Part shown: one piece after another, positions 1-32,000 of the stretch | Numbering within the stretch: the first letter of the stretch is position 1 | Layout: the number at the start of each line of letters is the position of its first letter | Source of the DNA: Candidatus Saccharimonadota bacterium | Lineage (GTDB): Bacteria > Bacillota_I > Bacilli_A > Mycoplasmatales > Hepatoplasmataceae | Direction of reading: 5' to 3' | NCBI GenBank assembly: GCA_027925225.1 | Contig: AP027131.1 | Location: 120,001 to 152,000 of the forward strand | DNA length: 32,000 bases | Position numbers and translations under genes: made by a program | The notes under the pieces: model-generated | Databases searched by the model: none | What the model was told of the DNA's origin: nothing | What the model saw: only the letters and a program-made list of their open reading frames with translations

Positions 1-1
1 T

Positions 2-445
2 TTTGCTATATTTGATTTTGGAGCTATAAATTGAGTGGGTCTTATTGTTGGAACTTTTATTGGTAGCGCAGCAATGTTTTCTGTTGCTTTGCTTTTAATT
101 TCTGTTAGTCCTTCAACACAAATTTATCAAATATATTCATTTTTATATTTTTTTATTTTTGCAGCATTTGGCGGATTATTTACTCCAACAAATACACCTC
201 ACTGAATGGAAATTGTAGGATGATTTTCACCTATTACTTGAACATCTGAGTTTATTACTAATTCGGCTCTAGGCGCAGATGTATTCCATGTTGGTGGTTA
301 TGCAATAAGTCAAGTTGGGAATACTCCTATTGCTGATCCCATTACAGTTAATACAGCAAATGCGACATTAGATTTATTTATGCCGATAATTTATATTGTA
401 TTATTTTTAGGATTAACTACTAAAACATTTAAGTGAGATAGTTAG
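2..445 (+). CDS. ABC-2-type transporter permease, C-terminal part (5' end outside window)
   Basis: Frame 2 is open from the window edge to TAG 443-445 if five in-frame TGAs are Trp. The product is hydrophobic (..FIFAAFGGLFTPTNTPHWMEIVGWFSPITWTSEFITNSALGADVF..FMPIIYIVLFLGLTTKTFKWDS). Its tail resembles the tails of the permeases at 469, 12329 and 13735. Confidence 0.7.
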
Positions 446-468
446 AAAGGTAGAATGAGGTAAAAAAT

Positions 469-1260
469 ATGTGATCGTTTTTTAAATTACAAGCAAAAGT
501 TAGATTCAAATCACCTGAATTAATTTTTCCAATTATATTTCCTTTGGTTCTTACACTTCTTTTTGGTTCATATTTTGAATCTGATTCTGAAGTAACAAGA
601 GCATATGGAGCTTTAATTGCACTTTCGATAATGCAGGGCGGACTTTTTGGTATGGGATTTACTCTTATAGACACAAAAGAATCAGTTTTAATGAAAAGGG
701 TTGGTGCAACAAGTATTACTAAGAGAGGCATATTAATTGGACTTATGATGGTTACACTTATCGTCATGTTAATTACATTGCTTTGACAAACAATATTATT
801 TGCAATTTTTTCTGGCACAGGTATTTTTAATAATTATGATATGCAATGAGGGCAAATTGCATGAGGAGGATTTATTTTTGGAATAATAATTGGTGCAGCA
901 TTAAGTTTATCAATTGGTATGTTTTTTGCAGTTGTATCAAAAGATCAAAATACATTTTCAACATATGCATTCTTATATTTCTTCGGAGCTGCTTTCCTTG
1001 GAGGTATGATGGTTCCAAATTCAGGAATTCCATGAACTCGTTATGTTGGTTATGTTTTCCCAAGTTCATGAAATGCTAATTTAATTATGGGAGCATCTTT
1101 AGGTGGCGATGTTTTCAACTTTGCTAATGGTTATGGTTCTACTGTGATTGTTGGAGCAGATTCAGTTCAGGGTTGAGAAGCAGCATATAATTGCTTTATG
1201 CCTATATTATTTATTCCTTTTATGTTTTATATTGATAATAAATTATTTAAAATAGATTAA
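469..1260 (+). CDS. ABC-2-type transporter permease (263 aa)
   Basis: ATG 469 lies 23 nt after the preceding stop. Frame 1 is open to TAA 1258-1260 with TGA=Trp and absorbs track ORF 544..786. It is a multi-pass hydrophobic protein. The loop 'DTKESVLMKRVGATSITKRGILIG' recurs as 'EMRSTSFIKSISITKLSKSSIV' and 'EMRKTSLIKSLSLTNVSKINYF' in the permeases at 12329 and 13735. Confidence 0.75.
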
Positions 1261-1329
1261 TTAATTTAAATAATTTATATAAAATTACTTACCATTATTT
1301 ATAATAGTAATGCTGTAAGTAATTTTACT

Positions 1330-1415
1330 GGAGGGGTAGCGAAGTCTGGTTAAACGCGGATGACTGTAGATCATTTCCTTCGGGTTCGGGGGTTCGAATC
1401 CCTCTCCCTCCACCA
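1330..1415 (+). tRNA. tRNA-Tyr (anticodon GTA), type II with long variable arm, CCA encoded
   Basis: Acceptor GGAGGGG/TCCCTCC; anticodon stem GATGA/TCATT with loop CTGTAGA; long variable arm TTTCCTTCGGGT; T-loop GGTTCGAATCC; ends ACCA. Confidence 0.95.
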
Positions 1416-1419
1416 GTAT

Positions 1420-1494
1420 TGGCCCGTAGCCAAGAGGCAAGGCATCTGGTTTTGGTCCAGAAATTCGTAGGTTCGAGTCCTGCCGGGCCAGCCA
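1420..1494 (+). tRNA. tRNA-Gln (anticodon TTG), CCA encoded
   Basis: Acceptor TGGCCCG/CGGGCCA; anticodon stem TCTGG/CCAGA with loop TTTTGGT; T-loop GGTTCGAGTCC; ends GCCA. Confidence 0.95.
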
Positions 1495-1498
1495 ATAT

Positions 1499-1574
<76 letters not shown>

Positions 1575-1577
1575 TTA

Positions 1578-1663
1578 GCCCAGGTGGTGGAATGGTAGAC
1601 ACGAGGGACTTAAGCTCCCTTGGCAGTATTGCTGTGCGGGTTCAAGTCCCGCTCTGGGCACCA
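1578..1663 (+). tRNA. tRNA-Leu (anticodon TAA), type II, CCA encoded
   Basis: Acceptor GCCCAGG/CTGGGC; anticodon stem AGGGA/TCCCT with loop CTTAAGC; long variable arm; T-loop GGTTCAAGTCC; ends ACCA. Confidence 0.95.
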
Positions 1664-1725
1664 ATGATTAGTTTAATTTTGCTTTTTTGTAATTATTAAA
1701 CTAATTTTTTTTATATTTTTTTTAT

Positions 1726-1731
1726 TATAAT
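1726..1731 (+). promoter_or_regulatory. -10 box (TATAAT) 6 nt upstream of ATG 1738; candidate leaderless transcript
   Basis: TATAAT-TTACTT-ATG with no Shine-Dalgarno. It lies downstream of the tRNA cluster. Confidence 0.3.
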
Positions 1732-1737
1732 TTACTT

Positions 1738-2400
1738 ATGATACCTTTTTTAAATATGTCTGATCCAGATATGCAGAATCAAATTAGAAGAATGATGAAG
1801 ACATTTCGGACAAAGGCATCAATTAAATGAGCTTTAATTCTCATTCTTGGTGTGTTTCCAATGTTATTAGGATGAATTTTATTTGGCGGAGGAGATGGAA
1901 CAAATAAAATTTTTACAAGTGGAGATAATGGCAATCCTGTTATTGATATTGGTATGGGTTTCCAATGATTAGTTGCCTTATTAATAAGTGTTATGTCTTA
2001 TGTTTTTCTTTCTATCATTATTAAAAAAAATAAAGAAGTTAAGGGTGATGTTTATGGAAATACAATTGCTTTTGGCTGAATGATTATTAATTTTTGATTA
2101 TTTCCAATTGATGCATGAAGATGATTAACATTACCTTTTGTTTATATCTTTATTTACATTTGTACACAGATTTTTAGACTTTCTGTATTTTTATTTACTT
2201 TTAGAAAAAAAGCAATAAAAATGCAAGAACAAATAAGAAATGGAGAAAATCCGTTTAAAGATAGAATGACTGATGAACAATTTTTACAATTTAAAAAATT
2301 GTTTGATGAATGAGATCAAAAGATGAATAAAAATAATAATAGTAAAGATAATAAAAAAAATGATAAAAACGATGACAGTACAAACAATAATATTCAGTAA
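1738..2400 (+). CDS. Hypothetical integral membrane protein (220 aa, about 4 TM segments, Asn/Lys-rich tail)
   Basis: ATG 1738 to TAA 2398-2400 is open in frame 1 with TGA=Trp (9 in-frame TGAs). Hydrophobic stretches include WALILILGVFPMLLGWILF, WLVALLISVMSYVFLSIII, IAFGWMIINFWLFPI and LTLPFVYIFIYICTQIF. I recognised no family motif. Confidence 0.6.
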
Positions 2401-2418
2401 TTAATGAAAGTATAAAAG

Positions 2419-3438
2419 ATGGAAGACATCGATTATAAACAAGAAAATAAAATAAATTTAAATTGATTTAACAAATTAAGATGAATAATTTATCAAATTA
2501 TTAGTGCTGATAGACATCATTGATTTAGTTTTATTTATGATGTATTAATAGCAATAATAGCAGTTTTTTCTATCATACCTTTTGTTACAGATACAAATAC
2601 AAATTTTGTTAATGAATTAGATAATTTACATTGAGTTTTTATTGGTATTTTTATTTTTGATTATTTTTTGAGATGATCAATTGCAGATTATGAAATTAAA
2701 AAAGGTTCTAAATCATTTATTTTTTACCCTTTCACAATTTGAGCAATAATTGACTTTTTTGCAATTATTCCAAGTTTTTTTGGTGTTGAAGTATTACAAG
2801 CACTCCTTTCTTTAAGATTACTTAGATTAGTAAGGATTTCCTCTTTAATGGAAAATGGCTTTAAATTTGTTTTTAAATCAATTTTTACTTATTGAAGAGT
2901 GCTATTGTTGGTATTTTTATCTTTTATAGTTATCATTTTCATTGGTGGTTGTTTCATTTATATTTCAGAGTATGGTGAAAATCCAAGTATTAATAATTAT
3001 TGAGATGCAATATGATATGTATTTGTAATGATTACAACAATTGGATTTGGTGATGTTATTGTAGTAACTTCTTTAGGTAGGATATTTTCAGTAATATTTT
3101 ATTTAGTAGGATTATGTTATCTTGCACTTGTTATTGCAACTGTTGTTGCGGGTTTTCAAAGACAAATTGAAAACTTAAGAAACTCAATTGCAACAGGGGA
3201 ACTTAAAAGAAAAAGAAAATTTCATTTAAAAATTTTAGAAGATGGTGGATATTTTGATAAAAATAAAAATTCATTATCAAAAAAAGAACATTATTATCAT
3301 TTAAAAGAAGAATTTGAAATTTCACATGATTATATTTTGTTATATAAATCAGAAGAAAGAAAAAGAAATTTTAAAAAAAAATATTCAAATAAAAAGGATT
3401 TAAAAAAAACAAAAAATGACAGCAATAGTAAAAATTAA
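2419..3438 (+). CDS. Voltage-gated-type (6TM) potassium channel (339 aa)
   Basis: K+ selectivity filter 'TTIGFGD'. S4-like helix 'LLSLRLLRLVRIS' has Arg every third residue. Frame 1 is open 2419-3438 with TGA=Trp and absorbs track ORF 3028..3438. The cytoplasmic tail is Lys-rich. Confidence 0.85.
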
Positions 3439-4687
3439 TGCAAGACAAATATTAAATTCACAAGGTCGTCCTACAATAGAAGTAGAAGTTTGAACAAAAA
3501 GAAAAAATGTAGGAATTGCTAGTGTTCCCTCAGGTTTTTCTGTTATTAAAAAAGAAGCTCTTGAATTAGTGGATCATGAAAAAAATTCTTGAATGGGACA
3601 AAGTGTAGAAAGAGCAGTAAATAATATAAATAAAATAATAGCACCAAAATTAATTGGAATGAATGTTACTTCTCAAAAATCAATAGATAAATTAATGAAT
3701 AAAATAGATGGAACAAAAAATAAAATACATATGGGAGCAAATGCAACTTTAGCTGTTTCTATGGCTGTATCAAAAGCTGCTGCAAGAGATTTAAAAATGT
3801 ATCTTCATGAATACATTGCTAAATTAAATAAAACAAAAAATATTTGGTTGCCAATTCCGCAATTTAACATTTTAAACGGAGGACCAAAAAATAAAAATAA
3901 ATTTGATTTTAAGGAAATTTTAATTGCTCCCATTTCAGCAAAAAATTATTATCAAGCACTTGAATATCATCATAATGTACATAAAAATTTAGAAAAAATT
4001 CTGAGAGAAAAAAAATACATAAATGATAGATCTGGAGAAGGTGCTTTTACACCTGATTTAACAAGCAACGAAGAAGGACTAGAACTTGTAACTAAAGCAA
4101 TAAATGATTCAAATTATAAATTAGGAACAGATATAATGCTTGCAATAAATGTTGGTGGAAGAAATTTTTATAATAAAAGAAAGAAAATTTATAAATTTAT
4201 TTCTGATGGAAAGGAATTTAGTCCTTCGCAATTAATAGATTATTATATTGATTTAGTAAATAAATATTCAATTATTTCTATTCAAGATCCTTTATATGAA
4301 GATGATGTAAAGAATCTTCAAGTTTTTTATAAAAAACTTGGTAAAAAAATTCAAATAGCTTATGATGATTTATTTGTCACAAATAAATCATTAATCAAAA
4401 AGTATGCTCCCAAAAAAATAGCAAACGCTTTAATAATAAAACCAAATCAAATCGGAACAATAACAGAAACATTAGAAGCAATAAAAATTGCAAGACATTT
4501 TCATTATAAATGCATTGTTTCACATAGATCTGCAGAAACTGGAGATACTTTTATTTCTGATTTTGCAGTAGGAATAAATTCTGGACAAATAAAAATTGGT
4601 ACTATTTGAGGAACTGAAAGAATTGCAAAATATAATAGATTTATAAGAATAAGTGAGGAAGTCTCTGAAATTTTAAGTTCAAAATAA
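3416..4687 (+). CDS. eno: Enolase homolog (423 aa), divergent at catalytic-metal positions
   Basis: N-terminus MTAIVKINARQILNSQGRPTIEVEV matches the enolase start (I.AR.ILDSRGNPT.E.EV). Motifs YDDLFVTN, IIKPNQIGTITET, SHRSAETGD and GQIKIG..ERIAKYN are present. ATG 3416 lies 23 nt inside the channel gene. Frame 2 is open to TAA 4685-4687 and absorbs track ORF 3593..4609. Confidence 0.9.
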
Positions 4688-4784
4688 TTTATAAAAATTA
4701 ATTTTAATTTTTTTAAGAAATTATTTTTTTAAAAATATTTTTTGTGTTAAAATTATTTTGTATTTTTTTGTACATAAAATTGAT

Positions 4785-5135
4785 ATGAAATTATTTATTA
4801 ATAAAAATAAATTTTTAAACACACTAAAAAAAGAATTGCCTACATATTTTGAAAATAAAGAAATTAATAAAATATCCCTTTTAACTTCAAAGTCACTTTA
4901 CGTTGAGGGAAACGATAAAGAAAATTATCATTTATTTAAAGAAATATTTAAAATAAAAGGGGATAAAGAAATTGCATATAATGCTACGTCTGATAAAAAA
5001 TTATTTAAACATTTAAACAGGAGATTATCTAAACATTTTTCTTATTTAGGAAGAAGAAATTATAATTTTAAATTAAATCAAATTTATAATAGGAAAAATA
5101 GTTTGATTTTAGAATTTCTTTTTTCTCGTAAATAA
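4785..5135 (+). CDS. Hypothetical small basic protein (116 aa)
   Basis: Track ORF 4758..5135. I prefer the in-frame ATG at 4785 over TTG 4758. The basic C-terminus is ..KHLNRRLSKHFSYLGRRNYNFKLNQIYNRK.. The stop is 5 nt before the next gene's ATG, so the two look like an operon. No family recognised. Confidence 0.5.
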   Translation: MKLFINKNKFLNTLKKELPTYFENKEINKISLLTSKSLYVEGNDKENYHLFKEIFKIKGDKEIAYNATSDKKLFKHLNRRLSKHFSYLGRRNYNFKLNQIYNRKNSLILEFLFSRK

Positions 5136-5140
5136 TTCTA

Positions 5141-6376
5141 ATGAAAAAGTATGCATTTCCAATAATAATTTTCTCTGTAATAATCAGCTTTATTTTATTT
5201 TTTATAATTTGGTTTTTTGCAATTCCAAATTTCAATAAACAAGTAAGTAAATTAAAAAGTAATTTATATTTTGTTCCTTTAAATCCTGAAAAAGCGACAA
5301 ATGAAGATTGGATTTTTTTAAATGAAAAATCTTGAATATACATTTCTTCTATTGATGTAAGTAATTTTTCATTTGTTTATTGAAATTTTCTTGTAAATGA
5401 TGATGATCCAAATAATTTATATTTTTATTTAAACAAAAATACATCAGAAATTCAATCAGAGTATTCTGATCAATTAAAAGACTCAATTTTACAATTAGCA
5501 GTATATTTTACCTCTCTTAAATACCTTACATATACAGAAGAGTTTGCAGATATTATAATAAAAGAAAATGAAAAAAAAGTTTTAGGATCATCAGGAACTC
5601 ATTATTATTTTTCTCCTTATATGATTTATTCGCAAGATAATGTCCAAAAAACAACAGCCTCAAATACAAAACAAGCTAAAGTAAATCCTTTAGAATTTTT
5701 AATTGAATATAGAAATATAAATTATGATTTGCACATTGGATATAAATTACCAGAATGAATTTATCAAGATTATCACAAAAAAGGTTCTGCAAATTATACA
5801 AAAGAAGAATTTAGCTCTTTTTCAAAAAATAATTTTAAAAATTACAATAAGCAATATGAGGATGTACTTGGAATTGGTAGTTCTCCAAGCGAAAGTCCAA
5901 TGATTACAGTAAAATGAGATGAACAAACTTTTAATAATCCTGATTTATTAGTAAATGATGCTATTTATGACGGATATGTTATGCAGAGAAGTAATTTATT
6001 TGGTGATTCAAATTTTTTAAATAATGATGATGTTCCGGTTAATAATGGAGTCAAATTTACTCCAAAATATTTAAAAAGCGCAGAAACAATGATGCATGAA
6101 GTGGGTCATAATTTGGGATATGAGCATACAAATAGTGTTGAATATTACGATGCAGTTTATTGAGCTGGAGAGGCATATCAATATGTTTATAATTTAACTT
6201 TTAGAAGTGAAAAATATAATAAAAATATGACAGTATCTGATTGATTTATGAATGAAATAAATATGAATGGCTCATATGAATGAGAACATTATAATTTATA
6301 TGATTATTTATGAGATTTTGAAAATAACAGTTTAGGAGATATTCTTCTTACAAATAATTATTATAATCCATCTTAA
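5141..6376 (+). CDS. Membrane-anchored zinc metalloprotease, metzincin/reprolysin-like (411 aa)
   Basis: N-terminal TM anchor YAFPIIIFSVIISFILFFIIWFFAI. The extended zinc motif 'AETMMHEVGHNLGYEHT' fits HExxHxxGxxH. Frame 2 is open 5141-6376 with TGA=Trp, joining track ORFs 5141..5335 and 5981..6163. Confidence 0.7.
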
Positions 6377-6477
6377 TTTTTAATATTTTAAAAACAATAG
6401 TTATAAATAATAATTAAATTAGAGAATTACTTATTTTATAATACTATTATTAATAAAGTGTTAGTAGTAAATGAGAT

Positions 6478-7677
6478 ATGGAAAAAAATAAAGATCATAG
6501 ACAATTGGGGATAGAGATGGATTTATTTTTTATTGATCCATTTGTAGGAAAAGGTTTTCCTATTTGATTACCTAATGGATTAATATTAAAAAATAAAATA
6601 AGAGATTTTATCATAGAACAAGAAAAAAAATATAATTTTGAATTAGTTGAAACACCAGTTATTGGGAGTGTTGAACTTTATAAAAAATCAGGTCATTATG
6701 ATCATTATAAAGAAAACATTTTTCCTATAATGAAATTAGATGAAGGGGAAGAATTTGTTTTAAGACCAATGGCTTGTCCTCATCATATTATGATTTATAA
6801 ACATAAGTTAAGATCATATAAAAATTTGCCGATAAGACTTGCAGAACAAGTTTATCAATTTAGATATGAATCATCTGGTGGGCTTTTGGGGCTTGAAAGA
6901 GTAAGAGCAATGAATCTTACTGATTCTCATATTTTTTTAAGAGATGATCAAATTGAGCAAGAAATTGAAAATGCTTTTAATATTGTTAAATCAACTTTAG
7001 AAAAATTTAATATTAATATTGATTATATTGAACTTGCACTTCATGATCCAAAAGATAAAGAAAAATATCATCAAGATGATGAAAAATGAAGATTAGCAGA
7101 ACAAAGTTTAAAAAATTTTTTAGAAAATAAGAATATAAAATATATTTCAAAAATTGGTGAAGCAGCATTTTATGGACCAAAAATAGATATTCAAATTAAA
7201 ACAAAATTAAATCATATAATTACACTTTCAACTATTCAACTTGATTTTGTACTTCCGGAAAAATTTGATATTTTTTATGTTGATAAAAATTTAAATAAAA
7301 AAAGACCAATAATGATTCATAGAGGACTCATTGGTACTTATGAAAGATTTATTTCTGTTCTTTTAGAACAAACTCAAGGAGATTTTCCTCTTTGACTTGC
7401 TCCGATTCAAGTTGCTGTTGTTCCTGTTTCAAAATATCAATCAAATTATGCAAATGAAATTTATAATTCTTTAATAGATAATAATATTAGAGCAATTTTA
7501 GATGATACAGAAGAGAGATTATCAAATAAAATTAGAATTTTAAATGAAAGAAAAGTAAAAATTCAGTTAATTGTTGGCGAAAATGAAGAAAGAGATGGAA
7601 AAGTTTCTTGTAGATTATTAGGAAAAAAAGCAAATAAAATAGTAGTTTTAAAAGATATATTGAATTTATTTAAATAA
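6478..7677 (+). CDS. thrS: Threonyl-tRNA synthetase, catalytic core plus anticodon-binding domain only (399 aa; N1/TGS and N2 editing domains absent)
   Basis: Starts MEKNKDHRQLGIEMDLFF, the segment that opens the ThrRS class-II core. Contains MACPHH, motif 2 FRYESSGGLLGLERVRAMNLTDSHIF, MIHRGLIGTYERF and the anticodon-domain LAPIQVAVVPV. Frame 1 is closed upstream by TAA 6454-6456. Absorbs track ORF 6730..7089. Confidence 0.9.
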
Positions 7678-7678
7678 G

Positions 7679-8593
7679 ATGAATGTAAATTTTAATAATT
7701 TTAAAAATATAAAAAACTATTCTTTTTTTCAAATAAAAATTTTATTAAAGAAAAAGAGTTTTTATTTATTAATATTTGTTCCTCTTTTATTTATGTTTAC
7801 AACAATGACTATAGGAACACTTGAACTTTTTTATGTTGGTGTTTTTTCTGGTACATTTTTAATTTCTACTCTTTTTATTTTTATGTTTTTTGAAAGAGAT
7901 AAAGAAATATATAAAAAAATTAATATTTCAAGATTTGAAAAAAACATTTCCTCCCTTCTTATTACTTTATTTTTAAATTGTATTTTGATGATTTTTATAG
8001 TTTTTTATTTTATAGTTTTTTCTGTATTTTTTAATATTTTAAATGTAGATGGAGAAGGTGCATTTTCATTAATTAAAAATTGAAATTATAGTTTTAGTGC
8101 TTTGACGGCTGCTTGAGGAATTGTGTTTTACTATATTATTTTATTTACATTAATGGCTTATTCATTTTATTTTTTATTAATTTCTATTTTTAAAAATGAA
8201 AAAACATTTTTTTTATTTTCAACTTCTTATATTATTTTTACAATACTTTTCGGTGGAGTAATTGGAAGTTATTTTGATTACAATATTAATTTATCAGAAA
8301 GCAATATACTTTTGGGCCAAATTTATTTAATGCCCACACTTCAAAGTAATTTAAATTTTGTGTTTTATGTTTCAAATTTATTTTCCTTTTTCTTTTTAAA
8401 TCAATTTGTTTATATGATGTTTTTAAATGTAAATTATGTGCTCGCTAATAATTTGGGAATTTCAGCATTTTTTAATTTTTTTCAATTTTATAGTATTTAT
8501 TGATTATTTTTAATTTTACTTCCATATTTATGAATAATGTTTTATTTTATTGTGGCTCATTGATTTAATAAAAAGAAATTAAGTAAGATATAA
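7679..8593 (+). CDS. ABC-2-like multi-pass membrane protein (304 aa)
   Basis: ATG 7679 is 1 nt after the thrS stop. Frame 2 joins track ORFs 7679..8083 and 8123..8503 across TGA, ending at TAA 8591-8593. Very hydrophobic, with the loop FFERDKEIYKKINISRFEKNISSLLIT in the position of the ABC-2 permease loop. Confidence 0.65.
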
Positions 8594-8604
8594 TTATCTT
8601 GTTT

Positions 8605-9771
8605 ATGAAAAAGGACATTAAGCAAAAAACAGATTTAATAAAAAATGTTGATAATAATTCAAAATATGAAGTATTAGAAAATAATCTTAAATTTAAAAAT
8701 ATAAAATCATGTTATGAGCTTATTCGCTTTTTTTTCAAAAGATATATACTTTCAATTTCGGTAATTTATATATATATATTTCCTATTTCATTTATTTTCT
8801 TATTATCATTTATGCCCTTATTTTTTTCGGGAACAATTCTTTATTCTACATCGTTATATTTTTCTGTTTTTGTAACATATGGGATTACATTTTATATTAT
8901 AAGAGAATCAACTCTTTATAAAAATATGGCTCAACTTGGCATAAAAAAAGAAACTATTTATTTTTCCATGTATATTTTAATTTTTATTACATCGTTTCTT
9001 GTTGTATTTTTTATTACTTTTTTAATTTGATTTCTTAGTGTTATTGGTTTTGTTACAGATTATTTTTATCCTCCCGTTCCACCTTCATCAAGATATTTTG
9101 GTCAAGCAAATATTCTAGATACAGCAAGTTCTCTTAGAGATGTGCATTGAAATATTTTTGCTTATTATTTTATTTTAATTGTTACAACAACTTTTATAAT
9201 TGCTTTTCTTTTTCAAGTTATTTCAAAAACATTAAAAAGTTATATTCTCTTGAGTATTGGTTATGTAATTTTTTGTGTTTTTTTATGTAATGAAATTTTT
9301 ATAACATATGCTCCAATACTTGAAGGATCCTATACACCTTATGATACCGGAGATGCAGGAGGCGTTTTTGAAGTAGCAAGCGATTCGGTTTATAGTTTTG
9401 ATGCTGCTAATAATACAATATCTATTTATCCTGAAAGATTATCTCAATTTAATGAATCATATAATTATGAATACATAAAAGCACCATCGGGACTTTTTGG
9501 AACAGATTTTTCATTTTTTTGATGAGTTGCATTATTATTCCCTTCAAATTATATAAATATGCTAGGTTATTCAATGTTTACATCAAATACAATAAAAGTT
9601 TTAGGAGATACAACGGTCACGGTCATGTACCAAGGAATTCCAATAAATGGATTTTCAATAAATTTTATGTTTTTCCGTGTTAATAATCCAGAGTGATTAT
9701 TAGTAATAGTTTGACCATATGTTATTTCAGCTTTTTATTTAGCCATTGGTTCTTATTTTTCATATAGATAA
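8605..9771 (+). CDS. ABC-2-like multi-pass membrane protein (388 aa) with an acidic extracytoplasmic loop
   Basis: ATG 8605 (track gives TTG 8599). Frame 1 joins track ORFs 8599..9030 and 9250..9522 across TGAs, ending at TAA 9769-9771. Several TM helices, with the loop ..EGSYTPYDTGDAGGVFEVASDSVYSFDAANNTISIYPERL.. Confidence 0.65.
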
Positions 9772-9802
9772 TAAATAATTAAAAAATCTATTATGTTTGC
9801 AA

Positions 9803-9837
9803 TTTTATAATGTAAAATGTATTTGTACATTATAAAA
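9803..9837. repeat. 12-bp perfect inverted repeat with 11-nt spacer in the permease/ATPase intergenic region
   Basis: TTTTATAATGTA (9803-9814), spacer AAATGTATTTG, then TACATTATAAAA (9826-9837). Each arm contains TATAAT on one strand. It is centred in the 97-nt gap between TAA 9769-9771 and ATG 9869 and is followed by a T-rich tract. Confidence 0.6.
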
Positions 9838-9868
9838 AATATTTCTTTTTTGTTTTTTGTGTTTTAAT

Positions 9869-12310
9869 ATGAATAAAAAAAGTAATGAAAATACTGAAAA
9901 TATTGTAGAAAAAAATACTTCAAATAAAGAAGATAATTTTGTTATAAATTATAACTATAATATATCCTTTTTTTCTGATATCAAAAAGAAGGAAAATAAA
10001 ATAAAAGATTTAAATAAAAATAATGAAAAACTTAATGAAAAAATAAAAGAAAAAACAGCAAATACAAATGATAAAAAAAATAAAAAATTTATAGAAGAAA
10101 TAAATGAAATAAAGAAATCAATTAAAGAAAATGAACATAAAATAAAACAATTATCTAATGAAATAAAAAGTTTAAAACTTAATGTAAAAAAACAAGATAA
10201 TGATTTAGTTGAAAAATCTTATATTAAAATTACAAATCTTAAAAAAAATTATGATGATAATAAAGTCCTAAAAAATATAAATTTAAATATTAAAAAGGGT
10301 GAAAGAGTTGCAATTATTGGTCATAATGGTTCTGGAAAATCAACATTAATTGAAATAATTTCAAAAACAAAAAGAGGAACATCTGGAAATATTGAATATA
10401 ACTTTGCATATTCAAAAGACGATTTTGGACAAAATATGGCTATCCAATTTCAAAGACTAAATTATCCAGAAGGTTATAAAGTAAAAGAAGTAATAACTTT
10501 TTTTTACAGAATGGTTCCAAAATATAAATCTTATACAAAAGAAGAATTTAAAAAATTAATAAAAGATTTTGGAATAAATGAGTTTTATAAAAAAAGCTTA
10601 ACATCACTTTCTGGCGGACAACAACAAAGAGTAAATTTATTTTTAACTTTTATTAAAAAGCCTTCTTTTTTAATTTTAGATGAATTATCTGCAGGATTAG
10701 ATATTGATATTTATGAAAAAATTATTAATTTGTTTTTAAATTATATAAAAACAAATAATGTTACAACAATTATTGTTTCTCATAATTTTAAAGAAATTAA
10801 ATATTTTTCTCAAAAAGTTTTTCTTTTAAAGAATGGTGTTTTAAGTAATCAATTAAAAATAGATGATCTTACAGAAGAAAAGTTTTTTAATCTTATTAAA
10901 AGAGAAAAAAACTTAAAAACAAATTTTGTTTTTAATTTTAAAAGAGATAAGGAAATAAAAGATAAATTAATTGTTAAATATTTAAAAGAAATAAGAAATT
11001 TTTATATGTTTTGAAAATACTCAATAAATGATTTTAAGGAAAAAATTGAAATAAATACATTTAAAAGAGATGAATTTTTAATAAAATTAGATATTTTAAT
11101 AGAAGAAGGAAATGCAATATATGCAGTTTTAAGAGAATTAATTTTAACAAAATCATCAAAGGGTAATACTAAGAAAATTTTTAGTAAAAAATTAAAACAA
11201 CAAGAAAAAGTACAAATTAAAATAGATAAACTAGAAGAAAAGAATGATTTATATTCTTATTTATTGAGTGATGATTTTTCGCTTTTAAGATTGAATAGAT
11301 TTAAAAAAATAATTAATATTCAAATAAATTATTATCAAATAATCGTAAATAGAAAACAAAAGAAATTTGATAAGTATTATAAAAAACATTCTGATTCAGA
11401 AAAAAGAAAAAAAATTTTAAAATTAGATTCTTTAGATAAAAAGGTAAAAGATAAAAAAGAATTTTTAATAAACAAAAAAGAATTACTAAAGAAAAAAGAA
11501 AAAGAAACAAAAGAACTTATACAAAAAATTGATGAAGAAAATATTTTAAATAAAAAAAGACACATAGATCAAATAAAAGTAATAAATTTAAAAAAATATT
11601 TTGGAATAAAACCTGCTATTAATGGAATAAATTTAACAATAAAAAAGGGTGAAAGAATTTCTATTACTGGACCTAATGGTTCGGGGAAAACAACTTTTGC
11701 TGAAATATTATCTACAACAAATTTAAAAACTATTGGGAAAATAAAATATTGATTTCCTTATAAATCAAAAGAAAAAATTAAGCATGAAATAGGAATGCAA
11801 TTTCAGGAAGCCATTTTTCCCTATGATTTAAAAGTAAAAGAAATTTTACATTTATTTTTAAAAGTTTCTATGTGAAGCATTACAGAAGAAGAATTGGATG
11901 AACTTATAAAAATTTTTAAAATTGAAAACTTGTTAGAGCAAAAAGGTGACATTCTTTCGGGCGGAGAAAGACAAAAATTAAATGTTTTAATTGCTTTACT
12001 TAAAAAACCAAGTATTTTAATTTTAGATGAAATATCAACTGGACTCGATATTGAATCAATAATGGATATAAATAATTATATTAAAAAATATTTAGATGAA
12101 ACAAATGCAACACTTATTTTAATTAGTCATAATCCTGGAGAAGCTCATAGATTAACAGATAAAGTTGTTATTTTAAAAGATGGGGTAGTTTTAGAGGAAA
12201 TAGATATTAGAAAAAAAAGCGAAAGACAAGTTGAAAAAATATTTAAAGATGTTTATATTGAAATAGAAAAAGAAAAGAAAATTGAGTTAAAAGAAATTGA
12301 GAATCAATAA
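9869..12310 (+). CDS. ABC transporter ATP-binding protein with two fused NBDs, each preceded by a Lys/Glu-rich coiled-coil segment (813 aa)
   Basis: Track ORFs 9857..11014, 11264..11752 and 11894..12310 share frame 2 and are separated only by TGA. NBD1: GHNGSGKST, LSGGQQQR, FLILDELSAGLD, VSHN. NBD2: GPNGSGKTT, LSGGERQK, ILILDEISTGLD, ISHN. The ATG at 9869 is preferred over TTG 9857. Confidence 0.85.
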
Positions 12311-12328
12311 GAAAAAGGAGAGAATTGT

Positions 12329-13549
12329 ATGCTTACATATACTAAAACCTTATTTAAACAATATTTAAGAACACCATATACGTATATAGCATTTTTGCTC
12401 CCCATTTTATTTATTGTTGGATTGGGTAAAATTATTCCTGCTGGTCTTGTTATTCCTTCTGCTATTACGATAGGTGTTACAATTTCAATTCTTTTTTTAT
12501 TTGGCGGAACTGTACAAGAAATGAGGAGTACATCTTTTATTAAATCTATTTCTATTACAAAACTTTCAAAATCATCAATTGTTCTTGTAAATATGTTTGT
12601 TGCTTCAGTAATTTCTATTTTTGCAATTATTGTTATTTTAGCACTTTCCTACGGACTTGATTCAGCAGGTTTTTTTGCACAAGATTTTACTGCTTTTTCA
12701 CCCGATACTGAGGTTTTAAAATATCTAAACTCAACAATTATTTGAAATGAAGTTGAGTGAGGGACATTTGTTTATGCAGTAATTCTTACTGCGATACTTT
12801 CCTTTGCCATTGCATATTTAATTATCTCATTTACTAAAACAACAAATTCGCTTTATATCATTTCATTTATTTATGTATTTGTAATGATTTTAATGGGTGG
12901 TATTTTAGTTCCAACTATTCTTTCTGTTCTTACTGGGTCTTTTGTACAATATTTAAATGTTTGAGTTCCTCATTATTATACTAATCAGTTAATGTCTGCT
13001 TCTATGGTCACTGATAATGTGGTATTAGGGAATTTAATAAAAACAATAGATGAAAATGGTGGCGCCGGCGCCTATATAGTTAGCCTTCTTTCTAATTTAC
13101 CTAGTTTAGATTCTTGAAATTGAGATGCAATTTCTCATGATGTTAATTTAATAGATAGTTTTATAAAAAGTGGTTCTGATACAACAAGTTATGAAGCATT
13201 TACTGATTTTTTAGGATATAAAGATCCAGCAGATGCCTTTGATTCTGAATTATTTAAAATTCTTGTAGAACCCCGTCTTGTTAGTGTGCCTGTTTTAGGT
13301 AACATTTCAATTTTAGAAATTCTTTGTTTTGGAGCTGATGGTGTTGGTCCATTTATACCCATAGTAGATTTTAATCATTTTTTAGCTATTATTTCTAATA
13401 ATAGTGATGTTATTATTCAATATACACATAGTGTGACTACATGAGATTTTAATTCTTATGAATCGATTGCAAATTCATTTATGCCTATAATTGTTGCTGA
13501 TGTATTTGCTACAATTGGAATTTATAAATTTAATTGAACAATAAAATAA
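12329..13549 (+). CDS. ABC-2-type permease with a large C-terminal extracytoplasmic insert (406 aa)
   Basis: ATG 12329 is preceded by AAAAGGAGAG (Shine-Dalgarno). Frame 2 is open to TAA 13547-13549 with TGA=Trp and absorbs track ORF 12329..12745. Paralogous to 13735..14805 (PAGLVIPSAITIGV / PSGMIIPSVITFSS; VPHYYTNQLM / MPHYYTNKII). Confidence 0.75.
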
Positions 13550-13722
13550 TTTTAATAATGTTAAATTAAATTTTTATTTATTAATTTAAAGCAAATATTT
13601 TTTATTTTAAAATTTATTAAACATATAAAATAATTGCACTATAACTCTGAATATTTACTTTATTAATGTTAAATATTTATCTTTTAAAAAAACAAGAGAA
13701 CAGATTAAAGTAATTTTTTTAA

Positions 13723-13728
13723 TATAAT
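13723..13728 (+). promoter_or_regulatory. -10 box (TATAAT) 6 nt upstream of ATG 13735; candidate leaderless transcript
   Basis: TATAAT-TGTCTT-ATG with no Shine-Dalgarno. It lies in the 185-nt gap between the paralogous permease genes. Confidence 0.3.
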
Positions 13729-13734
13729 TGTCTT

Positions 13735-14805
13735 ATGGGCCCATATTTTGCGTTTACATTCAAAAAATATTACACCTCTAAAGCATTTTATTTTTCATTG
13801 CTTTTTTCTTTAATATTATTAATTTCAATGGGTTGAATTTTGCCTTCTGGAATGATAATTCCATCTGTTATTACTTTTTCATCATTAATAATAATAATGG
13901 TAATGTTTGGTGGTTCTATTCTCGAAATGAGAAAGACCTCGCTTATTAAGTCGCTTTCTTTGACAAATGTTTCTAAGATTAATTATTTTGTTGTGAATAT
14001 AACAATGGCGACAATTTTTACTTTTATTTCTGTAATTATAATTTTATTTTTTTCATGAGTTCTTACAGATATTGGTTTTTTAGTTGATGATTTTTCTGCA
14101 TTTGGTAGGCCAGAACTTGTAGCTGCAGTTGATTGAAAAAATGTTGAATGAGGTTCTTTTGTTTATGGAATATTAATGACTGTGGCTATAAGTTTCTCTC
14201 TTGCTTTTCTTGTAATATCTTTTACAAAATCTTCTTTTAGTCTTTATTTATTCATTTTTGTTTATTCGTTCTTTTTATTTTCAATGGGGGATTTAATTAT
14301 TCCTAAATTTGTTTATGAAGGTACAAATTACAAGTTTATAAATGATTTGTATTGAGCAATGCCTCACTATTATACAAATAAAATTATTTCGGGTTCTTTA
14401 ACAACAACAAATGCGTTATCTACTCAATTTCAAAATGAAGACTTAATTTTAAGTGATTTACATGCTTTAGAAGCATGAATAAATTCTGGCTTTCCAGTTA
14501 CTGGAACCGGACCTTTAAATACAGCAATTGATTGATCTCAAGTTAATGGATATGAGAATGGATATGATTTTAATTATGATTTTTTTGAAAATTCCATTTT
14601 AATTAATTGAGCATCTGATTGAGAAAATCAAGAAACATTCTTGACCTTAGTTTATACATTTGATTCGTTATTAACTTTTGGTGATGAATATGAGCTTTGG
14701 GTTTTTGGTTCATTTAGATCAATGATGATTTGTTTCTTTCCTTTATTTTTATTCTTTTTATTTACATATATCTCAACAAAAAGTTTTAGTTGAGCGAAAA
14801 GGTAG
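13735..14805 (+). CDS. ABC-2-type permease, paralog of 12329..13549 (356 aa)
   Basis: ATG 13735; frame 1 is open to TAG 14803-14805 with TGA=Trp and absorbs track ORF 13840..14058. Same helix and loop order as the preceding gene, but with a different Trp/Asn/Asp-rich external insert. Confidence 0.75.
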
Positions 14806-14809
14806 TATT

Positions 14810-15367
14810 ATGCTAAAAAATATAAAATATTTGCTAACAACAAGTGATATGAAAAAAATGCCTGATGATAATAAAGATGAAATTGTAATTTGTGGTAAAT
14901 CTAATGTTGGCAAATCAACACTTATTAATAAATTAGGAAATAATAAAAAATTGGCAAAAACTTCATCAAGACCAGGAAAGACAAGAGCAATTTCTTTTTT
15001 TGATGTTGATGATAAATTTAGACTTGTTGATATTCCTGGCTATGGCTATGCAAATGTTTCCAAAAAACAGATAATTGCTTTTAAAAAAATGATTGAAACT
15101 TTTTTTAAAGAAAGAAGAAACTTAAAAAAAATAATTCTACTTCTTGATATTAGAAGAGGTTTGACAGAAGATGATTCAATGATGATTAATTTTTTTGCTT
15201 ATTATGATATTCCAATTATCTTTATTGCTACAAAAATTGATAAAGCAAATCAATCAGAGATATATAAATTTGAAAAAGAAATTAAAAGTAAAATAAAAAA
15301 TGCTGAAATAATTAAATATTCAGCAATTAGTAATGTTGGATTAGAAAAAATAAAGAAATTATTTTAA
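14810..15367 (+). CDS. engB: Ribosome-biogenesis GTPase EngB/YsxC/YihA (185 aa)
   Basis: Intact track ORF. G1 'GKSNVGKSTLINKL', G3 'DIPGYGYA', G4 'TKIDK'. The size is typical for EngB. Confidence 0.9.
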   Translation: MLKNIKYLLTTSDMKKMPDDNKDEIVICGKSNVGKSTLINKLGNNKKLAKTSSRPGKTRAISFFDVDDKFRLVDIPGYGYANVSKKQIIAFKKMIETFFKERRNLKKIILLLDIRRGLTEDDSMMINFFAYYDIPIIFIATKIDKANQSEIYKFEKEIKSKIKNAEIIKYSAISNVGLEKIKKLF

Positions 15368-15553
15368 TTTTCCTTTATTTTTATAGGTTCTTGCAACTTT
15401 TGTAGAAACTTTTAATTTTCTTTCCTTCCCATCTTCAATAATTGTAATTTTCTTTAAATTAACATTTCAAGTTTTCTTTGTTGCATTCAAAGCTTTTGAT
15501 CTATTATTACCCTTTAAAGGGCCTTTATTTGACACTTCACATTTTCTTGACAT
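15359..15553 (-). CDS. rpmB: 50S ribosomal protein L28 (64 aa)
   Basis: The minus-strand translation MSRKCEVSNKGPLKGNNRSKALNATKKTWNVNLKKITIIEDGKERKLKVSTKVARTYKNKGKLK matches the L28 pattern (MSRKC.V.GKGP..GNN.S.A.N.TKR...NL). It has one in-frame TGA, and was absent from the track because it is short and split. Confidence 0.9.
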
Positions 15554-15560
15554 ATATATA

Positions 15561-15566
15561 ATTATA
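15561..15566 (-). promoter_or_regulatory. -10 box (TATAAT on minus strand) 7 nt upstream of the rpmB ATG; candidate leaderless transcript
   Basis: The minus strand reads ACAC-TATAAT-TATATAT-ATG with no Shine-Dalgarno. Confidence 0.3.
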
Positions 15567-15662
15567 GTGTAAAAAAATTTTTTATTTCACTATTGACTTA
15601 AATAGTATTAAAATATTTATGATTATACTTTTATATGTGTAATGTGTTAGTATTTGATAATC

Positions 15663-17384
15663 ATGCAATGAAATAGAGAAAAGATACTTGGGTTTATAGA
15701 ATCAATGATTGCTAGTCTCCAAAAAAATAAAGAGAAAGTTAATGATTTGAATGTTTTTCCTGTTCCTGATGGCGATACTGGGACAAACATGTTTGCAACA
15801 TTAAGTTCTGGTTGAAATGAAATAAATGATAACTTTTCAAAAAGTGAAGATATCTTAAAAAATTTTTCTAAAGGTACACTTTTTGGTGCGAGAGGAAATT
15901 CAGGAGTAATTGTTTCGCAAATTATAAAAGGATTTGAAGAAGGAATTAAAAAAAATAATGGTAATTTAAATACGCCTCTAGATTTAAAAAAAGCTTTAAT
16001 TGAAGCAAAAGAATATGCTTATAATTCTGTTTCTGAACCAGTCGAAGGAACTATACTAACGATAATTCGTGTATTAAGTGAAAAATTTAATCCAAAAAAT
16101 TTTAAAACTTTAGAAGATGCATTTATTGAGATTGAAAAAATTGCCAAAAAAGCTACAAGTAATACACCAAATCAATTACCAATTTTAAAAGAATCTGGAG
16201 TTGTTGATTCTGGTGCATTTGGCCTAACAACAATGATTATTGGCCTTGTAAAAGCAATAAGTGGGTTTCCACTTAGAATTAATGTAAAAGGGATAAATGA
16301 TACTGTAATTGTTAATGGAAATGATTTTATAAAAGCAAATCCTACAAAAAATATTGGATATTGTACTGAATTTATTCTTACACTAAAGGACAAAAATAAA
16401 TTTAATAAGGAAAATTATCAACGTAAAATTTCTAAAATTGGAAATTCAATTGTTCTTATTCAGGATGAAGATATTTTAAAACTTCATATTCATGTAAAAA
16501 ATCCTGGTGAAATTTTAAATGATGCTCAAAAATATGGAGAATTTTCAAAAGTTAAAATTGAAAATATGGCTTCTCAAGTAATTCAAGGTGGACATAAAAT
16601 TCTTGGTGAAGAAAATACAATTGAAATAGAAACAAAAAATTTAAATTATTTTGAAACTGATCAAATTTTTGATGAAAAGGAAAATAAAGACAAAAAAAAT
16701 AATTATTATGATAAAAATTTAGGAATTATTGTTATTTCAGATGGAATAGGGATAAATGAAGAATTTAAAGAATTAAAAATAGTAGATAAAATAATATCTG
16801 GTGGGCAAACAATGAATCCATCAGTACTTACTTTTGTAAAAGGGATAAAAGAATTAAAATATAAAAATATTTTAATTCTTCCTAACAATTCAAATATTAT
16901 TCTTACTGCAGAGATGGCAAAAAATTCAGTAAAAGACAAAAATATTTTTATTCTTCCTACAAAAACAATTCCTCAAGGTTTAGTTGCACTTTATAACATA
17001 AATAAAGAAATGGTAGATTTTAATAACTATAAAGATTTAATTGTTCAAGATTTTAAAAGTATTTCTGAAGGGCAAATTACAAAAGCAACAAGAGATACAA
17101 GTTTATTTGGTGTTCATGTTAAAAAAGATGAATATATTGCAATTTATAATAATGAAAAAATCATTGTAAGTGATTGAAACATAGAAACAGTTCTTAGAAT
17201 TTTAATAAATAAAATTTTAGATAATCCTAATTTAGAGATTTTGAATATTTTTTATAATGATAGAGTTGATGCTAATATGATAAATGAAGTCATGAAAGAA
17301 TATAAAAAATCCAATAAAGACATTGAGATAAATTTTAAATATGGCGGACAAAATGTCTACAATTTTATTGTATTTGGTGAATAA
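15663..17384 (+). CDS. yloV: DAK2 (DhaL)-domain fusion protein YloV family (573 aa)
   Basis: '[12 protein letters not shown]' and 'GARGNSGVI' are Dak2-domain motifs. Frame 3 is open 15663-17384 with TGA=Trp and absorbs track ORF 16233..17177. It has the conserved position divergent from rpmB and upstream of plsX. Confidence 0.85.
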
Positions 17385-17387
17385 ATT

Positions 17388-18371
17388 ATGATTGATAAAA
17401 TAATCGCATTTGATTTAGTATCGGGAGATAGCGGATTTGATATCACATATCAGGCTGCAGAAGATTTTTTAAAAAATAATAAAGATTATAAAATTCTTGC
17501 TTTTATTGATAAAAAAAATTATATTCCAGATAAATATAATAAAAAAATTGAATTTATAATTTGTAAAGATAAAATCAATCAATCAGATGGGCCAATTCAA
17601 ATTAAGAGAAAACCCGATTCTACTTTAGTAAGGTCAATAGAAGCAGTAATTAATAAAAAGGCAAATTTTGTTGTTACAGCAGCAGGATCTGGGCCCACAG
17701 TTATAGCTGGCTATCTTTTTTCTAAACCAATAAAAAAAGGACTAAAACCCGCTTTTGCTCCAATAGCATTAGACAAAAACGGAAAGAAAAAAATAATGTT
17801 AGATGTAGGGGCAAATTTAGATGCAAATTCAGATGTATTGATTTCTTATGCGAAAATGGGTTCTGAATACATAAAGGCATTGGGAATTAGCTCTAATCCA
17901 AGAATAAGATTATTAAATATTGGAATAGAAGATTTTAAAGGTACTGAGCTTTTAAAAGAAACTTACAACAAATTAAAAAAAGAAAAATCATTAAATTTTT
18001 TAGGAAATATGGAAGCAAATGAAATTCTTTCGGAAAAAGAAGATATTGTTCTTTGCGATGCAGTAAGTGGAAATATAGCTTTAAAATCTTACGAAGGAGC
18101 ATTTAACTTAGTTTATGAAACAATTAAAAAAAATGCTAAATCCCCTTTTTTAAAATTAAAATTAGCAACTTCTCCAAAACTAATAAAAGATTTAAGAAAA
18201 ATTATGAATGTTGATGATGTTGGTGGCGCAATAGTTTTGGGAATAAATGATTTAATTATTAAATCACACGGGAGTTCAGATTATAGATATTTTATTAATT
18301 CATTAAATGTTGGAAAAAAACTTTATGAAAATAATTTAATCGAGAAAATAAAAAAGGTTTTAGATGAATAA
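17388..18371 (+). CDS. plsX: Phosphate acyltransferase PlsX (327 aa)
   Basis: Intact track ORF. It has the PlsX-like N-terminus IAFDLVSGDSG and the ..SHGSS.. motif. Synteny is yloV-plsX-rnc. Confidence 0.85.
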   Translation: MIDKIIAFDLVSGDSGFDITYQAAEDFLKNNKDYKILAFIDKKNYIPDKYNKKIEFIICKDKINQSDGPIQIKRKPDSTLVRSIEAVINKKANFVVTAAGSGPTVIAGYLFSKPIKKGLKPAFAPIALDKNGKKKIMLDVGANLDANSDVLISYAKMGSEYIKALGISSNPRIRLLNIGIEDFKGTELLKETYNKLKKEKSLNFLGNMEANEILSEKEDIVLCDAVSGNIALKSYEGAFNLVYETIKKNAKSPFLKLKLATSPKLIKDLRKIMNVDDVGGAIVLGINDLIIKSHGSSDYRYFINSLNVGKKLYENNLIEKIKKVLDE

Positions 18372-19053
18372 AATTTCAGATTTTTTACAAAAAAATAATA
18401 TTAAATTTAAAAATTTAAAAATTTATGAAGAAGCTTTTTCTCATATGTCTTATATAAATGAAATAAAAAAACCTGAAAAAAAATCATATGAGAGATTAGA
18501 ATTTTTAGGTGATTCTATTTTAAGTCAAATTGTAGCAATTTATGTATTTAATAATTTTAGTGATTTAGATCAAGGAGAATTAACTCTTCTTCGTTCCTAT
18601 GTTGTAAAAAAGGAGTTTCTTTCAAAAGTTGGAAAAGAAATTAATCTTCAAGATTATATAAATATTGGAAATGGTGAAAGAAATAATATAATTACCGATT
18701 CTGTTATAGAAGATGTTTTTGAATCTCTTATTGCTGCTATCTATCTAGATAGTGGTTATGAAGAAACATATAAATTTTTAAATAAAAATATTTTAGTTAA
18801 AATTAAGAATATTGATATTGATGATTTAAAAGACTATAAAACAAAATTACAAGAATTTTTACAAAATGAATCAGAAAAATCAATTGAATATAATATTGTA
18901 AGTAAAAAAAAACTTACAAGTAATAATGAATTAGAATTTTTTGTAGAAGTTTCTTCAAATGGCATTGTTTTTGGTAGAGGAAAAGGAAAATCTAAAAAAG
19001 AAGCCGCGCAAAATGCAGCAAAGGATGCATATCAAAAAAGGGTAAAAAAATAG
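18364..19053 (+). CDS. rnc: Ribonuclease III (229 aa)
   Basis: RNase III signature '[11 protein letters not shown]', '[11 protein letters not shown]', and the C-terminal dsRBD '[17 protein letters not shown]'. Overlaps the plsX stop by 8 nt. Confidence 0.92.
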
Positions 19054-19057
19054 AAAT

Positions 19058-21913
19058 ATGTTTTTAAAGAAAATAGAATTAAAGGGATTTAAATCATTTG
19101 CAAAAACAACTATCGTTAATTTTCACGAAGGGCTTACAGTTATTGTTGGTCCAAACGGTTCTGGAAAATCAAATATTAATGATGCTTTTAAATGAGTTCT
19201 AGGAGAAAGTTCAAAAAAAACTTTGAGAGCTTCTTCATCTAAAGATATGATTTTTGATGGTTCTACAATTTTGGGTCCGTCAGAATATGCTGAAGTTTCA
19301 CTTTTTTTTGATAATTCAAAAAAAATTTTAGATTATGATTCAAATACTGTTGTAGTAACTAGAAAACAATTTAGAAATAAGGATCAAAATGAATATTATA
19401 TAAATCACGAACTCGCAAGGAGAAAAGACATTAAAAATCTTTTTATGGATACTGGACTTGGAAATACAAATCTTTCTATTATTTCTCAAGGTTCGGTTTC
19501 TAGAGTTACTGAATCAAAACCAGATCAACTAATGGATTTATTAAATGAAGCAGCAGGAGTTTCAAAATATCAAAAACAAAAAAAAGAATCTTTAGCAAAG
19601 CTTGAAACTGTTGATTTTAATTTAAGTCTTTTAGATACTAAGATAAAACTTTTGTCAAAACAAATAAAACCTCTTGAAAATGCGTCAGAAAAAGCAGAGA
19701 AATATAATAAATTTAAGGAAGAACTTACAAAAATAGAATTACCTTTAATTAAGTATATTTTAGAAAAATCATATAAAATAAAAGAAAAAATAGAATTAGA
19801 ATTAGAAGAAGATGAAAATAAAAGAAAAAATTTTATTGAAAATAGAAATGAAATAGATAAAAATATAAAAGAATTAAATTTAAAAATTTTAGAAATAGAA
19901 AAAAAAATAGATTTATTACAATTAAAAGAAAATGAATTACAAAAAAATTCTATTTTTGTTGATAAAAATTCTACAAATGAAAATGCATTAAAAGAAAAAA
20001 TAAAGGTTTCAGCAAAAAGAATAAAGGATTTAAAAGTTATTATTTCTTCTTCTTCAATTGAAGAAGAAGAAATAAATAATAAGATAAGTAATTTAAAATC
20101 AGAACAATTCGATTTAACTTCAAAAAATGAAACATTAAATTCAAATTTAAATCGAATTGATATTGAATTAAATAGATTGAATGAGAAAGAAAAATCACTT
20201 GGAAGAGGAACAAGGGAAATTATTGAAAATAAAAATCTTTTTAATAAAATTTATGGAACAGTTTCTAGTTTAATAAAATATGATGAAAAATATGAAATTG
20301 CGATTTATTCTGTTCTTTCTTCAAAGCTTAATAATATTGTCGTAAATAATGAAATAACAATAAAAGAAGCAGTAAATTTTTTAAAAGAAAACAAATATGG
20401 AAATGCAACTTTTATTCCAGCCGAAAAAGTAAAACAAAAATTTTTACCACAACAATATTTGGGCCCTCTGAATAGAATTGATGGTTTTTTGGGACTTTTA
20501 AATGAATTTATAGAGGCAGATAATATATTTAAAAATACAATTTCTTCACTTGCGGGAAATATAATTCTTTTTGATAATTTAAATAATGCTCTTAAAGCCG
20601 CAAATTTTTTAGAACATAAATTTCAATTTATTACTTTAGAAGGCGACATTATTTATCCTGGTTTTACAGTAAAAGGCGGATATAATAATTTAATTTCTTC
20701 AAAAGAAAGAAAAGAAGAACTTAATAAAGCAAAGAATTTAATAATTAAAAAGCAAAATCAATTTGAAAATAAGTTAGATGAAATTTCTGAAAATGTAAGA
20801 GATTATTCTGCAAAAAGAAACACAATTCAAAATGAGGAAATAAGGATTACCGAAAGACTTACATATTTAGAATCTCAACTTCAAAATGAACTTGTAGCCT
20901 ATAAAAATTTAACTGGTTTTACATTTGATTTTTCTGAAATAGAGGATTTTATAAATAAAGAAGAGTCAGAAGATCTTTCTTTAGAATTTGTTACAAATAA
21001 ATTAAGAAATTTTAAACAAGAAAAACAAAAAATGGTAAATAAACTTATAAATTATCAAGATGAACAATCTAAATATAATAGAGAATGAGGTAACCTTGTT
21101 GAAAGAATTGCTGATAATAAAGTTTTAATGAATGAAAATAAAAATGTAATTATTTATAACAATAATATTTTAAATCAAGATTATAAATTAACTTTTGAGA
21201 CACTAATAAAACAAAAACTTGATGAAATAAAAAATTTAGAAGAAAAATATGATTCATTAAAAGAAAAAAGAGATGAATTAAGAAAAGAAATTTCAGATCT
21301 TGGCTATATTGATATAGATGCAATTGAAAAATATAATACCCTTAAAAAAGAACATGATTCTTTAAAAATAGATGTAAATGAATTAAAAGAAATAAAAAAT
21401 AAACTTTTAAGTGTAATTGAAATTGCTGATAAAGAAATGATTAGAAGATTAGAAGATATTTTTGGTGGTGTAAGTGAAAGATTTAATTTAATTTTTCAAA
21501 TGTTGTTTAGAGGAGGAAATGCAAAAATAATTCTTACAAATCCAATGGACATTTTAAATTCTGGAATTGAAATTGTTGCTTCGGCACCAGGAAAAACAAT
21601 TAAAACATTATCTCTTTATTCAGGAGGAGAAAAGGCACTTATTGCACTGTCTTTAATTTTTGCGATAAATGAAACCAAAAAACTTCCTATTCTTTTATTA
21701 GATGAAGTTGAAGCTGCACTTGATGAAGCAAATGTTGAAAGATTTGCAAAATTTGCTAAAATACTTAATGAAACAACACAATTAATAATTGTTTCTCATA
21801 GACCTGGTACAATGGAAAAAGCAGATTTTCTTTATGGTGTTACAATGCAGCAAAGAGGAATTACTGACATATTTAATGTAAAATTACAGGAAGCAATTCA
21901 AATTGCAGAATAA
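19058..21913 (+). CDS. smc: Chromosome partition protein SMC (951 aa)
   Basis: N-terminus [35 protein letters not shown] (Walker A); long coiled coils; C-terminal '[16 protein letters not shown]' and '[11 protein letters not shown]'. Frame 2 joins 19058 with track ORFs 19223..21088 and 21128..21913 across TGA. Confidence 0.92.
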
Positions 21914-21915
21914 AC

Positions 21916-22923
21916 ATGGTTTTTAAAAAAAAGAGTAAAGATAAAATAGTAGAAACTATTAAAATTTCTAGAGAAAATTCCTTAGATGAAAAATACAAAA
22001 AGGGTTTAAAAAAATCTAGAGAATCTTTTATTTATAAACTTAAAAAACTAGTTACAAAATATAGAGAAATTGATGCTGATTATTTTAATGAATTAGAAGA
22101 AATTCTTATTATGTCTGATGTTGGAGCACAATATGTTGACAAATTAATAAAAAAAATAAAAGAAGAAGCCAAAATAAATAATATAAAAACACCTGAACAA
22201 AGCGAGAAATTAATATTTGATTATCTTTTTAAAAATTATTTAAAAAATTCTTCTTTGGAAGAAAAAGAAATTAATCTTTCAAAAGATAAATTAAATGTAA
22301 TTTTAGTAATTGGTGTAAATGGTGTAGGAAAAACAACTTCAATTGGTAAACTTGCTTTTTATTTAAAAAATAAAAATTATAAAATAACTTTAGCAGCAGC
22401 AGATACTTTTAGAGCGGGAGCAGTAGACCAACTTGAAATTTGATCTAATAAAATTTCTATTGATATTATAAAGCCCGAAAGAGAAGGCCAAGATCCGGCC
22501 TCTGTTGTTTATTTAGCCTTAGAAAAAGCAATTCAAAATCAATCAAATATTTTAATAATAGATACAGCAGGGAGACTTGAAAATAAGAAAAATTTAATGT
22601 TAGAATTAGAAAAAATAAATAAAATAATAAAAGCAAAATCTAATAATGCAAATATAGAAACTTTATTAGTATTAGATGCAACTACTGGGCAAAATGGAAT
22701 TCACCAAGCATCAGGTTTTAATGAAGTAACAAAGCTTACTGGAATTATTTTAACGAAAATGGATTCTTCTTCTAAAGGGGGAATTATTCTTTCAATAAAA
22801 GATTATTTTGATATTCCTGTTAAATTTATTGGACTTGGAGAGAAGCTTGAAGATTTTGAAAAATTTGATTTAGTAAAATATTTAAACAGCTTAATAGGTG
22901 AAGATTTATATAAAAATGAATAA
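21916..22923 (+). CDS. ftsY: Signal recognition particle receptor FtsY (335 aa)
   Basis: 'GVNGVGKTTSIGKLA', 'DTAGRL', 'TKMDSSSKGG'. Track ORFs 21916..22443 and 22597..22923 share frame 1 across TGA. Confidence 0.92.
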
Positions 22924-23149
22924 AAAAATAAATAAAATTCCTGAATTAATTGAAAAATATGATCAATATAAAAATCTTCTTACAGAAAAACAAAGAAATG
23001 TTTTTGAAAAATATTATTTTAAAGATTACTCAATGCAAGAAATTGCAGAAATGTTAAATATAACTAAACCAGCAGTAAATGATTTATTAAAAAGAACAGA
23101 GAAAATTTTAAAAAAATATTATGAAAAATTAAAAGAAAATAAAGATTAA
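22916..23149 (+). CDS. ylxM: UPF0122 / YlxM putative helix-turn-helix protein (77 aa)
   Basis: 'LTEKQRNVFEKYYFKDYSMQEIAEMLNITKPAVNDLLKR' is the YlxM sigma-region-4-like HTH. Conserved position between ftsY and ffh. ATG 22916 overlaps the ftsY stop (ATGAATAA); the track starts at GTG 22898. Confidence 0.85.
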   Translation: MNKKINKIPELIEKYDQYKNLLTEKQRNVFEKYYFKDYSMQEIAEMLNITKPAVNDLLKRTEKILKKYYEKLKENKD

Positions 23150-23236
23150 TTTTTTAAATAATGCTTAATTTATTTTCATTTTTATAAATTAATTTTATAT
23201 TTATAAGATTTCTGTTTTTAATTTAAATGTTTTAAA

Positions 23237-23245
23237 ATGGTATAA
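23237..23245 (+). promoter_or_regulatory. Extended -10 promoter element (TGgTATAAT) for ffh
   Basis: TGGTATAAT lies 30 nt upstream of the ffh ATG and 17 nt upstream of the GGAGG Shine-Dalgarno. I could not identify a convincing -35. Confidence 0.4.
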
Positions 23246-23275
23246 TTACTGGGTTAAGTAAATGGAGGCAACATA

Positions 23276-24616
23276 ATGTCATTTAATTTTTTACAAAATA
23301 AACTTGAAAAAACAATTAAAAAAGTTAGTTCAAAAGGAATGCTTTCTGAAGAAAATATTAACAATGTTCTTTCTGAATTAAAGATAAATTTATTAGAATC
23401 AGATGTTAACTTAAAAGTAGTTAATAATTTTCTTGATCAAGTAAAAGAAAAGGCAACAGGATTAGTTGTTTCTTCTGATAGAACAAGTTCGCAAGAAGTT
23501 TTAAAAGTAATCAATAAAGAGCTTATAAATGTTTTTGGTAAAGAAACTAAAAAATGAAATTACAGACCACATTCTGTAGTTATGTTTGTTGGACTTCAGG
23601 GTTCTGGAAAAACTACATCAACAGTTAAACTTGCTAATTATTTATCAAACAAAGAAAAGAAATATAAAAAACCATTATTGGTAGCTCTTGATGTTTATCG
23701 TCCTGCTGCTTATAATCAACTTGAAACATTATCAAAAAGACAATCATTTGATTTTTTTGGAATTAAAGATGAAAAAAATGTAAATAAAATTTTGAATGAA
23801 GCAATAAAATTTTCTAGTGATAATGGTAATGATTTAATAATTTTAGATACAGCTGGTCGACTTCAAACAGATGAAGTTTTAATGAATGAATTAAAAGAAA
23901 TTAAAAAAATTGCATCACCCACAGAAATAATTTTTACAGCAGATGGAATGGCCGGACAAGAGATATTAAATGTTGCAGAAACATTTAATGAAAATTTAAA
24001 GCTTACTTCAGCAATTATTACAAAAATGGATTCTTCTGCAAAAGGGGGAGCTTCTCTTTCGATTGCTTCTTCAACAAATATTCCAATTCAATTTATTGGT
24101 ACTGGTGAAAAAATTTCAAATATTGAATTATTTCATCCTGATAGAATGGTTTCTAGAATTTTAGGACTTGGTGATATAGAAACCCTTACTGAAAAAGCAA
24201 TGGAAGTTACTGATGAAAAGAAAACTGAAAAAATGATGAGAAAAATGATGGATGGTAAATTTGATTTAGATGATCTATTAACAACCATTAGTCAAGTTTC
24301 AAAAATGGGATCCTTTTCTTCTATTACAAGATTAATTCCTGGTATGAAATTAAATGAAAAGCAAGGTAATTTTGCTGAAAGTAGAATGAAAGTTTATAAA
24401 TATTTAATTGATTCAATGACTGAAAAAGAAAAAAAAACCCCAGCATTATTAAATCATCCAAAAAGAAAAAACCGTATTCTTAAAGGTTCTGGAAGAAGTG
24501 CACAAGAATTAAATTCTCTTGTTCATGAGTTTGATAAAATGAAAAAGCAAATGAAAGAGATGGGCAAATATATTAAAATGGGCAAATTACCTAATTTAAA
24601 TAATTTAAGATTTTAA
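23276..24616 (+). CDS. ffh: Signal recognition particle protein Ffh (446 aa)
   Basis: 'GLQGSGKTT', 'DTAGRL', 'TKMDSSAKGG', and a Met-rich M domain (MMRKMMDGKF..). Track ORFs 23276..23557 and 23582..24616 share frame 2 across TGA. GGAGG at 23263-23267 sits upstream of the ATG. Confidence 0.93.
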
Positions 24617-24636
24617 TATTTTTTTAAAAAATAAAG

Positions 24637-24666
24637 AAAAAAAGGAGTTAAACTCCTTTTTTATTG
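24637..24666. terminator. Rho-independent, probably bidirectional, terminator after ffh
   Basis: AAAAAAAGGAGTT-A-AACTCCTTTTTTT: a GGAGT/ACTCC core flanked by an A-run on the left and a T-run on the right. It lies 20 nt after the ffh stop and just downstream of the minus-strand small ORF. Confidence 0.75.
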
Positions 24667-24687
24667 TTTAATAAACTAAATCAGAAA

Positions 24688-24843
24688 CTATTTAACTTTT
24701 CTTACTTTTCCTTGTTTTTCCATTGCATACATATATGTATTTTCTGTATCAAAAATGAATTCACCTTTTTCAAAAGTTTTATTTCTTCATTCCATTGTTT
24801 TTAACACTTCTCATTTATATTTTTGCACTTTACACACACTCAC
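24688..24843 (-). CDS. Possible small protein (51 aa from GTG 24843, or 35 aa from ATG 24795)
   Basis: This is the only open minus-strand frame in the 409-nt ffh-rpsP gap: (M)SVCKVQKYKWEVLKTMEWRNKTFEKGEFIFDTENTYMYAMEKQGKVRKVK. A minus-strand TATAAT lies at 24888-24893, and the ORF ends just before the bidirectional hairpin. No Shine-Dalgarno and no recognised family. Confidence 0.3.
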
Positions 24844-24999
24844 TTATAACATTCAATAAATAATTGCTAGTCCATTAAACTAAGTACATTATATAGTATT
24901 TTTTATATTTTTTTGATAAATTTTTTATATTGGAATATTATTCTTTTTTTATTAAAAATATGTAAAGTAAAAATACTTTACTTAATTTTATTTATATAC

Positions 25000-25005
25000 T
25001 ATAAT
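25000..25005 (+). promoter_or_regulatory. -10 box (TATAAT) for the rpsP-rimM-trmD-rplS operon
   Basis: TATAAT lies 20 nt upstream of the rpsP ATG. GGAGG at 25012-25016 is a strong Shine-Dalgarno. Confidence 0.35.
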
Positions 25006-25025
25006 TTAAATGGAGGTAAAAAAAT

Positions 25026-25343
25026 ATGTCTGTTAGTTTGAGATTAACAAGAATGGGAACAAAGAAAAAACCATTTTATAGAATTATAGCAATTGATTCA
25101 AGAGTTGAAAGAGATGGAAAATATATAGAACAAATAGGAATATATAATCCACTTACAGGAGAAAAAAAAGTAAATTCCGAAATAGCTCTTAAATGATTGA
25201 CAAATGGAGCAAAGCCTTCACAAACAGTTCGTGATATTTTTTCAGAAAAAGGTATTATGAAAGATTTTCATGAATCAAAACAAAAATCTAAAGATGAAAA
25301 AAATAAACTTTCAAGAAGTTCAAAAAAAACTTCAAAAAAATAA
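25026..25343 (+). CDS. rpsP: 30S ribosomal protein S16 with Lys-rich C-terminal tail (105 aa)
   Basis: [43 protein letters not shown] matches S16 (M.V.IRL.R.G.KK.PFYRIV..DSR..RDG..IE..G.YNP). One in-frame TGA. Confidence 0.93.
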
Positions 25344-25353
25344 TTTAATTTGA

Positions 25354-25836
25354 TTGGGAACTATTGTAAATACTCATGCTTTAAAAGGCGAAATTAAGAT
25401 TATTACAAATTCAGATAATATAGATTATTTTTTTAAAAAAAATGGAATTATTTATATTAAAAATAATGATTCTTTTAAAGATTTTAAAATAATTTCAGTT
25501 AGAAAACATAAAAATTTTATTTTACTTTTTTTAGAAAATATAAATACAATAGAAGAAGCTAATAAACTAAAAAATAAAGAAATATATATAAATCATGAAG
25601 AATTAGAAAAAGATGATTTTTATTTTAAAGATGTAATTGGAGCGAGAGTAATTGATCAAAATAAAAAAGAAATAGGTATTGTAAAATCTTATTATGATCA
25701 AAAATCTTATTATAGTTTTGAAATTATAAACAAAGAAAATTTAATTTTTAATATTCCAATTTTAGATGAATTTATAATAAATTTTGATAAAGATAAAAAA
25801 ATTTTATATGTAAAATTACCAGAAGGTTTTTATTAA
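25354..25836 (+). CDS. rimM: 16S rRNA processing protein RimM (160 aa)
   Basis: Track ORF with a TTG start at 25354. '(L)GTIVNTHALKGEIKIITNSD' matches the RimM N-terminus (G.I...HG.KGE.KV...TD). No in-frame ATG exists between the upstream TAA (25303) and 25354. Synteny is rpsP-rimM-trmD. Confidence 0.85.
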   Translation: MGTIVNTHALKGEIKIITNSDNIDYFFKKNGIIYIKNNDSFKDFKIISVRKHKNFILLFLENINTIEEANKLKNKEIYINHEELEKDDFYFKDVIGARVIDQNKKEIGIVKSYYDQKSYYSFEIINKENLIFNIPILDEFIINFDKDKKILYVKLPEGFY

Positions 25837-25842
25837 TAAATT

Positions 25843-26508
25843 ATGAGAATAACTTTTATTTCATTATTTCCAGAGTTTTTTAATGAATTTTTAAAACATA
25901 GTATTGTAAAAAGAGCGCTTGAAAAAAAAGAAGTTTCTTTTGATTTTATTAATCCTAGAGATTTTTCTTTAAAAGGTAGAGCAGATGATACAGTTTATGG
26001 AGGTGGTTCAGGAATGCTTTTAATGATAGAACCTATTGTAAAAGCAATTGAATCAGTTAAAGAAAAAAACTCCTATGTTATTCTTCTTGGCCCAAGAGGA
26101 AAAATATATAATCAAAAAAAAGTAAAAAACTTAAAAAAATACAAACATATAATTCTTATTTCTGGTCATTATGAAGGCATTGATGCTAGAATTTATGATT
26201 ATATAGATGAAGAAATATCAGTAGGTGAATATATTCTTACTGGAGGAGAAATACCTTCAATGATAATTGCAGATTCTATTATTAGATTGTTGCCAAATGT
26301 AATAAAAAAAGAATCACATCAAAATGAGTCTTTTGAAAAAAAAATGATGGAATCTGATCATTTTACTAAACCATTAACTTTTAGAGGCAAAAGTGTTCCG
26401 GAAGTTTTATTGTCAGGTAATCATAAAGAAATTGAAAAATGAAGAGAAGAAAATTCTAAAAAAAATACAAAAAAATATTTAAAAGAAAGGAAAGAAAATG
26501 ACTTCTAA
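25843..26508 (+). CDS. trmD: tRNA (guanine37-N1)-methyltransferase TrmD (221 aa)
   Basis: 'ISLFPEFF', 'DDTVYGGGSGMLL', 'GHYEGIDARI', 'ISVGEYILTGGEIPSMIIADSIIRLLP'. Reads through TGA 26440 to TAA 26506-26508, overlapping the rplS start by 11 nt. Confidence 0.92.
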
Positions 26509-27022
26509 CGAGATATTAATTAATAAAATTACTAATTCACAAGTTAAAAATAATCTCCCAAATTTCAGAACAGGTGATACAGTAAAAATTCATCTTAAAA
26601 TTAAAGAAGGTGCAAAAGAAAGAATTCAAATTTTTGAAGGCTTTATTTTAAAGCGCTCAAAAAAACAAGGAACTGATGCAACGTTTACTGTAAGAAAAGA
26701 ATCTTATGGTATAGGTGTTGAAAAAACTTTCTTTTTAAATTCTCCATCAATTGTGAAAATAGAAATTGTAAAAAAAGGTAAAGTAAGACAATCAAGAATT
26801 TTTTATATGAGAAATAGAAAAGGAAAATCTGCGAGAATAAAAATAAGAGAAGATAAAAAAACTATTCCTAAAATTGAAAAAATAGAGAAAATAGAAAAAA
26901 ACGATTCTAAAAAAATAATTGAATCAAAAGATAAAACTACTCCTGTTATTAAAAAAGAAGATTTTACTTCAAGCGAAAATAAAAAAACAGAAAATAAAAC
27001 TACAAAAGAAAATTTAAATTAA
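26498..27022 (+). CDS. rplS: 50S ribosomal protein L19 with a ~55-aa Lys/Glu-rich C-terminal extension (174 aa)
   Basis: The core 'FRTGDTVKIHLKIKEGAKERIQIFEGFILKRSKK..ATFTVRKESYGIGVEKTFFLNSPSIVKIEIVKKGKVRQSRIFYMRNRKGKSARIK' is L19. The tail contains KIEKIEKIEK. Confidence 0.93.
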   Translation: MTSNEILINKITNSQVKNNLPNFRTGDTVKIHLKIKEGAKERIQIFEGFILKRSKKQGTDATFTVRKESYGIGVEKTFFLNSPSIVKIEIVKKGKVRQSRIFYMRNRKGKSARIKIREDKKTIPKIEKIEKIEKNDSKKIIESKDKTTPVIKKEDFTSSENKKTENKTTKENLN

Positions 27023-27042
27023 AAAAATAAATAATATATTTT

Positions 27043-27085
27043 AAGATAGGCTGATAACTAAAATTATTATGTCTATTTTTTATTT
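27043..27085 (+). terminator. Weak candidate terminator after rplS
   Basis: AAGATAGGC (27043-27051) can pair with GTCTATTTT (27071-27079), including two G-U pairs, around a 19-nt loop. It is followed by a T-rich run. The stem is AT-rich, so support is weak. Confidence 0.25.
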
Positions 27086-27106
27086 ATAATAAAAAGGTAA
27101 AATAAA

Positions 27107-27862
27107 ATGAAAAATAACTTATTAAATTTAAAAGATAAATCAAAATTAATTCTTAATTTGGATGAAGAAAATATTTTAGAAACAAATAAATATTTTGTTT
27201 CTAAAATAGAAGAATTTTGAACAGATTTTAATAAAAATTATCAAGATTTAGAAAAAAAATATAGTAAATATTTAAATAACAAGAATTTCTTTTATCAGAA
27301 AGAATTTCTTATAAAAAAATCACCAATTATATTGTTAACAACCTTTTTTGAAAAAGAAAAATTATATTTTGTTGAAAGCTTAATAGAAAATTTAATTGAT
27401 AAAAAAGTGAATTTAAAAAAATTTAAAAATGTTATTTCCCTTGATGTTTGAAAATATTTAAATTTAGAAGAAATGACAAATGATTTATTTTCTATTCTTG
27501 CTTCTAAATATAAACAGCAAAAAGAAAAGATCTTAAAAATATCAAAATCCTTAGCAAATACTACATTAATTTCTTGATCAAATAAATGAGCAAAAACAAG
27601 TATAAAAGAAATAAAAACAGATAAAAAAATGGATGAATTAATAGAAGATATTGAAATTGAACCAACATTAATAATAATTGATAATGTTGATAAAATGGAT
27701 AATAATGGATGAGATTTAATAATTAAAATTTTTCAATTTTCTAAATTAAAAAATTTATGTTTTGTACTTATAATTGATTCTAATAAATTAGATGATATTA
27801 ATAAAGGGAAATTTTATTCATTAAAAAAATACATTAATTATCCTATTTTTGAACTTATTTAA
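27107..27862 (+). CDS. Hypothetical P-loop-fold protein, KAP-NTPase-like with degenerate Walker A (251 aa)
   Basis: ATG 27107 (AAAGGT 8 nt upstream) to TAA 27860-27862, open in frame 2 with 6 in-frame TGAs; absent from the track because it is fragmented. 'TLIIIDNVDKMDNNGWDLIIKIFQFSKLKNLCFVLIIDSNKL' resembles the KAP/AAA+ Walker B plus downstream strand. 'ISLDVWKY' resembles the KAP F-N-A-W motif. The Walker A position reads 'LLTTFFEKEKLYF' and lacks GxxGKT. Confidence 0.5.
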
Positions 27863-27864
27863 TT

Positions 27865-27914
27865 TTTTATAAAACAAAATATATCAACTAAGTGATATAT
27901 TTTGTTTTATAAAA
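27865..27914. terminator. Perfect 22-bp inverted repeat (6-nt loop), a bidirectional terminator between convergent genes
   Basis: TTTTATAAAACAAAATATATCA (27865-27886), loop ACTAAG, then TGATATATTTTGTTTTATAAAA (27893-27914). It fills the 52-nt gap between the stop codons at 27860-27862 (+) and 27915-27917 (-). Confidence 0.7.
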
Positions 27915-28403
27915 TTACAATATATTTACTTCATTAATATGTTTTTCAATTGCTTTATAAATAATTTCTTTTCTTTTTTTGAATTCTCCTAAGAAATTTT
28001 TTATTTCATTTTCTTGATATTTTTCTCAAATAAAATTATCTATTTTTTCAGTATTAACAGGAACCAATTTAAGATTTTCTTTTTTAATTAAAAGTAATTC
28101 AAATTTTCAAATTTTGTTTTTCCCATTTTTATAGTTATTTCTTATTTGGGATTTATTTTTTGAACTAGATTCTGATACAGCAATAATAAAATTTTTATTT
28201 TTATCATTGTGAATTATCACAATTGGTCTTGTTTTTTTATCATTATTCTTATCTCTTTTATATTCTTCGTCTGTATATTTTTTTTTCAATTTATGATTGT
28301 GTTTTTTTAATGAACTATTGTAATTTACTTGATATGCTTTAGTAGTAATGTTAACTTTAGAGCCAACATTTAAGTCATTTATATTCATTTTTTTGTACAG
28401 CAT
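27915..28403 (-). CDS. Hypothetical basic protein, possibly PemK/MazF-like fold (162 aa)
   Basis: Track ORF 28107..28403 (-) continues through two TGAs to TAA (complement of 27915-27917). The pattern 'VGSKVNI...KKTRPIVIIHNDKNKNFIIAVSESSSKNK...LLLIKKENLKLVPVNTEKIDNFI' resembles PemK/MazF (G.i..v...RP.vVls.d..n...v.vvP.Ts...v..dqi.tid..rl). Confidence 0.45.
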
Positions 28404-28495
28404 ATAATGAGGTGTGTTATAAAGATATATGCTAAAACAATTGTATTATAATAATTAGGATTAATAAAAAAAATGAAAGATATATTTTTAAAGAA

Positions 28496-30415
28496 ATGAA
28501 TTCAAATGTTTTTAAACATAGAATAATAGAGAAAAAATGACAAAAATATTGAAAAAAAAATAATTTATTTAAAACTAATTTAAAAAGCAAAAAAGAAAAA
28601 TTTTATGTTTTAGATATGTTTCCTTATCCTTCTGGGTCTGGTCTTCATGTTGGCCATCCAGAAGGGTATACAGCAACTGATATTATAGCAAGAATGAAGA
28701 GAATGCAAGGTTATGAAGTTTTGCATCCAATTGGTTGAGATGCATTTGGTCTTCCCGCAGAGCAGTATGCTATTAAAACTGGAAATGATCCAAAAAGTTT
28801 TACAAAAAAAAACATTAGTAATTTTAAAAAACAATTAGTTTCACTTGGTTTTTCTTTTGATTGAAGTAGAGAAGTAAATACTTCTGATCCAAAATACTAC
28901 AAATGAACACAATGAATTTTTGCAAAACTTTATAGAGAGGGTCTTGTTGAATTAAAAGATATTGAAATAAATTGATCTGAATCTTTAAATACAGTACTTG
29001 CAAATGAAGAAATAATTAAAAATGAAAACGGCGAAGATGTAGCTGAAAGAGATGGATTGCCTGTTTTTAAAAAAAATATGAAGCAATGAGTAATTTTAAT
29101 TACTAAATATGCTGATAAATTATTTGAAGGATTGGATGATTTAGATTGGCCAGATTCTTTAAAAAAAATACAAAAAAATTGAATATATGAAAAAGATGAA
29201 AATGGTAAAAATAAATTACATCTAAAAGATTGGATTTTTGCAAGACAAAGATATTGAGGAGAGCCTTTTCCTCTTATTCATTTTGATGACGGGGAAATAT
29301 ATTTAATTCCAGAAAGAAAATATCCTGTTCTTTTACCAAAAATTAAAAATTATAAATTTTCTTTAGATGGAAAACCGGCGCTTTCTAAAGCAATAAAATG
29401 AAGCAATGTAAAAATAAAAGGAAGACATGGCATAAGGGATTTAAATACAATGCCACAATGAGCTGGTTCTTGTTGATATTTTATTGCTTATCTTTTAAAA
29501 AACAATAATAATTATTTGGCTTTAGATTCTTCTAAAGCTAAAAGTATTTTAGATAAATGGCTTCCAATTGATTTATATATTGGCGGAAGAGAGCATGCTA
29601 CATCGCACTTAATATATGCAAGATTTTGAACAATGTTTTTAAGTGATATCAATATAACAAAAATAAATGAACCATTTAAAAGAATATTTAATCAGGGAAT
29701 GATTCTTGGTGAAGATAATCAAAAAATGTCTAAATCCAAAGGAAATGTAATTAATCCAAATTTTTACATTGAAAAATATGGTGCTGATACATTAAGACTA
29801 TATGAAATGTTTATGGGTCCACTTGAAGATGTAAAATCTTGATCTAATAAAAGTATTCATGGAATGCACATTTGAGTAGAAAGAGTTTATAAATTTTTTA
29901 TTGGGGAAGCAATTTATATAAAAGATGAAGAAGTTTCATTTGAAAATAAAAAAGCATTTAATAAGCTTTTAGAGAAAATAAATAATCATTTTCCTAAATT
30001 AAAATTTAATGTTTCTGTTTCTGAAATGATGATTTTTATAAATACAGTTTATAAGAATCCAAGAATTTCAAAAGAAATGGCAATAAAGTTTTTACAAATA
30101 TTATCTTGTTTTGCTCCACATATTTCTGATGAAATATATTCTAAAATTAAAAGACAACAAAAAAGCATATCTTTTGTTTCTTGACCGATTAAATATGAAT
30201 TAAAAAAAGAAGAAGAATTAAAAACAATTTTACTTCAAATAAATGGAAAAGTAAGAGCAACTTTTCAAGTTAAATTTTCTTTTGACTTGGAAAATTTAAA
30301 GCAAAAAGAAATTTTAAAATTAATATGTAAATATGCGCCAAAATATTGTACTGATAAATCAAAATTAAAAAATATTTTTATTATAAAAAATAGAATTATT
30401 TCTATAACAGTTTAA
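28496..30415 (+). CDS. leuS: Leucyl-tRNA synthetase lacking the CP1 editing domain (639 aa)
   Basis: '[17 protein letters not shown]' (HIGH), '[15 protein letters not shown]', '[14 protein letters not shown]', 'RQRYWGEPFP', 'KMSKSKGN'. Frame 2 is open 28496-30415 with TGA=Trp and absorbs track ORF 29633..29842. '[33 protein letters not shown]' shows only about 12 residues where CP1 (about 190 aa) normally sits. Confidence 0.92.
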
Positions 30416-30530
30416 CTTTAAAAATAAAAAAATAGTGTTCTGTTATTTTTTAACATTAAAACTAATGTGATAAAATTATCTTAGTATATTGTTTATCCAA
30501 TTTAATTTATATTAAATATAAACACACAAA

Positions 30531-32000
30531 ATGAATGAAAACGATATTAAAAAATTAATATTAAAACTTAAAAAACATTTAATTTTTGATAAACAAGAAA
30601 TAAAAATTTTAGAACAATTTACAAAAACAGGAAATTTATTAAAATTTATCCAATACAAAGTAATTAATGAAAATTTAGCTGATGGAAATTTTAAAAGTTA
30701 TTATTTTTCAAATAAAGATTGAATAGAAAAAGAAATTTTAAAAAAATCAGATAATTACTGAAGCTTTGTAAAGGGTGAATCTTATAGTTTTGTAGATATA
30801 AGTTCTACTTTATTTTTCTTTTTGCTAAAACCCATTTTTCTTAATTTTAAAAGCAAAAATAGAAAGGTTTCTATAATATTTATTGATGAAAAGATTTATA
30901 AAAAATTAGGTAATTATGAATCAATTATGTTTTCTAAAGAATTATTTTTAGAAAACATAATTGAAAAAGATTTAAACAAATTTAAAGAAAAAAATTGTGA
31001 TTTTGCATTGTTTATTTATAAAAAAGTAAAAGATAAATCATATTTTAAATTTATTGATTATTTTTTATTTGAAAAAGAAGATTCTAATAATTTTTATTTT
31101 AAAATAAATAAAAAATCAATTGAACCTTTAGATTTTGAGGAAATTAATAAATTAAAAAATAAAAGTAAAATTTCTTTAAGTTTTGTTGAAGAAAAATCAA
31201 AAATTATTAGAGAAACCGTTAATAATAATATAGATTCTTTTCATAAAAAAATAATAGAAAAATTAAAAGATTCTAAAGAAAATAAAGAAATAAATTTTAG
31301 CGAAATAAATAATATGATTAAAAAAGAAGGAGAATCAATAAAAGAAATACTTGAAAATTATTTTAAAAATTTAGTAAATCAAAATTCAAATGAATTAAAT
31401 ATTGAAGGAAAATTAAAAGATATTATTCAAAAATTTAATAATAAATTAACTGAAATATTTGAGAAAAAAGAAACTTCTGAAATTTCAAATATTAATTTAT
31501 TAGAAGAAAAAATTAATGATTTAAAAGAAAAAATTGATGAAGAATTAAATGAGAGGTTTTTTGAATCAATAAATGTTGAAGGAATAATAGAATTAAATAA
31601 AAAAGAATTAGTTAATCAAATAGATAATTTAAAAATTGATATTAAAAGCGAGAGAGAAGATTTTTCAAAAACCTTAGATTTAAAGCTTCAAAAATTTTTT
31701 GAAAAAATTCTTAAATCAGAAGAAATAAATTCTACTTTTGATATTAACGATATTAAAAAGCAAATTAAATTTGAAAATGAAAAATTACAACAAATTTTTG
31801 ATAAAAAATTTGAAAAATATGTAGAAAATGTTCAAAAAAATAACACATCAATTGTTTCTTTTGAATTAAAAAATTTAAAAGATCAAATAAACTTTAGACA
31901 AAAAGAATTTGAAAAAACATTAACATCAAGTTTTGAAAATATTATCCAAAATCAAGAAAAAATAGGTAGTTTAAAATATGAATTAGAATCTTTTATAAAT
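30531..32000 (+). CDS. Large hypothetical protein: ~190-aa N-terminal globular region followed by an extended Lys/Glu/Asn-rich coiled coil (490+ aa, 3' end outside window)
   Basis: ATG 30531 (track ORF 30531..30722). Frame 3 stays open to the window end with only two in-frame TGAs. The sequence after about residue 200 is heptad-like (..LKEKIDEELNERFFESINVEGIIELNKKELVNQIDNLKIDIKSERE..). Confidence 0.6.

Follow-up and report, generated by a model that had tools for sequence, protein, structure and literature searches.

Candidatus Hepatoplasma vulgare carries a threonyl-tRNA synthetase (ThrRS) gene whose 399-aa product is a minimal bacterial-type enzyme, made up of the class II catalytic core and the anticodon-binding domain and lacking both N-terminal domains, N1 (TGS) and N2 (tRNA_SAD, the editing domain). 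We consider it very probable that this is a working gene, probably the only thrS of the organism, and that its reduced form stands at the end of a step-by-step decay within the Hepatoplasmataceae. ThrRSs without an N-terminal extension are not unique to this genome; sequence comparison indicates that they are genus-wide in Hepatoplasma and have arisen independently in CPR bacteria.

Ca. H. vulgare, a mollicute that has not been cultured, comes from the gut gland of the pill bug Armadillidium vulgare; its genome sequence (AP027131.1; 662,079 bp, 22.7% GC) appeared in 2024 (PMC10928387). Neither that paper on the Hepatoplasmataceae genomes nor its supplement mentions aminoacyl-tRNA synthetases. 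The window, that is, the whole 32-kb stretch of DNA analysed here, has a GC content of 23.2%, and because TGA occurs inside every one of its long reading frames, it was translated with genetic code 4 (TGA = Trp). In thrS itself, three internal TGA codons encode Trp at residues 30, 204, and 306, and the protein encoded at 6478-7677 matches HPAVJP_1180 of Ca. H. vulgare with 100% identity.

A ThrRS reduced to its core and anticodon-binding domain

The features of the thrS region, all on the forward strand, are as follows.

5141..6376, +, upstream neighbour: 411-aa membrane-anchored protein with the metzincin-type motif HEVGHNLGYEH (6095-6127), unrelated to ThrRS
6377..6477, +, A/T-rich spacer of 101 nt with no N1/N2 coding capacity: stops in all three frames, no HMM or tblastn match
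6429..6452, +, 24-nt block ACTTATTTTATAATACTATTATTA with TATAAT (6437-6442), identical in the related locus L080; probable thrS promoter
6478..7677, +, thrS coding sequence, stop included: ThrRS without N1 and N2, 399 aa in code 4 (TIGR00418; AlphaFold model)
6490..7377, +, class II catalytic core, residues ~5-300 (Pfam tRNA-synt_2b; alignment to 1NYQ/1QF6 from residue 239/241)
6775-6777 (C100), 6928-6930 (H151), and 7318-7320 (H281), +, zinc ligands inside the class II core
7408..7665, +, anticodon-binding domain, residues 311-396 (Pfam HGTP_anticodon, PF03129, E 2.7e-15)

The coordinates given in the initial annotation are all correct: the frame is closed upstream by an in-frame TAA (6454-6456), the first start codon is ATG 6478, and 399 codons follow before the stop TAA at 7675-7677. 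It had also placed the beginning of the product at the class II core, about 240 residues into E. coli ThrRS, and this agrees with the alignments to E. coli ThrRS (1QF6, residues 241-611) and S. aureus ThrRS (1NYQ, residues 239-626), as well as with the DHRQLG motif at residue 6. The zinc and threonine-recognition motifs that it quoted are found at residues 98 (MACPHH), 149 (DSHIF), and 279 (MIHRG), and C100, H151, and H281 align with the Cys/His/His zinc ligands C334, H385, and H511 of the E. coli enzyme. As it had expected, a Pfam scan of the 399-aa protein matched only tRNA-synt_2b (88-298, E 2.5e-35) and the anticodon-binding domain already listed, with neither TGS nor tRNA_SAD. Not one residue of the protein aligned to E. 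coli positions 1-62, which make up N1, or to positions 63-224, which make up N2 with its HxxxH and CxxxH motifs.

The NCBIfam model thrS (TIGR00418) scored 483.2 bits against a cutoff of 383.65, which places the protein among the bacterial-type threonine--tRNA ligases, although nothing outside positions 169-558 of the 565-position profile is matched. At twenty positions of the active site, its residues agree with the consensus sequence of the editing-competent relatives. An AlphaFold (AF2) model built from 42 sequences has a pLDDT of 93 and a pTM of 0.91, with a pLDDT above 90 throughout the anticodon-binding domain, and it superposes on S. aureus ThrRS, to which the protein is 44% identical, with a TMq of 0.93-0.94. 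These observations confirm a minimal bacterial-type ThrRS from which N1 and N2 are absent.

The region upstream of thrS

The view that nothing upstream encodes N1 or N2 holds throughout the window. Every frame of the spacer contains stops. Ten N1/N2 sequences used as tblastn queries gave no homology in the 32 kb (best E > 0.05), and profile HMMs covering full and degenerate N-termini found none in any stop-to-stop frame (best E 0.28). The HMM search used three profiles in six frames and covered the window together with six related loci, and N1/N2 homology was likewise not found in loci L080 and L082-L085. A TGS or N2 sequence hidden by a frameshift, which the annotation had named as grounds for refutation, was looked for in all six frames of the window and none was seen; the tblastn and HMM results rule out such concealed N-terminal coding sequence across the window.

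The 101-nt spacer and the TATAAT at 6437-6442 are present as first described. The 24-nt block around this hexamer is identical in the window and in L080, a relative with 88% identity, with divergence or deletion in the spacer around it; the block is probably the thrS promoter. A consensus promoter scan gave 14 matches against 18 expected and is uninformative in such A/T-rich DNA. An Rfam scan found no T-box or other Rfam leader upstream of thrS. The neighbouring gene had been called an unrelated protease, and its zinc-protease motif does make it metalloprotease-like, with a Pfam match to Reprolysin_3 that is only sub-threshold (E 5.7e-4; 20.8 bits vs a cutoff of 22.4). In L080 and L081, thrS is likewise preceded by an orthologue of this protein, with 76% and 43% identity, respectively.

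Conservation in Hepatoplasma and independent loss in CPR bacteria

Orthologues of the N-less ThrRS form eight clusters at 90% identity, with lengths of 399-414 aa, and occur in every sequenced Hepatoplasma genome. One cluster holds Ca. H. crinochetorum Av and Tokyo2021, others hold H. crinochetorum Ps, H. scabrum, and Ca. H. vulgare itself (P0001, the window's own), and the other four come from contigs of metagenome read sets. The Ca. H. crinochetorum orthologue has been public in databases since 2014. At least three gene neighbourhoods surround the N-less thrS: it follows a protease-like gene, it follows gap-pgk-tpi, or engB lies downstream of it and divergent or other genes precede it. Compared with its 88%-identical relative, thrS has a dN/dS of 0.14, and on these sequence grounds we regard it as a real, working gene under purifying selection.

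Compensatory changes in the active site were considered and rejected. A column-by-column comparison of eight short and 112 long forms revealed no active-site substitution specific to the short forms; only one short-form-specific column exists overall, and the window ThrRS does not share it. A neighbor-joining tree groups the short forms together, but the tree is crude and the number of independent deletions in the family is therefore uncertain; P0049 and P0064 may be separate losses.

Among 78 loci from genome representatives, ThrRS without an N-terminal extension was found in two: L009, which belongs to Ca. Daviesbacteria, and L074, a contig assigned by binning to Gammaproteobacteria; the L074 and L009 enzymes fall into one group. 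When L009 was used as the seed of a protein search, Microgenomates-type CPR bacteria yielded at least 45 clusters with lengths of 401-421 aa. The nearest longer relatives of these short CPR enzymes are ~600 aa in length and carry tRNA_SAD. Because the window ThrRS is only ~40% identical to the short CPR forms, the N-terminal loss in CPR was independent.

Probable stepwise decay of the N-terminal domains

The course of the decay can be followed in an alignment of the 120 best homologues with an E. coli ThrRS sequence that we take to be the reference one; its numbering reproduces H73, H77, K156, D180, C182, and H186, and its aligned core agrees with the PDB alignment of the window ThrRS. Five kinds of enzyme can be distinguished: full-length enzymes in which the six editing residues are all present; enzymes of ~571 aa without N1 but with an intact N2 (HHKDCH); the full-length enzymes of Spiroplasma and Mesoplasma (~645 aa), in which every one of the six editing residues is replaced; ~50 enzymes of 498-585 aa, including that of Ca. 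Tyloplasma litorale, which are the nearest relatives of the window ThrRS and have N2 cut to about two-thirds; and the N-less forms of the window type. In an alignment-independent check, neither HxxxH nor CxxxH was found in the N-termini (102-187 residues) of any of the 50 nearest longer relatives, and controls carried both. The editing chemistry would thus have gone before the domain was deleted. It had been proposed that deletion of the N-terminal half caused the loss of proofreading; with 50 of 50 nearest longer relatives already devoid of both motifs, that proposal is probably wrong, and the lineage leading to the window probably discarded an N2 that was already dead.

An intermediate may survive at L081, a relative with 73% identity from read set SRR24015491, in which an ORF of 176 aa lies 16 nt upstream of a 413-aa core thrS. 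A search of 5.8 billion proteins returned no sequence homologues of this ORF. In hhalign, this ORF lines up collinearly with both N-terminal domains, at P 5e-4 for the degenerate N2 profile and P 0.005 for N1; neither HxxxH nor CxxxH occurs in it. Its single-sequence AF2 model has a mean pLDDT of 75, rising to ~90 over a beta-grasp at residues 1-61. The best Foldseek matches of the model in the PDB are the N-terminal regions of ThrRSs (1NYR, E 5e-7; 1QF6, 7e-5; 1TJE, 1.8e-4), followed by the ThrRS-related mitoribosomal protein mL39 and TGS domains; 1TJE is the N1-N2 fragment of the E. coli enzyme. Structure prediction and profile alignments together suggest that the ORF is a free-standing, catalytically dead N1-N2 remnant. 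The local gene orders are as follows.

L081: protease-like gene, 78-aa membrane peptide, putative N1-N2 remnant, core
L080: protease-like gene, 79-aa membrane peptide, core
Window: protease-like gene, core

This series appears to document a stepwise shrinkage of the locus. In the scheme that we propose, N1 would first have been mostly lost while N2 shrank and lost HxxxH and CxxxH, a state represented by Ca. Tyloplasma and ~50 relatives; the dead N-terminal piece would then have separated as its own ORF, as it seems to survive in L081; and this piece would finally have been deleted in all Hepatoplasma, the window included.

Comparison with known ThrRS forms

The closest structural counterpart of the window ThrRS was made in the laboratory. 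Truncated E. coli ThrRS (residues 242-642; 1EVK, 1EVL, 1FYF, 1KOG) has nearly identical boundaries, the window protein starting at about E. coli residue 238-241. The match to 1EVK/1EVL (401 residues) runs end to end, the AF2 model superposes on 1EVK with a TM of 0.91/0.91 over 392 columns and the same domain content, and the two enzymes share the zinc ligands and active-site residues. The difference is that the construct is artificial, gammaproteobacterial, and 34% identical, whereas the window gene is natural and under selection, and its product appears to be the organism's own ThrRS. According to Dock-Bregeon et al., writing in Cell in 2000, the truncated E. coli enzyme reportedly charges tRNA-Thr normally and also makes Ser-tRNA-Thr.

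A natural parallel is provided by the yeast mitochondrial enzyme MST1 (3UGQ, 3UH0, 4EO4, 4YYE), which also has no N2 and shares 32% identity and the same fold of core plus anticodon-binding domain (TM ~0.90/0.86 with 3UGQ and 4EO4). MST1 differs in being eukaryotic and organellar, in its length of 460 aa with an N-terminal extension of its own, and in its independent origin, and it reportedly reads an unusual tRNA. This core-only ThrRS is said, from the work of Ling et al. in 2012, to edit Ser-AMP before transfer.

The crenarchaeal ThrRS-cat, to which the truncated form had been likened, is not the closest analogue. Although the charging enzyme is core-only in both cases, A. pernix ThrRS-1 (3A31) is 27% identical with a TM of 0.85/0.74, compared with the 44% identity of S. 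aureus ThrRS, and the archaeal model PRK03991 gave 187 bits against a cutoff of 484, outside the range of archaeal-type catalytic subunits. By both identity and TM, the window ThrRS is of the bacterial type and its best analogues are 1EVK and MST1. The two-ORF arrangement of L081, an N-terminal piece followed by the core, does resemble the ThrRS-ed/ThrRS-cat pair; however, the archaeal partner is an active editing enzyme, whereas the putative L081 remnant has neither HxxxH nor CxxxH, and the window ThrRS has no editing partner within the 32 kb.

Within the Mollicutes, M. mobile ThrRS reportedly lacks N1 and has an intact N2, and that of M. capricolum is said to have N1 and a degenerate N2 (Zhou et al. 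in JBC, 2016, and Li et al. in PNAS, 2011). These Mycoplasma variants belong to the same lineage and the same trend, and both types are seen among the relatives of the window enzyme; they keep the N2 fold, whereas the window ThrRS lacks N1, N2, and the linker helix.

A second synthetase without its editing domain

A LeuRS without CP1 had been noted 21 kb from thrS.

28496..30415, +, leuS: LeuRS without CP1, 639 aa, with a linker of ~12 aa in place of the editing domain

This description proved accurate. The protein is collinear with M. mobile LeuRS (3ZIU, 637 aa), aligning end to end (3-632 against 6-631, E 3e-210); matches to canonical LeuRSs are broken at residue ~232, and the 12-aa linker begins after NWI. 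The window LeuRS is an end-to-end orthologue of the M. mobile enzyme and represents the same type of event, in which the whole editing domain is excised. It should be mentioned that LeuRS is a class I enzyme whose excised domain is an internal insertion, whereas the loss in ThrRS concerns an N-terminal module. Two synthetases without editing domains in 32 kb are consistent with the erosion of proofreading already known in Mollicutes (PMC4014445, PMC7373986, PMC10057733). The overall interpretation first given to this DNA is thus upheld in its structural claims (the start at the core, the absence of N1 and N2, and the CP1-less LeuRS), and it fails on the ThrRS-cat analogy and probably on deletion as the cause of proofreading loss.

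Fidelity and alternative explanations

Judging from its architecture and conservation, the window ThrRS would activate threonine and charge tRNA-Thr, and its zinc site would exclude valine. The intact active site, purifying selection, and apparent single copy lead us to infer threonylation of tRNA-Thr. Because the N2 editing domain is absent, the enzyme would not hydrolyse Ser-tRNA-Thr in cis. Ser-for-Thr mistranslation is plausible: substitution may be raised and compensating editing may be lacking, and the extent of serine misincorporation would depend on pre-transfer editing, possible trans factors, and amino-acid pools.

The main objection is that the truncation is real and fidelity is kept by other means, namely pre-transfer hydrolysis of Ser-AMP at the synthetic site, as reported for MST1, a trans deacylase encoded elsewhere, or a favourable Thr:Ser supply from the host, so that no notable mistranslation occurs. 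We hold this to be somewhat unlikely, though with a real share of the probability. The AF2 model resembles MST1 as noted above, and the search covered 32 kb of a 662-kb genome. A review points out that a synthetase deprived of its editing domain does not necessarily make more errors and can be more specific (PMC11415595). On the contrary, the short forms carry no active-site substitutions of their own that would hint at a re-tuned specificity, and the relatives that lost the editing motifs yet kept the domain suggest that editing was dispensable rather than replaced. Within the 32-kb window, tblastn, HMM, and Pfam searches found no free-standing editing partner, and a Pfam scan of the ten unannotated ORFs matched no trans-editing family. 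The surveyed Mollicutes, a set that Hepatoplasma lies outside, have no YbaK, ProX, or AlaX homologues, with dtd present only in Acholeplasma (PMC4014445). The editing defects of E. coli ThrRS are described as mild and Thr-to-Ser substitutions as well tolerated (PMC10057733).

It is very unlikely that the gene is an auxiliary or decaying paralogue, with a second, full-length thrS elsewhere as the principal gene. Cyanobacteria do have duplicated ThrRS genes with unequal editing ability (PMC4787780), and the inspected region is, again, a small part of the genome. Set against this, a single Ca. H. vulgare protein stands among the top ThrRS homologues, thrS is single-copy in the same Mollicutes survey (PMC4014445; Hepatoplasma outside it), BUSCO reported no duplicated markers in Hepatoplasmataceae genomes (PMC10928387), dN/dS is low, the active site is intact, and every Hepatoplasma genome has the same short form.

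The last alternative, a pseudogene or an assembly or annotation frameshift or mis-join that conceals an N-terminal coding region, has an almost negligible chance and is effectively refuted: although the genome is metagenome-assembled with modest coverage (Illumina 38x, ONT 15x; PMC10928387), no frame of the 32 kb has N1/N2 homology, the upstream gene is intact with orthologues in two relatives, the identical 399-aa architecture recurs in the independent assembly L080 and in seven other clusters, and thrS is under purifying selection. A working, minimal ThrRS at the end of a decay series is the reading that we prefer.

Significance

That host-restricted bacteria lose the proofreading of their synthetases is well established (Li 2011 and Melnikov 2018, via PMC7373986 and PMC10057733), and the present finding extends this known phenomenon: the window thrS closes a documented decay series and does not represent a sudden loss of proofreading. 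The ThrRS cases that we found described keep the N2 fold, and the window gene indicates that a bacterium can drop the entire N-terminal half; in effect, it is a counterpart from nature of the truncated enzyme engineered in the laboratory in 2000. Its relatives preserve the order of events, with loss of the catalytic motifs coming first, then shrinkage of the domain, a split of the gene, and deletion of the remnant. A CPR lineage has independently reached the same end state, providing a comparative set for distinguishing neutral decay from compensated loss of editing. The practical importance is modest, as Thr-to-Ser substitution is well tolerated (PMC10057733) and an orthologue has been public since 2014.

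The analysis also flags the Hepatoplasma genome as one with at least two synthetases without editing domains. More speculatively, and with a probability that we put as low, the number of synthetases without cis-proofreading in Hepatoplasma may be higher than in any bacterium described, ThrRS and LeuRS being the two seen here, or its core-only ThrRS may have gained compensation at the synthetic site. If the former is true, Hepatoplasma would exceed the limit of "no more than two" given in a 2020 review (PMC7373986); if the latter is true, synthetic-site compensation would make this a natural ThrRS that is minimal but accurate. Either outcome, together with the fission followed by loss suggested by L081 and with the CPR clade, would offer a tractable natural series on how much translational error is tolerated.

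Stepwise loss of the ThrRS N-terminal domains

In L081, a related locus whose ThrRS is 73% identical to that of the window, thrS is found in two pieces, a separate ORF (P0121) and a core gene:

L081 7455-7985, + strand: P0121, free-standing ORF of 176 aa, 16 nt 5' of thrS
L081 8001-9242, + strand: thrS, directly downstream of P0121

The predicted model of P0121 resembles the N1 (TGS) and N2 region of ThrRS (Foldseek: 1NYR, E 5e-7; also 1QF6 and 1TJE), both editing motifs, HxxxH and CxxxH, are missing, and no sequence homologue was found among the 5.8 billion proteins searched. The arrangement in L081 is probably an intermediate that links the enzymes with a degenerate N2 to those that have no N-terminal domains. 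A further protein, P0006 (498 aa, encoded on a 13.9 kb Logan contig), clusters with the N-less forms in a neighbour-joining tree, yet its N-terminal part survives as a stub of some 100 residues. It is an additional size step in a decay series with N-terminal regions of 185, 135, 100, and 0 residues.

An independent N-less clade in the CPR

A separate clade of N-less ThrRSs, 401-421 aa in length and comprising at least 45 clusters (P0122-P0166), is present in the CPR Microgenomates/Daviesbacteria, and is independent of that of the window. Two of its genes were located as follows:

L009 (Ca. Daviesbacteria) 1648-2868, + strand: N-less ThrRS gene
L074 about 5950-7227, + strand: N-less ThrRS gene

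In this clade, the ThrRS gene is followed by infC, and the closest longer relatives are enzymes of about 600 aa in which tRNA_SAD is present. L074 is binned as Gammaproteobacteria; because its ThrRS falls within the CPR clade, this binning may be wrong.

LeuRS and other features of the window

Window 28496-30415, + strand: leuS, encoding a LeuRS without the CP1 editing domain
Window 1330-1663, + strand: four closely packed tRNA genes (Tyr-GTA, Gln-TTG, Lys-TTT, and Leu-TAA), spaced 3-5 nt apart
Window 30522-32000, + strand: lysine/glutamate-rich protein of more than 489 aa, continuing past the window end

The LeuRS is orthologous over its full length to that of M. mobile (3ZIU), and a 12-residue linker occupies the place of CP1. 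No tRNA-Thr gene is present in the 32-kb window. The lysine/glutamate-rich protein is apparently a coiled coil, and its only family match, to apolipoprotein, is at chance level.

Genes flanking thrS

Window 7679-14805, + strand: membrane-protein cluster between thrS and engB
L080 5887-6126: hydrophobic peptide ORF
L081 7204-7440: hydrophobic peptide ORF
Window 5141-6376, + strand: metzincin-motif protein of 411 aa with an N-terminal membrane anchor

The cluster consists of four large multi-pass membrane proteins, none with a Pfam match, and one two-domain ABC ATPase (about 9869-12310). It is also present in L080 (ThrRS 88% identical) and L081, whereas engB directly follows thrS in the related loci L083 and L084. 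The cluster thus appears either to have been inserted specifically in the lineage of the window or to have been lost from the others. On the 5' side, L080 and L081 carry, between the protease-like gene and thrS, an ORF for a conserved hydrophobic peptide of 78/79 aa (56% identical between the two); this ORF is deleted in the window (6377-6477). The protease-like protein contains the metzincin-type zinc motif HEVGHNLGYEH (6095-6127), its sole Pfam match, Reprolysin_3, is below threshold, and orthologues occur in L080 (76% identity) and L081 (43%). The protein could belong to the additional peptidases that have been discussed in relation to these symbionts.

Follow-up and report, generated by a model that had tools for sequence, protein, structure and literature searches.

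The sole leucyl-tRNA synthetase of a Hepatoplasma genome lacks the CP1 editing domain, apparently through a loss separate from that in Mycoplasma mobile

Leucyl-tRNA synthetase (LeuRS) without its CP1 editing domain has been treated in the literature as a peculiarity of Mycoplasma mobile. The enzyme of this species (3ZIU; Li et al., 2011, 2013; Tan et al., 2012; Yan et al., 2013, PMC3643597) is of bacterial type, about 635 aa long, with a nine-residue linker in place of CP1 and a tetrapeptide in place of the leucine-specific domain (LSD), and charges tRNA-Leu with neither domain present (PMC3643597). LeuRS of Mycoplasma has been reported as editing-defective, mistranslation being detected by mass spectrometry (PMC10057733). 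Several other systems are comparable in part. First, the degenerate-CP1 LeuRS of other Mycoplasma, and of the Hepatoplasmataceae genome G004 considered below, are also cases in which a Mollicute with a reduced genome has lost LeuRS proofreading; in these the domain is present with mutated editing residues (in G004, TTMPEY for TTRPDT), whereas in the enzyme described here it is physically deleted. Second, microsporidian LeuRS, as a review presents the work of Melnikov et al. (2018, via PMC7373986), has lost proofreading through a naturally occurring deletion, and the organism is host-restricted and has a reduced genome; by the same account, however, it is of eukaryotic or archaeal type, comes from an unrelated lineage and has lost the domain only in part (PMC7373986). 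Finally, an engineered CP1-deleted E. coli LeuRS bearing the M. mobile linker, as cited in the structural paper (ref. 17 in PMC3643597), aminoacylates with a short peptide for CP1; it is a laboratory construct, while the gene reported here is natural, conserved and the sole copy.

This gene, leuS, was found in a window of 32,000 nucleotides (the whole stretch of DNA that was analysed). The source is a Hepatoplasma, very likely ‘Ca. Hepatoplasma vulgare’ from the pill bug Armadillidium vulgare, and not M. mobile. Hepatoplasmataceae is the sister family of Metamycoplasmataceae, the Hominis group (PMC10928387, PMC3942034). The product is about 60% identical to the M. mobile enzyme from end to end, has a linker of the same length at the CP1 site and the same predicted fold. 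We consider it highly probable that it is the sole functional LeuRS of this Hepatoplasma, that CP1 was excised within Hepatoplasmataceae independently of M. mobile, and that editing was thereby lost as part of a wider loss of proofreading. The CP1-less architecture as such is known and already crystallised; the novelty lies in the lineage, in the independent origin, in a graded series found inside one family, and in two accompanying losses of editing.

The leuS frame comprises 639 codons under code 4, with 17 TGA codons read as Trp, and is broken up when the window is translated under table 11; the TGA codons fall only at conserved Trp positions. The features of the gene and of related loci in the window are listed in Table 1. 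The protein belongs to the class Ia bacterial-type LeuRS by its signatures, Rossmann core and anticodon-binding domain, the CP1 editing domain of this class being absent. Pfam matches were obtained for PF00133 (tRNA-synt_1, 2.6e-50) and PF08264 (Anticodon_1, 1.2e-13), while the editing domain PF13603 had no match in the 639-aa protein or at the leuS locus. The catalytic residues are invariant across 42 CP1-less homologues. LeuRS chains are the top PDB matches both by sequence and by fold, and M. mobile LeuRS (3ZIU, 637 aa) aligns to residues 3-632 (E 3e-210), ungapped at the CP1 site. The initial annotation, made from the sequence, had described a 639-aa protein with intact HVGH and KMSKS in which a linker of about 12 residues between NWI and LKDW replaced CP1, and had pointed to a CP1-less precedent in M. 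mobile. The length and both signatures were reproduced by translation under code 4, the residue count is correct, and the precedent is real (PDB 3ZIU, with its nonapeptide linker; PMC3643597).

Table 1. Positions of leuS, its landmarks and related genes in the window.
Feature	Position	Strand	Evidence
tRNA-Leu(UAA), LeuRS substrate	1578..1663	+	ARAGORN
thrS: 399-aa ThrRS without N1 (TGS) and N2 (editing)	6478..7677	+	TIGR00418, Pfam, alignment with relatives
leuS: 639-aa leucyl-tRNA synthetase without CP1, sole genome copy	28496..30415	+	ORF, Pfam, 3ZIU alignment, genome search
HIGH signature HVGH, residues 51-54	28646..28657	+	translation; invariant in 42 CP1-less homologues
ZN1 module remnant (NWSES...), no zinc ligands	28970..29065	+	alignments
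Junction in place of CP1, N228-W246	29177..29233	+	translation, alignments, AlphaFold model
Tetrapeptide GEDN, residues 405-408, at the leucine-specific-domain site; corresponds to GKDG of M. mobile	29708..29719	+	alignments
KMSKS signature, residues 410-414	29723..29737	+	translation; invariant in homologues

The extent of the deletion was defined by a MAFFT alignment with 29 CP1-bearing LeuRS from the same order. The stretch from NW to DWxF counts 21 residues in the Hepatoplasma enzyme vs 149-245 (typically 181-197) in the CP1-bearing ones, the alignment gap at the CP1 site being about 130-225 residues (typically 160-176). LeuRS of Thermus thermophilus (Tt) aligns as three pieces (query 9-232 to Tt 7-226, 227-408 to Tt 402-582, and 410-628 to Tt 637-866), and the alignment skips about Tt 227-411, which is CP1, and Tt 583-636, which is the LSD; therefore, both the body of CP1 and the LSD are absent. 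At the junction, E232-K240 (EKDENGKNK) pairs without gaps with the M. mobile nonapeptide KEEIDGKIT. The linker residues of the Hepatoplasma LeuRS (15 aa) align with the C-terminal tether of CP1, EEKGLGKGRVTYRLRDW.

An AlphaFold model of the protein, built on 42 CP1-less homologues (mean pLDDT 87.7), presents the junction as a beta hairpin with strands 231-233 and 239-241. Its best PDB matches in Foldseek were 3ZIU_A and 3ZIU_B (TM 0.83/0.85-0.92, rmsd 2.6 A, 575 columns), and against full-length LeuRS structures TMq is about 0.8; the predicted three-dimensional architecture is that of the 3ZIU type. By our reading, CP1 has been cut out at its base, with the two tethering beta strands joined as a short hairpin; what remains is the Rossmann catalytic core together with the anticodon-binding and C-terminal domains.

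Two other reductions of the protein have a different history. The four-residue form of the LSD site was found in 60/60 aligned LeuRS of the order, CP1-bearing or CP1-less; the absence of the LSD is thus ancestral to the whole order and not part of the CP1 reduction. The cysteine ligands of the ZN1 knuckle, which the initial annotation had reported as gone, are indeed missing, but this is not special to the Hepatoplasma enzyme. T. thermophilus has the ligands C..C..C..H, and relatives within the order retain at most the first Cys (NWC). Since this holds for CP1-bearing relatives as well, the zinc site must have been lost long before the CP1-less form arose. The first Cys is replaced by Ser in this LeuRS and in most Hepatoplasmataceae, in which the Hepatoplasma enzyme differs from that of M. 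mobile. We therefore rejected a protein-specific loss of either the zinc knuckle or the LSD, both losses being ancestral to the order.

The genome is represented by one contig of 662,108 bp (completeness/contamination 89.95/0.53) with 26 tRNA genes. Six-frame searches of this complete 662-kb genome yielded one leuS, together with the expected weak matches to ileS, valS and metS; no second leuS was found in them. These searches and the protein alignments covered the findings by which the initial annotation had proposed to refute itself: no recognisable CP1 is present within the 639 aa, and no second leuS in the genome. The missing proofreading might instead come from another protein: a full-length LeuRS encoded by a second gene, a CP1-like protein that stands alone, or some other factor acting in trans. 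Trans-editing proteins do exist for other synthetases, AlaX, YbaK and ProX among them, which lends this explanation some initial plausibility. Nevertheless, besides the single leuS, matches to PF13603 are confined to the CP1 domains inside ileS and valS, so that no free-standing CP1 was found in the genome; the only match resembling the ThrRS editing domain N2 is the editing domain of AlaRS; and no homologues of YbaK, ProX or AlaX have been reported in any Mollicute (PMC4014445). Such compensation in trans is thus very improbable.

Apart from its unusual length, nothing suggests that leuS is a pseudogene or was produced by misassembly. Its reading frame is uninterrupted and TGA is confined to the conserved Trp positions; 13 species of the family share the architecture, which is also represented by about 44 protein clusters from independent sources; and the gene is the only one for LeuRS in the genome. 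One relative (P0002) is 87% identical, and the nearest named proteins, the LeuRS of Ca. Hepatoplasma crinochetorum, Ca. H. scabrum and Ca. Tyloplasma litorale, show 61-66% identity. In relatives, CP1-less leuS evolves under purifying selection, with dN/dS of 0.05-0.18 between close pairs, well below 1. For this leuS and its nearest compared relative dS is 0.94, near saturation, and the dN/dS of 0.30 is a rough upper figure; because of this saturation, selection on exactly this gene is inferred from the relatives. The conservation across independent assemblies refutes a pseudogene or artefact, to which we assign a negligible probability. The enzyme would charge both tRNA-Leu species normally, as its status as the only copy, the presence of two tRNA-Leu genes and the analogy with the active, 60%-identical M. 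mobile enzyme suggest. ARAGORN identified two tRNA-Leu genes in the genome, UAA within the window and UAG outside it.

The distribution of the CP1-less form was established by a census of LeuRS across 398 genomes of the order, about 360 of which retain CP1. Contiguous CP1-less LeuRS of 630-642 aa was found in 13/14 species of the GTDB family to which the window belongs, the exception being G004, a member of another genus with a CP1-bearing LeuRS of 781 aa. G004 is a metagenome-assembled genome (75% complete, 4% contamination), and its basal placement rests on GTDB binning and the gene tree. In Metamycoplasmataceae, CP1-less LeuRS is encoded by M. mobile (G173), by 13/13 sampled species of one genus and by three further genomes, and in a third family by a single genome, G359. 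The CP1-less loci outside Hepatoplasmataceae were catalogued as L043-L059 and L075 (Metamycoplasmataceae and G359).

The relationships of these genes were reconstructed from the LeuRS core, with the columns of CP1, linker and LSD taken out (one gene, “quick” IQ-TREE search). In the resulting tree, the 13 Hepatoplasmataceae genes form one clade with the CP1-bearing G004 as its sister (97 and 97; 97% SH-aLRT), the Metamycoplasmataceae genes, CP1-less and CP1-bearing mixed, form a clade of their own (99), and G359 falls with its own family. In AU tests, forcing all 31 CP1-less genes together cost 82.6 log-likelihood units (p 0.0014), and forcing together the CP1-less genes of Hepatoplasmataceae and Metamycoplasmataceae cost 64.9 (p 0.0101), the latter rejection being only moderately strong. 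Retained junction residues also differ: they read NWI[YF]..LH[LI]xDW in Hepatoplasmataceae (NWIY..LHLKDW in this LeuRS) and NWIGK..TY[KH]LxDW in M. mobile and its allies (NWIGK..TYKLQDW in M. mobile). Two Metamycoplasmataceae genomes, of two other genera, have a shorter junction of 17 residues. From the core tree, the AU tests and the differing junction residues it follows that CP1 was excised on at least three occasions, always at the same hinge. By this comparison, the loss of CP1 in Hepatoplasmataceae is separate from that of the M. mobile group, which belongs to Metamycoplasmataceae and has a deletion event of its own, and the same deletion recurs in at least three families. The initial annotation had taken the gene for that of a lineage different from M. 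mobile, and the placement in Hepatoplasmataceae, with a loss that the tree and the AU tests make independent, bears it out.

A single event shared with M. mobile, through inheritance from a common ancestor or horizontal transfer of a CP1-less gene, would agree with the sister relationship of the two families (PMC10928387, PMC3942034), with the identical linker length in the two enzymes, and with an Ala that both carry in place of Ser in the motif DWxF-S-RQRYWG. We regard it as improbable: the core tree places CP1-less genes beside CP1-bearing genes of their own family, one CP1-less clade is rejected by the AU tests, and the junction residues are not the same. Moreover, CP1 is kept by many Metamycoplasmataceae and by the basal G004, so that one early loss would have to be followed by several exact re-insertions. 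The Ser of this motif is kept in 28/28 CP1-bearing genes where the motif was found, and is Ala in 28/31 CP1-less genes, Cys in 1 and Ser in 2, a change that spans independent losses; the position may mark a residue coupled to CP1. In the Hepatoplasma protein this column, compared across L001-L079, corresponds to Ala249 (window 29240-29242).

Within Hepatoplasmataceae, the order of events may be read from G004. Compared with T. thermophilus, its CP1 has TTMPEY for TTRPDT and LDDNRD for AHDQRD, with Tyr at the T252 position, and the substitution T252Y abolishes editing in E. coli LeuRS (PMC4695839). This suggests that the editing site was already dead when CP1 was removed, and the deletion within the family would then have come after a probable inactivation. 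The G004 gene (L020:1492-3837, - strand), the only CP1-bearing leuS of the family, encodes a shortened CP1.

With CP1 excised, Ile-, Met-, Val- or norvaline-tRNA-Leu would no longer be hydrolysed by the Hepatoplasma LeuRS once transfer has occurred, and fidelity would depend on the synthetic site, together with whatever tRNA-independent pre-transfer editing takes place. As there would be no site for the mischarged 3' end, those Ile-, Met-, Val- and norvaline-tRNA-Leu that pass the synthetic site would reach the ribosome. [quoted passage not shown] However, the M. mobile enzyme of the same architecture, 60% identical, was reported to be editing-defective with mistranslation in vivo (PMC10057733), and the editing parts of ThrRS and PheRS are also lost in this genome, to which relaxed selection on fidelity is a better fit than compensation.

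The state of these other synthetases is as follows. First, ThrRS matches TIGR00418 at positions 167-559 only and begins at the catalytic core; its only Pfam domains are tRNA-synt_2b and HGTP_anticodon. The absence of both N1 and N2, noted at the outset in contrast to an M. mobile ThrRS described as lacking only N1, was confirmed by the comparison of the two, as the M. mobile protein (579 aa) retains N2 with HxxxH and CxxxH. The family shows a graded series: N2 is complete, with CxxxH, in G004; gutted and devoid of HxxxH and CxxxH in three genera (518-576 aa in total); and absent from Hepatoplasma proper (399-413 aa), the 399-aa protein of this genome being the shortest. Second, the PheRS beta subunit (678 aa) scores 12.7 bits for the B3/4 domain vs a cut-off of 29.3, and reads GNIYLYLN where E. 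coli reads GQPMHAFD, the editing His being replaced by Leu. The cut-off is reached by 0/14 genomes of the family, while M. mobile (51.6 bits) and others pass it. The PheRS beta gene lies outside the window, at G000:C1:231156-233189 (L116:1501-3534). Finally, IleRS (WTTTPWT), ValRS (TTRPET, PAHDFFD) and AlaRS (HSSAH, CGGTH) are full length and keep their editing motifs. Outside the family, the ThrRS of G359 (L096) has an N2 of normal length without HxxxH or CxxxH, and the B3/4 match in this genome is weak (16.6 bits); G359, whose CP1 was lost independently, is apparently another lineage in which these three editing sites have decayed together.

The LeuRS deletion would be one part of a stepwise, family-wide loss of proofreading, in which the ThrRS N2 has also gone and the PheRS B3/4 has eroded. 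A 2020 review knew of no Mycoplasma genome with three or more editing-deficient synthetases (PMC7373986). This genome looks like such a case, the PheRS member being judged from sequence alone; should PheRS editing truly be dead, the genome would exceed the limit of two editing-deficient synthetases proposed per Mycoplasma genome (PMC7373986). A bolder reading, which we put forward tentatively and with slightly more doubt than belief, is that Hepatoplasmataceae constitute a second independent and more extreme natural experiment in proofreading-free life, in which LeuRS, ThrRS and PheRS editing would have been lost stepwise (by point inactivation at first, gutting next and clean deletion last) in a single family of symbionts of invertebrate guts, the genome would run on three editing-null synthetases, and the Ser-to-Ala change would mark a residue coupled to CP1. 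Unlike M. mobile, Hepatoplasma lives in an isopod, a host without adaptive immunity. With such a host, relaxed selection seems a likelier driver than immune evasion by a “statistical proteome”; if the three-enzyme loss is true, a host without adaptive immunity argues against antigenic diversity and for relaxed selection or genome streamlining.

Far from being confined to M. mobile, the clean excision of CP1 is a repeated event in this census. Hepatoplasmataceae underwent it, as did at least one lineage of Metamycoplasmataceae and a single genome from a third family, and the structural hinge at which CP1 was removed is always the same. The graded series of Hepatoplasmataceae makes it possible to study in what order translational quality control was dismantled: at one end stands a basal lineage whose ThrRS N2 is intact and whose CP1 is apparently inactivated, at the other this genome, which has lost both domains and in which PheRS B3/4 is eroded. 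No paper linking Hepatoplasma with LeuRS or aminoacyl-tRNA editing was found in the full texts that were searched; the word “synthetase” is absent from the two Hepatoplasma genome papers (PMC10928387, PMC3942034).

Promoter-like sites around leuS were not above the level of shuffled sequences in a promoter and terminator scan, and the three terminator-like matches all lie within coding sequence. The tRNA-Leu(UAA) gene closes a tight cluster of four tRNA genes on the + strand (window 1330-1663; Tyr-GTA, Gln-TTG, Lys-TTT and Leu-TAA) spaced by 3-4 nt. Three ORFs flank leuS, none with a Pfam match: 27107-27862 (+, 251 aa), 27915-28403 (-, 162 aa) and 30531-32000 (+, >490 aa). The last one runs off the window and sits in its most AT-rich part (16.7% GC).
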